A stretch of DNA of 64,000 nucleotides from Bacteroidales bacterium (GCA_035342335.1 DAOQWY010000015.1:6971-70970); one strand, 5' to 3'; shown: positions 1 through 64,000, counted from the first letter of the stretch. The notes: generated by a model not told the origin, from the sequence alone. A program made the numbers and translations.

Positions 1-2174
1 ACAAGGTTACGGATGTTCTTGTAGTATCCTTCGAGCGAAACCTCGAACATCTCACCCAGCAGTGAGGAGTACAATCCCAGGGTGTACTGGTCGCCCGTCA
101 GCGGTTTGATATGATAGTCGCAGAGCTTCCAGATATCGGTCGGGGAGATGGCAATGGTGTTGGAGAGCATGAAAAGGTACTGGTGAAGCCGGTTGTAGCT
201 GGCTTTGACCGACAGATGGCCGGTCAGCAGGTAGGTTGCGCCCAGCCGGTAATCCAGACCGTTGTAGGTCTTGATGAGTGCATTGTTTCCGTAATGCAGC
301 GTATCGGTCAGGTTAATGGCCTCAACCGGGTACCCTGGCTTGTAGGTAAAGACGGTCTTTGGGCCGAGGTAGGTGTAAACCGTGTAACGCAGACCGCCGT
401 TCAGGATCAGCTTGGGCGCTGCTTTCCATTCATCGCCGGCATAGATGGCCGTTTCGATGCCCTTTTCCGGCTCATAACTTTCCGGGATCAGCGTGGAGGC
501 ATCGCCATAAGGCAGCAGGTCGCCCCTGGCTGCCTGATAAAGGATCGAATTCAATCCCACATCGACTGTGTGGTTTAACGAAGGCCTGAGCGTAACGGAG
601 GATCTGAGTTCGTAATGCCCGAGGGTGAAGGATCGTTCATAGGCTTCCATCGCATATTCGGTATTCTTCTCGCCAAGCCTGTACCGGTTATAGATCAGCG
701 ACAGTGCAGCGGAATGCCTTTGCCCGAACTGATTGTTCCACGCAAGGGAGGCGCCGGCATTCCCGTAGGTATAGGCGGAGAGTGTGGCGATCTGTGCATC
801 GTCGTAGCTCCCGTACGAGAAAAAATCGATCCTGTTGCGGTCGTCCAGGCGGAAGGTCAGATTGGCGATGCCATCTGCAAAAAAGGCACTGCTGTTGTGG
901 ATGTCCGGCTCCTTGATCAGATTCAGCACCCAGTCGGAGTAAGTACTTCTAACGGCCAGCATATAGCTGCTTTTATCCTCTTTGAAGGGGCCCTCCACCA
1001 GCAGGCGGGCAGCTACCGGGCTGATGCCGCCCCTGAAGGAGAATTTTTTCAGGTCCCCCTGCCGGCTGGCAACGGAGAAGATGGAAGAGAGTCTTCCGCC
1101 GTATTGAACGGGGATATGGCTTTTATAGATCGAAAAATCACTGACTGCTTCGGGATTGAACGATGAGAAGAACCCAAAGACGTGAGAGGTGTTGTAAACG
1201 GGTACGCTGTTGATATAGAACAGGTTCTGGTCAACGGGGCTTCCCCTGACATTGAATCCGCTGGTGGCTTCCCCGACCGTTTGAATCCCGGGCAGCAGCA
1301 GGGCCACCTTGATCAGGTCCTTCTCACCGAGGACAACGGGGATCTCTTTGATCTCTTTGGTGGAAAGCCGTTCATACCCCATCTGCGTCCCTTTCACGCG
1401 ATTGAACCGGTCGGAGGTGATCTCCACCTCCTCCAGGGCATATACCCGGTGGTCGAGAACCACGTCGAGTCTCCCGTCGGAGAGCAGGGTGAGCTTGTAC
1501 TTTTTATCAAAACTGCCCAGGCTGCTCACCGAAAGCGTGTATTTGCCCAGCGGCAGCACCAGCTGGTACTGGCCTGAATCATTCGTGACCGCAAGGCTCC
1601 GTGTTTCCTCGACATAGACATTGGCCTGCACGGCCGGCGAATGGTCCATTGCGTTGGTGACCTTCCCCCGGATCGTTGCCTGCGTACTGCCAAATCCCTT
1701 GAGCTTCGAACCGATGATCACATTCTCGACAATGAATTCCCGGTAGGTGTCCAGAAATCCGCTGACAGTGGCCTCCCTTTCATTTCCGGCAGGCAAGGTC
1801 TCATCTTTTGCGTCCTGCAACAGCGTAATGTGGCAGATCTCCGGCAGGGCGGACCGGATCCGGCGATCCTTGAAAATGAAAACATTCCCGGCCCGGTCGG
1901 TGGACACTTCGAACCCATAGGGTGAAAACAATTCCGTGAGAAATCCGGTCAGCGGAACAGAATCCTGTTCAATGGATAGGGTCACCTCAGGAAGGCTGTC
2001 AGGATCATAATAAAAACGGACAGGATAGGCATTTTCAACGGCAGCGACAAATTCATTCCAGGAGATCCCATCCGGAAACCCTGACACCACGACCTGATCA
2101 ACCTGAGCCATCGCAAAGAAATGCCATCCAAGCAGAAAGCCACCCATCAATCCGTACTTTAAATGCTTCCTCAT
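1..2174 (-). CDS. TonB-dependent receptor, N-terminal ~724 codons (3' end lies beyond window start)
   Basis: The reverse frame is open from the ATG at 2174-2172 to position 3. It is absent from the ORF track because it has no stop in the window. My translation starts MRKHLKYGLMGGFLLGWHFFAMAQ (signal peptide). It continues with an STN-like stretch (FVAAVENAYPVRFYYDPDSL), a carboxypeptidase-regulatory-like stretch (RGKVTNAMDHSPAVQANVYVEETRSLAVTNDSGQYQLVLPLGKYTLSVS) and a plug-like stretch (LSTKEIKEIPVVLGEKDLIKVALLLPGIQTVGEATSGFNVRGS). The + strand ORFs at 111-1925 are antisense shadows. Confidence 0.8.
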   Translation of the reverse strand, partial: MRKHLKYGLMGGFLLGWHFFAMAQVDQVVVSGFPDGISWNEFVAAVENAYPVRFYYDPDSLPEVTLSIEQDSVPLTGFLTELFSPYGFEVSTDRAGNVFIFKDRRIRSALPEICHITLLQDAKDETLPAGNEREATVSGFLDTYREFIVENVIIGSKLKGFGSTQATIRGKVTNAMDHSPAVQANVYVEETRSLAVTNDSGQYQLVLPLGKYTLSVSSLGSFDKKYKLTLLSDGRLDVVLDHRVYALEEVEITSDRFNRVKGTQMGYERLSTKEIKEIPVVLGEKDLIKVALLLPGIQTVGEATSGFNVRGSPVDQNLFYINSVPVYNTSHVFGFFSSFNPEAVSDFSIYKSHIPVQYGGRLSSIFSVASRQGDLKKFSFRGGISPVAARLLVEGPFKEDKSSYMLAVRSTYSDWVLNLIKEPDIHNSSAFFADGIANLTFRLDDRNRIDFFSYGSYDDAQIATLSAYTYGNAGASLAWNNQFGQRHSAALSLIYNRYRLGEKNTEYAMEAYERSFTLGHYELRSSVTLRPSLNHTVDVGLNSILYQAARGDLLPYGDASTLIPESYEPEKGIETAIYAGDEWKAAPKLILNGGLRYTVYTYLGPKTVFTYKPGYPVEAINLTDTLHYGNNALIKTYNGLDYRLGATYLLTGHLSVKASYNRLHQYLFMLSNTIAISPTDIWKLCDYHIKPLTGDQYTLGLYSSLLGEMFEVSLEGYYKNIRNL

Positions 2175-2914
2175 TCTGCCGACGGATAAAATTGACTGCA
2201 ATAATCCAGTAAAAGCTTGATTTGACTGCTGGTGGCCTTGCGGTACCGGATATGGTTCTTATGTAAGAACCGCCTGATCTGGTCCTTTCCTGACGGAAAA
2301 AAGGCCAAAAGTGATTTCGTTGAATAAACAGGGTACCACTGGCCGGTATGGATATAGTGGCGGGATGCCTGCTGCGACCACAGACCGTGGGGTGTGGAAG
2401 CGGAGTATTTTCGGATGTATTCTTTATGATATCCTGAAACAAAGGTGAATCCGTTCCTGTGGATCAGCTCATAGAAGGCCGTATCCTGCTCACCCAGCGC
2501 CAGGTGTTTGTTGTTGATGAAAAGATGGTCGTCCAGGTAAAGGGAATCCATCTTCCAGCTGTTGAGGACGATCCTGACGGTGGCGCCCTCTTTGAACACG
2601 GCGTTCAGGATCATTTTTTTCGTTGTAAGGTCATAGCTGATCTCCTGGCGGTCGAACCTGCGGCCCTCGACATACACGGTTCCGTTGAACCATTCCTCCC
2701 GTTCGAAAAAGGGATGGCGGTCGATCAACGGACTGGACGGTATATAAATGCTTCCGCTAACCAGCAGGTCGTCGCTGCCATAGGCGTCGGTAACCCACTC
2801 AATGAATTCGGTCCCTGAAGCGGGACGAAATTCATCTGTTGGCTGAGCAAGAACGCCTGCAGCACACATCCAGAGGATCAGGGTGAATGGCCCGTATCTT
2901 TTTATTCCTCTCAT
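2171..2914 (-). CDS. hypothetical secreted protein, translationally coupled to the TonB-dependent receptor
   Basis: ORF 2171..2956. The ATG at 2914 gives a signal-like N-terminus, MRGIKRYGPFTLILWMCAAGVLAQ. Its TGA (2173-2171) overlaps the receptor ATG (2174-2172) as ATGA. No family recognised. Confidence 0.55.
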   Translation of the reverse strand: MRGIKRYGPFTLILWMCAAGVLAQPTDEFRPASGTEFIEWVTDAYGSDDLLVSGSIYIPSSPLIDRHPFFEREEWFNGTVYVEGRRFDRQEISYDLTTKKMILNAVFKEGATVRIVLNSWKMDSLYLDDHLFINNKHLALGEQDTAFYELIHRNGFTFVSGYHKEYIRKYSASTPHGLWSQQASRHYIHTGQWYPVYSTKSLLAFFPSGKDQIRRFLHKNHIRYRKATSSQIKLLLDYCSQFYPSAE

Positions 2915-3085
2915 AATCAATGCATTGAACCTAAAAAAAGATGATGACCCCATCAAAAAGGGTTTCGATCAATGATCTTGATTCCGTCAATAAAAGTACA
3001 AGAAATATCGCAATCAAAGAGGATCATCGTTTTAATGTACGCCACCCCTGCCAGCAGGGGAGGAGTGCAGGAACCCGCGATGGAT

Positions 3086-4483
3086 TCATTCCACGATGCC
3101 CAGCGGGAGTTGCGATTCCCATTCCCCCCGCGTGAAGTCGGGCACTTCGGCCGGTTGACTGTGATTTCGGACCGATCGTTCGCTTAATTCCACGATGCTT
3201 GACCAGGCTGCGGCATCGTACACATCCTGGTCGAGCGGCAGGCCGTTGCGCAGGCAGTGGATCAGCCGCCAGTCCATGATGAAGTCCATCCCGCCGTGGC
3301 CACCCACCTCTTTTGCTTTTTCGCCCACCTTCCGGGCCAGCGGATGTTCGTATTGCTGCAGCATTTGATCCATTTTTTCTTCAGGCAGCCATTGATGGGA
3401 TTCAGGTTCCAGGGCGATACGCTGATCGGGCCATTTCTGGGCGATGCCCTTTGTGCCGCTGATCAGGTGGATGCGGCTGTAGGGGCGGGGACTGGTGGTG
3501 TCGTGCTGGATCAGGATCGTTTTGCCACGGTGTGTCCTGACCAGGGTTGTGTTCATGTCGCCCAGCTCATAATGCTGACGTGCTTCCGGGGAATCGTTGC
3601 CAAATGTATTGGCAGCGTAGAGGCTCATGCCGAGCTGGTTGGCCGACATCGAGGTCAGGTACGCCATCCGGTCGCTGCGGTTGATCCCCAGGATCTGGGC
3701 TACGGGACCCAGCCCGTGGGTGGGGTAGGGATTTCCCGTATGTTTCATGCTGTGTTTCAGGCGCCACATAGCGTGGTATCCGTTTTCCTTATCGAATTTC
3801 AGCCAGCGCAGATCGTGGATGTATGCACATTCGGCATGCATGATCTCACCGAAGACGCCCTGGCGGGCCATGTTTAGGGTGGCCAGCTCAAAGAAGTCGT
3901 AGCAGCAGTTTTCCAGCATCATGCAGTGCCGGCGGGTCTGTTCGGCCGTATCGACCAGTTCCCAGCATTGTTTCAGCGTCAGGGCGGCCGGAACCTCCAC
4001 GGCGGCATGCTTCCCCTGCTGCATGGCATGGATCGCGTTGGGCGTATGCAGTTCCCAGGGCGTACAGATGTACACCAGGTCGACGTTTTCGAGCTGGCAC
4101 AGGTTCATCCAGTCGTTTTCACCTGCCGCGAATCCTGCCGGTTGTTGTTTTCCCCTATCGGTGACGATCTGTTGTGCCTTGCCGACCCGTTCGGGCAGCA
4201 CATCACACACTGCGCTGATCTCCACCCCTTCCACAAAGAGCAGGCGTTCCACGGCCTCCATTCCTCGCATGCCCAGGCCGATGACACCGATGCGGACCTT
4301 TTCCAGCGGTTCGCAGGCCAGGCCCATCACGCTTTTCTGACCGCGGATCCGGTTCGGTGACCGCGATTCGCCGGGCGTCGCTGACCGGTCCGCTGCCAGG
4401 CTCCTGAGACCCAGTCCGACTCCTGCTGCTCCCAAAGCAGCGGTTTTGAGGAAATTCCGGCGGGAGGTTGATTGGTTATTCAT
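3086..4483 (-). CDS. Tat-exported Gfo/Idh/MocA-family NAD oxidoreductase, GH109-like
   Basis: 465-aa ORF. SRRNFLKTAALGAAGVGLG is a twin-arginine signal. VRIGVIGLGMRGMEAV is a Rossmann GxGxxG. The size and layout are typical of periplasmic GH109/Gfo-Idh-MocA enzymes. Confidence 0.75.
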   Translation of the reverse strand: MNNQSTSRRNFLKTAALGAAGVGLGLRSLAADRSATPGESRSPNRIRGQKSVMGLACEPLEKVRIGVIGLGMRGMEAVERLLFVEGVEISAVCDVLPERVGKAQQIVTDRGKQQPAGFAAGENDWMNLCQLENVDLVYICTPWELHTPNAIHAMQQGKHAAVEVPAALTLKQCWELVDTAEQTRRHCMMLENCCYDFFELATLNMARQGVFGEIMHAECAYIHDLRWLKFDKENGYHAMWRLKHSMKHTGNPYPTHGLGPVAQILGINRSDRMAYLTSMSANQLGMSLYAANTFGNDSPEARQHYELGDMNTTLVRTHRGKTILIQHDTTSPRPYSRIHLISGTKGIAQKWPDQRIALEPESHQWLPEEKMDQMLQQYEHPLARKVGEKAKEVGGHGGMDFIMDWRLIHCLRNGLPLDQDVYDAAAWSSIVELSERSVRNHSQPAEVPDFTRGEWESQLPLGIVE

Positions 4484-4698
4484 GGTTATTTGTGGTCATT
4501 TGCTCGGCCTTTCAGGCCTCGCGTTATTTGTTGTCATTTGCTCGGCGCGGAGTTTATCCCGACTTTCGTCGGGACGTCGCTTCGCTCCACCGTCGACCGC
4601 CGACCGCCGACCGCCGACCGGCTACCGGCAACCGCCTACCGGCTACCGGCTACCGGCTACCGCCGACCGGCTACAGGCTACCGGCTACCGGCTACCCT
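4478..4698. repeat. composite tandem-repeat element R1: degenerate 10-mers, conserved core, then 15 x 7-mer (CTACCGG/CGACCGC)
   Basis: 10-mers: attcatggtt, atttgtggtc, atttgctcgg (4478-4507) and atttgttgtc, atttgctcgg (4526-4545). Perfect hairpin tcccgac-tttc-gtcggga at 4557-4574. Fifteen contiguous 7-bp units at 4594-4698. It shares the exact strings ATTTGCTCGGCGC (4536-4548) and GCCTCGCGTTATTT (4516-4529) with the reverse complement of 55377-55410. Confidence 0.9.
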
Positions 4699-5749
4699 TC
4701 CTCCTCCCAATACCGATCCCTCGCTTGGTTTTGGCCACCAGGATCGACTTCTGACTGCTGTCTTCTGTCTTCTGATCATCACTCAACGCTGCAAACACCT
4801 CCTTCACCGCCATCGTAAGTGGAACGCTGACGATCCCGCCGATGATCCCCAGCAGAAAGGTCCAGAAGATCAGTGAAATGAACAATTCGAGAAAGGATAT
4901 TTTCAGTCCCTCCTTCATGAACAGGGGCCGTACAACATTGTCGGAGATTGTATTGATGATGACATAGCCAGCGATCAGGATCAGGGCCTTCTGCCAGCCG
5001 AAAAGGATCAGCGCCAGCAGGGCCGGGGGGATCATGGAAATGATGAACCCGATGGTGGGGATGAAGCTCAGGAACCAGGCCAGCACTGCCCAGAGGATGG
5101 CATACTCGATGCCCAGGATCCAGAGCAGGATCAGGTCGGCCAGGGAGGAAATGAACCCTGAGAGGGCCGTGACCGACAGGTATTTGGTGATGTCGTTGCT
5201 GAACGGGCCAAAACGGGAAAGGACCAGGTGGTTGCGGAGTGCTCCGCCGGCCATTTTTTTGTTCAGTACCAGGAATTCAAAAAGGAAGACCACGACCAGT
5301 ATGCTGATGAAAAAGAAACCGCTTAACATCGAGGCGATCCGCGACAGGGTAGAGGAAGCGAGGGTCAGGATCCTGGCGGGATCGAAGATGCCCCATGACC
5401 AAAGTTTGGACGTATCGATACCCATCGAAACGAACCATTCGTTCACGGTTGAGTACAATGCCCTGACCTTCACCTCATAAGCCGGCAGATCGTTGATGAA
5501 GCGTACGATGGAATTTCCGACAAGGATGCTCACCAGCGTACCCACGACGAGCACCAGGATGAACGTAAGTGCCACGGCCCCGTACTTCGGGATCTTGATC
5601 CTGATCATCCAGTTGGTCAGGGGTAAAATGGCAAAAGCCAGCAACAGTGACAGCAGGAACGGGTTGACCAGGCTGGCGATCTGGTGCAGCCCGGCCGCCA
5701 GAATGACACAGGAAGCCCCTGCAATCAGGTATTTATTCAGTCGATCCAT
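4685..5749 (-). CDS. AI-2E family transporter (PerM/UPF0118-like permease)
   Basis: ORF 4685..5773 starts at TTG, so I prefer the ATG at 5749 (MDRLNKYLIAGAS...). It is multi-pass hydrophobic, and the layout and C-terminal region (IISMIPPALLALILFGWQKALILIAGYVIINTISDNVVRPLFM) are typical of the AI-2E/PerM family. The stop codon and last residues (GRRKGSR*) are encoded by the R1 7-mer array. Confidence 0.75.
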   Translation of the reverse strand: MDRLNKYLIAGASCVILAAGLHQIASLVNPFLLSLLLAFAILPLTNWMIRIKIPKYGAVALTFILVLVVGTLVSILVGNSIVRFINDLPAYEVKVRALYSTVNEWFVSMGIDTSKLWSWGIFDPARILTLASSTLSRIASMLSGFFFISILVVVFLFEFLVLNKKMAGGALRNHLVLSRFGPFSNDITKYLSVTALSGFISSLADLILLWILGIEYAILWAVLAWFLSFIPTIGFIISMIPPALLALILFGWQKALILIAGYVIINTISDNVVRPLFMKEGLKISFLELFISLIFWTFLLGIIGGIVSVPLTMAVKEVFAALSDDQKTEDSSQKSILVAKTKRGIGIGRRKGSR

Positions 5750-5834
5750 AAGGTCTTGATTGGTTAAAACCAAACAAATTTAGCCTCTAAATCAAATATC
5801 TGATCAAAAATGCGCTAAAAAACCAAATTTATCC

Positions 5835-5842
5835 TAATTTTG
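5835..5842 (+). promoter_or_regulatory. Bacteroidota-type -7 promoter box TAATTTTG upstream of tRNA-Pro
   Basis: Exact match to the TAnnTTTG consensus, 25 nt upstream of the tRNA 5' end. No clear -33 TTTG seen. Confidence 0.4.
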
Positions 5843-5866
5843 CACCACCACACCCACACCCACACC
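5843..5866 (+). repeat. hexanucleotide tandem repeat (CACCAC then CACACC x3) abutting the tRNA 5' end
   Basis: Read directly: caccac cacacc cacacc cacacc, followed immediately by tRNA position 1 at 5867. Confidence 0.85.
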
Positions 5867-5941
5867 CGGGGTGTAGCGCAGCCTGGTTAGCGCGCTTGAC
5901 TGGGGGTCAAGAGGTCGCGAGTTCAAATCTCGCCACTCCGA
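5867..5941 (+). tRNA. tRNA-Pro, anticodon GGG
   Basis: A 75-nt cloverleaf folded by hand. Acceptor stem CGGGGTG/CACTCCG with one G-T pair. D arm GCGC-AGCCTGGTTA-GCGC. Anticodon arm CTTGA-CTGGGGG-TCAAG with GGG at positions 34-36. Variable loop AGGTC. T arm GCGAG-TTCAAAT-CTCGC. Discriminator A. CCA is not encoded. Confidence 0.9.
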
Positions 5942-5944
5942 CAG

Positions 5945-5984
5945 AAAACGAAACTCCTGATAATTAGGAGTTTCGTTTTTTTTT
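5945..5984 (+). terminator. intrinsic terminator after tRNA-Pro
   Basis: The stem cgaaactcct (5949-5958) pairs perfectly with aggagtttcg (5966-5975). The loop is 7 nt and is followed by a run of nine T (5976-5984). Confidence 0.8.
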
Positions 5985-5987
5985 GTA

Positions 5988-6137
5988 CCCCACCCCTGCA
6001 CGAGGTTGTATCAAAAGTCATTTTACACCGCAAAGTCGTGAAGCCACTAAGAAAAAGAATATTGATTATGAGGACTTTGCGTCTTTGCGGTTTTTATTAT
6101 AATAATTCCTTTTGTCACAACCTCGACGGGGGAGGGG
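5988..6137. repeat. nested imperfect inverted repeats (structured ~150-bp intergenic element)
   Basis: Outer arms are ccccacccctgcacgaggttgt (5988-6009) and acaacctcgacgggggagggg (6117-6137). Inner arms are accgcaaagtc (6027-6037) versus gactttgcg (6073-6081) and ctttgcggt (6083-6091). No ORF. Confidence 0.5.
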
Positions 6138-6169
6138 TAAATGGTTAAATTCTTCGGTGCTTGCGCCAG

Positions 6170-6195
6170 AAAAAAGGATCCAGGGATCTCCCTGG
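6170..6195 (-). terminator. probable intrinsic terminator of the 6260-9301 gene
   Basis: On the minus strand the hairpin ccaggg-agat-ccctgg is followed by atcctttttt. It lies about 65 nt downstream of the stop at 6260. Confidence 0.5.
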
Positions 6196-6259
6196 GGTTT
6201 ATGCCAGTTATACGGAATGTGAAAATTACCCCGACCGATCCATTAAGATTGCACAGTCA

Positions 6260-9200
6260 TCAGTAATTGACCGGCACAACACTAATCCAGGTACTGGTAG
6301 TGTATGTCGGGTCGGTAAAATAATCAATGTTGGTGAAGATCATCGCCGGATCGTTCCCTGTACCGCTGTAGCGAATGATTCCATTCATATCCACGTCTTC
6401 CGGATAGTAACCGGTGACGATATCGTTCATTGCAGGGGAGGGGATCAGCGATCCGATCCGGACAAACACATAGGATTTATCATTGTTCGCTCCACTGTAC
6501 CTTAACAGTTTATCCCAGTTGACGTCCCCGGCTATTTGCCCGTAAACTCCTGTTTCAAGGGGGAAGACCGCGTTGGAGGTTCTGTATGCATTGGCGGCGG
6601 AGGCCGTCAGGTCATACCTGGTGGCCTGGGTATTGGGAAGGATAATGGCGCTGGCGGTCATCACCGGAAAGTGATTGCGGTGATAGATGACCACATAATA
6701 AGAATTTCCCTGGACAATCTCATTGAATAACGGCGGATTGACCTGATCGGTGCCGACAATCCACCCATTGCTCAGCAGAAGGGCTGACTGTCGTGCCACC
6801 AGGGTGCTGGCCAGCGTATCCGTTCGGAGCTCAACAACGACCCAGTCCACTGCATCGGCGTTAAAGGAGGTTACCGACTCGGTGCCTTCGTAAGCCAGGG
6901 GTGTGGTTGCATAGGGTTGAAGGAGGGGTAAGTAGCTGCCTGCATTCAGGTCGGTCCGCATCAGGTCCGTGGCGGTGTTGTAGGCTCCCTGCAGGAAGGT
7001 CTTCAGGTATACATAACTGTCTGCAGGTGTTTCAGGACCGATCAGGATGGTAAAATCCTCAACCTCCCCGTAAGTGAACGATTCACAGTAACCGGGAGCA
7101 CTGCCATACTTCATGGAAACACGCATCCTTGTGGTTACGGATAAATCAGAAGGAATAGCCACTGAACCGGTAACCGCGTTTTTTTTATTGCTGGCCGTAA
7201 AGACCTCTTCGCCGGAATCCGAAAAGTCCCCATCATGATTGTAATCGATCCAGATCTTCCAGTATTCAGCATACACAGTGCCTGCATATGCTGGAGTCAG
7301 GATGATACTGTAAGTTTCTCCCGAATTGACAGGAATGGTGTCGGAAGTGAAATTGGAATAGCCTGCAGCACCGGAATTTTTGGTAAAGGAACCAAAGGCG
7401 ACCTGCGCGATCCATTCATCCGAATAGTCAGCGCTACCTGAAGCACAATAGGCCAGATCGACCTGAATGTAATTCGTCTTGGTTTCTGTGTCGCTTTCAT
7501 CCCCATCGCTCACAGTCAGGGTGACATCATAGATCCCGATCGTGTCATAGGTCACTGTTGGGTTTTCCAGGGTGCTGGTGGCTGGTGTGCCACCCTCAAA
7601 CTCCCAGGACCAGGAAGTTGGACTGCCAGTGGAGAGGTCCGTGAAAGCAACGGTCCCCCCGGGGAGCGGTGTGGTCGTGCTTGCTGAAAAATTGGCCGCC
7701 AGCGGCATCGTGCCGATGATAAAGCTGGCAATTTTGGTTTTCCGTGCGCCCCCGGTCCCGATGTACTCAGAGGTGAACCAGAAAGTGTCATCATCCGTGG
7801 GATCAACCTGCATGCCCGAATAATCACCCCAGCGGTTATAGGATGACTGAAAATAAACGCCATCCTGGATGATCTCCTCCGGTACATCGAGGATGCCGCT
7901 GGCGGTGGCATATCCATCAGCTGACTGTCCGCAGTAGCGAATGGCCGGGTAGATGGAAGAGCTGGAAACAGAATATCCCAGGCCGATCTCGTTCTGCCCG
8001 TTCAGCACAATGCTTCCCATCCACCGGGAATGACTGTCCGGAGCATACGTCCCCTGCTGCCTCACCGTCCAGTCCCCGCCGGAAACCCTCCGCAGTTCAT
8101 ACCATCGGATCCCGGCGTGGTCGGTGGCATCCACATCAACCGTATGACAACAGAGAATCGTCTCATAGGTGTTGAAATTCCGGTACTGAGGTGGATTCAT
8201 GATCACCTGGGGAATGGCGTCCAGTTCCTGCGAGGTTCCCAGCTGTTTGATGTTGTCCCAGTTGCTGCCGAAATTGCTGTCGAAAGCTGCCACGTTCACT
8301 TGTTGGGAACGGGTGAAGGTGGAGCTGGAAGGCGTTGTCCAGTCAACATCCAGTTCGTAGATCCAGAGCTGGTCGCTGCCGCCGCCGATCGCATCATCGT
8401 TGATGGTTATGAACAGGCCCGGTTCACCTTCGGGGGCAAAAGGGCCGTCGTTATCCAGTGGCGGCACGCACATGAAACCGTCGATCGTGGTCGGGCGCCA
8501 GGGATTGTTGAAACCAACAGCCTGAGCCGTGCCACCGATGAGCATTTGATCTCTTTCAAGGACATAAATGTCATTGCCCGTCGAATTATTGGTGCCCAGG
8601 TAATATCCATCCCGCCAGATCCCGAACTTCGGATAATCGGGCATGTCGGCAACATCGAAGGAGTATTTGTGCCAGGTACCGGTTGGATCGCTGGTAGTTG
8701 ACACAGCTACCAGCAGGTAGTCGTTTGAGCCGCAAATGGAAAATTCGGCTACCAGCCATCTGTTAGCCTGCTCATCATACAGGACGATGGGATCGCCATC
8801 GTTGCACGTAGATCCGGCGACGCCTGCGAAAAGCGTATTCAAAGCGGAGGGGCCGGCAACCAGCATTCCGGATTTATCATAGATGGCATAAACCGTATTG
8901 ATGGTTTGCATATAATGGTTGGGCCCCACGGAACCATTGGCATCAGGAGGGTAGTAGGGCGAATCCTGCCCGTTGAAGTTAAGGATTGGGGCCCTGGAAA
9001 TGCGATCGGCCCCACCTTGCCTTTGCCAAACCGGATCCGGGCCCTGGGGAAGCGCTGTGGCTGCAAAAGGATATGATCGTGTCCGTAGCTTGGGATTGAG
9101 CAATTTTCGTTCTGCTTTTTCCACCATACGTTGCCAGTCGGCCTCAGTGAGGGTCGGCAAATCCCGTAATGGCGGGGTTTCCCCAAGGTATTCACCGGTA

Positions 9201-9301
9201 ATGACACGTGTGGGTGTGATCTGTTGATCCTGGGCGTTCAGGGATAAGGAGACAGATAACAGCCAAAGCATTCCGATGAACGAAGAAGCATATTCTTTCA
9301 T
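6260..9301 (-). CDS. secreted multidomain protein with PKD and GEVED domains
   Basis: 1013-aa ORF. Signal-like N-terminus MKEYASSFIGMLWLLSVSLSLNAQ. PKD-like segment FSASTTTPLPGGTVAFTDLSTGSPTSWSWEFEGGTPATSTLENPTVTYDTIGIYDVTLTVSDGD. GEVED signature YGEVEDFTI. C-terminal ~250 aa begin YLKTFLQGAY and carry two DxDxNG-like Ca-binding-looking motifs. No T9SS C-terminal domain recognised. Confidence 0.75.
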   Translation of the reverse strand: MKEYASSFIGMLWLLSVSLSLNAQDQQITPTRVITGEYLGETPPLRDLPTLTEADWQRMVEKAERKLLNPKLRTRSYPFAATALPQGPDPVWQRQGGADRISRAPILNFNGQDSPYYPPDANGSVGPNHYMQTINTVYAIYDKSGMLVAGPSALNTLFAGVAGSTCNDGDPIVLYDEQANRWLVAEFSICGSNDYLLVAVSTTSDPTGTWHKYSFDVADMPDYPKFGIWRDGYYLGTNNSTGNDIYVLERDQMLIGGTAQAVGFNNPWRPTTIDGFMCVPPLDNDGPFAPEGEPGLFITINDDAIGGGSDQLWIYELDVDWTTPSSSTFTRSQQVNVAAFDSNFGSNWDNIKQLGTSQELDAIPQVIMNPPQYRNFNTYETILCCHTVDVDATDHAGIRWYELRRVSGGDWTVRQQGTYAPDSHSRWMGSIVLNGQNEIGLGYSVSSSSIYPAIRYCGQSADGYATASGILDVPEEIIQDGVYFQSSYNRWGDYSGMQVDPTDDDTFWFTSEYIGTGGARKTKIASFIIGTMPLAANFSASTTTPLPGGTVAFTDLSTGSPTSWSWEFEGGTPATSTLENPTVTYDTIGIYDVTLTVSDGDESDTETKTNYIQVDLAYCASGSADYSDEWIAQVAFGSFTKNSGAAGYSNFTSDTIPVNSGETYSIILTPAYAGTVYAEYWKIWIDYNHDGDFSDSGEEVFTASNKKNAVTGSVAIPSDLSVTTRMRVSMKYGSAPGYCESFTYGEVEDFTILIGPETPADSYVYLKTFLQGAYNTATDLMRTDLNAGSYLPLLQPYATTPLAYEGTESVTSFNADAVDWVVVELRTDTLASTLVARQSALLLSNGWIVGTDQVNPPLFNEIVQGNSYYVVIYHRNHFPVMTASAIILPNTQATRYDLTASAANAYRTSNAVFPLETGVYGQIAGDVNWDKLLRYSGANNDKSYVFVRIGSLIPSPAMNDIVTGYYPEDVDMNGIIRYSGTGNDPAMIFTNIDYFTDPTYTTSTWISVVPVNY

Positions 9302-9404
9302 ATAAAAGAATTAAATCCATTGAATTAGGATCGGTTACAACAGTGTTGACAGCTTGTTTCATTTGAAATACCAGGCGTTGTATCCGTGGATGATCGCTTT
9401 GGCA

Positions 9405-10274
9405 TCAATCCATTTCAAACCCTGTTCTCAAATGGATATCCCGCTGCGGATAGGGGATCTCAATCGCATTTTCCTTGAACCTGGTAAATATGGCATAATA
9501 TAGCTGGCTTTTCAGAATTATGGGTGTATCAATGTATTCGGAAGTCCATACACGCAGGATAAAGTTGAGGCTGCTATCGGCAAACTCATCAAAAAGCACC
9601 TCGGGCCTGGGGTTTTTCAAAACACCCGGATTTTCATCCGCAACCTGAATCAGGATTTTACGGATCATTTCGGGATCCTCCTTGTAGGACACCCCAACCG
9701 GGAAATTCAACCTGACATTTCTGTCATTATGACTCCAGTTAATGACCCTTGAATTAATAAAATCAGAATTGGGTACAATGACGGTGATATTGTCGTTGGT
9801 GATGATGGTGGTGGCCCTGGCTGAAATCTTCACAATATTACCAGAGAGGTCGTCAATTTCAACTCTGTCACCCACCTTTACAGGCCTTTCAAAAAGGATG
9901 ATAATGCCGCTGATAAAATTATTGGTGACACTTTGTAATCCGAATCCGATCCCAATTCCCAGCGCTCCTATCAGTATTCCCAGAGCGCTCAGGTCGATTC
10001 CGGTGGTCTGGAATATGATCAGCAATCCCAGCAGGACAAGAAAGTAACGCACAATGTTTGCAATGGCCTGGCTAACACCAACATCGAGGTTATACCTTGG
10101 GAATATTTTTTTTACGAGCAGTTTTCGGATCTTTGACGCCAGAAACAAAAGCAGAAAAAGAGAAATTATCAGAAGAATGATAGTCCTGGTGGTGAAAATA
10201 CTTTCACCGAGGTGGAACAATTCAAGGTTCCATACCGAATGAAACCAATCTACTACTTGATCGAAATTCTTCAT
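9405..10274 (-). CDS. mechanosensitive ion channel, MscS family
   Basis: ORF 9405..10316, with an ATG at 10274 (MKNFDQVVDWF). The MscS core is GFGLQSVTNNFISGIIILFERPVKVGDRVEIDDLSGNIVKISARATTIITNDNITVIVPNSDFINSRVINWSH. Confidence 0.85.
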   Translation of the reverse strand: MKNFDQVVDWFHSVWNLELFHLGESIFTTRTIILLIISLFLLLFLASKIRKLLVKKIFPRYNLDVGVSQAIANIVRYFLVLLGLLIIFQTTGIDLSALGILIGALGIGIGFGLQSVTNNFISGIIILFERPVKVGDRVEIDDLSGNIVKISARATTIITNDNITVIVPNSDFINSRVINWSHNDRNVRLNFPVGVSYKEDPEMIRKILIQVADENPGVLKNPRPEVLFDEFADSSLNFILRVWTSEYIDTPIILKSQLYYAIFTRFKENAIEIPYPQRDIHLRTGFEMD

Positions 10275-10286
10275 GGTTGTCTTATG

Positions 10287-10294
10287 CAAATCTA
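10287..10294 (-). promoter_or_regulatory. possible -7 box TAGATTTG for the MscS gene
   Basis: The reverse complement of caaatcta matches TAnnTTTG. It is only 13 nt upstream of the ATG, which implies a very short leader. Confidence 0.3.
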
Positions 10295-10400
10295 TATAAA
10301 TTCGATTATCTTGCAATGCAGAACATAATTTTTTAATATTGTACTGTCAAAGTGCCCATCGAAGGAATCATTTTTCATTGGTGGGGAAAATTTTCCATCT

Positions 10401-13400
10401 ATGACTACGGCAAAACGATTCGGGACATTTGGAGGGGTGTTCACTCCTTCGATCCTGACCATTCTCGGAGTCATTATGTATATGAGACTGCCGATGATTG
10501 TCGGGGAAGCGGGATTATTCGGCACACTGGGTATCATTTTCATCGCCCATCTTATCTCCATCACCACCGGACTGAGTGTATCCTCCATTGCCACTGATAA
10601 GAAAGTAAAAGAGGGCGGCACCTATTACATCATTTCGCGAAGCCTGGGACTGCCCATCGGCGGGACCCTCGGCCTGGCCCTTTTTGTCGGATTGTCTTTT
10701 GCCGTGAGCCTCTACCTGATTGGTTTTTCAGAAAGCTTTCTCGGATACTTCAATTTACCGATGGACATCCGCTCCATCCGCATCACCGGAAGTATCATTC
10801 TCCTGGTGGTGACCATCATTACCTTCATCAGTGCTTCTCTTGCCATCAAAGCCCAGTACCTGATCATGATCGCCATGGGGCTGTCGCTGCTCTCGATTCT
10901 GATGGGCCGGCATGACATGGCACCTTCATCGCCCAATTTTTTCGGACAGGGCACTGGTATTCCGCTGATGGTTCTGTTTGGTATCTTTTTCCCTGCAGTG
11001 ACGGGCTTCGAAGCGGGCGTTTCCATGTCGGGTGATCTGAAAAATCCCAACAGATCGATCCCGAGGGGTACCATTTCGGCCATAATCATTGGATTGGTCG
11101 TTTACATCATTCTGGCATTTTTTTATTCCTATAAAGTGGATGCCGGGTTGCTGGCCACGGATCCCCGTGCCTTATTCAAAATAGCCCTGGTACCGGAACT
11201 TGTGATCGCCGGTATCTGGGGTGCCACGTTGAGTTCAGCCCTTGGAAGTATCCTGGCTGCCCCCAGAATCTTGCAGTCCACCGCCATCGACCGAATCACC
11301 CCCCGTATTTTTTCCAGGGGCGCGGGCGTTGCCAATGAACCACGCAATGCCCTTTTGCTTACCTTCCTGATCGCTGAAGCAGGTATTCTGATCGGCGAAC
11401 TGAATGTTATTGCCCGGATCGTCTCCATATTTTTCATCACCACCTATGGATTTTTGAACCTGAGCGCTGCCTTTGAACGAATCACCAGTCCCGATTTCCG
11501 GCCATCCTTCAAAACACCGGCCTGGGTTAGCATTCTGGGATCGGTGGCCTGTTTTATTGTAATGATCCAGCTTGACTTTCTGGCCATGATCGCTGGTGTG
11601 GTCATCCTGGGATTGCTTTTTGTCGTACTCAAGAGAAGGCAACTGGTACTGGAAACCGGGGATACCTGGAGCAGTGTGTGGGCTACAATGGTCAGGACTG
11701 GCCTGCGGCGATTGAAAAAATCCTCCGAGAATACCCGTAACTGGCGGCCCAATATCATTCTTTTTTGCGGGCAGGATACGGCAAGACCTCATCTGGTTGA
11801 AATGGCGAAAGCCTTCAGTGGCCGACTGGGCATGTTTTCCGCCTTTGAACTGGTGGAATCCAGGGAGCCACGACTGATCAAGGACCAGCGTTATTTTTCC
11901 GCGTCAGGGAAAAAGGATGAATTCCTCATTCATCAGCATAAGTGCCGCAACATCTATGAGGGCATGGATGAAATTGCCCGTGTATATGGTTTTTCAGGGA
12001 TTGAACCCAATACGATCCTGATGGGGTGGAGCAAAAATGCAAAAAATAAGGAGCAGTTTTTGCACCTTATTCAAGGCTTTAAAGAAAGTAATTTCAATAG
12101 CATTTTATTGAATTACAATACTTCGAAAAAATTTGGTGAGAAAAAAACCATCGATGTCTGGTGGAGCGGCAAGGGCCGAAACCTTATTTTTTCGACCTTT
12201 CTCCTGCGACATTTCACTTCGGAGGGTGACTGGAAAGATGCCCGTATCAGGGTAATGGTCATCAATAATGTCCGTGCCAGGACAGAAAGCCTGCACAAGA
12301 TCCTGCAACAGATCCTTACCCGGTACCGGATCACCATGGAAATTAAAATCATTGACAACAGTGCCGACGGATTGCCGGCTAAAGATGTCATCTGCAGGGA
12401 ATCAGGGGCTTCGGACCTGACATTGATCGGTTTACCCGACTTGGAGTACCAGAACATCGATCGTGTTTTTGACAATGTCCTTACACTGTCGCAGCATCTT
12501 GGTACCTTCCTGCTGGTGAACAGCTCCTCCCATTTTGAATCGTTTGATCTCGGCATGGAACCGCAGCCTGATGCAGGGCGCACCATCCTCCCGCCTCAGG
12601 ATCCGGATCTGCCCGCCGTGGAGGCTCCTCCATACCCTGTTGTTCAGGAGGATATCGCCAAAATGGATATCCATGGAAGGCAGATGCACGCCCTTTTCTT
12701 TGAAAAAACGTTCATTCCTGTATTTCAGGACCTTGAAAAGCTTGCCGGGGAAATCCATTCAGCCATTCAAAAGGTTTTTGACCAGATTGATCAGCTTGGC
12801 GACCTTCCCGATGCATACCGCAGGACAAAAACCCTGATCAAGATCAGCAACGATTTTTATTTCAGAACCAGCAGGATCTTCACCGATCTCATTTCCAGGA
12901 AACTTGATCTTCAGAAGTCAACGCTGGATAGCGGAATCAACTGGTACATCAACCAGCTTGACCAGGCCCTCCTGCAATTTCCGGCCAGGATCGAGATTCC
13001 CTATGAAACGAAAGACCTTGCCATACGGAAAAAGGACCCCTTTTTGCTGAAGTGGTTTAAATTCCGCAGGCGCATAACTCATCTCCGCCCCGGCGCAACC
13101 TGGATGGCAAAGATCCACTATCAGGAGATCGCGGCTTATTATCTGCGAAACAATCAGCATGTTTTTCTCAGTGACTTTCTTGAACAGTTTCAAAATGACC
13201 TGTTCAACCAGTTATCGGAAAGCCACGCGCTGACCATCTCTGTGGATGAACTGCTGGAAACCCTCCTAAAAAAAGCATCGAACAAGGATGAATTTCTGGA
13301 TGCAGTCATCAAACACCGTCGGATCATCGAAGATAAAGTTGCTGCGTCAAGCGAAGGGATCAAGAAGCGCACCGAACAGGAGCAGCGTCGTCTGTTAGCG

Positions 13401-15500
13401 GAGTTCCACAAGAACCTTCAGCGGATGAGTAACGACCTGGGAAAGGCCGATGTCAATTTCCGGATACGCCGAAAACGCGGAAAAAGGAACCATTATGAGA
13501 AATTGATTCAGGAAAATGCCGGATTCGCCGAAACATGGTACGATCAAACCCTCTTACAGGTCAATAAGATCCACCTGGACCTACTGGTACAATCATACAG
13601 GAATCGCGTCAAAGACAAGATTAATGAGCTGTATTTGTCCATCAATCAGCAATTGAACAACCGTTACTGTCTGGAACTTAAAAAGGTTCGCTCAAAACTG
13701 GAAAAGTTCAGCGGGAATGTGAACGAGCTCACCGGTTTAAAAAAGCGCATCCAGGCGATCAATAACGACCTTACGTTTTTGCAGGACTTTGACACACTTG
13801 GGGATGAGGTTCTCAAATTGACAGAGTTACTACCGGAGAGCATCGTTATTCCTTCCGGCGGTTCAGCAGAGGCTCAAACGGATGAATCACCAGAGCCACA
13901 GGAGGTCCCCCTGCGTAAGATCACTCGCTTTTACATCGAATCGGGGTTCCTTGGCACGATCCACGACCAGCTGGAAGAAAGCACCGAAAAGTTGAAAGGC
14001 CCGATACTCACGATCCAGGATCTGTTGACCCTGACGTATTTTAATCTTCAAAATATTCCTGACGATCTGTCGGATAAGACCCGTGTGATCGTTTCCATTG
14101 TTGAGGAGGCCAGTGAGAAGATACAGAACGAAGAGGAAAAGATACGCCGGGAGGAGGAACATATCATCAATGGGATCGACAGATCGTTACAGGAAGTGTT
14201 CGGTCAGCTTACCGTTTATCGGATTCCTTTGACATTATCCAATTATTCACGCTTTTTACGTCAACCCCAGGGTAAAACTGTACGAAAGAAAGTGGACATT
14301 TATTTAGAGAGGTTGAATCAGGCTTTCAGGCGTCTTCTGGCAAAGGTGCTTTATTCAAGAAGTGAGGGAATACTCCTGGCCAGGAAGATCACGGAAACCG
14401 GGCCCGGAGTGGAGGGAACACAGCGGATCATTGACCTGGCTGAACAGGTGCGTCCTAAAGACAAAGTACTCGAAAAATTGCCCCAGTTTTACAAAAATCT
14501 GTACAGCGGCCGATCAAGTATCAACGAAGACTTCTGGATCCGGCGTGAAAAGGAAGAGCAAATGTTCAGGATCGCTGTGATGCGGCATCATTCCGGTTAC
14601 GGGGGCGGGATCCTGATCCTCGGAGAGCGAAATGCAGGGAAGACGACTTTTTGTAAGAATATGGCCGCAAAGCTTCTCAGTTCAGAACAGGTTTACCATC
14701 TTTTTCCCGTTCCGGAAGGCTCCTGCCAGGTGTCGGAATTCACAGCCGAATTGGAGAAAGTGACCCGTACACAGGGTTCCGTTGAGGAGATCCTGTCATC
14801 GCTTTCCTCAGATAGTGTTTTGATGATCCACGATCTTGAACTCTGGTGGGAGCGTTCGGTACAGGGATGGGAAGTGGTCAAACTGCTCAAGCGGATGATC
14901 AACGATTACGGCAGAAAGGTCCTCTTTGTGGTCAACATGAACCCGTTCACCTATGACCTGATGCAGAGAATGGTCAAGCTTCAGGAGGCTTTCATCAGCA
15001 TCATCACCCTGAGTCCATTTGATGCATTGGATCTGAAGGAAATGATCATTCGCAGGCATCATTCAAGTGGTTTGAAGTTTGTCTTGAACAAAACGGATGA
15101 GGAAGAACTGTCAGAGATACGGATGGCAAGCCTTTTCAATGCCTATTTTGATTACTCAGAGGGTAATCCCGGAATGGCCCTCAAGGCCTGGCTTGCCAAC
15201 ATCACCGGGGTCTTCGGTCAACGGATCCACATACGACCTCCGCGCCTTCCCGATATGAGTAGGTTGTCGCAACTGGATGAGGACTGGAAACTGGTGCTGA
15301 TCAATATGATTCTGCAAAAAAGAATGGATTGTGATAAAATGGCCAGGATATTCCATATGGATAGTGTACGTGCAAAAGATATCATTATCTCGATGGAAAG
15401 GGTTGGCCTGATCGAAGAACGAAATGAAAACCTGTACAATGTGAATACGTATCTGGAACCGCATCTGGTTAGGGCATTCAAAAAGGAAGGATTTGTATGA
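10401..15500 (+). CDS. fusion protein: SLC12/CCC-type cation-chloride cotransporter + long helical region + C-terminal P-loop (AAA+/ORC-like) ATPase with winged-helix-like tail
   Basis: One uninterrupted 1699-codon frame. The N-terminus FGTFGGVFTPSILTILGVIMYMRLPMIVGEAGL plus about 12 hydrophobic segments indicate a CCC/APC-fold permease. RNWRPNIILFCG, IEPNTILMGWS and IDVWWSGKGRNL indicate an SLC12 cytoplasmic domain. Walker A GERNAGKT is at 14622-14645. Walker B-like VLMIHDLE is at 14817-14840. Confidence 0.8.
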   Translation: MTTAKRFGTFGGVFTPSILTILGVIMYMRLPMIVGEAGLFGTLGIIFIAHLISITTGLSVSSIATDKKVKEGGTYYIISRSLGLPIGGTLGLALFVGLSFAVSLYLIGFSESFLGYFNLPMDIRSIRITGSIILLVVTIITFISASLAIKAQYLIMIAMGLSLLSILMGRHDMAPSSPNFFGQGTGIPLMVLFGIFFPAVTGFEAGVSMSGDLKNPNRSIPRGTISAIIIGLVVYIILAFFYSYKVDAGLLATDPRALFKIALVPELVIAGIWGATLSSALGSILAAPRILQSTAIDRITPRIFSRGAGVANEPRNALLLTFLIAEAGILIGELNVIARIVSIFFITTYGFLNLSAAFERITSPDFRPSFKTPAWVSILGSVACFIVMIQLDFLAMIAGVVILGLLFVVLKRRQLVLETGDTWSSVWATMVRTGLRRLKKSSENTRNWRPNIILFCGQDTARPHLVEMAKAFSGRLGMFSAFELVESREPRLIKDQRYFSASGKKDEFLIHQHKCRNIYEGMDEIARVYGFSGIEPNTILMGWSKNAKNKEQFLHLIQGFKESNFNSILLNYNTSKKFGEKKTIDVWWSGKGRNLIFSTFLLRHFTSEGDWKDARIRVMVINNVRARTESLHKILQQILTRYRITMEIKIIDNSADGLPAKDVICRESGASDLTLIGLPDLEYQNIDRVFDNVLTLSQHLGTFLLVNSSSHFESFDLGMEPQPDAGRTILPPQDPDLPAVEAPPYPVVQEDIAKMDIHGRQMHALFFEKTFIPVFQDLEKLAGEIHSAIQKVFDQIDQLGDLPDAYRRTKTLIKISNDFYFRTSRIFTDLISRKLDLQKSTLDSGINWYINQLDQALLQFPARIEIPYETKDLAIRKKDPFLLKWFKFRRRITHLRPGATWMAKIHYQEIAAYYLRNNQHVFLSDFLEQFQNDLFNQLSESHALTISVDELLETLLKKASNKDEFLDAVIKHRRIIEDKVAASSEGIKKRTEQEQRRLLAEFHKNLQRMSNDLGKADVNFRIRRKRGKRNHYEKLIQENAGFAETWYDQTLLQVNKIHLDLLVQSYRNRVKDKINELYLSINQQLNNRYCLELKKVRSKLEKFSGNVNELTGLKKRIQAINNDLTFLQDFDTLGDEVLKLTELLPESIVIPSGGSAEAQTDESPEPQEVPLRKITRFYIESGFLGTIHDQLEESTEKLKGPILTIQDLLTLTYFNLQNIPDDLSDKTRVIVSIVEEASEKIQNEEEKIRREEEHIINGIDRSLQEVFGQLTVYRIPLTLSNYSRFLRQPQGKTVRKKVDIYLERLNQAFRRLLAKVLYSRSEGILLARKITETGPGVEGTQRIIDLAEQVRPKDKVLEKLPQFYKNLYSGRSSINEDFWIRREKEEQMFRIAVMRHHSGYGGGILILGERNAGKTTFCKNMAAKLLSSEQVYHLFPVPEGSCQVSEFTAELEKVTRTQGSVEEILSSLSSDSVLMIHDLELWWERSVQGWEVVKLLKRMINDYGRKVLFVVNMNPFTYDLMQRMVKLQEAFISIITLSPFDALDLKEMIIRRHHSSGLKFVLNKTDEEELSEIRMASLFNAYFDYSEGNPGMALKAWLANITGVFGQRIHIRPPRLPDMSRLSQLDEDWKLVLINMILQKRMDCDKMARIFHMDSVRAKDIIISMERVGLIEERNENLYNVNTYLEPHLVRAFKKEGFV

Positions 15501-15533
15501 TCTGGTTCCAGCCAATTTCATAAACTGCTGAGA

Positions 15534-16250
15534 ATGAAGTTTATCATTGCGCTCCTTATTGCCTTGCTGATCTTTCTGGCACTGAAACTTATCGGATTCC
15601 TGTTGAAATATCTGTCGTACCGGTTCGCCAGAATGGGTTTTCTGCATCATCTCAGGGTGGTACTCGGATTTATCGCCTGGCTGTTCTTTATCTTTTGGGC
15701 GATGGATTACTTGTTCAGAAACGAGTTCTTCTTTCCGTATCTTCTTTCTGTCCTTATTCTTCTCGTCGTCGGTTTTCTGGGATGGTACCTGCTGAGGGAT
15801 TTATTTGCCGGTATTGTTTTCAGAGTGAAGTATTCGCTGAAAAAAGGTACGCATATCCGGGCGGGAGAGATCTCAGGCATCATCCAATCCCAGCATCTCA
15901 CCTGCCTGAAGATCATAACAGACGATGGTCAGATGCTCCGGGTTCCCTATTCGAGAATTAACCACGAAATGATCATCGAACGGGTTCAGCCTGGTGTGCT
16001 CAAAGGTACTGTTGTTCATCTTCTCGTCGACTCTTCGCTGAGCAAATACCAGGTCGAAACCCTGATCCACGACACCATTTTGAATTTACCCTGGAGTAGC
16101 CTGAAAGAAGAGCCTGCCATCCGGTTCCTTCAGGAAAACGAAAAGGAACATAGGGTTGTGGTGACTTTTTATACGTTAAGTGCGAAGCATGCCAGGCTCA
16201 TTGAGGCGGCCCTGGTAGAGATCCCTTCTGTCAGGATGAAGGCTGGATAA
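15534..16250 (+). CDS. small membrane protein with MscS-like beta-domain
   Basis: 238 aa with hydrophobic N-terminal segments. GTHIRAGEISGIIQSQHLTCLKIITDDGQMLRVPYSRI resembles the MscS motif xGDxIxxxGxxGxVxxIxxRxTxxxxxDGxxxxIPN. It starts 33 nt after the fusion gene. Confidence 0.5.
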   Translation: MKFIIALLIALLIFLALKLIGFLLKYLSYRFARMGFLHHLRVVLGFIAWLFFIFWAMDYLFRNEFFFPYLLSVLILLVVGFLGWYLLRDLFAGIVFRVKYSLKKGTHIRAGEISGIIQSQHLTCLKIITDDGQMLRVPYSRINHEMIIERVQPGVLKGTVVHLLVDSSLSKYQVETLIHDTILNLPWSSLKEEPAIRFLQENEKEHRVVVTFYTLSAKHARLIEAALVEIPSVRMKAG

Positions 16251-17079
16251 GCTGTTTCTGGTTGTTTTTCCTGGTATAATCCTCCAGCGATAAATAATCC
16301 GCACCCTGCAGCTCTGTAAACCGTATGCTGTAACCCTTCACGCCGAAGATCAGCTCAAGTGCCCTTTCAACGTGATGCCGGAGGGGTTCGGTGATCCATT
16401 TTAATTCGGAAGGACCATTTTCCGTATCTTTCTCCACCTGTGCCCTGATTTCCTCTTTAAGTTTGCTGGCAATATGGTCCAGCCTGGGATTCGTTTTCCA
16501 GTGTTCGCTCCCAAAAAAAGGGGTGTTCAATTCCAGTATCTCGGCGATTTCCCAAGTGCAGGCCCTTTTCGTAAAGGATAAGAATTCCGGATCTGCATTT
16601 TTGATGAAAATTTCCCTGTTCTCCTCGTCTATTTTGAACATCAATTTATGAAAATCCACTCCGTATTTTGCGATGAAATCAACGTTGATCACGCCAATGA
16701 ACTGTACATCCTTTCCTTTGCTATTGAACTGCTGATTCACCGTCCTTTTAAAATTGGTGTTGACTTCAAAAAGACCCAGCTCCAGGACCGTGTTGATCTC
16801 GGAGATGTTCAGCTTTCTTTTTGCATAGTCTTCATTTTCCTGTTCTAATTTCTGGTTCTCAGCTTTCACTTTCAACAGCTCCTCATTCAACGTATCGATC
16901 TGCTGCATTTTTTCTTTCAGGAGGAATTCCCATAACAGAACGAGGAAAGCGGTGAGGCCCAGAACGATCAATCCGATGATGAACACCTTGTTGAAAAGCA
17001 GGAGCACTGCCAGCAGAAGCAGCGCTCCTGCCATAAGGTAGAACTTGAACTTTCTGAACAAATTGGTCCTTCGTGGCAT
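16231..17079 (-). CDS. membrane-anchored coiled-coil protein, DUF4230-like
   Basis: 282 aa. One or two N-terminal TM segments, then a coiled coil (EELLKVKAENQKLEQENEDYAKRK). The stretch FIGVINVDFIAKYGVDFHKLMFKIDEENREIFIKNADPEFLSF resembles the DUF4230 core. The family call is tentative. Confidence 0.45.
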   Translation of the reverse strand: MPRRTNLFRKFKFYLMAGALLLLAVLLLFNKVFIIGLIVLGLTAFLVLLWEFLLKEKMQQIDTLNEELLKVKAENQKLEQENEDYAKRKLNISEINTVLELGLFEVNTNFKRTVNQQFNSKGKDVQFIGVINVDFIAKYGVDFHKLMFKIDEENREIFIKNADPEFLSFTKRACTWEIAEILELNTPFFGSEHWKTNPRLDHIASKLKEEIRAQVEKDTENGPSELKWITEPLRHHVERALELIFGVKGYSIRFTELQGADYLSLEDYTRKNNQKQLIQPSS

Positions 17080-17341
17080 TGTTATGCTTTGATAAGCTCC
17101 CGCATGGGAATGATTGTGTTACAAATGTACGTTTTATTGCGTTACCACGTATTTCCGGCAGCGCGGTTTGTCAGCTGTATGGATGCAGATTTCCTTCCTT
17201 TGTCGGGAAAAAAACAATTTAATTAATATCTTGTTGATTTATAGATGTTTATATTAATGAATAAAAATAAGGACAAATTTTTTGTAATTATGGATAGTTT
17301 TATATTTTTAGATGCTTAAATATTCACTAAAATTCCAGACT

Positions 17342-18712
17342 ATGAAACCCGATTTTTTTAGCCTAAAGATTGTACTCGTAGCCTTCTTTCTCAGCCTTTT
17401 TTATGCAGGCTGCGACCTGTTCCAGAAAGACGATGACGAAGAGGAACCGAAGGAGGGTTTTACGGAAACCCTCTTTGTAAATCCTGAAGATGGCCAGATC
17501 ATCCAGTACGACAGTGCAGGAAGGAAGGCCACCTTCATAGGGGAAAAGGACAGCGAGGGTTTGCCAACGAAAATCACCCAGGCCATTGTCGACGGGGAGG
17601 ACCTTTCAGAGGAAAGCCGCACCGTCATCACATTCGATGACCAGGGAAGAACCACCTCCCTGAGCAGTGAAGCCAACGGTTACATGACCCTTGAGTATGT
17701 ATCGGACACCCAGGTGGTGGTGGTATACACCCTCCCTGATCACATGGAATCCTTTCAGATTACTTTCAATCCCCAGAGTGCAAAGAAGGTTGGGGATTGC
17801 GGATGCCCGGGCGTCAGAAAGGAAACGGAGACAAGCTTCACCAGACGAAGCGATGCGAACGCACCTGTTGTTCAGCAGCCCCCAAGGCAGGAAGCCCCGC
17901 CTGTTTCGCTTAAATCAGGTCTGGAGCTCGAAGGCGATATCCATACTTATTTCAATCAGACCGTCAACCCGGTCACAGGAAACACCGTGTTGGGCATGTG
18001 GGAAGCACCGGATGGCAAAACCGGGGCTTTGAAGATCATTCCCGAGGGACCCGGTAAGTTCAACTATTTCTTCCCTTCCAATCCTGCACCACCACCACCG
18101 GCCGGATTTTCAGACAAGGCGAAGAATCTTCTCACCCTCCTCTGTATGGGTGCCATTCCCATCACACTTGCCAAAGAACAGATCTGCCTGTCATTTACGG
18201 CGGGTTTTGCTGCCTGCGAGGCGATCCTTACTGCTTATGTATGGCTCTGCAGGGCCAATTCGGTCCATACGATCGGGACGTTCACCTATGATATTTACTC
18301 TGCTAAGAGCATTCACGTATTCGTGAATTCCCTGCATCCCAATTTGCCCGCCAAAAGGGGCGAAACCAACTTCAGTCCCTCCGGCTCGTCCCTACCGGAG
18401 ATCAACATTGTCTACGATGCCTATGCCGTCATCGGTAATCTTACCACATCACCGCCCGATCCTGATCCCAACCAGGGATATACCATCTATGCCACGATCC
18501 TGAACGTGATCCCGGGGATTGATCAGGCCAAACTTTCCATGGTCGGTAGCGATGGGTATACAAAAGAACAAACCTTTGAACTGGATGCTTCCGGGGTCTG
18601 CTCGATGTTCATTCCCGGAGCATTGGAGGGTGTGAGGGACGACATCACGGCGGAGGTCATCAATCAATATCCGCAACCCGGACAGACCGTGACCATTTCC
18701 ATCATTTTCTGA
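17342..18712 (+). CDS. hypothetical lipoprotein
   Basis: ORF 17312..18712. The ATG at 17342 gives MKPDFFSLKIVLVAFFLSLFYAGC, a lipobox-like signal with Cys, followed by an acidic linker DDDEEEPKE. No family recognised. Confidence 0.55.
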   Translation: MKPDFFSLKIVLVAFFLSLFYAGCDLFQKDDDEEEPKEGFTETLFVNPEDGQIIQYDSAGRKATFIGEKDSEGLPTKITQAIVDGEDLSEESRTVITFDDQGRTTSLSSEANGYMTLEYVSDTQVVVVYTLPDHMESFQITFNPQSAKKVGDCGCPGVRKETETSFTRRSDANAPVVQQPPRQEAPPVSLKSGLELEGDIHTYFNQTVNPVTGNTVLGMWEAPDGKTGALKIIPEGPGKFNYFFPSNPAPPPPAGFSDKAKNLLTLLCMGAIPITLAKEQICLSFTAGFAACEAILTAYVWLCRANSVHTIGTFTYDIYSAKSIHVFVNSLHPNLPAKRGETNFSPSGSSLPEINIVYDAYAVIGNLTTSPPDPDPNQGYTIYATILNVIPGIDQAKLSMVGSDGYTKEQTFELDASGVCSMFIPGALEGVRDDITAEVINQYPQPGQTVTISIIF

Positions 18713-18782
18713 TGACAGATGGTCACGGTGCAGGTCACCGTATCCGTTTCCTGGCTGGAGAATGCACGGAAGGAGCGGTTTC

Positions 18783-21254
18783 TTAGTTCAAGAGGATCAT
18801 TTTTTTATGGAATGACCTGTCACCGGCCGTTAACCGGTACACATAAACACCGGGTTTGACACGGCAACCCGACATATCCTTTCCATCCCATGCGATCAAT
18901 TTTACTCCGGGCGTTTCCGTACGGTTGAGGAGTGTTCTGACCAGCCTGCCATCCAAAGTATGAATGGTAAGGGTTATGTGCGAAGGGTTGGAAAGCTCGT
19001 AGGTGATCTGTGTGTTTTCACAGAAGGGGTTCGGGTGGTTGCCCAGCAGCCGGAAGGAATGTGCCGGTTCATCCTGCACGTGTGTGACCACATTCTCAAG
19101 GGCATAGAGCTCAACATCGTCGATGTTCCAGCCACAGTACCTCCACCCGGCATCGGTGGATCCCATGGTCCAGCGGAGGTACACATCCGGCTGATGGTCG
19201 GCCACATCTGAAATGTCGATCTCCACGGGGACCCAGTCGTTATCGGTGATCTCTTTATCGTTTGTCCAGATGGTCTGCCAGTTAATCCCATCATTGCTCA
19301 CCCTGACATACGCATGATCAAACTGTGGTTTTTCCACGCCCAGCCACCGCATGAACTTCAGCCGGACCCCGTACCAGTTTGAGCAGTCGATAGAATTGGA
19401 TGTCAGGTGTTTCTCCAGCAGGTTGTTTTGATAATCCCCCTGCAGGTTATATCCGTAGACATTATTCTGTGTGTACCCTTGGGTGGGATCAGGATAACCG
19501 TGTTCGCCTCCGGATCCGGTAGGCTGACCAAATCCCCAGTCGGCCTCGGTGGTCCAGCCCGGATCTGTTTCAAAGGACCATTGTTGTTTCAGCATTGGCT
19601 CGCCAACCAGTAACACCACATTCCTTGAAATGTCAGCCTTTTGACCGGTGAGGCGGATGAACCGGAGGACGGAAGGATAGGCTCCGGGAGAAAGGGTGGC
19701 GGCGTTTTCATTGACCTCCAGTGTGATCAGAGCGACCTCACCCTGATCAAGGATTCCCTGCGATGGTCCGGTCAGGGTAAGCCAGGGCACCAACGGATCC
19801 AGTTCAACGGAATACTCAACAGGTGTGATGCCCTTGTTCTCAAGACTGTAGGTTTTGCTGGATGGAGTGAACGGACCGCCCATACTGCCCCGGGGTTTGA
19901 AATTTTCTTCGGGAGTCACTTCCAGCCCTGATGCCACTGTCAGCGCTTTGACACAGAAGTTGCCGGTATGGAGGAACCCGGAGGGATCGTCATAATCATA
20001 GAAATCGATCCATTGTCCGTCGCTTCTGTAATAACTTTCGCCGTAACTGGCTGCAGATTCAACGATGGTCCTGTAGCTGGCACCCAGCAGCACCGGCACA
20101 TCGGAGGTTCTGTCGTAGGGATAGCCTCCTTCGGAAAGGGTAAGCTGAACGTAAAAGTCGTCCCCTTCATCCAGTTCCACCATCTCATCCAGGTCGAGGG
20201 TATGGAATCCCCTGAATTCAATGGTACCGCTCAGGGATGATAGTACGTTCTGCAGCTCGCCCCCGATGAAATCATCAAACAGGGTGACCGTGTACTCCAC
20301 ACCATTTGCGGCCGTGAAAAAGCTTACCGCCCGGAGCAGCTCCTCACCCTCGCTGATGAATTTATTGGCAACGGCTGTGCAACCGGTGAAGGTGTCGCGC
20401 CAGCCGTGGTAATCGTGGTAATAAATATGCTCATATTGCTGAGGTTCGGCATTGCCAAAGGAGATGCCGCCCATTTCAGGATGATGGCCGCAATGTTTGT
20501 CGTAATAGGAGATCCAGAAATACCCGTCGAGCCCCCAGCTGCTGCCCCAGCTGTTCTTGCACAGCCAGGCCCCGGGCAACGGCGCCTGTGTGGCCTTGTC
20601 ATCATCCCATCCCACAATGGCCACGGCATGATTTGGGTCGAGGGTTGATGTTGGCGGCTGGTAATGAATGTAATTGCTGATGAAACTGCCATTGGAGCAC
20701 AGGCAGGTCCCCATCACGCCATGTTCCATGATGCTCTGTTTCATCGCGTTGATGTTCTCCAGGTTATCACCGGCGGTGAACCATTCAATGTCGCGTGGGT
20801 AATAGTAGTGATAACCGGGAGCATCACGGGCAGGAGGTATGTCGAAGGATTGTCCGTCGATATCGCGCACGGCTCCCTCACCCCTTGAAAGGTAAGCCGA
20901 GGTCACCATGTAATCTCCTCCCTGGTGGACGGTCAGGCCGCTGCCCGAAGGAGGCTGCAGGTCATCATTGTTGTGCTGGTTGAACCCGTTCCACCAGTCC
21001 AGATGGTACTCTGCCAGGTTGGGTTCTCCCGATTCTCCGGCCGCTGCCCATACCCCGGTGATCAGCAGGTTCCCTTCGATGGCCGCCATGGCGCCGTGGG
21101 TCCAGCAGGTCCCCCCATCCTGCGATTTGACAGAGGTAACATAGCTGATCCCGTCAACATCCCGCAGATCGAACGTTGCAGGCGGATCCGGACGCTGGCC
21201 CAGAGCAAAGGAACTTAGAAATATGAATGCAATGAAGGAGAGTTTTTTTGTCAT
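18783..21254 (-). CDS. papain-family (C1) cysteine peptidase with T9SS C-terminal sorting domain
   Basis: ORF 18783..21344. The ATG at 21254 gives the signal MTKKLSFIAFIFLSSFALGQ. Catalytic Cys context is KSQDGGTCWTHGAMAAIE, His is NHAVAIVGWDD, and Asn/Trp is CKNSWGSSWGLDGYFWISY. A MAM-like domain follows. The C-terminus HPNPFCENTQITYEL...VKPGVYVYRLTAGDRSFHKKMILLN is a typical Por/T9SS C-terminal domain. Confidence 0.85.
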   Translation of the reverse strand: MTKKLSFIAFIFLSSFALGQRPDPPATFDLRDVDGISYVTSVKSQDGGTCWTHGAMAAIEGNLLITGVWAAAGESGEPNLAEYHLDWWNGFNQHNNDDLQPPSGSGLTVHQGGDYMVTSAYLSRGEGAVRDIDGQSFDIPPARDAPGYHYYYPRDIEWFTAGDNLENINAMKQSIMEHGVMGTCLCSNGSFISNYIHYQPPTSTLDPNHAVAIVGWDDDKATQAPLPGAWLCKNSWGSSWGLDGYFWISYYDKHCGHHPEMGGISFGNAEPQQYEHIYYHDYHGWRDTFTGCTAVANKFISEGEELLRAVSFFTAANGVEYTVTLFDDFIGGELQNVLSSLSGTIEFRGFHTLDLDEMVELDEGDDFYVQLTLSEGGYPYDRTSDVPVLLGASYRTIVESAASYGESYYRSDGQWIDFYDYDDPSGFLHTGNFCVKALTVASGLEVTPEENFKPRGSMGGPFTPSSKTYSLENKGITPVEYSVELDPLVPWLTLTGPSQGILDQGEVALITLEVNENAATLSPGAYPSVLRFIRLTGQKADISRNVVLLVGEPMLKQQWSFETDPGWTTEADWGFGQPTGSGGEHGYPDPTQGYTQNNVYGYNLQGDYQNNLLEKHLTSNSIDCSNWYGVRLKFMRWLGVEKPQFDHAYVRVSNDGINWQTIWTNDKEITDNDWVPVEIDISDVADHQPDVYLRWTMGSTDAGWRYCGWNIDDVELYALENVVTHVQDEPAHSFRLLGNHPNPFCENTQITYELSNPSHITLTIHTLDGRLVRTLLNRTETPGVKLIAWDGKDMSGCRVKPGVYVYRLTAGDRSFHKKMILLN

Positions 21255-21520
21255 GATTTTTACTGTTTTGTATCTATTGATTAAAATACCAGACCTAAAG
21301 GTCAATGGGGTTATTTTCCCTAAAAAAACATTGGATCTTTCCAAAAGAAGATATTCTTTTTATGGTCTGCCTTTTTTTAGTGAACACCGGCTCTTCCGGG
21401 AAGATGGTACAAAGGTAGGGATTTATTTGTCCCGGTTCCACATACAAAAACACGCATTCAATTGAAGTAAAATTCTTTTTCTTTTTTTAAATAATACTTG
21501 AAAACCAGTAATTTATTCAT

Positions 21521-21528
21521 TATATTTG
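21521..21528 (+). promoter_or_regulatory. possible -7 box TATATTTG for the GEVED/dockerin gene
   Basis: Exact TAnnTTTG match about 193 nt upstream of the ATG at 21722. If this box is used, the leader is long. Confidence 0.3.
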
Positions 21529-21721
21529 TCCCTGCTTTACTTTATATACCCATTGACAGAATAAGTGAGGCGGATCACACTTTAACATTTTTGTTATGCC
21601 TCTGCAAAGCTTCCTGGCGAAGTGGGTTCAACGGTACTTGAGCTTGGTAATCCGGCATTTTTTTTACCATTCCCGAAGTAGATCAGAATCATCCTGTTCG
21701 TTTCATTAACATCCTCCCGCC

Positions 21722-24700
21722 ATGAAAAACCTGATTTCTCTCCTGATCATTGGCAGTTTCATTTCTGTTTTTCACACCTCCTCCTCAGTGGCCCAGCCCA
21801 GGGAGTTCGGCGATGCTCCGGAAGGAGCGCTGGCCTATCCGGCAACGGGAGTCGTGGGGTCGTTCCCGACCTGTAAAACCCTTGGTCCTGCAGGATGGGT
21901 TGAGCATAATAACTTTGGAGCCGTATTAGGTCCTGCGTTTGAGTTTGACGGAGAGGGAAACGGGGGATTATGTCCCCAGTTCAATCCATATGATTTTGAT
22001 GAATGCAAAGGTGACGGCGATGCCGGGTTGATCATCCCCGGGGCATTCACCATTGTTGGCGGAGTGGAGGTTCCTTGCCTTCCGGGAGATGTGGCACCCC
22101 TGGGAACTGCCGGCAGCCTGGCAGTTTGGGGAGGAAACGTCGATATCACTGTAACCAATTACATGCCCAGCGCATCACCGGGTTATATGAACGTAATCGT
22201 TGACTGGGCTCAGGATGGTTCCTGGGGAGGCACTTCTGAACATATCCTGGTTGACTGGTTTGTACCCAATGGTTATGCAGGTCTCTTGTCAGGTCTCGGC
22301 CCGCCTAATTTTGTCATAGGACCCAATTCAGGGTACGTATGGGCCAGGTTTACCATCTCAGAGCAGCCTGTGGGCATGAACTGGGATGGATCCGGTTCAT
22401 TTGAGGATGGTGAGTCCGAAGACTACTTGTTGCTGGTCGCGCCTTCGTCGGGTAACCTGGACTTCGGCGACGCGCCCGACGTTCCCTATCCGACCTTACT
22501 GGCTAGTAACGGAGCACGGCATACGAATGATGGGGTGACTTTTATCGGAGCCGCTATTGATAATGAGGTCGACGGTCAGCCGACCGCCAATGCGGATGGC
22601 GATGACCTGGCAGGCCTGGACGACGAGGATGGGGTCACTTTCACTTCAGCAATGATCCCTGGCCAGTGGGCTACCCTGAACATTGTCGCTTCGGCCAATT
22701 GCCTGCTGAATGCGTGGATGGACTTCAACCTGACGAATGGCTGGGCGGATGCCGGTGAACAGATCTTCACCAACGTCCTGCTCATCACAGGACTGAATAC
22801 GCTTCTTTTCCAGGTTCCTGCAGGTGCGGCGTCAGGGATGACCTGCGCACGTTTCAGGGTGAATCTGAATGGCAACCTGAGTTATACGGGAGCTGCCACG
22901 GAGGGAGAAGTGGAAGATTACAGGATAATGGTCGGGGAAGAACCCCCGAATTACGATTTTGGTGATGCACCGGAGGGTGCCTATGCTTATGTTCCGAGCG
23001 GCGTGTTCCCAAACGGAGTGATGGGTCAGTTTCCCACCTGTACGGGTGTTGGTCCGGCAACCTGGATACAGCATACAACTTCCCTGGCCTACTTTGCTTC
23101 TTTTGACACGGAGCCGGATGGGAATGCCGGCTTGTGTCCGGGTTTCGTTCCGTACGATCAGGATGAATGCAAGGGAGGCGGGGATGCTGGTTTGATCGTA
23201 CCAGGTGCGTTCATCAACACGCTCGTCACCGTTAATCCTCTTTTATATATTGTTTATCCGTGCGTTATGAATGATAATGTGCCTCTGGGGATTCCTTGTT
23301 CTACCGCCGCCTGGGGAACCAGCATAGATATTACAGTACAAAATTTCAGACCAGCCAGTGCTTATGTAAATGTGCTGATCGACTGGGATCAGAACGGCAG
23401 CTGGGGAGGATCCTCCCCTTGTCCCTTGAACCAGGCAACCGAACACGTGCTGGTTAATTTTAGTGTACCCAGTGGTTATTCGGGTCCGTTGTCAGGACTG
23501 CAACCTCCCTCGTTCACCATAGGGCCGAATCCTTCATGGGTATGGGCCAGGTTTTCTATCACGGATCAACCGGTAGGTACGAATTGGGATGGGTCCGGCA
23601 GTTTTGAGGATGGAGAAACGGAGGACTATCTGTTCATTATTTCCAATCCAGCCCTGGACTTCGGCGACGCGCCCGACGTTCCCTATCCGACCTTACTGGC
23701 CAGTAACGGAGCACGGCATACGAATGATGGGGTGACTTTTATCGGAGCCGCTATGGATAATGAGGTCGACGGTCAGCCGACCGCCAATGCGGATGGTGAT
23801 GACCTTGCAGGCCTGGACGACGAGGATGGGGTAACATTCACCACCCCGCTGATTCCCGGACAGTTGGCCATCATTCAAATCGTAGCTTCGGTTAATTGCA
23901 CACTGAATGCCTGGATGGATATTAACCAGTTGAATGGATGGGCAGATGCGGGAGAAAATATATTCTTCAACCAGCCGTTGATTGCCGGATTAAATGCCCT
24001 TCAGCTACTGGTACCTCCAAATGCTGCCTTGGGAATGACGTACTTTCGGTTCCGCGTGAACATTAGCGGTGGATTGAGTTATACGGGAGCTGCCACGGAG
24101 GGAGAAGTGGAAGATTATAGGGTGATGATTGGTGAGGAACCCCCGAACCTCGACTTTGGCGATGCACCGGAGGGGGTGCCGGCGTATCCGGTGAGCGGCG
24201 TGATCGGGCAGTTCCCGACGTGTACCACGATCTTGCCATCGGGGATTGTACAGCACACCAATTTTGGAGCGTGGTTCGGGCCGTTAGTGGATTTTGAGTC
24301 AGACGGGAATGCGGGACTGTGTCCTGGATTTGCGCCCTATGATGCGGATGAATGTCAGGGCGATGGGGATGCGGGACTGCTTGTTCCCGGAGCGTTCACC
24401 CTGGCTGGGCTGCCGCCTGTCGTGGTACCCTGTCCCCAATCAGGTGCTACGCCGCTTGGGAACACGTGCACGACAGCGCAATGGGGTCCGAACATCGACA
24501 TGCAAGTGCAAAATCTTTGTCCGAGCGGACTGCCTCATTTTGTGAACGTATTGATCGACTGGGACCAGAATGGACAGTGGGGAGGCGGTTCACCGTGTCC
24601 GGGTGGTCTTATAGCTTCGGAACATGTTTTGGTAAACTTCCCGGTGCCCAATGGCTATAATGGACCATTGTCCGGTCTGCAGCCGCCGTCGTTTTTGATC

Positions 24701-26002
24701 GGTCCGAATGCGGGGCATGTGTGGGTCCGGTTTACCCTGAGCGAGGTGACGGTTCCCCCGATGGTGTGGGATGGGTCAGGCAGTTTTGAGGATGGGGAGA
24801 CGGAGGATTACCTGTTGCTGGTCACCGAAGAGGAGCCCGACACGTATGACTTCGGTGATGCGCCCGACGGTCCGTACCCGACGCTTTTGGCCAGCAACGG
24901 GGCGAGCCATATGCTGGGTTCCGGCCTTATGATGGGATTCCTGGTGGATGCAGATGCCGATGGCCAGCCCACAGCGAATGCCGACGGGGATGATCTGAAC
25001 AATGTGGATGATGAGGACGGTGTGGTTTTCACCACTCAGCTGATCCAGGGCCAGATGGCTACGCTGCAGATCACTGTTACCATGGCTTGCCTGCTGAACG
25101 CCTGGATGGACTTCAACCAGCTGAATGGCTGGGGCGATCCGGGTGAGCAGATCTTTACCAACGCGCCTCTTGGAGCCGGGCTGAATACGCTGACGTTCCA
25201 GGTTCCTGCCGGCGCTGCGCTTGGGCAGACGTACCTCCGGTTTCGCGTGAACCAGACTGGCGGTCTGAGTTTTACCGGACCGGCCACCGATGGGGAGGTG
25301 GAGGATTATACCAACACGATCGTGGAGCCTGCGCCGACGTTTGACTTTGGCGACGCCCCCGACGGTCCTTACCCGACGCTTTTGGCCAGCAACGGGGCGA
25401 GCCATATGCTGGGTTCCGGCCTTATGATGGGATTCCTGGTGGATGCAGATGCCGATGGCCAGCCCACAGCGAATGCCGACGGGGATGATCTGAACAATGT
25501 GGATGATGAGGACGGTGTGGTTTTCACCACTCAGCTGATCCAGGGCCAGATGGCTACGCTGCAGATCACTGTTACCATGGCTTGCCTGCTGAACGCCTGG
25601 ATGGACTTCAACCAGCTGAATGGCTGGGCAGATGCCAATGAGCAGATTTTCATAAACACGCCTCTCAGTGCCGGGCTGAATACGCTGACGTTCCAGGTTC
25701 CTGCCAGTGCCACGCTGGGGCCGACATACCTTCGTTTCCGGGTGAACACCGGCGGTGGATTGAGTTATGCGGGTTCTGCCACGGATGGGGAGGTGGAGGA
25801 TTATCAGTCAGTTGTTACAAATGTTCCAGGGGATGCCAACTGCGATGGTATAGTCAATGTTCTGGATGTCATTACGATAGCCAATTATATAATGGATCTG
25901 AATCCCGATCCCTTCTGCTTCGGCAATGCAGATGTCAATGCGGACGGGGTGATCAATGTGTTGGACATCATTGGCACGGTAAACATCATTATGAGTAATT
26001 GA
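21722..26002 (+). CDS. 1426-aa secreted modular repeat protein with multiple GEVED domains and a C-terminal dockerin-type repeat pair
   Basis: Signal MKNLISLLIIGSFISVFHTSSSVAQ. Seven FGDAP-initiated modules, three type A (FGDAPEG...) and four type B (FGDAPDxPYPTLLASNGA...). The four type B modules each end in GEVEDY. The C-terminus GDANCDGIVNVLDVITIANYIM...GNADVNADGVINVLDIIGTVNIIM is a duplicated dockerin-like Ca-binding motif. Confidence 0.85.
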   Translation: MKNLISLLIIGSFISVFHTSSSVAQPREFGDAPEGALAYPATGVVGSFPTCKTLGPAGWVEHNNFGAVLGPAFEFDGEGNGGLCPQFNPYDFDECKGDGDAGLIIPGAFTIVGGVEVPCLPGDVAPLGTAGSLAVWGGNVDITVTNYMPSASPGYMNVIVDWAQDGSWGGTSEHILVDWFVPNGYAGLLSGLGPPNFVIGPNSGYVWARFTISEQPVGMNWDGSGSFEDGESEDYLLLVAPSSGNLDFGDAPDVPYPTLLASNGARHTNDGVTFIGAAIDNEVDGQPTANADGDDLAGLDDEDGVTFTSAMIPGQWATLNIVASANCLLNAWMDFNLTNGWADAGEQIFTNVLLITGLNTLLFQVPAGAASGMTCARFRVNLNGNLSYTGAATEGEVEDYRIMVGEEPPNYDFGDAPEGAYAYVPSGVFPNGVMGQFPTCTGVGPATWIQHTTSLAYFASFDTEPDGNAGLCPGFVPYDQDECKGGGDAGLIVPGAFINTLVTVNPLLYIVYPCVMNDNVPLGIPCSTAAWGTSIDITVQNFRPASAYVNVLIDWDQNGSWGGSSPCPLNQATEHVLVNFSVPSGYSGPLSGLQPPSFTIGPNPSWVWARFSITDQPVGTNWDGSGSFEDGETEDYLFIISNPALDFGDAPDVPYPTLLASNGARHTNDGVTFIGAAMDNEVDGQPTANADGDDLAGLDDEDGVTFTTPLIPGQLAIIQIVASVNCTLNAWMDINQLNGWADAGENIFFNQPLIAGLNALQLLVPPNAALGMTYFRFRVNISGGLSYTGAATEGEVEDYRVMIGEEPPNLDFGDAPEGVPAYPVSGVIGQFPTCTTILPSGIVQHTNFGAWFGPLVDFESDGNAGLCPGFAPYDADECQGDGDAGLLVPGAFTLAGLPPVVVPCPQSGATPLGNTCTTAQWGPNIDMQVQNLCPSGLPHFVNVLIDWDQNGQWGGGSPCPGGLIASEHVLVNFPVPNGYNGPLSGLQPPSFLIGPNAGHVWVRFTLSEVTVPPMVWDGSGSFEDGETEDYLLLVTEEEPDTYDFGDAPDGPYPTLLASNGASHMLGSGLMMGFLVDADADGQPTANADGDDLNNVDDEDGVVFTTQLIQGQMATLQITVTMACLLNAWMDFNQLNGWGDPGEQIFTNAPLGAGLNTLTFQVPAGAALGQTYLRFRVNQTGGLSFTGPATDGEVEDYTNTIVEPAPTFDFGDAPDGPYPTLLASNGASHMLGSGLMMGFLVDADADGQPTANADGDDLNNVDDEDGVVFTTQLIQGQMATLQITVTMACLLNAWMDFNQLNGWADANEQIFINTPLSAGLNTLTFQVPASATLGPTYLRFRVNTGGGLSYAGSATDGEVEDYQSVVTNVPGDANCDGIVNVLDVITIANYIMDLNPDPFCFGNADVNADGVINVLDIIGTVNIIMSN
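22457..23832 (+). repeat. intragenic direct repeat, 1197-bp period (copies 22457-22635 and 23654-23832)
   Basis: Aligned by eye: 179 bp with 4 mismatches. It encodes LDFGDAPDVPYPTLLASNGARHTNDGVTFIGAA.DNEVDGQPTANADGDDLAGLDDEDGV in both copies. Confidence 0.85.
24875..25628 (+). repeat. intragenic tandem duplication, 495-bp period, with 259 bp identical (24875-25133 = 25370-25628)
   Basis: Base-by-base comparison of the two stretches. The first mismatch after the run is g25134 versus c25629. Confidence 0.9.
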
Positions 26003-26055
26003 GGGTGAGGTTATATCAAAATTCAAGTTAATTACAGAGACTTCACCTGAAGGCC

Positions 26056-26493
26056 TTATTTTGATGGAACCCCTTCTTCCCTGATACGCTCTACATCGGT
26101 GATATAATATTTTGTTTTTCCCCTCCAGGGAAAGACAGCGTAGCGTTTCGTATAATGGAGGCTCACCCTTTCACCCGTGAGGGAAACAGCCTGAAGTTCA
26201 TCGACAATGGCTGTGTTTTTCCCCTCCACGGAGAATTCAAATGTTTCCAGAAAGGGACTGGAGTTTTTCATTGCTCCGAAGGTCTGGAGATTGAGCTGTC
26301 CTTCGTATGTTTTGAAAATGACTCCTTTTTTGCTGATCCTGACGATGGTACCGGATCTGACACCTTCATCGTAGCTGCCAAAGTATAAAAAGCAAACGAC
26401 TCCGATCAGGACAGCGATGGCGATAAGGATGAATTTATTAAAAAGTCTCCTGCATCCACGGCCAGATGTTGATTTTGTTTTTTCAGTTTCCAT
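26056..26493 (-). CDS. hypothetical single-pass membrane protein
   Basis: ORF 26056..26502 starts at TTG, with an ATG at 26493 (METEKTKS...). One TM segment (FILIAIAVLIGVVCFLYF). No family recognised. Confidence 0.5.
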   Translation of the reverse strand: METEKTKSTSGRGCRRLFNKFILIAIAVLIGVVCFLYFGSYDEGVRSGTIVRISKKGVIFKTYEGQLNLQTFGAMKNSSPFLETFEFSVEGKNTAIVDELQAVSLTGERVSLHYTKRYAVFPWRGKTKYYITDVERIREEGVPSK

Positions 26494-26597
26494 AGCGGTC
26501 AATTTAACCTCAAAGCTACACTATTTCCGGATACCTGTCGAAGGTCCCTGTGTGGATAATGAAAGTTATTTTGTTATTTTGCACAAAAATTCACCCC

Positions 26598-27530
26598 ATG
26601 GAAAAAGTAAAATGCCTGATCATTGGTTCGGGGCCTGCCGGTTACACAGCCGCCATTTATGCTGCCAGGGCTGACATGCACCCGGTGCTGTATACGGGGA
26701 TGCAACCGGGAGGTCAGCTCACTACCACCAATGATGTTGAAAATTTTCCCGGTTATCCCGAAGGGGTAGCCGGACCCCAGTTAATGGATGATCTCCAGCA
26801 ACAGGCCGGGCGTTTTAAAACCGATATCCGTTTCGGGATCATCACCAGGGCGGATCTATCGTCACGGCCTTTCCATATCGTGGCCGAGGATGGTGCCGAA
26901 CTTCTGGCGGAGACCCTGATCATCGCCACAGGAGCCACTGCCCGTTACCTGGGTCTGCCTTCGGAGGAACGATTCAAAGGCCGTGGCGTGTCGGCCTGTG
27001 CCACGTGCGATGGATTTTTTTACAGGGGACAGGATGTAGCCGTTGTCGGAGGAGGGGATACGGCTGCAGAGGAAGCTTCCTACCTTTCAAAGATGTGCCG
27101 CAAAGTTTACCTGATCCACCGCCGGAACGAACTCAGGGCATCAAAGGCCATGCAGCACAGGGTGTTGAATACGGGCAACATCGAAGTTGTGTGGGACCAC
27201 GTTCCCATTGAAATTCTGGGCGACACGGCAGGGGTCAATGGTGTACTCATCGAAAATGTGAAAACGGGGACACGCCGGAAACTGGACCTGCTGGGATTTT
27301 TTGTTGCCATTGGTCATCAACCAAATACCGGCCTGTTCGCAGGACAGCTCACCCTGGATGCGAATGGATACATTGTTACCGCTCCTGATTCTACAAGGAC
27401 CAATGTGGAAGGGGTCTTCGCCTGCGGGGATGTTCAGGATCACGTGTTCCGGCAGGCGATCACTGCCGCGGGCACCGGGTGTATGGCAGCCCTGGAAGCA
27501 GAACGGTTTTTAGCTGCCCTTGAAACATGA
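26598..27530 (+). CDS. trxB: thioredoxin-disulfide reductase
   Basis: ATG at 26598 (MEKVKCLIIGSGPAGYTAAIYAARA). Redox-active CATCDGFFY. Second dinucleotide fold VAVVGGGDTAAEEASYL. Confidence 0.9.
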   Translation: MEKVKCLIIGSGPAGYTAAIYAARADMHPVLYTGMQPGGQLTTTNDVENFPGYPEGVAGPQLMDDLQQQAGRFKTDIRFGIITRADLSSRPFHIVAEDGAELLAETLIIATGATARYLGLPSEERFKGRGVSACATCDGFFYRGQDVAVVGGGDTAAEEASYLSKMCRKVYLIHRRNELRASKAMQHRVLNTGNIEVVWDHVPIEILGDTAGVNGVLIENVKTGTRRKLDLLGFFVAIGHQPNTGLFAGQLTLDANGYIVTAPDSTRTNVEGVFACGDVQDHVFRQAITAAGTGCMAALEAERFLAALET

Positions 27531-28462
27531 CCGACCGGACACACCTGATCATCAGGACCTCCTGGATCGGAATTATCGGGAACTCCCTCCTGTCGGTAAT
27601 GAAGATCGTTCTCGGATTCATCTCCGGCAGCCTTGCCGTGGTGGGTGATGGCATCGACTCAGCCGGGGATATCATTATCTCCTGGATCACTTTGTTCACT
27701 GCACGTTTCATTTCCAGGCCTCCCGATACAACGTACGCCTATGGCTATGCAAAAGCGGATACCCTTGCGACCCTTGTTTTAGCTTTCGTCATTTTTTTCG
27801 CCGGAGCACAACTGGCGATTTCTTCGGTTACTCAGCTTTTCAAAGGGGAATATCCCGCAATCCCCTCCCTGCTGGCCATTTATGTGACGGTGATCTCCAT
27901 TGCCGGAAAACTGATCTTAAGCCTGATCCATTTTCGCACGGGAAGGCAGATCAACAGTGCCATGCTCATTGCCAACGGAAAAAACATGCAGAATGACATG
28001 ATCATTTCCCTTGGGGTACTTATCGGTCTTTTTTTTACGCGGATATATGACCTGCCCGTCATTGACAAGATCATCGCCCTGGTCATCAGTGTCTGGATCA
28101 TGCGTGTGGGCCTCCAGATCTTCATGCGCACCAATATTGAGCTGATGGATGGGATCAAGGATCCTGCTGTTTATGATCAGATCGTGAAGGCTGTCGGGCG
28201 TGTGCCAAAAGCGCAGAACCCTCACCGGATGAGGGTTCACCAGATCGGAAACTCCTACATGATCACCTGCGATATTGAAGTGGACGGGACCATCACGGTG
28301 GATGAATCCCATGAGATCGCAAAAAATGTGGAAGAAAGCATTAAAGCCAACATTGGCAACGTTTACGACGTGATGGTTCACGTGGAACCTGCAGGTAACA
28401 TCGAACGTGAGGTCTATGGCGTTTCGGACCATGATGTGAAAAAAATCAACCCGGGCAAATGA
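27527..28462 (+). CDS. cation diffusion facilitator (CDF) family metal efflux transporter
   Basis: SLLSVMKIVLGFISGSLAVVGDGIDSAGDIII... and YGYAKADTLATLVLAFVIFFAG are typical CDF TM2/TM3 motifs. There is a C-terminal cytoplasmic domain. The start overlaps the trxB stop as ATGA. Confidence 0.8.
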   Translation: MTDRTHLIIRTSWIGIIGNSLLSVMKIVLGFISGSLAVVGDGIDSAGDIIISWITLFTARFISRPPDTTYAYGYAKADTLATLVLAFVIFFAGAQLAISSVTQLFKGEYPAIPSLLAIYVTVISIAGKLILSLIHFRTGRQINSAMLIANGKNMQNDMIISLGVLIGLFFTRIYDLPVIDKIIALVISVWIMRVGLQIFMRTNIELMDGIKDPAVYDQIVKAVGRVPKAQNPHRMRVHQIGNSYMITCDIEVDGTITVDESHEIAKNVEESIKANIGNVYDVMVHVEPAGNIEREVYGVSDHDVKKINPGK

Positions 28463-28491
28463 TCCGTCCGCTGCCGTTATAGACCATTTTA

Positions 28492-28499
28492 TATATTTG
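28492..28499 (+). promoter_or_regulatory. possible -7 box TATATTTG for purL
   Basis: Exact TAnnTTTG match 39 nt upstream of the ATG at 28538. Confidence 0.35.
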
Positions 28500-28537
28500 C
28501 GGAAAAAATCCCATTTTGCCATCCAAACCAGCTTTAA

Positions 28538-31500
28538 ATGGTCATTTTTTTTACGAAATCCTCCTCTGTTTTTGCCGTTGAATATATCCATCCACCAAAG
28601 GAACAAGATCTTCTGAAACTGGAATGGCTGTTTGGGGGCGCCAGTGCCCGGTCATTGACCGCACTGGCGGGTGATTTTACCGGTCCGCGAAAGGAAATGA
28701 TCACACCCTGGAGCACCAATGCGGTGGAAATTACCCAGAATATGGGGATCGAAGGAATACGGCGCATTGAGGAATTCCAGCGGTCGGAAGCTGATCCGGT
28801 CATGTTTGATCCAATGCTCCAGGCCAGGTATCATTCTCTTGACCAGGATCTGTACACCGTGGATAAAATTCCTGAGCCGCTAACCCTCATCAATGATATT
28901 GCTGCCTATAATCTGCAGGAAGGACTTTCACTGAACCAAGAGGAATTGGCTTATCTGGAACAGCTCAGCCGGAAGCTGGGCAGGCTGCTGACCGATACCG
29001 AGGTTTTTGGATTCTCACAGGTCAACTCGGAGCATTGCCGGCATAAAATATTCAATGGCGTTTTTATCCTGAACGGGAAACGCAAAAAAGAATCCCTTTT
29101 TGAATTGATCAGGAAGACCTCCCGGCTTCATCCGAACCGGCTGGTTTCGGCCTATAAAGATAATTGTGCCCTGATCTCGGGACCTGTTGTTCAGCAATTT
29201 GCTCCGTCACGACAGGACCGGGCCGCCTTTTTCAGGATCAGGGATATCGGAACGGTCCTCTCGCTGAAAGCCGAAACGCATAATTTCCCGACAACGGTGG
29301 AGCCGTTTAACGGAGCCGCAACGGGTACAGGAGGGGAGATCCGGGACCGGATGGCGGGAGGAAAGGGCAGCATTCCGATGGCGGGCACTGCCGTGTACAT
29401 GACCTCTTATCCCCGGCTGGAGCCCGGTCGTCCGTGGGAAAGGAAAAGCAAGCCGCGAAAATGGCTCTACAAGACACCGGAAGAAATTCTGATCAAAGCG
29501 TCGAACGGCGCCAGTGATTTTGGGAATAAATTCGGTCAGCCATTGATCTGCGGAAGCCTGCTGACCTTTGAACATCAACACGCTTCCAGATCCTATGGTT
29601 ACGATAAGGTGATCATGCTGGCAGGAGGGATCGGATATGCCAAAAAAGAGGATAGCTTCAAGGATCTCCCCGCAGCCGGAGATGCCATCATTGTCATGGG
29701 AGGGGATAACTACCGGATCGGCATGGGTGGCGGAGCGGTTTCCTCCGTTGCCACCGGTGAATACGGCAATGCCATTGAACTGAATGCTGTCCAGCGTTCC
29801 AATCCGGAGATGCAGAAACGGGTGGCCAACGCCTTGCGCGCTCTGGTTGAGAATTCCCGCAATCCTATCGTTGCCATCCACGATCACGGTGCCGGCGGAC
29901 ACCTGAACGCCATTTCCGAACTTGTGGAAAGAACGGGAGGAAAGATATTCATTCGAAAATTTCCCATCGGAGACCCAACCCTCTCCTCCAGGGAGATCAT
30001 GGGAAACGAATCGCAGGAACGGATGGGCCTGATCCTGAAACCTGCCGATGTGCCCCTGCTCAAAGCCATCGCCGACCGGGAAAGAGCTCCTATGTACGTG
30101 GTGGGAGAAGTAACGGGGGATCTTCAGTTTGAAGTGATCGACGAGAAGGAGCAATCCCGCCCGATCCATCTCCATCTGAACGATATGTTTGGCAAACCGC
30201 CAGGGACCGTGATGGAGGATACTACACTCCCGACCGCGTTCGAGCCGCTGGTCTATGCGGAAGAGCATCTGCACGATTACCTGGAGCAGGTGCTGCAACT
30301 TGAATCGGTAGCCTGTAAGGACTGGCTGACCAATAAGGTGGACAGATCGGTCACTGGAAAGGTTGCCTTTCAACAGACCACCGGACCTCTTCAGCTACCC
30401 CTCAACAACCTGGGGGCGGTTGCACTGGACTTTCAGGGAAAAAGGGGAATTGCCACTGCCATCGGCCATGCCCCGGTTGCAGGCCTGATCGACCCGGAGG
30501 CTGGTTCGGTATTGTCGGTGGCCGAAGCCCTGACCAACCTCATCTGGGCGCCGCTGGTGGATGGCATTCGTGGCATTTCGCTCAGCGCCAACTGGATGTG
30601 GCCTGCCAAAAATCCGGGGGAGGATGAACGCCTTTACCGGGCCGTAGAAGCCGTCAGCCGGTTCGCCATTGATCTGGGGATCAATATCCCGACCGGAAAG
30701 GATTCTCTTTCCATGACACAGAAATACCCTGACGGGACCGTTGTTTTCGCCCCGGGGACCGTCATCATCTCAGCAATGAGCGAAGTGACCGATGTGCGAA
30801 GAATCGTCACCCCCGTTCCGGACCCTGATCCCCTCAAAAAGCTGATTTATATCGACTTGTCGCGGAAGCCGCTTGAACCTGGAGGAAGCAGTTTTGCGCA
30901 GATCCTGGGGCAGCCCGGAAATGTAACACCCACGGTCCGTGATCCGGCTTATTTTGTGAACGTCTTCAACACGATCCAGATGTTGATCACCGATGGGCAG
31001 ATCAGTGCGGGTCACGACATTTCTGCCGGAGGGATGATCGTCACCCTGCTGGAGATGGTCTTTGCCAGGAATGACATCGGATTGGATCTTGATCTTTCCG
31101 GGCTGAGGGAACCTGACGTGATAAAATGCCTTTTCAGCGAGAACCCGGGCATCATCATACAGGCTGATGCAGGGCAACGCGTGATGAAAGCGCTGGATGA
31201 CAACGGCGTTCTCTGCCATCTGATCGGGAATGTTTGCCTGCAGCGCAAAATGACGATTCAGACGGAGCACGGATTCCTTGCGTTCGATATTGATACCCTG
31301 CGCGATCTGTGGTTTAAGTCGTCGTATCTGCTTGACCGGAACCAGACCCTGCCTCGCCTGGCACTGGACCGCTTCCGGAATTTTAAGCATCAGCCCCTTG
31401 AATATAACTTTTTACCTGCATTTGAAGGACGTTTCAGCCAATACGCCCTCCTGCCCAAAAGAAAGACCGGAACCGGAATCCCTGCAGCGATCATTCGAGA

Positions 31501-32233
31501 GAAAGGTGTCAACGGCGACCGCGAAATGGCCTGGTCGCTATACCTGGCCGGCTTTGATGTGAAGGATATCCACATGACCGATCTGATCTCAGGCAGAGAA
31601 AATCTTGAGGATGTTCATTTCATCGTTTTTGTCGGAGGATTTTCCAATTCGGATGTTTTGGGATCAGGCAAGGGCTGGGCCGGAGCTTTTTTGTTCAACC
31701 CCAGAGCGAAGGCGGCTCTGGACAGGTTTTACCAACGGGAGGATACCCTCAGTTTGGGCATGTGCAACGGATGCCAGGTACTCGTGGAACTCGGTCTGAT
31801 CTGCCCCGGCCATGCCGAATCCCCGCGGATGCTTCACAATGAATCCGGGAAATTTGAATCCTGCTTTATTAACGTGGATATTCTGGAAAATCATTCTGTG
31901 ATGCTTCGTTCCCTGGCTGGCAGCCGTCTCGGGATATGGGTGGCCCACGGCGAGGGAAGATTTGAGCTTCCGTACGATGAAGAAAGGTATCACATTCCCG
32001 TTAAATACGCATACGGCGGATATCCGGGTAATCCAAACGGATCTGCCTGCAATGCAGCAGCCGTCTGCTCGGAGGATGGCCGTCATCTGGCCATGATGCC
32101 TCACATCGAACGGGCCGTGTATCCCTGGCAGTGGCCTTACTACCCGGAGAACCGCCGCTCGGATGAGGTGTCACCCTGGATCGGGGCATTTGTCAACGCA
32201 AGGGAATGGATTAAATCAATGCGCAAAATATGA
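28538..32233 (+). CDS. purL: phosphoribosylformylglycinamidine synthase, single-chain large form
   Basis: 1231 aa. It has the [11 protein letters not shown] motif, AIR-synthase-like repeats and a C-terminal glutaminase ([15 protein letters not shown]). Confidence 0.9.
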
Positions 32234-32946
32234 GCATACATCTACAGGCTTCCCCGGGCCAGATTGCCGAAACAGTTCTTCTGCCAGGCGACCCGGTGAG
32301 AGCAACCTTCATCGCTGAAACCTATCTTGAGGATCCGGTCTGCCATAACCAGATCCGCGGTATGTACGGCTACACGGGCACCTATAAGGGCCGCAAGATC
32401 TCGGTGCAGGGAACAGGGATGGGAATTCCCTCCATTGCCATCTACGTTCACGAACTCATTGCGGATTATCAGGTGAAAAACCTCATCCGGGTTGGCTCGT
32501 GCGGAGCTATCCGGAATGATATCGGCATCAGGGATGTCATCCTGGCCATGTCGGCATCCACGGATTCAAATTTCAATAAGCATCGTTTTGGCCAGATGGA
32601 CTTCGCACCCACAGCCAGCTTCCAGCTTTTGAAACACGCCTGGGAAGTGGCCCGCCGTCTGAACATCAAGGTTGACGTTGGTAATGTGCTGACTTCTGAC
32701 ATTTTTTACTATGAAGACGGACAGGCAGATCCTTTTCAGGTCTGGAGGGATTACGGTGTTCTGGTTGTGGAAATGGAAACGACAGCGCTCTATACGCTGG
32801 CTGCACGGTATGGCGTGAATGCATTGTCCATCCTTACAGTCAGTGATAATATATACCATAATTTGCACATAACGACCCGGGAAAGGGAACGGTCTTTCCG
32901 GCAGATGATTGAGATTGCGCTTGAGGTGGCGATCACGCAAGGGTAA
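32230..32946 (+). CDS. deoD: purine-nucleoside phosphorylase, DeoD type
   Basis: [62 protein letters not shown] closely parallels E. coli DeoD. The start overlaps the purL stop as ATGA. Confidence 0.9.
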
Positions 32947-32949
32947 AAG

Positions 32950-33040
32950 ATGGTCATGGATTGTTATTCATGGTGATTCGTGGTCATCAGTTGTTATTCC
33001 TTTAACAATTTAACAATTTGACAGTTTGACAATTTAAAAA
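32950..33040. repeat. composite tandem-repeat element R3: five 10-mer-like units, then 5 x 8-mer (TTTRACAR)
   Basis: Units atggtcatgg attgttattc atggtgattc gtggtcatca gttgttattc at 32950-32999 contain the ATTCGTGGTC motif of R2. Units tttaacaa tttaacaa tttgacag tttgacaa tttaaaaa follow at 33001-33040. Confidence 0.8.
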
Positions 33041-33051
33041 AACCTATCGAT

Positions 33052-34815
33052 ATGGAAATTACTCGCATTTTTGATATTCTGGATCGAATGTCGGTTGAAT
33101 ATCAACACGTTCAGGATGCCCTGGCGTATAAACAGAATGGACACTGGATCAAGTTTTCCGTCGGTGATTACATCCGCTACGCCAACCAGGTAAGCAAAGC
33201 GCTTCTTGCACTGGGAATAAAGGAGGGCGATAAGGTTGCGACCGTCTTATCCAACAGCCCGCAGTGGAATTTCGTGGACATGGGGCTGATGCAGATCGGA
33301 GCTGTTCAGGTTCCCATTTATTCCACGATCAGCAAGGATAATTTCAAACACATTTTTGCCGAAGCCGAAGTGCAGGCCGTCTTCATAACCTCCCGGGATA
33401 TTTATGGCAAGATCAGGACGGTGATTGAGGAAGTGAAATCCATCAAAGCGGTATACCTGGTGGAGGAAACCGAAGGGGTGAAAAGCTGGGATGAGTTTCT
33501 CGCACTGGGAGAGGATATTCCCCAGCAACGCGTCGATGAAATGAAAGCGAACGTTGGCACCAACGATCTTGTTTCGATCATCTATACATCGGGCACAACA
33601 GGAATCCCCAAAGGGGTCATGCTATCGCACCGGAACTTCATCAGCCAGTGCATCGCCGTGAGCCAGATCCTTGAAAAAGACCCGGTGAAACGGGTGATGA
33701 GTTTTCTCCCGCTGTGCCACGTCTATGAAAGGATGCTGAATTATATGTACCAGTACATGGGCATTTCGGTATATTATGCAGAAAGCATCGAGAAACTCTC
33801 CGAGAACCTTCGCGAGGTGCATCCGGAGCTGTTCTGCGCTGTTCCCAGGGTAATTGAAAAATCGTTCGACCGCATCATGGCCAAAGGCAGGGAACTGAAA
33901 GGTATCAAGCGGTTACTGTTTTTCTGGGCTGTCAGCCTGGGTTACCAATTTGAGCTGAATAAGGCCAATGGTCCCTGGTATGAGCTGAAACGCAAGATTG
34001 CTGACCGGCTGATTTACAGCAAATGGAGAGCGGCGCTCGGTGGTAGTTTGCATATCATCGTGTCAGGCGGTGCCACCCTGCAGCCACGCCTTGCCCGGGT
34101 TTTCTGGGCCGCCGGGATCAAAGTGATGGAAGGCTACGGACTTACCGAAACATCGCCTGTCATTGCCGTTGCCAACTTTGAGCCGGATGGTGTATGCTTT
34201 GGTACGGTCGGCAAGGTGCTGCCGGGCGTAACGCTGGGCTTTGCCCGCGACGGAGAGATCCTGTGCAAGGGACCCAATGTCATGCTGGGTTATTACAAAC
34301 ACCCCCAGCTGACCAAAGAGGTGATCGACACCGACGGATGGTTTCATACCGGGGATATCGGGATGCTGGTTCAGGACACCTACCTCCGGATCACCGACCG
34401 TAAAAAAGAGATGTTCAAAACCTCGGGCGGTAAGTACATCGCCCCCCAGGTTCTGGAGGTGCTCTTCAAAGCCTCCCCTTTCATTGATGGGGTTATGGTG
34501 GTCGGTGAAAACAGGAATTTCCCTGCGGCCATCATCATTCCGGATTTTCAGCATCTGCGCTCCTGGTGCCGTGTCAAGAATCATCCCTATACAACCGATG
34601 CGGATGCCATCCGGGATCAGAGGATCGTTGACCGCATCCAGCGTGAGATCGATCAGGTGAACACTACACTGGATAAAACAGAACAGGTCAAACGGGTGGT
34701 TTTCCTGGATAAACCCTGGACCGTGGAGGATGGAGACCTCAGCCAGACACTGAAGCTCAGAAGAAAATATCTGATGGAGAAATACAGGGACATCATTGAC
34801 AGGCTCTATGCATAA
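33052..34815 (+). CDS. AMP-dependent long-chain acyl-CoA synthetase/ligase
   Basis: 587 aa. AMP-binding signature YTSGTTGIPKGVMLSHRN, GYGLTETSP, and DGWFHTGDIG...TDRKKEMFKTSGGKYIAPQ. Confidence 0.85.
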   Translation: MEITRIFDILDRMSVEYQHVQDALAYKQNGHWIKFSVGDYIRYANQVSKALLALGIKEGDKVATVLSNSPQWNFVDMGLMQIGAVQVPIYSTISKDNFKHIFAEAEVQAVFITSRDIYGKIRTVIEEVKSIKAVYLVEETEGVKSWDEFLALGEDIPQQRVDEMKANVGTNDLVSIIYTSGTTGIPKGVMLSHRNFISQCIAVSQILEKDPVKRVMSFLPLCHVYERMLNYMYQYMGISVYYAESIEKLSENLREVHPELFCAVPRVIEKSFDRIMAKGRELKGIKRLLFFWAVSLGYQFELNKANGPWYELKRKIADRLIYSKWRAALGGSLHIIVSGGATLQPRLARVFWAAGIKVMEGYGLTETSPVIAVANFEPDGVCFGTVGKVLPGVTLGFARDGEILCKGPNVMLGYYKHPQLTKEVIDTDGWFHTGDIGMLVQDTYLRITDRKKEMFKTSGGKYIAPQVLEVLFKASPFIDGVMVVGENRNFPAAIIIPDFQHLRSWCRVKNHPYTTDADAIRDQRIVDRIQREIDQVNTTLDKTEQVKRVVFLDKPWTVEDGDLSQTLKLRRKYLMEKYRDIIDRLYA

Positions 34816-34990
34816 CTGCGAACTGCGAACTGCGAACTGCAAACTGCAAACTGCAAACTGCAAACTGCAAACTGCAAACTGCAAACTATCATTTACCGCC
34901 TGCCAGGGACCCGCAGACCCGCAGACCTGCAGACCTGAGAACCAGCAGACCCGCAGACCTGAGAACCTGCAAACCCGCAGACCTGAAAAC
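34814..34990. repeat. composite tandem-repeat element R4: 10 x 7-mer (AACTGCR), 27-bp spacer, 10 x 8-mer (CCGCAGAC-like)
   Basis: aactgcg x3 and aactgca x7 at 34814-34883. Units ccgcagac ccgcagac ctgcagac ctgagaac cagcagac ccgcagac ctgagaac ctgcaaac ccgcagac ctgaaaac at 34911-34990. The element starts inside the TAA stop of the ligase gene. Confidence 0.9.
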
Positions 34991-35006
34991 CTGGCTTCCG
35001 GATCTT

Positions 35007-36014
35007 TCAATGCAGTATCTTGAATACCAACTCTTTCAGCAGTTCTCCGTCGTCGGTCGATACATTCTCCACTCCTTTTGATTTCAGATCATACTCCCTC
35101 AGCAGGGATATGATGCGGGCCAGCTGCGCAGGAGCGTAATTCCGGGCCGTGGTCTGGTAATCCTGCAGAAAATAGGGATTGACCGACAGCGCTGCAGCAG
35201 CGCTGTTTTTGGATTTGTCTTTCAGTTGGTGGAAGATGAGCACTTTGGAGAAAAAGGCATACAGGATGGACAAAACCCTGTTCAATGGATTTTCTTTTGG
35301 ATTGCTGGCAAAATACATTGCAATCTGGTTTGCCCTGAAAATGTCGCGGTTGCCCAGTGCTTTCTGGAGCTCAAAGACATTGTAATCCTTATGGACCCCA
35401 ACGTGTTTTTCGACCAGTGCATCGTCAATCACCCTCTTGTCGGGTATGTTGATCTGTAATTTGCTGATTTCATTAACGATACGGTTCAGATCACTTCCCA
35501 GGTATTCCGTCAGCATCAGGGTGGCTTTGGGCGTGATCTCAAATCCTTTTTCCCTCAGGAAATCCCTGATCCAATCGGGGATCCGGTTATCATAAATCCT
35601 CTGTGATTCAAAGAAAACCCCTTTTTTTTCAACAGTTTTGACCAGGGTCCTGCGTTTATCGAGTTTCCTGTATTTGTAGCATAACACCAGAACGGTTGTC
35701 GCGGAAGGGTTTTCGAGATAGGGGACCAGTTCTTCAAGATTCCTTACTTCCTGGGCTTCCTTTACGATCACCACCTGGCGTTCGGCCATCATGGGAAACT
35801 GTTTGGCGTAATCCATGATCAAGCCGGCATCTGCATCCTTTCCGTAAACAACGTTGAGGTTAAAGTCCTTTTCGTCATCCGGAACAACCTGCTCCTCGAT
35901 GTACATCGTGAGCTCATCAATAAAATAAGGCTCCTCTCCGGTGAGCAGGTAGACCGGAAAATACTTCTTGTTTTTCAGGTCACTGCGTATTTGTTCAAAA
36001 GTCAGGGAAGGCAT
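35007..36014 (-). CDS. holA: DNA polymerase III subunit delta
   Basis: 335 aa. The N-terminus FEQIRSDLKNKKYFPVYLLTGEEPYFIDELTMYIEE and the size are typical of HolA. Confidence 0.8.
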   Translation of the reverse strand: MPSLTFEQIRSDLKNKKYFPVYLLTGEEPYFIDELTMYIEEQVVPDDEKDFNLNVVYGKDADAGLIMDYAKQFPMMAERQVVIVKEAQEVRNLEELVPYLENPSATTVLVLCYKYRKLDKRRTLVKTVEKKGVFFESQRIYDNRIPDWIRDFLREKGFEITPKATLMLTEYLGSDLNRIVNEISKLQINIPDKRVIDDALVEKHVGVHKDYNVFELQKALGNRDIFRANQIAMYFASNPKENPLNRVLSILYAFFSKVLIFHQLKDKSKNSAAAALSVNPYFLQDYQTTARNYAPAQLARIISLLREYDLKSKGVENVSTDDGELLKELVFKILH

Positions 36015-36033
36015 TTTGACAGGGAGTTCTGGT

Positions 36034-36810
36034 TCAGAACCGCAGATGTTTTACCGTAAGTCCTTCATTGATAAGTTGTTTCAGTGATTCAATGCCGATC
36101 CTGACGTGCTGCTCGACGAATTCAGCGGAAACCTTCTGGTCGCTCTCCTCTGTCTTTATTCCTGATGAGATCATGGGCTGGTCAGAAACCAGCAGCAATG
36201 CTCCGGTGGGTATCTTGTTGGCAAATCCGACTATGAAAATGGTCGCCGTTTCCAGGTCAATGCCCATGCAGCGCGTTTTCTGCAGGTATTTTTTGAATCG
36301 TTCATCATATTCCCAGACCCTTCGGTTGGTGGTATAGACCGTACCGGTCCAGTAATCCCGTTCAAAGTCACGGATGGTGGTCGAGACAGCTTTTTGAAGG
36401 CTGAATGCAGGGAGGGCAGGAATTTCCGGCGGCAGGTAGTCATTCGAGGTTCCTTCACCCCGTATGGCAGCAATGGGAAGGATCAGGTCGCCGACACTGT
36501 TTTTCTTTTTCAGACCCCCGCATTTACCAAGGAACAAACAGGCTTTCGGCTGGACAACGCTCAGCAGGTCCATGATCGTGGCTGCATTGGCGCTGCCCAT
36601 GCCAAACTTGATCATGGTGATATGGCCCGCTGTGGCACTGGGCATTGGCCGGTCACTGCCCCTGATCTCCGTTTGGGTGATGCTGGCAAACAATTCGAGG
36701 TATTGACTGAAATTGACCAGCAGGATATACTCGCCGAAATCCTCCAGATTCATTCCCGTGTACCTGGGAAGCCAGTTGGTTACGATATCTTTTTTCGTTG
36801 TTATGGGCAT
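36034..36810 (-). CDS. amn: AMP nucleosidase (short form) / PNP-UDP family nucleosidase
   Basis: ORF 36034..36894, with an ATG at 36810 (MPITTKKDIVTNWLPRYTG). FGMGSANAATIMDLL, LGKCGGL and RGEGTSNDYLP are PNP_UDP_1 fold motifs of the Amn type. Confidence 0.7.
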   Translation of the reverse strand: MPITTKKDIVTNWLPRYTGMNLEDFGEYILLVNFSQYLELFASITQTEIRGSDRPMPSATAGHITMIKFGMGSANAATIMDLLSVVQPKACLFLGKCGGLKKKNSVGDLILPIAAIRGEGTSNDYLPPEIPALPAFSLQKAVSTTIRDFERDYWTGTVYTTNRRVWEYDERFKKYLQKTRCMGIDLETATIFIVGFANKIPTGALLLVSDQPMISSGIKTEESDQKVSAEFVEQHVRIGIESLKQLINEGLTVKHLRF

Positions 36811-36943
36811 AGTGCCTGATTTATTTACAAAAATAGGATTATTTTGCGTACCAAATCGGAAACAGCCTGACCTGAATTTCCGTAAAAGGAGCAAAGAGAT
36901 TGGTTACGCGGTTTCATTCAACAAGGAAGGCTTCAGGACACTA

Positions 36944-39133
36944 ATGCCCGGATTCCCTTTTTATAAGCAATTGGACGTTATGGATTGCGGTCCGTCCTGT
37001 TTACGGATGATCGCTAAATTTTACGGTAAGACCTATTCTCTTCAGACACTCAGGGAACGAAGCTATATTACGCGTGAGGGCGTATCCCTGCTGGGGACAA
37101 GTGATGCCGCTGAGTCCATTGGCCTGCGGACCCTGGGGGCCAGGCTGAGCTTCGATCAGTTGAAGGAAGAAGCGCCCTTGCCGGCGATTGTTCACTGGCG
37201 CCAGAAACATTTCATTGTCGTTTATAAGATTAAAAAGGACCGGATCTACTGTGCCGATCCTGCCATCGGCCTGGTCCGTTATCCGGCCGGCGAGTTCCTG
37301 CAGGGATGGGCCAGCACCGTGAAAGAGGGAGAAAAGCAGGGCGTGGCACTTCTGCTGGAACCCTCCCCTGATTTTTATGCCCTGGAGGATGAACCGGTCA
37401 GAAAGAACAACCTGAAGTACCTCCTGTCGTACCTGAAACCCCATCGGAAGTACCTGATCCAGGTCCTGCTGGGGATATTCATTGCCAGCCTGTTGCAGCT
37501 GATCTTTCCCTTTCTGACCCAATCCATCGTGGACATCGGTATCAACAACCAGGATCTTGGATTTATCACGCTGGTGTTGATCGCCCAGCTGGTTTTGTTC
37601 ATCAGTCAGACGGCCGTTGAGTTCATCCGGGGCTGGATCATGCTGCACATCAATACGCGGGTGAATGTGGCACTGATCTCCGATTTCCTGGCCAAGCTCA
37701 TGAGGCTTCCCATCGGTTTCTTTGATACGAAGATGATGGGTGACCTGTTGCAGCGCATCGGTGATCACCGCCGTATCGAAGCGTTTCTGACAGGCTCATC
37801 GCTGAACATCGTCTTTTCATCGTTTACGTTCCTGATCTTCACCATCGTGCTTGCCATCTACAGCTGGAAGATCCTGGTGGTCTTCCTTGCGGGCAGCCTC
37901 CTCTACGTGCTCTGGGTCTACCTTTTTCTCAGGAAACGAAGAGAGCTGGACTATAAACGGTTTGCCCATCTTTCGGAGAACCAGGGCAACCTGATCCAGC
38001 TGATCACCGGGATGCAGGAGATCAAGCTGAACAATTGCGAGAAGCAGAAAAGATGGGAGTGGGAGCGGATCCAGGCCAGAATTTTCAGGGTGAACCTGAA
38101 AGGTCTTTCGCTTAACCAGTACCAGCAGGCAGGTGCCGTCTTTTTCGACCAGCTGAAAAATATCATCATCACCTTCATGGCAGCCAAGGCGGTCGTGGAT
38201 GGGAATATGACCCTGGGTATGATGGTCGCGGTCCAGTACATCATCGGGCAGCTGAATGCACCGGTCGAACAGCTCATTCAGTTCATCCGCTCGGCGCAGG
38301 ATGCCCAGATCAGCCTTGAGCGGCTGGGAGAAATTCACCAGAAAGAAGATGAGGAGTCATTTGGCCAGTCCAAAATAACCATCCTCCCTCGGCAAAGGGA
38401 GATCACGCTTTCGGGTGTGGCATTCCAGTATGAGGGGCCGCATTCGCCCTTTGTTTTAAAAGATATTGACCTTGCCATTCCGGAACACAAAGTAACTGCG
38501 ATCGTGGGGCCAAGCGGCAGCGGCAAGACCACACTGATCAAGCTGCTCCTGGGTTTTTACCGGGCAACCAGCGGAGAGGTCCGGGTCGGCGAAGTGAATC
38601 TCCCGAACCTGTCGAACCGTTTATGGCGGGAGAAATGCGGGGCCGTGATGCAGGATGGCTTCATTTTCTCGGATACCATTGCCAGAAACATTGCCGTGAG
38701 CGATGAGATCATCGATAAGGACAAACTCTATCATGCGGTCAAAATGGCGAACATCCAGCCGTATGTCGAATCTCTGCCCCTGACCTATAACACCAGGATC
38801 GGGAGCGAAGGGATCGGGCTCAGCCAGGGCCAGAAGCAACGCATCCTGATTGCACGTGCCATCTATAAAAACCCGGAAGTTCTTTTCTTTGACGAGGCCA
38901 CCAATGCGCTGGATGCCAACAATGAAAAAGTGATCATGGAAAACCTGCAGCAGTTCTTCCGGGGGAAAACGGTCATCATTGTGGCCCACCGGCTGAGCAC
39001 TGTGAAAAATGCCGACCAGATCATCGTTCTGGAAAACGGAATGATCACCGAAAAGGGTAATCACCGGGAACTCACCGAAAGGAAGGGTTCGTACTACCAC
39101 CTGGTCAAAAATCAGCTTGAACTGGGTGCCTGA
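36944..39133 (+). CDS. peptidase C39 domain-containing ABC transporter (bacteriocin/peptide exporter type)
   Basis: ORF 36713..39133. I prefer the ATG at 36944 (MPGFPFYKQLDVMDCGPSCLRMIAKFYG), which carries the C39 catalytic Cys context and avoids overlapping amn. Six-TM ABC membrane domain. Walker A GPSGSGKTT, signature LSQGQKQR, Walker B VLFFDEATNALD. Confidence 0.85.
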   Translation: MPGFPFYKQLDVMDCGPSCLRMIAKFYGKTYSLQTLRERSYITREGVSLLGTSDAAESIGLRTLGARLSFDQLKEEAPLPAIVHWRQKHFIVVYKIKKDRIYCADPAIGLVRYPAGEFLQGWASTVKEGEKQGVALLLEPSPDFYALEDEPVRKNNLKYLLSYLKPHRKYLIQVLLGIFIASLLQLIFPFLTQSIVDIGINNQDLGFITLVLIAQLVLFISQTAVEFIRGWIMLHINTRVNVALISDFLAKLMRLPIGFFDTKMMGDLLQRIGDHRRIEAFLTGSSLNIVFSSFTFLIFTIVLAIYSWKILVVFLAGSLLYVLWVYLFLRKRRELDYKRFAHLSENQGNLIQLITGMQEIKLNNCEKQKRWEWERIQARIFRVNLKGLSLNQYQQAGAVFFDQLKNIIITFMAAKAVVDGNMTLGMMVAVQYIIGQLNAPVEQLIQFIRSAQDAQISLERLGEIHQKEDEESFGQSKITILPRQREITLSGVAFQYEGPHSPFVLKDIDLAIPEHKVTAIVGPSGSGKTTLIKLLLGFYRATSGEVRVGEVNLPNLSNRLWREKCGAVMQDGFIFSDTIARNIAVSDEIIDKDKLYHAVKMANIQPYVESLPLTYNTRIGSEGIGLSQGQKQRILIARAIYKNPEVLFFDEATNALDANNEKVIMENLQQFFRGKTVIIVAHRLSTVKNADQIIVLENGMITEKGNHRELTERKGSYYHLVKNQLELGA

Positions 39134-39151
39134 AAAAGAGGATAAGAGCAT

Positions 39152-40501
39152 ATGAACGATAGGAGCGAAGATCAGCAGAACAGGAACATCGAGATCCACA
39201 GCGATGAAATCGAAGATGTTCTCGGACGCCAGCCAAAAGGTATCCTGAGGTGGGGCATTACGGTGATCCTGCTCATATTGCTGATCGTGATCATCGGGAG
39301 CTGGTTCTTCACCTATCCTGACATCATCCCCGCCAGGGTGGAGGTGACTTCCATGAATCCTCCGGCCTATATCGAATCCCGCGTCAGCGGTAAACTTGAA
39401 AAAATAATGGTAGCCGATAAGCAGATGGCCGACAGCGGTGCCATCCTGGCCATTATGGAAAATCCTGCCAATTACCTCCATGTCGGTGAGCTTAAGGATT
39501 GCCTCATCCGTAGCGCATCGGCCGTTAAGGAGTATGATTTCCGGATCCTGGATTCCATAGCCGGTCTTCCCAACCTTCAGCTCGGTGAAATACAGCCCTT
39601 TTTTACGGATTTCCTGCTGAGCCTGGAAGATTACATTCACTTTCTGAACCTGGGCTACCATTCCAGGAAGATAGAATCCTTCAGGGATGAGCTGACCCTT
39701 TACAGCGAGCTGATCAACCGGCTTTCAGAACAGCAGGATATCCTGGCTGAAGACCGCCTGTTGAAGGAAAAGGACCTGAACCGCAGTCAGCAGCTTTTTG
39801 ACAGCAGCGTGATCACCCAGGCGGATATGGAACGGTCGAGAAGCGAGTACCTCCGGAAAGAGCTTTCTTACGAGGAATCCCGGGAGGAGCTGGCCAATGC
39901 CCGGATACAGATCGCCCGGTTGCGGCAGGATATCCTTGATCTGGGACTTCAGGAGGTTCAGCAGTTGAAAAAGCTTCAGCTCCGCATCGGTGAAACCTAC
40001 GGGAATCTGCTGGCACAGATCAACATTTGGGAAAACCAGTATGCATTGAAGGCTCCGTTCAGAGGTATGGTCACCTTTACCCAGTACTGGACCGAGAATC
40101 AAAATGTGAATCAAGGCGATAAGGTCATGGCCATCATACCGGTGAAGGAAAGCCAGATGATCGGAAAACTCAGACTGGGCTCCCGGGGTGCAGGGAAGGT
40201 AAAAGTGGGGCAGGATGTCAATGTTAAATTTCAGAACTTTCCCTTCATGGAATTCGGAATGGTCAAAGGGATCGTTAACAAGATCTCCACCATCCCTTCG
40301 GAGGATGAGTTTTATCTGGTGGAGATCCTTTTCCCGGAAGGCCTCAGAACGAATTACGGCATTGACCTTGAATTCAATCAGAAGATGACCGGTCAGGCGG
40401 AAATCATTACCGATGATATCCCTTTGCTCATCCGTATCATTCGGCCTGTCAGGTCATTGTTCAAGAACCGTTCTTTTCATTCTTTTCCAGAAAACCAGTA
40501 A
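39152..40501 (+). CDS. HlyD-family secretion adaptor protein
   Basis: 449 aa. N-terminal TM (WGITVILLILLIVIIGSWFF), a long coiled-coil middle and a beta-barrel C-terminus. It starts 18 nt after the ABC exporter. Confidence 0.8.
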   Translation: MNDRSEDQQNRNIEIHSDEIEDVLGRQPKGILRWGITVILLILLIVIIGSWFFTYPDIIPARVEVTSMNPPAYIESRVSGKLEKIMVADKQMADSGAILAIMENPANYLHVGELKDCLIRSASAVKEYDFRILDSIAGLPNLQLGEIQPFFTDFLLSLEDYIHFLNLGYHSRKIESFRDELTLYSELINRLSEQQDILAEDRLLKEKDLNRSQQLFDSSVITQADMERSRSEYLRKELSYEESREELANARIQIARLRQDILDLGLQEVQQLKKLQLRIGETYGNLLAQINIWENQYALKAPFRGMVTFTQYWTENQNVNQGDKVMAIIPVKESQMIGKLRLGSRGAGKVKVGQDVNVKFQNFPFMEFGMVKGIVNKISTIPSEDEFYLVEILFPEGLRTNYGIDLEFNQKMTGQAEIITDDIPLLIRIIRPVRSLFKNRSFHSFPENQ

Positions 40502-40507
40502 ACCGAG

Positions 40508-40969
40508 ATGACTGACCTGCCAGCCCTTAACTTTCCAGCCTATTCGTTCCAGATCAGGGAACAGGATGGCCATTGGGTCATTTTCGACAGAATCCGCAGG
40601 CGATACGTGCATCTTTCTCCGGAAGAATGGGTCAGGCAGCACATGATCCATTACCTGATCAACCAGAAACACGTGCCGGAAACCCTGGTGGCTGTGGAAA
40701 AGGTCCTCCGCGTCTACAAACTGAAGAAGCGTCTGGATATCGCCGTATTCAGCTCATCCGGCCTGCCACTGCTGCTGGTCGAATGCAAGGCGCCCGCTGT
40801 GATGCTTTCACAAACGGTTTTCGATCAGATTGCGCGGTACAACCTGTCACTCCACGTGCGGTACCTGTTGGTTACCAATGGATTGGTCCATTATTGCTGC
40901 CAGATGGATGCTGTCTCCCGGTCGTGGTATTTTCTGGCTGAAATACCGGATTATCAACAGATGAAGTGA
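40508..40969 (+). CDS. HsdR_N-like PD-(D/E)xK domain protein (type I restriction enzyme R N-terminal domain family)
   Basis: 153 aa. LDIAVFSSSGLPLLLVECKAP supplies a D...ExK nuclease-fold motif. The size and layout match stand-alone HSDR_N proteins. It starts 6 nt after the HlyD gene. Confidence 0.6.
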   Translation: MTDLPALNFPAYSFQIREQDGHWVIFDRIRRRYVHLSPEEWVRQHMIHYLINQKHVPETLVAVEKVLRVYKLKKRLDIAVFSSSGLPLLLVECKAPAVMLSQTVFDQIARYNLSLHVRYLLVTNGLVHYCCQMDAVSRSWYFLAEIPDYQQMK

Positions 40970-41083
40970 TTGCTTCAGGTGTCGTGAACCATCGGGCCCG
41001 GCTTGGTCAATGGCAGGCAGGGTTGCATTGAATTTTTCGGAAGGGAACGTCCATAATTTATAGACTAAATTGTTTCATGTTTG

Positions 41084-41091
41084 ATTAAAAT
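41084..41091 (+). promoter_or_regulatory. possible -7 box TACATTTG
   Basis: Exact TAnnTTTG match 31 nt upstream of the ATG at 41122. Confidence 0.35.
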
Positions 41092-41121
41092 AGTACATTT
41101 GCATAGGTAAAAACATCGATT

Positions 41122-41721
41122 ATGAAAAAGACAATTCTACAAATCGTTTTATTGATCGTTGCTGTTTTTCTGGTCTACATGATCTATGAAAGCGTCCAGC
41201 GGCCTGTTCGTTTCAACAAGGAACGCGACATCAGGACCAGCGAAGTGATCCAGAGCCTGAAGGACATTCGTGGCGCCCAGATTGCCTACCGCTCCATTCA
41301 CCAGAAGTATACAAAAAGCTTCGATACCTTGATTGATTTTGTCAAAAGCGGTGAGATCCCGGTTGTAAAAATGGTACCTGATCCGACTGATACCACCTTC
41401 ACGCGTTCCATTCGCGATACCATTGGATACATTCTGGTCAAGGATTCCCTGTTTTCCAGGAAGGCAGGATTTGATGTGAACAATCTACGCTACATACCTC
41501 ACTCCGGCGGAGAAATGTTTCATATGGATGCAGGGCAGATCGAACGCAGCAAGGTGATGGTCAATGTATTTGAGGCCTATGCACTGAATACCCAGATCCT
41601 CAAGGGATTGGATGCACAGCTGGTGAGTAATTTCAATGATCTCCTTGAATCCACCCAGCGATTTCCGGGCATCAAGGTAGGTTCAATGGAAGAAGCCACC
41701 CTTGACGGGAACTGGGAATAA
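41122..41721 (+). CDS. hypothetical N-terminally anchored protein
   Basis: 199 aa with a single N-terminal TM (ILQIVLLIVAVFLVYMIY). No family recognised. Confidence 0.5.
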   Translation: MKKTILQIVLLIVAVFLVYMIYESVQRPVRFNKERDIRTSEVIQSLKDIRGAQIAYRSIHQKYTKSFDTLIDFVKSGEIPVVKMVPDPTDTTFTRSIRDTIGYILVKDSLFSRKAGFDVNNLRYIPHSGGEMFHMDAGQIERSKVMVNVFEAYALNTQILKGLDAQLVSNFNDLLESTQRFPGIKVGSMEEATLDGNWE

Positions 41722-41735
41722 ACCCTTTTTCCGCG

Positions 41736-42608
41736 ATGATTCCCACCGTTTCGCCGGATTTGAACATTCTCGACGAATCATTTGATGAAAACCGGGCACT
41801 TTCCTGCAAGTTAGCCGTACAAATTTCCAGCGTTCATCTTGCCTGCACAGTGCTGGATCTGCAGGAATCCCGTTACCTGGCTGCACAGATCTACCGGTTT
41901 CCAGAGCAGGCGACAGCAGGGGATTTCTGCCATCAGCTCAGAGAGATTGCAGCATCCGGAATTTTATCGTGGCATTTCGCCTCCGCCAATTTATTCGTTT
42001 CCAATCAGCTCTATACGCTGGTTCCTTGGCCCCTGTTCAATCCTTCCAAACAGGAAGACTACCTCAGGTTCAACCTGAGCGGGCTGCAGGCAGACGTAAT
42101 TTATCTGACTGACCGGCTTCCAGGCCTTGATGCCGTTGTCGTTTTTGCCATTCACCGCTGGCTGAAAGACGAACTCAGTGCGATCTTTGGCACCGCCCGC
42201 CTTCACCATACGATCAGTCCGTTTGTTGAGTCCATCCTTGGCCGTTTTAAATATGCCGGCAGCGATCCGGCCGTTTTCCTGAATATTCAACCTGACATAG
42301 TCGAGATGCTGATCCTGGACAACCACAAGGTCAGCCTTTGTAACACGTTTAAGTACGTGACGCCGGAGGATCTTTTGTACTACACGATGTTTGTGCTTGA
42401 GCAGTCGGGGCTCACTCCGGATCAGGTCCCGTTAATGATCACGGGAGAGGTGGGAAAACATGCTCCGGTAATCGAAAATCTGACTGCCTTTTTCCCTCAC
42501 ATTGATTTTGTGACCCGTAATGATGCTTTCCGTTACGCACCTTCCTTTGAGGAAATTCCCGGACATTATCTTCATAATCTTTTAAACGCAGAGCATTGCG
42601 AATTATAG
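41736..42608 (+). CDS. DUF3822-like protein
   Basis: 290 aa. My recollection is that a DUF3822 gene often precedes rsmD in Bacteroidota. The sequence-level match was not verified. Confidence 0.4.
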   Translation: MIPTVSPDLNILDESFDENRALSCKLAVQISSVHLACTVLDLQESRYLAAQIYRFPEQATAGDFCHQLREIAASGILSWHFASANLFVSNQLYTLVPWPLFNPSKQEDYLRFNLSGLQADVIYLTDRLPGLDAVVVFAIHRWLKDELSAIFGTARLHHTISPFVESILGRFKYAGSDPAVFLNIQPDIVEMLILDNHKVSLCNTFKYVTPEDLLYYTMFVLEQSGLTPDQVPLMITGEVGKHAPVIENLTAFFPHIDFVTRNDAFRYAPSFEEIPGHYLHNLLNAEHCEL

Positions 42609-43126
42609 CAGGTTTCCTCAAAGGGAGGAAGATCGTTCCGCCGTCAAATCTGCCGGTGCGCCCAACGACGGACATGGCCAGGGAAGGGCTGTTCAATATT
42701 CTTTCAAACGCATTTGATTTTTCCACCATCCGCGTCCTGGATCTCTTCTCCGGCACAGGTCTCATTTCACTGGAGTTTGCTTCCCGCGGCTGCCTGGATA
42801 TTGTGGCCGTTGACATTCATCCGGCCTGTTGTGCTTTTCAGAAGGAAACCACCCGGCGGCTTCAGTTGGACAGCATTCGTGCCGTCCGTGGTGATGTGTT
42901 CAGGTTTGTGCGAAAATCCGCTGCCGGATTTGATCTCATTTTTGCGGATCCGCCCTTTGACCATCCCCGGGTACCGGATCTGCCTGACATCATCTTCAAT
43001 GCAGGGCTTCTCAATCCTGAAGGCTGGTACATACAGGAACATTCAGCCAGGCATGCCTTTGCTGCACATCCCCGCTTCTACCAGCACCGAAAATACGGTG
43101 ATGTGAATTTTACCATCCTGAAATGA
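42596..43126 (+). CDS. rsmD: 16S rRNA (guanine966-N2)-methyltransferase
   Basis: TTG start at 42596 giving (M)RIIAGFLKGRKI. Motifs VRPTTDMAREGLFNIL, LDLFSGTGLISLEFASRG and IFADPPF (DPPY-type). Confidence 0.8.
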   Translation: MRIIAGFLKGRKIVPPSNLPVRPTTDMAREGLFNILSNAFDFSTIRVLDLFSGTGLISLEFASRGCLDIVAVDIHPACCAFQKETTRRLQLDSIRAVRGDVFRFVRKSAAGFDLIFADPPFDHPRVPDLPDIIFNAGLLNPEGWYIQEHSARHAFAAHPRFYQHRKYGDVNFTILK

Positions 43127-43130
43127 CCGG

Positions 43131-43598
43131 TCAATGCAGGTAGCCGTGAATGGCTTCAGGAATGAAAGGATTCGGATTGCCGTCATTCCGGATGATATCC
43201 CTGACGATCGAGGAATTCAAAGCCGTGAACTCCGGTGTGGCAAGCAGGAAAACTGTCTCAATGTCAGGAAAGATCTGCTTGTTGATCTGCCCGATGCTCC
43301 TTTCAAATTCGAAATCGGCTGATGTCCGTAAACCGCGGACAATGAAAAGCACTCCGTTCTCCCTGCAGAAATCCACCGTCAGCCCCTGATAACTTTCCAC
43401 TCTGATCTGCGGGTAGGCGTTGAAGACTTTCCTGATCCATTCCATTCGCCTGTCCAGGGGAAAGAAATATTTTTTTTCAATATTCTGCCCCACGGCGATG
43501 ATGATCTCGTCAAAGATGGAAAGCGCTCTCTGGACGATGGATTCATGCCCCCTGGTGATGGGATCAAACGATCCCGGAAATACAGCGATCTTTTTCAT
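43131..43598 (-). CDS. coaD: pantetheine-phosphate adenylyltransferase
   Basis: MKKIAVFPGSFDPITRGHESIVQRAL contains the T/HxGH nucleotidyltransferase motif. 155 aa. Confidence 0.9.
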   Translation of the reverse strand: MKKIAVFPGSFDPITRGHESIVQRALSIFDEIIIAVGQNIEKKYFFPLDRRMEWIRKVFNAYPQIRVESYQGLTVDFCRENGVLFIVRGLRTSADFEFERSIGQINKQIFPDIETVFLLATPEFTALNSSIVRDIIRNDGNPNPFIPEAIHGYLH

Positions 43599-43614
43599 TG
43601 CCTGGTATTTTAAA

Positions 43615-43648
43615 CAAAGATAGGAAAAAGCAAATTTAACTATCTTTG
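43615..43648. promoter_or_regulatory. pair of divergent -7 boxes forming a 9-bp inverted repeat (CAAAGATAG ... CTATCTTTG)
   Basis: TATCTTTG occurs on the minus strand (43615-43622, 17 nt before the coaD ATG) and on the plus strand (43641-43648, 26 nt before the pyrE ATG). Confidence 0.4.
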
Positions 43649-43673
43649 CCCGTCATTAACCATACCTTTTTCC

Positions 43674-44315
43674 ATGGACTTTCGAAATGATATCTCTGAA
43701 AAGATCAGCGAATTTCTCCTGTTGATCAAAGCTGTCAAGCTGAATGTTGCCGATCCGTTTACCTGGGCATCAGGGATCAAATCTCCAATTTATTGCGATA
43801 ACCGCATCACCCTGTCGTATCCGAGCATACGCACGTTCATCCGGCAGGCTTATGCCAAGGTGATCACCGAAGAATTTGGCTCAGTGGATCTTATCGCCGG
43901 CGTGGCCACAGGCGCCATTGCACACGGCGTCCTGGTGGCGGAGGAACTTGGCCTCCCTTTTGTCTATGTCAGAGCTTCCAAAAAAGATCACGGCCTGGAA
44001 AATGTCATCGAAGGTAAAATCACCCCCGGCCAGTCCGTCGTTGTGATCGAAGACCTTGTCTCAACCGGAAGCACGAGTCTGAGTACGGTCAGGACATTGC
44101 GCGGGCAGGATTGCATTGTCAAGGGCATGGTCGCCATCTTTACCTACAACCTGACCAAAGCCATCCGGAATTTTGAAAAAGAAAACTGCATCCTGTATGC
44201 GCTGACCGATTATGACCGGCTGATCCAAAAGGCACTGTCGGAAGATTATATCCGGGATGAGGATCTGGAAGCGCTGAAGCAATGGCGGGAAAACCCGGAA
44301 GCCTGGGGCAAGTAA
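43674..44315 (+). CDS. pyrE: orotate phosphoribosyltransferase
   Basis: FTWASGIKSPIYCDNR plus the PRPP-binding motif VVVIEDLVSTGSTS. Confidence 0.9.
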   Translation: MDFRNDISEKISEFLLLIKAVKLNVADPFTWASGIKSPIYCDNRITLSYPSIRTFIRQAYAKVITEEFGSVDLIAGVATGAIAHGVLVAEELGLPFVYVRASKKDHGLENVIEGKITPGQSVVVIEDLVSTGSTSLSTVRTLRGQDCIVKGMVAIFTYNLTKAIRNFEKENCILYALTDYDRLIQKALSEDYIRDEDLEALKQWRENPEAWGK

Positions 44316-44325
44316 TCCCAATGAA

Positions 44326-44757
44326 ATGAAAATCATTGAAAGCGAGAAGGTTACCATTCAAAAACCTGCTGAAGTGCTATTTGCCTTTCTCAGTGACCTG
44401 AACAACTTCAGGGATCTGATGCCTCCGCAGGTCATCAACTGGCAATCCACACAGGATACCTGCTCCTTTACGATCCAGGGAATGACCGATCTTTCGCTTC
44501 GTCTGGCGGAAAAGACACCCTTTAGCCGGCTCACCATCCTGCCGGAAGGGAACCCTCCCTTTCCGTTTGAACTGGATTGCTACCTGGTTGAAAGCCAGGA
44601 GGAAACCGAGACCCGGATCGTCTTTCAGGCCGATCTGAACCCTTTCCTGAGCATGGTGGCGCTGAATCCCCTGAGGAACTTTGTCAATCTTCTCAACAGA
44701 AAACTCAAGGAGCTGGCAGAGAATGATTTCAGGGGACTGGATTCCGGCATTGCGTGA
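44326..44757 (+). CDS. SRPBCC-superfamily (START/polyketide cyclase-like) protein
   Basis: 143 aa. The N-terminus MKIIESEKVTIQKPAEVLFAFLSDLNNFRDLMP follows the typical SRPBCC pattern. Confidence 0.55.
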   Translation: MKIIESEKVTIQKPAEVLFAFLSDLNNFRDLMPPQVINWQSTQDTCSFTIQGMTDLSLRLAEKTPFSRLTILPEGNPPFPFELDCYLVESQEETETRIVFQADLNPFLSMVALNPLRNFVNLLNRKLKELAENDFRGLDSGIA

Positions 44758-44761
44758 ACGA

Positions 44762-45523
44762 TTAACTTTCAATGATATAAGCGATCTCTTTCTGGTCGCA
44801 ACAGATCTCATCTCCCACCGAAGTCCTGACGACTAACCGTCCGATGTCGTCCACCGTTTCAATTCGTGCCAGCAACCGTTTTCCCTTGTACCTAAAGGGG
44901 TAATAGCCTCCTGACCTGTATTGGCAATGCAGGTAATCATCGTTCAGCCTTTTGAAATCACCCAGCCTCAAATCACGGTAACGTTTGTCCAGGTAATGGC
45001 AGAGATCCGTCAGGCACCTGTTCAGGCTGAATTCCATTTCGGTCACGTTTTTCAGGGATACCGGGTTGGGGGCGCCGCTGAAGAAAACTTCCTGGTTGAT
45101 GTTGAAGCCGATCCCTACGACAGTGCTGATAATGGATGATCCCAGGATCATGTTGTTGATCAATATGCCCGCTGCTTTCCTGTCGCCGATATAGAGATCG
45201 TTGGGCCACTTTATCTTAACGGGATCATCTACAGGAAGTTGGTTTGCGAAATCATAAAGTCCCAGGCTTGTCACTTTGTTCAGCATGAACTGGTTTTCGA
45301 GAGGCAGGAAGCCGGGGTAAAGTACGATGCTGAGGGTCAGGTTCTTTCCGGGTTCGCTTTCCCAGGTGTTGACATCCATGCCTCTGCCGGCATACTGGTA
45401 GTGTGCAACAACCAGGCATCCTTCCGGGAAGCTATGCTCCTTCATTTCCTTCAGCATAAAAGCATTGGTGGAGCTCACACGGTCCAGGTAAATGATTTTG
45501 CTGCCAATGATCTGTTTTGCCAT
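44762..45523 (-). CDS. birA: biotin--[acetyl-CoA-carboxylase] ligase
   Basis: VVAHYQYAGRGMDVNTWES contains the GRGRxxxxW-type biotin-ligase motif. 253 aa with no N-terminal HTH, so it is group I. Confidence 0.8.
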   Translation of the reverse strand: MAKQIIGSKIIYLDRVSSTNAFMLKEMKEHSFPEGCLVVAHYQYAGRGMDVNTWESEPGKNLTLSIVLYPGFLPLENQFMLNKVTSLGLYDFANQLPVDDPVKIKWPNDLYIGDRKAAGILINNMILGSSIISTVVGIGFNINQEVFFSGAPNPVSLKNVTEMEFSLNRCLTDLCHYLDKRYRDLRLGDFKRLNDDYLHCQYRSGGYYPFRYKGKRLLARIETVDDIGRLVVRTSVGDEICCDQKEIAYIIES

Positions 45524-45585
45524 TACCGGTAAATTGTTTCCCTGTCACAAAGATAAGATATGTTCATACGGGTGGATTATTTGCG

Positions 45586-45593
45586 TAACTTTG
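45586..45593 (+). promoter_or_regulatory. possible -7 box TAACTTTG for rsfS-ftsH
   Basis: Exact TAnnTTTG match 28 nt upstream of the ATG at 45621. Confidence 0.35.
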
Positions 45594-45620
45594 CAGGCGA
45601 AAAAATTCAAAGGTAAATTG

Positions 45621-46019
45621 ATGGCCCGGACCAAAAGCAAGAAGGATACTTCAGAGGAGTTGAGCAACCTGATCGTTGAAGGAATTCAGCAACGAAAAGG
45701 AAAGAACATTGTTCGTCTTGACTTTGCCGGGCTGCATAACGCATTTTGCAGATTCTTCATCATCTGTCAGGGTAATTCCAGAACACAGGTAGAGGCCATT
45801 GCTGATTCTGTGGATGAAATCGTAAAGAAGACCCTCGGGCAGGATCCCTGGCACAGTGAAGGGTATGAAAATGCTGAATGGATCTTGCTGGATTATGTTG
45901 ATGTGGTAGTGCATGTTTTCCAGGACAAGACCAGGAAATTTTACCGGTTGGAAGAATTGTGGGCAGATGCCCAGGTAAAGCAGTTCGACTCAGAAGATTC
46001 CCAATTCAAGGCAGAATGA
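45621..46019 (+). CDS. rsfS: ribosome silencing factor
   Basis: ORF 45492..46019, with an ATG at 45621 (MARTKSKKDT). FFIICQGNSRTQVEAIADSV and WILLDYVDVVVHVF are RsfS/IojAP motifs. Confidence 0.8.
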   Translation: MARTKSKKDTSEELSNLIVEGIQQRKGKNIVRLDFAGLHNAFCRFFIICQGNSRTQVEAIADSVDEIVKKTLGQDPWHSEGYENAEWILLDYVDVVVHVFQDKTRKFYRLEELWADAQVKQFDSEDSQFKAE

Positions 46020-48079
46020 CAGATCAAAATAAAAATAATACACCACCCCCGCCTGCACACAAGCAAAAAACCAGTAAGCCCAAGTTTAACTTCTACTGGA
46101 TTTATGCCTTTTTGGCCCTCGTATTTTTTGGAACCTATTTTTTGAATTTTAATGCTGAAACAAAGCAGATCAGCAATTGGGGTGAATTCACGAAGATGCT
46201 TCAAAACGGTGACGTGGAGCGGATCATCCTGGTCAATAAGGATTACGCTGAAGTGTATATTAAAAAGGACAGCCTTTCGAAGGAAATTCACAAAGACATC
46301 AAGGTTTCGAATTTCAGAAGAAGTACAGCCCATTATCGCATCACGATCGGTTCGGTGGATACGTTTACCAATGATGTCAGGACAGCCCAGGAAGGAATGG
46401 AGAATCAGGTGTTTGTGGAATATCAGAACCGGCGCAACTGGGGCGGTGATATCCTGAACTGGATGTTGTTGATTGGCTTCATAGCCATCGGCTGGATATT
46501 TCTTATGCGCATGATGAGCCGCGGTGCCGGCGGCGGACAGATCTTTAACATTGGAAAGTCGAAGGCAAAGTTGTTTGACCGTGATACCACCGTCACCGTC
46601 ACGTTCAAAGACGTGGCAGGCCTGGAGGAAGCCAAGATCGAGGTCATTGAGATCGTTGATTTTCTGAAGAATCCGAAGAAATACACCGAGCTGGGAGGCA
46701 AGATTCCCAAGGGTGCCCTGCTGGTCGGTCCTCCCGGTACGGGAAAGACGTTGCTTGCCAAAGCAGTGGCCGGTGAGGCGCAGGTGCCTTTCTTTTCCAT
46801 CTCGGGCTCCGATTTCGTGGAAATGTTTGTCGGGGTAGGTGCCTCCCGGGTGCGTGACCTGTTCAAGCAGGCCAAGGAGAAAGCTCCCTGCATCATCTTC
46901 ATCGATGAGATCGATGCGATCGGCCGTGCCAGGGGACGCAATCCCCTCACGGGCGCCAATGACGAGAGGGAAAATACGCTGAATCAGTTGCTGACGGAAA
47001 TGGACGGATTCGACACCAATACCGGGGTGATCATTCTTGCCGCCACTAACCGGGCCGACATACTGGACCGTGCCCTGCTCCGTGCCGGACGTTTTGACCG
47101 CCAGATCATGGTCGAACTGCCTGACCTTAAGGAACGTGAAGAGATCTTCAACGTGCACATGAAACCGCTCAAGGTCGACAATACGGCCAAAGTGGAGTTT
47201 CTGGCCAGGCAAACACCGGGCTTTTCCGGCGCCGATATTGCCAACGTCTGCAACGAATCAGCCCTGATTGCAGCCCGCAAGGGCAACAAGGTGATCACAC
47301 GGCAGGACTTTATTGATGCCATCGACCGGATTGTGGGAGGCCTCGAAAAAAGGAACAAGATCATTTCCCCTGATGAAAAACGAGTCATTGCCTTCCATGA
47401 GGCGGGTCACGCTGCGATAAGCTGGCTGCTTGAACATGCTCACCCCCTTGTGAAGGTCACCATCATCCCCCGCGGTAAATCCCTCGGCGCAGCCTGGTAC
47501 CTTCCCGACGAGCGTCAGATCACGACCACCGACCAGATGTTCGATGAAATGACGGCGACACTGGGTGGAAGAGCCTCCGAACAGGTCAACTTCGGAAAGG
47601 TCTCCACGGGAGCCCTCAACGACCTGGAACGAATTACCAAACAGGCCTATAACATGATCGTCTTTTTCGGCCTGAACGATAAGATCGGGAATATATCCTA
47701 TTATGACTCCACCGGCCAGCAGGAATATTCTTTTCATAAACCCTACAGCGAAAAAACAGCGGAGCTGATCGACCAGGAGGTCAAAAAACTGGTCGAGAAA
47801 GCCTACAGCCGGGCAGTGAACCTGATCGAAAAGAACAAGGCAAAGGTTGAACAACTGGCCACCTTCCTTCTTGAAAAAGAGGTGATCTTTTCCGAAGACC
47901 TTGAAAGGATCTTTGGGAAAAGACCCTTCGCCAAACATACCCAGAGCATCGCCCCCGAAAATGGTTCAGCCGGTAACGGAACAGCCCCTGCTGAAGAGCA
48001 AACGCAGGACACCCCTGAAGAACCACCCGTGATGAGAGAATCCCGATCCGATGCGGCACCGGCAGGTCAACCATCTTAA
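46016..48079 (+). CDS. ftsH: ATP-dependent zinc metalloprotease FtsH
   Basis: The ATG at 46016 overlaps the rsfS stop as ATGA. Walker A GPPGTGKT, Walker [31 protein letters not shown] and zinc site HEAGHA. Confidence 0.95.
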
Positions 48080-48099
48080 TCAACGCCTGCTGCAATGCT

Positions 48100-48747
48100 A
48101 TGGAAGAAAGTACGTCAAAGGAAAAGGTCCTGAAAAAAATCCGAAATGCATTGCTGTCCGGGACTGAAGTTCCTTACCCGGGCACGGATGCCGAACTACC
48201 GCTTTTCCACAAGCCCGGCGAATCTCTGGACGTGGTTTTTGCCCAGGCGTTTACAAGGGCAGGGGGGATGTTTGTCTTCTGTGAAAATGAAAAGGAACTG
48301 GTTTCAAGCCTTCAGGTTATTCTGGAAGATCTTCCGGATGGGGACCTTTTTTGCCAGGAACAAACCATTGGAGCGTATCTGGTGAAGGCAGGCATACCTT
48401 TTTGTTCCGGATCACGGGACCTTGAGGCAAGTAAGGTCAGCGTAACCGGCTGTGAAGCCCTGGTGGCCCATCCGGGCAGTATCGTTGTTTCATCGGCACA
48501 GACCGAAGGAAGGAAAATCTGTATTTTCCCGGATTCCCAAATTGTCATCGGTTTCTCTTCGCAGCTGACCCGGGATCTCCAGCAGGCATTATCGTACCTC
48601 AATCGAAAATATGAACCCGACTATCCCTCATTGATTTCGGTGATCACAGGTCCCAGCCGTACGGCCGACATTGAAAAAACACTCGTCATGGGAGCACACG
48701 GCCCCAGGAATCTGTACCTTTTTTACGTCGACCGTACGGAAAATTGA
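48100..48747 (+). CDS. LUD-domain protein (LutC/YkgG-like)
   Basis: 215 aa. The N-terminus KEKVLKKIRNAL and the overall layout resemble LutC-family proteins. Confidence 0.6.
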   Translation: MEESTSKEKVLKKIRNALLSGTEVPYPGTDAELPLFHKPGESLDVVFAQAFTRAGGMFVFCENEKELVSSLQVILEDLPDGDLFCQEQTIGAYLVKAGIPFCSGSRDLEASKVSVTGCEALVAHPGSIVVSSAQTEGRKICIFPDSQIVIGFSSQLTRDLQQALSYLNRKYEPDYPSLISVITGPSRTADIEKTLVMGAHGPRNLYLFYVDRTEN

Positions 48748-48826
48748 CCATTGCTTAAAATAGTGATATCTTTACAGGCAATTGGGAGTGGATGTCTGAA
48801 ACATAGCATCGGGTACTTTTTCACAA

Positions 48827-49030
48827 ATGGATAATTGGACGATTATTTACAGCTCGAATCAGCTTTACAAGGCAGAACTGATGAAACAACTCCTGGCTGA
48901 AAGCGACATTCAGGCCATTGTGGTCAATAAGAAGGATTCTGCCTATCTGATCGGTGAAGTTGAACTGTATGTCAATGTGGAAGACGCATTTCAGGCACGT
49001 CAGATCATAATCAGAAGTGAAGGTGAATAA
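48827..49030 (+). CDS. DUF2007-like small protein
   Basis: 67 aa. The pattern WTIIYSSNQLYKAELMKQLLAESDIQAIVVNKKDS...VELYVNVEDAFQARQII matches the putative signal-transducing DUF2007 fold. Confidence 0.5.
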   Translation: MDNWTIIYSSNQLYKAELMKQLLAESDIQAIVVNKKDSAYLIGEVELYVNVEDAFQARQIIIRSEGE

Positions 49031-49844
49031 TTTTACGCAGAGAACACTCACCGGAGCACTGTTCGTCATCATCGTGGTTGGAGCCATCGTTCTCCATCCT
49101 TTTGTTTTTGGCGTGCTTTTCCTGGTGGTTACCATCCTTGGATTGACGGAATTCTACCGCCTCATTCGTGCGGGCGGTCATCAACCCGGCCTGGTCAGCG
49201 GGCTTGCCGGCAGCATCCTCCTTTACGGTCTTGTTTTTTTTGTGGCCAACGGTTTTCTTTCGGCCAAAATGCTCAGCGTATTATGGCTGATCATACCCCT
49301 GGTGGCCATTACGGAATTGTTTTCGGGCAATGCCAGGCCCTTTGCCAACATTGGATCCACTTTACTGGGTGTGATCTATGTTGCAGTGCCTTTTTCAGTG
49401 CTCAACTGCCTTTATGGTCCGTGGAGGGAGCCTCGTGAACCTGCTTATGCGTTCCTGTTGGGGTACTTCGTCATTTTATGGTTGAATGATACCGGTGCCT
49501 ACCTGACCGGCAAATCAGCCGGCAAGCATTTGCTTTTCCGGCGCATATCACCCAAAAAGACCTGGGAAGGCATTGCAGGCGGACTGGCCGCCGGAATGCT
49601 GACTGCGTGGGTTCTGTCCCGTTTTTTCAAGCAGCTTGCACCGGGTGAATGGCTCATCCTGGCCGTGTTGGTCATTATGTTCAGTACGTTTGGCGATCTG
49701 GTCGAATCCATGCTGAAACGCAGCGTTGATGTAAAGGATTCCGGGACCCTGTTGCCCGGACATGGTGGCATTCTCGACCGTTTTGACGGTGTTTTGCTTT
49801 CCGCTCCGGCCGTTTATCTGTATGTATACCTTGTGCTCAATTAA
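49017..49844 (+). CDS. cdsA: phosphatidate cytidylyltransferase
   Basis: GTG start at 49017. Signature SPKKTWEGIAGG...GDLVESMLKRSVDVKDSGTLLPGHGGILDRFD. Confidence 0.85.
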   Translation: MKVNNFTQRTLTGALFVIIVVGAIVLHPFVFGVLFLVVTILGLTEFYRLIRAGGHQPGLVSGLAGSILLYGLVFFVANGFLSAKMLSVLWLIIPLVAITELFSGNARPFANIGSTLLGVIYVAVPFSVLNCLYGPWREPREPAYAFLLGYFVILWLNDTGAYLTGKSAGKHLLFRRISPKKTWEGIAGGLAAGMLTAWVLSRFFKQLAPGEWLILAVLVIMFSTFGDLVESMLKRSVDVKDSGTLLPGHGGILDRFDGVLLSAPAVYLYVYLVLN

Positions 49845-49850
49845 AAGGAT

Positions 49851-50573
49851 ATGAGAATTCATCAAGAGGGATATCGTGTCATCGTCCAGTTATCGGTTGC
49901 AGTTGGCCTGGTCATCCTCCTGCTCAATGTCTTTTTCCCTCACCAGACCATCATTCACTGGCTGCTGTATGCTGCCGGCATCGTTTTTATGGCCCTGGTT
50001 GTCTATTTTTTCCGGCGGCCTCCCGGGAAAGGAGTGGACAATGATCCGGCAGTGATTCTGAATCCAGCGGCCGGAAAAGTGATCATCGTCTCGGAGGTGT
50101 TGGAGGATGAGTATTTCCACGACCGGCGGATCCAGCTGTCGGTCTTTATGTCGCTGCTCGACATGCATGTCAATTTATACCCGGTCAGCGGCACGGTCAG
50201 CTATGTGCAGTATCATCCGGGAAAATTCCTTGTTGCCTATCATCCCAAAGCTTCCAGGCTTAACGAGCATAATTCCATTGTCATCACGACCTCTTCCGGG
50301 TTACAGGTACTGGTTCGTCAGATAGCCGGAGTTGTGGCCCGCAGGATCGTCAGCCTGGCAAAGACAGGGGATGAGGTGATGGCAGGGCAGGAGATAGGTA
50401 TCATCAAGTTCGGATCAAGGGTGGATCTGTTTCTTCCCCTGGGATCCACGGTCAAGGTAAAGGTCGGGGATCACGTCAGATGCGGGGAAACGATTCTTGC
50501 TCTCCTTCCGGTTGCTCAGAGAATTGAGCCCAGCTCTGAGAAGGAAAACACCTCAAAGGTCACCGGTCCCTGA
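49851..50573 (+). CDS. psd: phosphatidylserine decarboxylase family proenzyme
   Basis: 240 aa. N-terminal TM segments and the FGSRVD self-cleavage (GS) motif near the C-terminus. Confidence 0.8.
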   Translation: MRIHQEGYRVIVQLSVAVGLVILLLNVFFPHQTIIHWLLYAAGIVFMALVVYFFRRPPGKGVDNDPAVILNPAAGKVIIVSEVLEDEYFHDRRIQLSVFMSLLDMHVNLYPVSGTVSYVQYHPGKFLVAYHPKASRLNEHNSIVITTSSGLQVLVRQIAGVVARRIVSLAKTGDEVMAGQEIGIIKFGSRVDLFLPLGSTVKVKVGDHVRCGETILALLPVAQRIEPSSEKENTSKVTGP

Positions 50574-51208
50574 TGGGGTATCCGGTTATAATTCACAAAT
50601 ACCTGGTCCATTCCTGCCTCTCTGGCACCTTGAATATCCACCGTGAGATCATCGCCGATCATCAGGCTTTCGGTCAGCAGGGCGCCCGTCCTTTTGATGG
50701 CGTAAAGGAAAATGGCGGGATCGGGTTTTTTGCATCCGGCTTCTTCGCTTGTGATCACATCCTCAAAAAAAGGACGGAGGTTGTTGATATGTAGTTTTTT
50801 ATGCTGCACCTCCTCAAATCCGTTGGTGATGATGTACAGCCGGTATTTCCTTTTCAGATAGGTCAGCGTGCTTTCCACCCCGGGAAAGAGTGTGTTTTTC
50901 AGAGGGCTTTCCGTCACATAGTACGATGCAATGGCTTCAGCCAGTACAGGATCAGTCACGCCAAATTTCTTCAGTGCCCTGTTGAACCGCTCGACGCTCA
51001 GGGTCTCCTTCCGGATCCCGCCGTTTCGGTATAAGTCCCAGAGCTCAAGATTTATCCAGGTATAGTTTTCAATGAATGACTCCAGATCCGTTATTCCTTT
51101 TTCTGCCAGATGAAAATGCTGATGGATCTCCTCAAAGGTCAGGCGCGAACTTGCATCAAAGTCATAGATCGTTTTATCCAGGTCGAAGAATAAATGGCGG
51201 TACCCCAT
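50516..51208 (-). CDS. HAD-superfamily hydrolase (YjjG-like nucleotidase subfamily)
   Basis: ATG at 51208 (MGYRHLFFDLDKTIYDF, containing DxDxT motif I). ITNG is motif II and KKPD...GDDLTVDIQGA are motifs III/IV. Confidence 0.75.
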   Translation of the reverse strand: MGYRHLFFDLDKTIYDFDASSRLTFEEIHQHFHLAEKGITDLESFIENYTWINLELWDLYRNGGIRKETLSVERFNRALKKFGVTDPVLAEAIASYYVTESPLKNTLFPGVESTLTYLKRKYRLYIITNGFEEVQHKKLHINNLRPFFEDVITSEEAGCKKPDPAIFLYAIKRTGALLTESLMIGDDLTVDIQGAREAGMDQVFVNYNRIPHQGPVTFEVFSFSELGSIL

Positions 51209-51346
51209 GGTAAAAAAGCAAAAAGCAAAAATCAATAATAAATGAACATAAAAAATTTTTTTGAAAATTTGTTTTCAATTGAAAAATGTTGTATCATTGC
51301 AATATTATTTTAATATCAAAATAGTATTAACATCAATTCTACTGAA

Positions 51347-52201
51347 ATGGAAAGAGAAAAATCGTATTCCCCAATGTCGGGTTATGTCGGGCTGGTCATT
51401 GCGCTCTTGCTGATCGGAGTGCCGGTTGCATTGCTGGTTCGCTACCAGATCTTATGGCTGATCGCCATTCTGGTCATCGGCGTGTTTTGCCTGGTCGGAT
51501 TGATGGTGGTCAATCCCAACGAATCCTCTGTTCTTGTGCTTTTCGGCAAGTATGTCGGCACCGTGAAGAAGAATGGTTTCTTTTGGGTGAATCCTTTCTT
51601 TGCACGGAAAAAGATTTCATTAAGGGCAAGAAACCTGAACAGTGAGCCGATCAAAGTGAACGACAAGATCGGTAATCCGATCATGATCGGGATCGTGCTG
51701 GTCTGGAAAGTGGAGGATACCTTCAAGGCAGCTTTCGGTGTGGATGATTATTCTCATTTTGTGGACATCCAGAGCGAGGCAGCCATCCGGAAACTGGCCG
51801 GTCATTATCCGTACGACAATTTTGATGATGAGCAGGCAGACATTACCTTGCGGTCGGGCGGTGAGGATGTGAACGCTGCGCTGGAGCGGGAGCTGCAGGA
51901 AAGGCTGGAACTGGCCGGCATAAGCGTAATGGAAGCACGCATCAGTTACCTTGCCTATGCATCCGAGATTGCGGGGGCGATGCTGCGCCGGCAGCAGGCA
52001 ACAGCCATTGTGGCAGCCAGGCAGAAAATCGTGGAAGGCGCCGTCAGCATGGTCGAAATGGCTCTTGCCCAGCTATCCAAAAAAGAGATCATTGTCCTGG
52101 ATCAAGACCAGAAAGCCGCTATGGTCAGCAACCTGATGGTGGTGCTTTGTGCCGACAAGGATACCACTCCTGTTGTCAATGCCGGGACCATCCATCAATA
52201 G
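51347..52201 (+). CDS. SPFH/band-7 domain membrane protein
   Basis: Two N-terminal TM segments followed by an SPFH core ([23 protein letters not shown]...[11 protein letters not shown]...[20 protein letters not shown]). Confidence 0.8.
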
Positions 52202-52209
52202 GTTGTTCC

Positions 52210-52395
52210 ATGGCTGAGAAGAAAGCATTTGTGGTGCGATTGAAACCGGAGGTACTGAAAGCCGTTGAGATATGGGCTGCGGATGAATTCAGAAGTACCA
52301 ACGGACAGCTGGAGTTCATCATCAGCCAGGCACTTAAGAAGGCGAGGCGGTATCCCAGGAAGAGCGATCATGGTCATTCAAACCATTTCCCCTGA
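52210..52395 (+). CDS. small Arc/MetJ-like ribbon-helix-helix protein (tentative)
   Basis: ATG at 52210, 61 aa. KKAFVVRLKPEVLKAVEIWAADEFRSTNGQLEFIISQALKK has a beta-strand plus two-helix pattern like Arc-type DNA-binding proteins. Confidence 0.4.
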   Translation: MAEKKAFVVRLKPEVLKAVEIWAADEFRSTNGQLEFIISQALKKARRYPRKSDHGHSNHFP

Positions 52396-53336
52396 AAGGT
52401 ATCCCTTTCTTCCATCCTGTCTTCTATTCTGCGCAGCACCTGGTCGTAGCGGATTCGCCCCCAGCCCTGGCCGGCCAGGAAGCGGGGAGGAGCTTCGCTG
52501 GCAAAGCGCTCGATCCTGATCGAGGGGGACAATTTTTCGGTAAAGTCAATCACAAATTCGATATACTCCTCAAGCCCAAATAACCTGAAACTTGCCGGAT
52601 CGTCCTCAAGTGCTTTTGCCAGGGGTGTGTTCCGAAAGATCTGCAGCTGGTGGAACTTGATCATCTGAAGCGGAAGCCGGGATACGATCGCTGCCTCCTC
52701 CAGCATCATTTCTCTGGTCTCACCGGGTAATCCCAGGATGAGGTGACCGCCGGCGGATAGTCCAGCCGCATTCGTTTCTTGGATGGCTTCAACCGTCTGC
52801 AGGAACGTATGTCCGCGGTTGATACGGAGCAGGGTTTCATCGTAACAGGATTCGATGCCAAACTCGACCATCACATAGTGATGTTCAGCGATTTCCCTGA
52901 GAAGGGCCAGTTTTTCGTCGTCCACGCAGTCAGGCCGGGTGCCGATGACCAGTCCTGCCACCTGTGGAAAAGCAAGGGCTTCGTTGTACAGCGTTCTCAA
53001 GTGGCTGACCGGTGCGTAGGTGTTGGAGTAGGGTTGAAAATAGGCAAGAAAATGGTTGGCCCTTCGGTAGCGGCTGGCGTGAAAGTCAATCCCTTCTCTG
53101 ATCTGCTGGGTGATCGTTTTTGCCGGATCACAATAGGAGGGATTGAACGCATCGTTGTCACAATAGGTACAACCTCCCCAGGCAAGGGTGCCGTCCCGGT
53201 TCGGACAGGTAAAACCGGCATCGATGCTGAGTTTCTGAACGCGCCCGCCAAAAAGTCTCTTCAGATGTTCAGTGAAGGAGTTGAACCTTCGCTGGTGCCC
53301 CCAGGGATAGGTCAAATCCCGGAGTGTTGAGTGCAT
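52374..53336 (-). CDS. TIGR01212-family radical SAM protein (YhcC-like)
   Basis: VQKLSIDAGFTCPNRDGTLAWGGCTYCDN is the characteristic cysteine cluster of this family. 320 aa. Confidence 0.8.
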   Translation of the reverse strand: MHSTLRDLTYPWGHQRRFNSFTEHLKRLFGGRVQKLSIDAGFTCPNRDGTLAWGGCTYCDNDAFNPSYCDPAKTITQQIREGIDFHASRYRRANHFLAYFQPYSNTYAPVSHLRTLYNEALAFPQVAGLVIGTRPDCVDDEKLALLREIAEHHYVMVEFGIESCYDETLLRINRGHTFLQTVEAIQETNAAGLSAGGHLILGLPGETREMMLEEAAIVSRLPLQMIKFHQLQIFRNTPLAKALEDDPASFRLFGLEEYIEFVIDFTEKLSPSIRIERFASEAPPRFLAGQGWGRIRYDQVLRRIEDRMEERDTFQGKWFE

Positions 53337-53357
53337 GATCCGTAGGAATGGTCTGTT

Positions 53358-55172
53358 CTATCTTGTCGCGTTCTCGAGTCGCTTCATGATCGAGAAGATG
53401 AATATGGCCGACAGCAGACAGCATACGATGAAAATGGTCCAAAGCTGCCACAGGTCCAGTTTTCCCCAGAAGTCACTTCCGATGAAGAGGAGCTTGTTCC
53501 CGACGGCAGTGGCCAGAAGCCATCCTCCCTGCATCAGACCCTGAAAGCGCGATGGGGCAACCTTCGATACAAAGGATAAGCCCATCGGGCTGAGGAACAG
53601 CTCCGCAACGGTGAGGATAAGATAGCTGGAAATCAGCCAGTAAGGTGTGACCCGCGAACTGTCGGGAACGGGGTTGTATTTGATTTCTCCGGCTGCATTG
53701 GCATACTGCAGCTCGTGCGGTGACACCAGATTCAGGGATGCCAGGAAGATCACCACGAACCCAATGGAGGCGATGATCATTCCAATGCCTATTTTCTTGG
53801 GTGTGGAAGGTTCACGATCCTTTCGTCGCAACCAGGAGAAGACGGCCATCACAGGAAAAGTAAGTGATACAATGAAGAGCGGGTTGAACGATTGGAAAAC
53901 CTCAGGGGCTATCGGATTCGAAGCGTCGGCACGTGCTACAAAATAGTAGGTCAGCGCTCCCAGGGCCACGAACATGATACCACCGATGAGCCGGTTTACG
54001 CTCTTTTTGTTGAAGATCAGGATCAGACCGGCAATAGCACCGATGAAGGCGAGCATCGATTCCAGGTTGAAGAAAATGTTCGTAAAGGGTCCAACCTCCT
54101 TGACCGTATAATCACGTGCGAAGAAGGTCAGGGTCAATCCGTTCTGATGGAACGACATCCAGAAGAAAATGACCACGGCAAACACCAAAAGAAGCGATAC
54201 GATGCGGGGACGCTCCTCCCGGGTCGAAATCTGAACGATCAGGGCAACAAAGCCGATGAACAGGCCGATGGCCAGCCCCAGAGCGAGGTTGTTCAGCAGA
54301 AAATGGAAAATGACCGTGACCACAATCATCAATCCTGCTGCCAGAAAGATGCCGATGAGATTGCTCCGCAGCTTGACACTGCTGGTTTCAGTGCTGACAG
54401 TCTGCACCTTTTCCTTTTTGGGTAAATATTTGTTGAAAATGATGTACACCAGCAGCGAAATGACCATCGCCCCTGCAGCAATCCCAAAAGCGTAGTTGTA
54501 TCCTCTTGAAAAGGCATCAAGGTAACTGTGCGCAAAGGTGCCAAGATCAGCCACCGCCGTACCGGAAACCTTGTCGGCAAGGGTCTGGAACGTCACAGGA
54601 TCTTCAAGCGTGCCATTCAGATGGGCGTGACACAGGGCAGGCAGGCTGCCGTCGTGCAGGAACCCCTGGGTTCTGAGGAACCAGTTCCGGACGCCTGTGG
54701 CAACAAACGGTGCAAAAAATGCCCCGATATTGATCCCCATGTAAAAGATCATGAATGCCGAATCTCTGACTTTTGTGTATTTTGGATTATCGTACAGCTG
54801 ACCGACGACCGCCTGGAGATTTCCCTTGAACAACCCGTTGCCCAGTGCAATGGTGAACAGGCCTGTTATGGTCACACCCAGTGGATTTCCGGGGAATGAC
54901 ATGATGATGTACCCTGTGAACATGACAAGTATGCCCATCAGGATCACGAACTTGTATTTACGGGTGGCATCCGCAAGGATCCCACCAACAAGGGCCAGTG
55001 CATAAATGCCGAAATAGAACCAGCTATAATATTCGCCTGCCTGTGATTCGGAAAGCCCATATTTAGCCTGCAGGAACAGAACAAGGATTGCCATCATGGT
55101 GTAAAACCCGAAGCGCTCTCCCATGTTGGTGAAAAAGGCTACAACCAGCCCCCTGGGATGTTCTTTTAACAT
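53358..55172 (-). CDS. POT/PTR2-family proton-dependent oligopeptide transporter
   Basis: ORF 53358..55226, with an ATG at 55172 (MLKEHPRGLVVAFFTNMGERFGFY). The ExxERFxYY-type motif and GGILADATRKYKFVILMG are PTR2 signatures. Confidence 0.85.
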   Translation of the reverse strand: MLKEHPRGLVVAFFTNMGERFGFYTMMAILVLFLQAKYGLSESQAGEYYSWFYFGIYALALVGGILADATRKYKFVILMGILVMFTGYIIMSFPGNPLGVTITGLFTIALGNGLFKGNLQAVVGQLYDNPKYTKVRDSAFMIFYMGINIGAFFAPFVATGVRNWFLRTQGFLHDGSLPALCHAHLNGTLEDPVTFQTLADKVSGTAVADLGTFAHSYLDAFSRGYNYAFGIAAGAMVISLLVYIIFNKYLPKKEKVQTVSTETSSVKLRSNLIGIFLAAGLMIVVTVIFHFLLNNLALGLAIGLFIGFVALIVQISTREERPRIVSLLLVFAVVIFFWMSFHQNGLTLTFFARDYTVKEVGPFTNIFFNLESMLAFIGAIAGLILIFNKKSVNRLIGGIMFVALGALTYYFVARADASNPIAPEVFQSFNPLFIVSLTFPVMAVFSWLRRKDREPSTPKKIGIGMIIASIGFVVIFLASLNLVSPHELQYANAAGEIKYNPVPDSSRVTPYWLISSYLILTVAELFLSPMGLSFVSKVAPSRFQGLMQGGWLLATAVGNKLLFIGSDFWGKLDLWQLWTIFIVCCLLSAIFIFSIMKRLENATR

Positions 55173-55276
55173 AAATGATAGTTTTTGTGAATGAGGAAAA
55201 TAAAGTTGATCTTGATCAGCTGGCAAAAATAAGAAAAAATCGCAATCGACAAAACAGGTTTAGTTGAGCTTATTGT

Positions 55277-55540
55277 CGGTCAGCGGTAGCCAGTCGGCAG
55301 TGGCCGGTAGCCGATAGCCAGTAGCCAGTGGCCGGTAACCGGTAGCCGGTCGGCAGTAATAACCACGAATAACCATAAATAACGCGAGGCGCGGCAGGCG
55401 CCGAGCAAATGACCACGAATGACCACGAATGACCACGAATGACCACGAATAACCACGAATGACCACGAATGACCACGAATGACCACGAATGACCACGAAT
55501 GACCACAAATGACCACGAATGAACACGAATGACCACGAAT
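55277..55540. repeat. composite tandem-repeat element R2: 12 x 7-mer (CGGTAGC-like), two 10-mers, 30-bp core, 13 x 10-mer (GACCACGAAT)
   Basis: 7-mers at 55277-55360. aaccacgaat and aaccataaat at 55361-55380. Core aacgcgaggcgcggcaggcgccgagcaaat at 55381-55410. Thirteen 10-bp units at 55411-55540, of which ten are perfect. It is the reverse-complement counterpart of R1. Confidence 0.95.
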
Positions 55541-55604
55541 CCCCCGCACGAATTATTTTCCCCGCCTCTGTAATATTTTCCCCTTAAACCCGTCTTATTA
55601 CCGT

Positions 55605-56117
55605 ATGACCCCAAAGCAATTCAAGGACGAAGTATTTCCCCTGAAAGACAGGCTGTATCGTTTTGCATGCCGGATACTGGAAGATACGGAAGATGCAAGG
55701 GATATGGTTCAGGAAGTGCTTGTCAGGCTCTGGGATCAAAAGACAGATCTGCGCCAGGTCAGAAGCATCGAGGCATATGCCATGACCATGACCCGGAATG
55801 TCTGCATCGACTGGCTGCGGGCCAACGGAAGGATCCTGACGGATGCTCCGGAGATCGTAATGATCGATCCGGTGACTCCTTATGACATCACCGAGATCAG
55901 GGATACGGTGAAGCGCATCAACTGCCTGATCAATCATCTGCCTGATCAGCAGCGAATGATCATACACCTGCGCGACATTGAAGGGTACGACTTTGATGAG
56001 ATCGCCGCCATCCTCGGTCTTAACCTGAATGTGATCAGGGTGAACCTGTCAAGGGCACGAAAAAAAATCAAGGAACAACTTGCAAAAGCACACCAATATG
56101 AATTTCAACGAAATTGA
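55605..56117 (+). CDS. ECF-type RNA polymerase sigma-70 family factor
   Basis: 170 aa. Region 2 is DARDMVQEVLVRLWDQ...AYAMTMTRNVCIDWLR. Region 4 is LPDQQRMIIHLRDIEGYDFDEIAAILGLNLNVIRVNLSRARKKI. Confidence 0.85.
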   Translation: MTPKQFKDEVFPLKDRLYRFACRILEDTEDARDMVQEVLVRLWDQKTDLRQVRSIEAYAMTMTRNVCIDWLRANGRILTDAPEIVMIDPVTPYDITEIRDTVKRINCLINHLPDQQRMIIHLRDIEGYDFDEIAAILGLNLNVIRVNLSRARKKIKEQLAKAHQYEFQRN

Positions 56118-56757
56118 CCGGCTGCTTGAACACTACCTGGGAGGTGAAACATCGCTGGATGAGGAAAAGACCCTGCGGGATTTTTTCTCTCAAAAGGACC
56201 TTCCGGACAAATACAAGCCCTTCACGGAGATGTTTCAGGCCTGCCAGGCAGTTGCATCCGGCCGGCTGAACGACCGCGGATTTGAGAAACAATGGTCAGC
56301 AAGGTTCAGAGGGAAATCCACACCGGCCCAACCAATTTTTTCTGCCAGCCGCTGGTATCTCATCACAGGGATCGCCGCCACCGTCCTTCTCGCCATCATC
56401 CTATTTGTCCCTGTTCAACGATTGCCGGGCCTCAAACTGTTCTCACAAAAGATCGATGACACATTTGATGATCCCCGGCAGGCTTATCAGGAAACCATCA
56501 AGGCATTGCTGATCGTTTCTGAAAAATTCAATGCGGGCACTGACCAGGCGAAAGATCTGGGCAAGCTGGATCTTGGCCTGCAGAAAGCCGGCAAAATGCT
56601 GACGATGAACCGGAACCTCAAAGACGTGGGAGAACTGGACCGGTTGAATGCGGATGTCATCCCGGTTGGTAAGTTAAGTAAAATGGATGAAGGGATCCAG
56701 GAAACCGAAAAACTGTCGAAATTCAATGAAGATCAACTTAAAATCAATAACCTTTAA
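56098..56757 (+). CDS. putative anti-sigma factor / membrane protein
   Basis: The ATG at 56098 overlaps the end of the sigma gene by 20 nt. The N-terminus MNFNEIDRLLEHYLGGETSLDEEKTLRDFF is typical of small Bacteroidota anti-sigma-like proteins. One TM segment (WYLITGIAATVLLAIILFV). Confidence 0.45.
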   Translation: MNFNEIDRLLEHYLGGETSLDEEKTLRDFFSQKDLPDKYKPFTEMFQACQAVASGRLNDRGFEKQWSARFRGKSTPAQPIFSASRWYLITGIAATVLLAIILFVPVQRLPGLKLFSQKIDDTFDDPRQAYQETIKALLIVSEKFNAGTDQAKDLGKLDLGLQKAGKMLTMNRNLKDVGELDRLNADVIPVGKLSKMDEGIQETEKLSKFNEDQLKINNL

Positions 56758-56768
56758 ACATTTAACCG

Positions 56769-57311
56769 ATGAAAACACTGGTATTTAGAATTTTACTGAT
56801 TTCACTGCTCTGCAGCCCTGTTCTTTTAACTGCCCAGAACAGTCCGATGGATAAGCTTTTCAAGAAGTACGCCGGACAAGATTGCTTTACCACGGTATCC
56901 ATCTCCAAAGACATGTTTCAGCTTTTCAGCGACATTGAAGGTGGCGAAAATGATAAGGATTTCAAGGAATTTCAGGGTATGATCAGCCAGCTCGACGGAT
57001 TGAGAATTCTGACCTATTCACAATCAAGCGATTGTCAGGGAATTAATTTTTATGAGGAGCTGACCACCGTGTATCCGATCCAAAAGTATACGGAATTGAT
57101 GACCGTGCAGGAGAAGGATGAAATGATCAATTTCTACATTCTGAAGGAAGGCAATAAGATCCCTGAATTGCTCATGATCGCACGGGAGCCGGGTGAAATA
57201 GTTGCCCTGAGCCTGACAGGAAATATTGACCTTTCCTATATATCGAAGCTGGGTAAGACCATGAAAATTGATGGTCTGGATAATCTTGAAAAAATCGAAG
57301 AAGAAAAATAA
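56769..57311 (+). CDS. DUF4252 domain protein
   Basis: Signal peptide followed by MDKLFKKYAGQDCFTTVSISKDMFQLF...ISQLDGLRILTY, as in DUF4252 proteins that accompany ECF sigma factors in Bacteroidota. Confidence 0.65.
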   Translation: MKTLVFRILLISLLCSPVLLTAQNSPMDKLFKKYAGQDCFTTVSISKDMFQLFSDIEGGENDKDFKEFQGMISQLDGLRILTYSQSSDCQGINFYEELTTVYPIQKYTELMTVQEKDEMINFYILKEGNKIPELLMIAREPGEIVALSLTGNIDLSYISKLGKTMKIDGLDNLEKIEEEK

Positions 57312-57318
57312 GAGCGTC

Positions 57319-59403
57319 TTAAAAACGGTACCTCAACTGGATTTTAAGGTCGCTTTTATGCCTGGCCAGGATTTCGTCAAGGCCCGAACCGACCGAAGGT
57401 TGATCAATGAACATCGTGCGGGAATACCGGATCCAAACATCCAGCCACCCTTTTAACATATAATGAATAATTAAATATGTTTTTGTCCCGGCGGCGTAAT
57501 ACGCCGGAGCTGAAAAGGCATATAAAACATCCCTTTCGTAAGCGTAGATGCGGTCAGCATAATTCCCGACATCGAAAACGGCATAGCGGACGGCCACCTC
57601 AACAGGTCGGTTCACTGGCCGGTAATCAAGGTCTGCGGCCACCAGGTACCCAGGTCTTCCGGTTCCCATACCTGTCCCTGAAAGGTTCATGTAAAGCTGA
57701 TTTTTGAATGTAAGGGAAGAACTTACGCTGTAGTTGAATCCTGCTGAAATGAGAAAGGAATTGAGTTCCCGGGCAGGTCTGATGTGGGCACACGAACCGG
57801 TCACATTCTGTGCACTGGTTTTACAGATGAACCTCACTTGGCACTGTGCTCTGGAGTTCAGCCTGAAGCCGGATAAAACATAAAACTCTACCGCGGTTGA
57901 AGGTTTATCTAGGCGGTATGAGATCCAGGGAAACCGTATCAGGCTGGCACCCGCCGTGCATGTCAGTGTTTTGGAAACCAATACTTCAAGCGACCATGAA
58001 AGGTTTCGCTCATTGTTGCTGGGTTGATGTTTGCCAAAGGCTGATGAAAGGGGATTGTAAAACCGTGCAGGATAGTGACCGTACACGAGGGTATGTTTGA
58101 ACCGGGGGTGTGCATACCAGAGCATCCCGGTGATCATCCCGGGCGGATGTCCTGTTCTCCAGGTAACTTCACCAAAGATCATCACGTGGGGAAGCAACAG
58201 GCGAAAATCCAGGCCCAGCAGGGTCATCTTTTCTCCCGGATCCGCAAATCGTTTGTAAGGTGTGGTCCGGGGGGTGAAAGCCGGATGGAAGCTGTTCCGG
58301 AATCCCGTTGCTCCCAGCTGGATGAAATGATTTCTGAACGATAGATGTCCTCCGTAAAGGAGATTCTGCACCTGGTTCTTGTTGCTGATCTCACTCAGGG
58401 TGCGGTGGTAGCCGGTTGTGACCAGACTCCCTGTTCCCTCAGTCGGGTCAAGCGTGTCACTCTCGTTCAGGCGGGCATCCAGTTTTTTATGGGAAACAAA
58501 GACCACCCAGCCTATCTTACCCATTCTGAAAGTGGCAGCCATTCCCCTCAGGCCGCTGGATTCATTGGAAGAAGTATGCGGGCGTGCAGGATTCGTAAAT
58601 TTATAGGGCTGGTACAATCCCCGCGATGAGGTCATCATACCCGAACTGTTCAGGGTAAGCCCCTGCCCGAACCCCACCTGATAATCACCGATGATGACGG
58701 ATTGCACTACTTTTTGGGGTGTGATCATCAGGTAGCCCGCCTGGTGATCAAATCCCTGCTTCTGGGAACTCCTTAACAGTTGCTCACCTGCATCTTTTTC
58801 AGCCACAAATCCCAGTTGGATCAAACTGCCTGCCCTTGCAGTGAACCGGATCAGTACCCTGGAGGGGTCACCCAGGTAGTTCTCCTGGCGGTCTGTCGTA
58901 TCATTCGTATGAATGAAGCCCTTTTGCCTTTCCAGTACACGGCCATATCTTAAAAGAAGGGTTCCCCGGGTTTGTTTCAACAGGAGGAGAGGGTTCAGGG
59001 AAGCTCTCTTCTCCACCGGTATGGTACGGATCAGGGGCAGGATCCGTTCAAGTGTCCTGTCATCAAATCCCTGGATGGCCTTCAGTTCATATATGGTCAG
59101 CAAAGGACCGTATTTACGGATATAATCTTCCAGGTACCGGATCTGGTCGGGCGTCAGCTGAAGATGATCTGCCAGCATGAACGGATCGGCGTTGTTCAGG
59201 TTGATCCGTTTGTTGCCGGAGTTATTTTCCGCGTAAAGAATATCGCTGGCATCCACATTCTCATCATAATTACCCGAAAGTTCCTCGACGATGTATTCCT
59301 GGTCGGCAGCGAGCCCATCTGTCAGCGAATCGGCGGTCTGTGACGACAGGATGCCGGGCAGCAGCAGAAGTCCTATGCAAAGGGTGAACCGTCGGCGTCT
59401 CAT
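57319..59403 (-). CDS. outer-membrane protein with N-terminal ComEA-like helix-hairpin-helix domain
   Basis: 694 aa. Signal MRRRRFTLCIGLLLLPGILSSQ. The HhH pair INLNNADPFMLADHLQLTPDQIRYLEDYIRKYGPLLTIYELKAIQGFDDRTLERILPLI parallels the ComEA pattern. The remainder is rich in alternating beta-strand-like sequence and ends in LRYRF. Confidence 0.65.
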   Translation of the reverse strand: MRRRRFTLCIGLLLLPGILSSQTADSLTDGLAADQEYIVEELSGNYDENVDASDILYAENNSGNKRINLNNADPFMLADHLQLTPDQIRYLEDYIRKYGPLLTIYELKAIQGFDDRTLERILPLIRTIPVEKRASLNPLLLLKQTRGTLLLRYGRVLERQKGFIHTNDTTDRQENYLGDPSRVLIRFTARAGSLIQLGFVAEKDAGEQLLRSSQKQGFDHQAGYLMITPQKVVQSVIIGDYQVGFGQGLTLNSSGMMTSSRGLYQPYKFTNPARPHTSSNESSGLRGMAATFRMGKIGWVVFVSHKKLDARLNESDTLDPTEGTGSLVTTGYHRTLSEISNKNQVQNLLYGGHLSFRNHFIQLGATGFRNSFHPAFTPRTTPYKRFADPGEKMTLLGLDFRLLLPHVMIFGEVTWRTGHPPGMITGMLWYAHPRFKHTLVYGHYPARFYNPLSSAFGKHQPSNNERNLSWSLEVLVSKTLTCTAGASLIRFPWISYRLDKPSTAVEFYVLSGFRLNSRAQCQVRFICKTSAQNVTGSCAHIRPARELNSFLISAGFNYSVSSSLTFKNQLYMNLSGTGMGTGRPGYLVAADLDYRPVNRPVEVAVRYAVFDVGNYADRIYAYERDVLYAFSAPAYYAAGTKTYLIIHYMLKGWLDVWIRYSRTMFIDQPSVGSGLDEILARHKSDLKIQLRYRF

Positions 59404-59415
59404 TTCCGGGTAGGG

Positions 59416-60243
59416 TTAACGGGACACGTAATGGATGGAAACCTGTGGATACCAGCCAAGTTGCTGGTGCATCGCGGCCGAAAGGTCCATATACACTCGG
59501 TTCCAGTGTATGCCTGTACCAAAGCACACCTGGACCGGATGGGCCATCACACCTGACCGGAAGGTGATGGAAGGGGATAATTCATATTCGAATCCTGCCA
59601 TGAATTGGATATCGGCAACCGGATCTTTCTCAGCCTGAACTGCAAGAATGATCTTATCGGATAAGTGATAACCCAATCCCATTTGAATCAGGGCATTTTC
59701 TGTCATGAATCCCCCGTTTTCCCCAGCCATCCATGTTACAGGATCCACCACGTGGACGGCCAGGAAGAGGTCGCGTGTGATGCGGGTAATGATCCCTGCC
59801 TCGAAACTGAGCTGGCTCCGGCGATAACTTTTTTCCTTGAAGAAAACATAGGAATAGTCAAGCTGCAGACCTGCATGGAAATGCTGTCCGAAACTTCGGG
59901 CGAAAGAAAGACCTGCCCTGTTTTCATTATAGGCATTGTGGCCGAAACGGGTGAAGGACAGCCCTGCCACACCCGGTTTGGCCGGAATGAGAATAAAGCC
60001 GGCCTGGTAGCCCAGTTCGTTCAGCAGGAAACGGTTTTCGGCATACATGCCAAACACCAGGGTGGTACAGGAAACCGTGCCCGCCTGGTTATTGATGATG
60101 GCCCACGGATCAAAAAGTGCGACCGAAGCCTGAGCCATGGCGGCTGACCGGCCTCCGGCAGGTTTCAGCCCAATTGCAGCAGATTCCAGGGTGGATTGCA
60201 CCACAAAGGCTATGAGGATCAACCAGGTTCCGTATCGTTTCAT
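59416..60243 (-). CDS. putative outer-membrane beta-barrel protein
   Basis: 275 aa. Signal peptide, GGRSAAMAQASVALFDPWAIINNQAG (PorV/PorQ/FadL-like N-terminal pattern), then alternating strands. It ends 12 nt upstream of the HhH gene. Confidence 0.45.
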   Translation of the reverse strand: MKRYGTWLILIAFVVQSTLESAAIGLKPAGGRSAAMAQASVALFDPWAIINNQAGTVSCTTLVFGMYAENRFLLNELGYQAGFILIPAKPGVAGLSFTRFGHNAYNENRAGLSFARSFGQHFHAGLQLDYSYVFFKEKSYRRSQLSFEAGIITRITRDLFLAVHVVDPVTWMAGENGGFMTENALIQMGLGYHLSDKIILAVQAEKDPVADIQFMAGFEYELSPSITFRSGVMAHPVQVCFGTGIHWNRVYMDLSAAMHQQLGWYPQVSIHYVSR

Positions 60244-60355
60244 CGGTTAGAGCATTCTTTATACCTGTTAATACGATTAAGCCGATTTTGTGACCCTGCC
60301 GGCAGGGAAAAGTTTTCTTTTTTTCATACTTTTATGCCGTTCAAATTTGAAAGGA

Positions 60356-61021
60356 ATGAATACAGGCAAGATCTTGGAGTTTCTTCAGGAATTACAGCAG
60401 AACAACACCAGGGAATGGTTTGGGCAGAACAAATCCCGTTTTGATCAGCTGCGAAGCGATTTTGAATCGTTTCTGAACGAGTTGATTCCGGAAGTCCATA
60501 AGGTTGATCCAGGCATCGGGCTGGTGGCGGCGAAGGATTGTATGTTCCGGATTTACAGGGATGTCCGTTTTTCGAAGGACAAAGCCCCCTACAAAACGAA
60601 TTTCGGCGCCTTTATAGCGGAAAATGGGCGAAAGAGCCTCAAAGCGGGGTATTATTTTCATCTTTCCCCCGAAGAAAGTTTTCTGGGAGGAGGGATCTAC
60701 ATGCCATCGCCGGAGATTTTAAAAGCAATAAGGCAGGAGGTTTACTTCAATTCGGAGGAATTGAAGCAGATCATGAGTGAGCCGGACTTCAGGAGGATTT
60801 ACGGCGGGGTGCACGATATGGAAGATAAGCTGAAGAAACCGCCCAAGGATTATCCTGCTGATTTCAAGGATATGGATTTACTCAGGCACAAAAGCTATAC
60901 GGTCTGGCATACGCTGACGGAGGAGGAGCTCAGCAGTCAGGCACTGCTGGGAGCGATCGTTCAGAAATTCAAGGCAATGGTACCTTTCAATGCGTTTTTG
61001 AACCGGATTTTTCTCGGGTAG
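60356..61021 (+). CDS. DUF2461 (TIGR02453) family protein
   Basis: ATG at 60356 (MNTGKILEFLQELQQNNTREWF). FRIYRDVRFSKDKAPYKTNFGAFI is the family hallmark. Confidence 0.75.
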   Translation: MNTGKILEFLQELQQNNTREWFGQNKSRFDQLRSDFESFLNELIPEVHKVDPGIGLVAAKDCMFRIYRDVRFSKDKAPYKTNFGAFIAENGRKSLKAGYYFHLSPEESFLGGGIYMPSPEILKAIRQEVYFNSEELKQIMSEPDFRRIYGGVHDMEDKLKKPPKDYPADFKDMDLLRHKSYTVWHTLTEEELSSQALLGAIVQKFKAMVPFNAFLNRIFLG

Positions 61022-61026
61022 GAGTA

Positions 61027-62997
<1,971 letters not shown>

Positions 62998-63123
62998 TTA
63001 CTTAGTCAACAATCGAACCATATGCGAAGGTAAGAATATTTTCAATAGGAATTACCCGGGAAGACGATCAAAAGTGAGGTTTTTATTAACAATTTTTCAC
63101 CGATCCTGGCGCTGTTAATATAC

Positions 63124-64000
63124 TCAGAATGCGTACGTTACGCCAATAAGGCCATTCAGTTTCTGACTGGCATAGTTATTCCATCGATAATAGGTCTGGT
63201 TGGTCAGGTTATTGAGCTGGATGAAGCCTGATAAATTCTTGTTGTAACGGTATTCCAGCCCCAGGTTCACATCCAGGTAACCCTTCAGTTCTTTCGGTGC
63301 CGGCAGGCCGTCTTGCCAGGTTTTGGCAAAGGTTTTTCCGTTGTAGATGAAACTTGCCGTCAGCAGGAACTTGTCCTGAAGGTTATACTTGCCGGAAAGC
63401 AGCAAATCATAGGCTGGCTTATGCCACGCTTCGGCTTCGTGGTCCAGGGAGTACTTATAATAATTGGCCATCAATGAAAACCCTAGCCGTTCTGTTTTCC
63501 GGAAGGTGATCTCGGTTTTTCCGTGGATGACTGACCCGTCATCATAAATGACCGCAAATTGATTCTCAAGGTCTTTATTTCTTTGTGTGGAGGTGTCATT
63601 GACGAAAAAAGCCAGGTTCCGGCATCCGGAACCGGAAACCTGAACCATCCAGTCGACAAATTTTCCAATCCGTGAATTGATCCCGCCATAAAGATGATAC
63701 CTTTCGCTGGTGAACCTCATCTGCGGAGTAGCATTCAGGAATGGATTTGCATCGCTGAGTTTTCTGAAGTTCATTCTTTCAATTCCCCCTTTCAAACCCA
63801 GGTATGCTTTCAGGGAACCGGGCAGGATGGCCACAGCCACTTCAACAAGCGGGTAAAAATGAATTTTTGATAGGGAATCGATGCCAACTGATGCATTGAA
63901 CCCAATCCTGAAACTGTATTCATCCATGAACACATCCAGCACAGGCTCAAGTCCTATCAACGCACTGGTTGACTGGACAAGGGAATCGGCATTCCCAAAG
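63124..64000 (-). CDS. outer-membrane beta-barrel protein, C-terminal part (5' end beyond window end)
   Basis: The frame stays open upstream of the listed TTG at 63960 through position 64000. The C-terminus NLTNQTYYRWNNYASQKLNGLIGVTYAF has the aromatic-terminal pattern of TonB-dependent-receptor/porin barrels. Confidence 0.55.
   Translation of the reverse strand, partial: FGNADSLVQSTSALIGLEPVLDVFMDEYSFRIGFNASVGIDSLSKIHFYPLVEVAVAILPGSLKAYLGLKGGIERMNFRKLSDANPFLNATPQMRFTSERYHLYGGINSRIGKFVDWMVQVSGSGCRNLAFFVNDTSTQRNKDLENQFAVIYDDGSVIHGKTEITFRKTERLGFSLMANYYKYSLDHEAEAWHKPAYDLLLSGKYNLQDKFLLTASFIYNGKTFAKTWQDGLPAPKELKGYLDVNLGLEYRYNKNLSGFIQLNNLTNQTYYRWNNYASQKLNGLIGVTYAF

Follow-up and report, generated by a model that had tools for sequence, protein, structure and literature searches.

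Why is a cation-chloride cotransporter (CCC) joined, in a single reading frame, to a long helical region and an ATPase? The question is raised by a gene in a stretch of 64,000 nucleotides from a Bacteroidales bacterium, the whole of which is hereafter called the window. To our knowledge bacterial CCCs are almost unstudied functionally, with nothing established on their regulation, and we know of no characterised CCC that carries a C-terminal extension of helical, AAA+ and winged-helix domains. We describe the anatomy of the fusion protein, its distribution and its gene neighbourhood, and propose that it probably controls salt and osmotic balance.

Domain anatomy of the fusion protein

The original prediction, made from the DNA of the window, described one uninterrupted frame of 1699 aa, and the ORF list and translation bear this out: the frame runs from ATG to stop at 10401..15500 on the plus strand (1699 aa and the stop codon), where all features of the fusion lie. 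The motifs quoted in that prediction all fall in the translation where it had put them: the FGTFGGVFTPSILTILGVIMYMRLP signature at residues 7-31, RNWRPNIILFCG at 446-457, IEPNTILMGWS at 534-544, IDVWWSGKGRNL at 584-595, a Pro-rich stretch at 721-746 (nt 12561-12638) and the tail MARIFHMDSV...GLIEE at 1646-1672.

Assignment of the N-terminal part to the CCCs, with an SLC12 domain, also held. Both AA_permease (residues 13-411, E=5e-42, 144.6 bits against a cutoff of 24.6) and SLC12 (PF03522, E=6e-9, 35.9 bits against 27) score above their Pfam cutoffs. TIGR00930 is matched at E=1e-112, but with 378 bits against an NCBIfam cutoff of 953; we take this model to reflect mainly eukaryotic members. 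The transmembrane domain, of LeuT/APC fold, comprises residues 1 to about 440 (10401..11720, plus strand). Hydrophobic segments are confined to residues 9-417 of the whole fusion protein, with none beyond; the transporter aligns to TM1-TM12 of NKCC1, and solved NKCC1/KCC structures are matched at E~1e-75. The N-terminal regulatory domain is absent, TM1 starting from about residue 9 in the alignment with hNKCC1. The SLC12 cytoplasmic C-terminal domain, placed by the Pfam match and by alignment with KCC2, occupies residues 445-715 (11733..12545, plus strand); the KCC2 cytoplasmic-domain alignment reaches query residue 654. Prokaryotic CCCs had been said to end at about 700-750 aa, and many unfused bacterial homologues are indeed of 725-733 aa; these share 46-60% identity with the CCC half of the fusion and end at ~727 aa.

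In hNKCC1 the Na+ site is made up of L297, W300, A610, S613 and S614, the K+ site of N298, I299, Y383, P496 and T499, and the Cl2 site includes Y686 (PMC9713717). Their counterparts in the alignment are L19, L22, A275, S278 and S279 (Na+), T20, I21, Y105, P198 and T201 (K+), and Y349 (Cl2). The unwound TM1 stretch L19-T20-I21-L22-G23-V24-I25 (10455..10475, plus strand) aligns to hNKCC1 L297-M303; within it N298 is replaced by T20, at a position that coordinates through its backbone carbonyl. All positions checked at the Na+, K+ and Cl- (Cl2) sites are invariant or at least 90% conserved in the family. Because the ion-site residues of hNKCC1 map to conserved residues, we call the transporter half probably active as a CCC of the Na+/K+/Cl- type.

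A Pro-rich disordered linker follows at residues 716-746 (12546..12638, plus strand), with pLDDT below 50 for model residues 1-20 and low conservation, the family consensus being mostly 'x'. Beyond it lies a domain of long helices, about 600-630 aa (residues 747-1345; 12639..14435, plus strand), for which AlphaFold2 gives pLDDT 81 and pTM 0.71. The original prediction had called this region coiled-coil-like; helical it is, and a bundle of helices of 45-60 residues with small beta elements is the better description. No fold match was found among solved structures (Foldseek against PDB, best E=0.17, the matches being designed helical bundles), no match to a sequence profile in PDB or to Pfam, and no internal repeats by hhalign (best probability 5.5%). 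A profile search with the helical region gave one match, the word prefilter having probably been swamped. On its model, then, the domain would be a confidently predicted large fold without a counterpart among solved structures.

The remainder, residues 1346-1699, had been read as an ORC/Cdc6- or archaeal-ATPase-like NTPase with a P-loop and a winged-helix tail, for which profile searches and structure prediction were suggested as checks. The former left the window protein itself below the Pfam cutoffs (AAA_16 21.8 against 32.6; AAA_22 16.7 against 27; ATPase_2 13.9 against 33.2; nSTAND models also sub-threshold), while relatives pass them: P0093 with AAA_16 (33.9), P0143 and P0121 with AAA_22 (29.3-29.8), and nSTAND3 was passed too. 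The AAA_16 model covers the 'R..E...h' helix ahead of the P-loop. No sequence homology to any solved structure was found for the C-terminal 984 aa with phmmer and profiles. Structure prediction gave a Cdc6/Orc1-like fold (pLDDT 79, pTM 0.78) with five core strands, a lid and a winged helix, which Foldseek matches at probability 1.0 to Cdc6 (1fnn), Orc1/Cdc6 (2qby, 2v1u), RuvB, ORC subunits and the Pyrococcus Arch_ATPase PAB2304 (2qen). E-values are about 1e-8 for Cdc6, Orc1, RuvB and ORC subunits, with TM 0.4-0.48, and range from 1e-8 to 5e-7 for the best matches 1fnn, 2qby, 2v1u, 1w5t and 2qen.

Conservation of the ATPase was counted in 68 family sequences, down to ~29% identity. The pre-core motif LPQFYKNLFSGRSSIxEDFW and the AAA+ alpha/beta core take up residues 1346-1540 (14436..15020, plus strand). 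In Walker A (GERNAGKT, residues 1408-1415; 14622..14645, plus strand) G1408, G1413 and K1414 are present in all 68, R1410 in 67 and T1415 in 66. Walker B (VLMIHDLE, residues 1473-1480, followed by LWWE; 14817..14840, plus strand) has D1478 and E1480 in 68/68. The sensor-1-like N1512-M-N1514 (14934..14942, plus strand), at the end of strand beta4 in the model, keeps each Asn in 67/68. Model helices place the AAA+ lid at residues 1541-1600 (15021..15200, plus strand), where R1552, G1588 and G1591 are invariant (68/68) and P1590 nearly so (67/68); inside it, at the sensor-2 position, is the GxP-type motif GNPG (residues 1588-1591; 15162-15173, plus strand). Neither an invariant Arg between beta4 and beta5 nor a box VII arginine finger was seen in the 68-sequence alignment; R1552, found where the lid starts, might act as arginine finger or in sensor-2. 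A beta-hairpin, the winged helix (H-H-H-wing) and a terminal helix, placed by model secondary structure and fold matches, complete the protein (residues 1601-1699; 15201..15497, plus strand), which ends about 30 residues past the winged helix. Fold, invariant motifs and the scores of relatives together confirm the P-loop assignment of the original prediction. Since the catalytic motifs are conserved at close to 100% and the fold matches Cdc6, Orc1, RuvB and PAB2304, the ATPase is probably catalytically active.

Distribution, integrity and gene neighbourhood

Relatives of the C-terminal module fall into 535 representative clusters at E<=1e-30 (50% identity clusters) and occur in at least 293 GTDB species; the best 80 loci of the 293 species are nearly all from Bacteroidota. 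A single ORF of ~1,690-1,720 aa is found in most of these best 80 GTDB loci, and an ORF of fusion size in 30 protein clusters and in at least 60 independent genomes, complete chromosomes included. Carriers belong to soil, sediment and marine lineages, among them Bacteroidales and Cytophagales. The fusion is a conserved feature of Bacteroidota, not the curiosity of one MAG. It was asked at the outset whether such a fusion might be both common and functionally annotated: common it is, functionally annotated it is not, its only names in public records being 'amino acid permease' and 'hypothetical protein'.

Could the long ORF be an artefact, two genes, one for a transporter of ~730 aa and one for an ATPase, merged by a chimeric assembly or by an overlooked stop or frameshift? 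Four split entries speak for this: P0031 (990+718 aa), P0032 (1452+235 aa), L089 and L090. Their breaks lie at differing positions away from the domain boundary, at homopolymer runs. P0031 and P0032 were considered as natural splits at that boundary and rejected, as they break inside the helical and ATPase regions; L089 and L090 change frame at homopolymers, 15 codons apart. Three of the four are in contig_N-style assemblies (possibly long-read), and L090 is on a SPAdes contig of 4x coverage. The orthologue survey that the original prediction had recommended found no stop at the boundary, these rare splits being frameshifts elsewhere. For the family, a chimeric assembly or missed frameshift is ruled out by the single ORF kept in more than 60 independent genomes, and we give the artefact virtually no credence. 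On these comparisons the fusion is real and ancient. A third architecture, an SLC12-CTD half with the module (~1,130-1,200 aa), was also considered and dropped, since tblastn located the CCC half immediately 5' of it, in a different frame.

The gene 34 bp downstream of the fusion (15534..16250, plus strand) encodes an MscS-like protein of 238 aa, called the partner below. It has three TM helices, an MscS beta-domain and a C-terminal alpha/beta domain; PF00924 is matched at E=7e-8 (32.9 bits against a cutoff of 20.2), with three hydrophobic segments N-terminal to the beta-domain. In 67 of the 80 loci a homologue of the partner comes next on the 3' side, and the two genes frequently overlap by 4 bp. 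The Cytophagales partner is a soluble alpha/beta domain of ~110 aa without the channel part, and this retention of the alpha/beta domain only points to it as the interaction element. On the other side, divergent and 84 bp upstream of the fusion, is a gene for a canonical MscS channel of 303 aa (9405..10316, minus strand; MS_channel_2nd E=9e-22, MS_channel_3rd E=9e-19), and many Bacteroidales loci likewise have a second MscS, of 278-285 aa, close to the fusion. Na+/H+ exchanger genes also flank the fusion; the neighbours vary by lineage in the loci examined, the downstream partner alone being constant. The context of the locus, as read from its genes, is osmotic. Scans for sigma-70 promoters and terminators around the locus stayed at chance level, the models being unsuited to Bacteroidota promoters.

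Stand-alone modules, with no CCC attached or nearby, form one clade. They sit between two Na+/H+ exchangers, one of which has a Usp domain, and keep the partner gene. The clade is nested among fused lineages, in an NJ tree only, and on that tree the fused state therefore looks ancestral. Its existence shows that no covalently attached CCC is needed for the module to function, so that the CCC may not be the module's primary target, and it offers a natural experiment in which module and transporter are separated. The pairing with a downstream MscS-like gene and the stand-alone clade between Na+/H+ exchangers are newly seen here. Neither the partner gene nor the stand-alone form had been mentioned in the original prediction.

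Proposed role and alternatives

We propose that CCC, helical sensor and ATPase switch act with the partner on osmotic ion flux, a reading we consider to have about an even chance of being right. The Cdc6/ORC/AAA_16-like ATPase, with its lid and winged helix, would be the nucleotide switch and the helical bundle of about 600 aa the sensor or transmission element; cycling between nucleotide states, the ATPase would set transporter activity by way of the helical domain and the SLC12 cytoplasmic domain. Animal CCCs have N- and C-termini under phospho-regulation, in whose place this built-in regulatory end may stand. The fusion would form a unit with its translationally coupled downstream product, contact being made through the partner's small cytoplasmic alpha/beta domain. 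With an MscS-like channel as partner, as in Bacteroidales, the locus would couple salt uptake by the CCC to an MscS-like release valve, and the tight genetic pairing suggests such coordination of salt uptake and release; this would serve osmotic, volume or ion homeostasis. We infer that the ATPase regulates transport and physically contacts the partner, and infer likewise the direction and the signal of that regulation. Regulation through nucleotide gating, or the sensing of ionic or osmotic conditions, had been proposed originally, and it appears more likely given the conserved neighbourhood of MscS and Na+/H+ exchanger genes.

A more specific version is tentative and rather unlikely: an osmotic homeostat of a kind not recognised before, in which the Cdc6/STAND-like ATPase with its novel helical sensor would read a cytoplasmic signal and reciprocally control the cotransporter, covalently, and the MscS-like valve, through the alpha/beta domain. 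Ionic strength, Cl- or K+, crowding and energy charge are candidate signals, put forward just as tentatively. If true, the homeostat would do in bacteria, by means of an ATPase, what WNK-SPAK/OSR1 control does for eukaryotic CCCs, and would be the first case known to us of an AAA+ ATPase inside a secondary transporter. The dimeric state of CCCs and the heptameric state of MscS would give any complex an awkward stoichiometry, which counts against the main reading; so do the stand-alone clade, the lack of a functional hint from the helical domain and the conserved box VII arginine finger that was looked for and not seen.

The order of importance might also be reversed, with the module working primarily on the MscS-like partner, in its assembly, gating or remodelling, and the CCC no more than a membrane anchor or a later addition. 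Of partner gene and CCC, the former is the more constant and adjoins the stand-alone module where no CCC is nearby, and the 4-bp overlaps suggest stoichiometric co-production; the Cytophagales partner, however, has no channel part, so channel gating cannot be universal, the stand-alone forms are nested in fused lineages (on the NJ tree only), and the CCC ion sites are under strong constraint. We hold this to be unlikely. Quite unlikely, in our estimate, is a membrane-tethered transcription regulator or DNA anchor, whose winged helix would bind DNA, either in a 'trigger transporter' through which ion flux is signalled to gene expression, for instance that of the flanking MscS genes, or to tie the membrane protein to the chromosome. 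It would suit the H-H-H-wing tail, the closest folds (Cdc6, Orc1, ORC and RuvB), which use their winged helices on DNA, and the 84-bp intergenic region shared with the divergent MscS gene. Against it, the winged helix has a mean net charge of +0.35 over 68 members, with extremes of -5 and +5, and shows conservation at core positions only (G1669, K1640) and a variable recognition-helix surface. The neighbours, moreover, differ between lineages, the downstream partner excepted, and the equivalent winged helix of STAND NTPases is a structural latch and not a DNA binder.

STAND NTPases with membrane effectors are also known in defence, and weak matches to the nSTAND_NTPase5, nSTAND3, NACHT and BrxC_BrxD models would fit an anti-phage or conflict system in which an invader is detected by a STAND-like NTPase and the fused transporter and the channel depolarise the membrane. 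The PADLOC matches, however, are confined to mad8 and PDC-S01 and cover no more than the P-loop, at E~2e-3; the surroundings are stably those of ion homeostasis across hundreds of Bacteroidota species, with no recognisable defence genes in the loci examined, and the ion sites are fully conserved, as in a housekeeping carrier. Defence is thus very improbable.

Relation to known systems

With other SLC12 CCCs (NKCC1, NCC, KCC1-4 and the unfused bacterial 'Na-K-Cl cotransporter' of ~727 aa) the fusion shares the 12-TM LeuT fold and the SLC12 domain; it differs from them in its ~985 extra C-terminal residues and its missing N-terminal regulatory domain. Cdc6/Orc1 initiators, Arch_ATPase (PF01637) and AAA_16 proteins have the same layout of core, lid and winged helix, the Walker A and B motifs and an Asn at sensor-1. 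Unlike Cdc6, with its 'GDAR' sensor-2 Arg, the fusion has GNPG and no conserved box VII Arg was seen; unlike Cdc6/Orc1, its ATPase is part of a membrane transport protein, and the variable charge of the winged helix gives no evidence of DNA binding. The STAND NTPases (MalT, AfsR/LAL, NACHT, NB-ARC, nSTAND) resemble it in the unit of NBD, helical domain and winged helix, in a GxP-type motif, which the fusion family conserves at ~100%, in aromatic and acidic residues after Walker B (DLELWWE in the fusion) and in the concept of a sensor that controls a switch. They differ in that the large region of the fusion is N-terminal to the ATPase and is not a recognised TPR, WD40 or LRR array, that its sensor-1 is Asn, as in classical AAA+ proteins, and not the STAND Arg, and that the window protein itself scores below all STAND cutoffs.

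Control of an ion carrier or channel in osmotic homeostasis by an attached cytoplasmic domain, either nucleotide-binding or a helical sensor, is a principle shared, by analogy only, with RCK/KTN-regulated Trk, Ktr and Kef, CBS-domain OpuA, ProP with its C-terminal coiled coil and bCNG (MscS with a cNMP-binding domain); no homology to these systems was detected. ATP binding by the KCC cytoplasmic domain (PMC8280820) can be likened to the fusion in the same way. Unlike the fusion, none of these systems, KCC included, has an AAA+/Cdc6-like ATPase or a helical bundle of ~600 aa, nor does any of them join a CCC to a P-loop ATPase. The partner shares TM helices and the MscS beta-domain with MscS channels, is shorter than E. 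coli MscS, and has a C-terminal domain that PF21082 does not recognise. In the literature searched we found neither a CCC-ATPase fusion nor any secondary transporter described as containing an AAA+/Cdc6-like ATPase.

The record name 'amino acid permease' is misleading, and 'cation-chloride cotransporter with C-terminal AAA+ module' would be better. One carrier of the single ORF, Fulvivirga sp. M361 (WP_143397376.1), is named and apparently cultured, so that the hypotheses set out here may be directly testable.

Architecture and spread of the fusion

The fusion is a single ATG-to-stop open reading frame (ORF) of 1699 aa at window 10401..15500(+), and in its translation the motifs quoted in the original prediction all lie where they had been placed. 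Pfam matches above cutoff were to AA_permease (residues 13-411, E=5e-42) and the SLC12 cytoplasmic domain (E=6e-9); TIGR00930 (K-Cl cotransporter) matched at E=1e-112, and the N-terminal 715 aa match solved NKCC1, KCC and NCC structures at E~1e-75. Hydrophobic segments are confined to residues 9-417, leaving about 1,280 residues cytoplasmic. The C-terminal 984 aa gave only sub-threshold P-loop matches in Pfam (AAA_16, E=3e-4), other sub-threshold matches being nSTAND_NTPase5, AAA_22, AAA and ATPase_2, and no sequence relative was found among solved structures. In public records the fusion carries no name more specific than ‘amino acid permease’ or ‘hypothetical protein’.

This architecture is genuine, ancient and widespread. 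Residues 716-1699 as query recovered about 30 clusters (1,692-1,702 aa, identity down to 29%), all with the permease domain. A C-terminal profile, searched against 1.84 billion representatives, matched 2,762 proteins at E<=1e-3, of which 535 reached E<=1e-30; the top 150 of all 2,762 mostly measure 1,670-1,740 aa. Scanning one genome per GTDB species, we found a relative of the module (helical domain, AAA+ ATPase and winged helix) encoded in 293 genomes. The best 80 of these cover Bacteroidales, Rikenellaceae, Lentimicrobium, Paludibacter and many Cytophagales (Cyclobacteriaceae, Fulvivirga, Ekhidna, Marivirga, Tunicatimonas, Imperialibacter, Ohtaekwangia), and include complete chromosomes and a named Fulvivirga sp. 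M361 record; with few exceptions they hold a full cation-chloride cotransporter (CCC) in frame with the module, in an ORF of ~1,690-1,720 aa. Unfused bacterial CCCs with 46-60% identity to the N-terminal half cluster at 725-733 aa, bearing out what the original prediction held about ordinary prokaryotic CCC length, so the ~985 residues beyond this length are an addition peculiar to the fusion family.

Of the two kinds of exception, frameshifted copies (P0031, P0032, L003, L023, L070, L089, L090) break at varied positions, none at the domain boundary. Junctions were read in L089 (6840-7060) and L090 (1930-2110), where the breaks sit at short homopolymer runs no more than ~15 codons from the conserved motif EPNTILMGWS in the SLC12 cytoplasmic domain. 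These genomes are unrelated, one GC-rich (7-Mb contig) and one AT-rich (4x-coverage SPAdes contig), and we read the frame changes as independent indels or pseudogenes; about nine representatives of ~1,130-1,200 aa from the profile search may have the same cause. An Ekhidna sp. chromosome (OZ253940.1) carries two paralogous fusion copies ~2 Mb apart (L057, L065), the latter with two canonical MscS genes ~3-4 kb downstream. One family member lies on a 3.6-kb contig (L041, CAKZMZ010000586.1) of a MAG labelled Thalassobius sp. (Alphaproteobacteria); it is probably mis-binned, since every other labelled match is from Bacteroidota.

Transporter, helical region and ATPase tail

The transporter half was aligned to human NKCC1, with ion-site residues taken from PMC9713717. 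The NKCC1 Na+ site (L297/W300/A610/S613/S614) corresponds to L19/L22/A275/S278/S279, the K+ site (N298/I299/Y383/P496/T499) to T20/I21/Y105/P198/T201, and Y686 of the Cl2 site to Y349. Across the fusion family all these positions are invariant or at least 90% conserved, and the transporter half looks functional. The two TM8 serines together with the TM3 tyrosine suggest an NKCC-type carrier using Na+ and K+. With TM1 beginning near residue 9, there is no counterpart of the N-terminal regulatory domain found in animal CCCs. The fusion shows every testable defining feature of SLC12/CCC transporters and, as a transporter, is a member of that family.

Residues 716-746, a Pro-rich linker that is disordered and poorly conserved, lead into a confidently predicted bundle (residues 747-1345; pLDDT 81, pTM 0.71) of helices 45-60 residues long with two small beta elements. 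For this region Foldseek found nothing significant in the PDB (best E=0.17), and no sequence-profile match, Pfam family or internal repeats were found. Within the fusion its conservation is lowest, with only seven positions at least 95% conserved, but its length is near constant and its alignment almost gap-free.

The tail (residues 1330-1699) was modelled with AlphaFold2 from a 12-sequence alignment (pLDDT 79, pTM 0.78) as a five-stranded alpha/beta core, helical lid, beta-hairpin and classical winged helix. Foldseek returned 351 PDB matches at E<=1e-3, led by Cdc6 (1fnn, E=1.1e-8), RuvB, Orc1/Cdc6 (2qby, 2v1u, 1w5t), eukaryotic ORC subunits and the Pyrococcus Arch_ATPase PAB2304 (2qen); each of these matches spans three domains at probability 1.0. 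In a 68-sequence alignment covering Bacteroidales, Cytophagales and a stand-alone clade, Walker A G1408/R1410/G1413/K1414/T1415, Walker B D1478/E1480, N1512/N1514 (sensor-1 position), R1552 and G1588/P1590/G1591 of a G-x-P-G motif are each kept in 66-68 sequences, the signature of an enzyme predicted still to bind and hydrolyse nucleotide. Some relatives pass the Pfam cutoffs for AAA_16, nSTAND3 and AAA_22; the window protein is below curated family thresholds for its tail.

The tail is predicted to fold and work like a Cdc6/ORC/AAA_16-type AAA+ switch. However, no conserved arginine finger was identified in the alignment, and the position of the Cdc6 sensor-2 arginine holds a STAND-like GxP motif; the tail does not fit the STAND domain order. 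The module therefore falls cleanly into neither the Cdc6/ORC nor the AAA_16/STAND type but lies in between. The most conserved peptide of the C-terminal half, LPQFYKNLYSGRSSINEDFWIRRE (window 14478-14549, residues 1360-1383), immediately precedes the AAA+ core at low model confidence (pLDDT 52-65) and may serve in interaction or nucleotide sensing.

Partner gene and stand-alone modules

The main new finding is the partner gene and its neighbourhood. An MscS-like gene of 238 aa (15534-16250(+); PF00924 above cutoff) lies 34 bp 3′ of the fusion, and an HMM built from partner proteins places a homologue right after the fusion stop codon in 67 of the 80 loci with room for one. The overlap is very often 4 bp, which points to translational coupling. 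The partner is 2-3 kb further downstream in several remaining loci; in three from Bacteroidales (L023, L026, L031) it is displaced to ~11.1-12.1 kb in locus coordinates by something inserted in between.

Three TM helices, an MscS beta-domain and a C-terminal alpha/beta domain make up the 238-aa partner. Across many Cytophagales, Fulvivirga among them, the partner is a soluble protein of ~100-115 aa rather than an MscS-like channel, aligning only to the alpha/beta domain, with NPW conserved; its gene always overlaps the fusion stop codon by 4 bp (L044:8865-9200, L063:8853-9179, L059:8859-9206, L039:2911-3255, L002:5392-5715). The constant element is thus this small cytoplasmic domain, which is likely the contact for the module.

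The other kind of exception is a genuine clade of stand-alone modules of ~975-1,000 aa, which (L062:5935-8883; L077:4185-7175; L048:3216-6176; L069:5956-8883) have no CCC within 6 kb. The clade's position among fused lineages in a rough NJ tree suggests that the CCC part was lost secondarily. These modules are still paired with an MscS-like gene. On one side lies a divergent 423-aa Na+/H+ exchanger and on the other the partner, beyond which comes a 707-aa Na+/H+ exchanger-Usp fusion protein. A Na+/H+ exchanger gene and a canonical MscS (window 9405-10316(-)) also recur beside the fusion-partner pair.

Proposed function and flanking genes

That osmoregulatory transporters can carry nucleotide or helical sensing domains is well established, as with RCK on Trk/Ktr/Kef, CBS on OpuA, the coiled coil of ProP and the ATP-binding cytoplasmic domain of KCC. 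Our literature search found no description of a secondary carrier bearing a fused AAA+ ATPase together with this helical domain and partner. What was observed is the anatomy, the conserved catalytic and ion-site residues and the gene linkage; coupling of the switch to transport, including its signal and direction, is inferred. In the best-supported reading, to which we give about an even chance, a working Na/K/Cl cotransporter would carry the AAA+/Cdc6-like ATPase as a nucleotide switch, joined to the SLC12 cytoplasmic domain by the large helical element and acting jointly with the co-translated partner. Together they would make up a unit for ion and osmotic homeostasis.

Alternatively, the module's real client may be the partner, with which stand-alone modules remain paired; we consider this unlikely. 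Slightly less likely still is a membrane-tethered DNA-binding regulator: the tail does end in a winged helix, but across the 68 sequences its mean net charge is +0.35 (range -5 to +5) and exposed recognition-helix positions vary, which argues against conserved DNA binding. A defence system is highly improbable, PADLOC having found no such relationship, and an artefact is next to inconceivable for so common a fusion. The fusion is widespread, conserved and potentially testable in a cultured strain; its proposed function is read wholly from sequence.

ORFs at 16231-17079(-) (282 aa) and 17312-18712(+) (466 aa) had no Pfam match at E<=0.01; the position of the former is sometimes held by a canonical MscS at other loci. 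Large secreted-type proteins at 6260-9301(-) (1013 aa; PKD and GEVED domains) and 18783-21344(-) (853 aa; Peptidase_C1, lectin-like and FlgD_ig, with a weak match to the T9SS sorting signal Por_Secre_tail) fit a Bacteroidota origin of the window.
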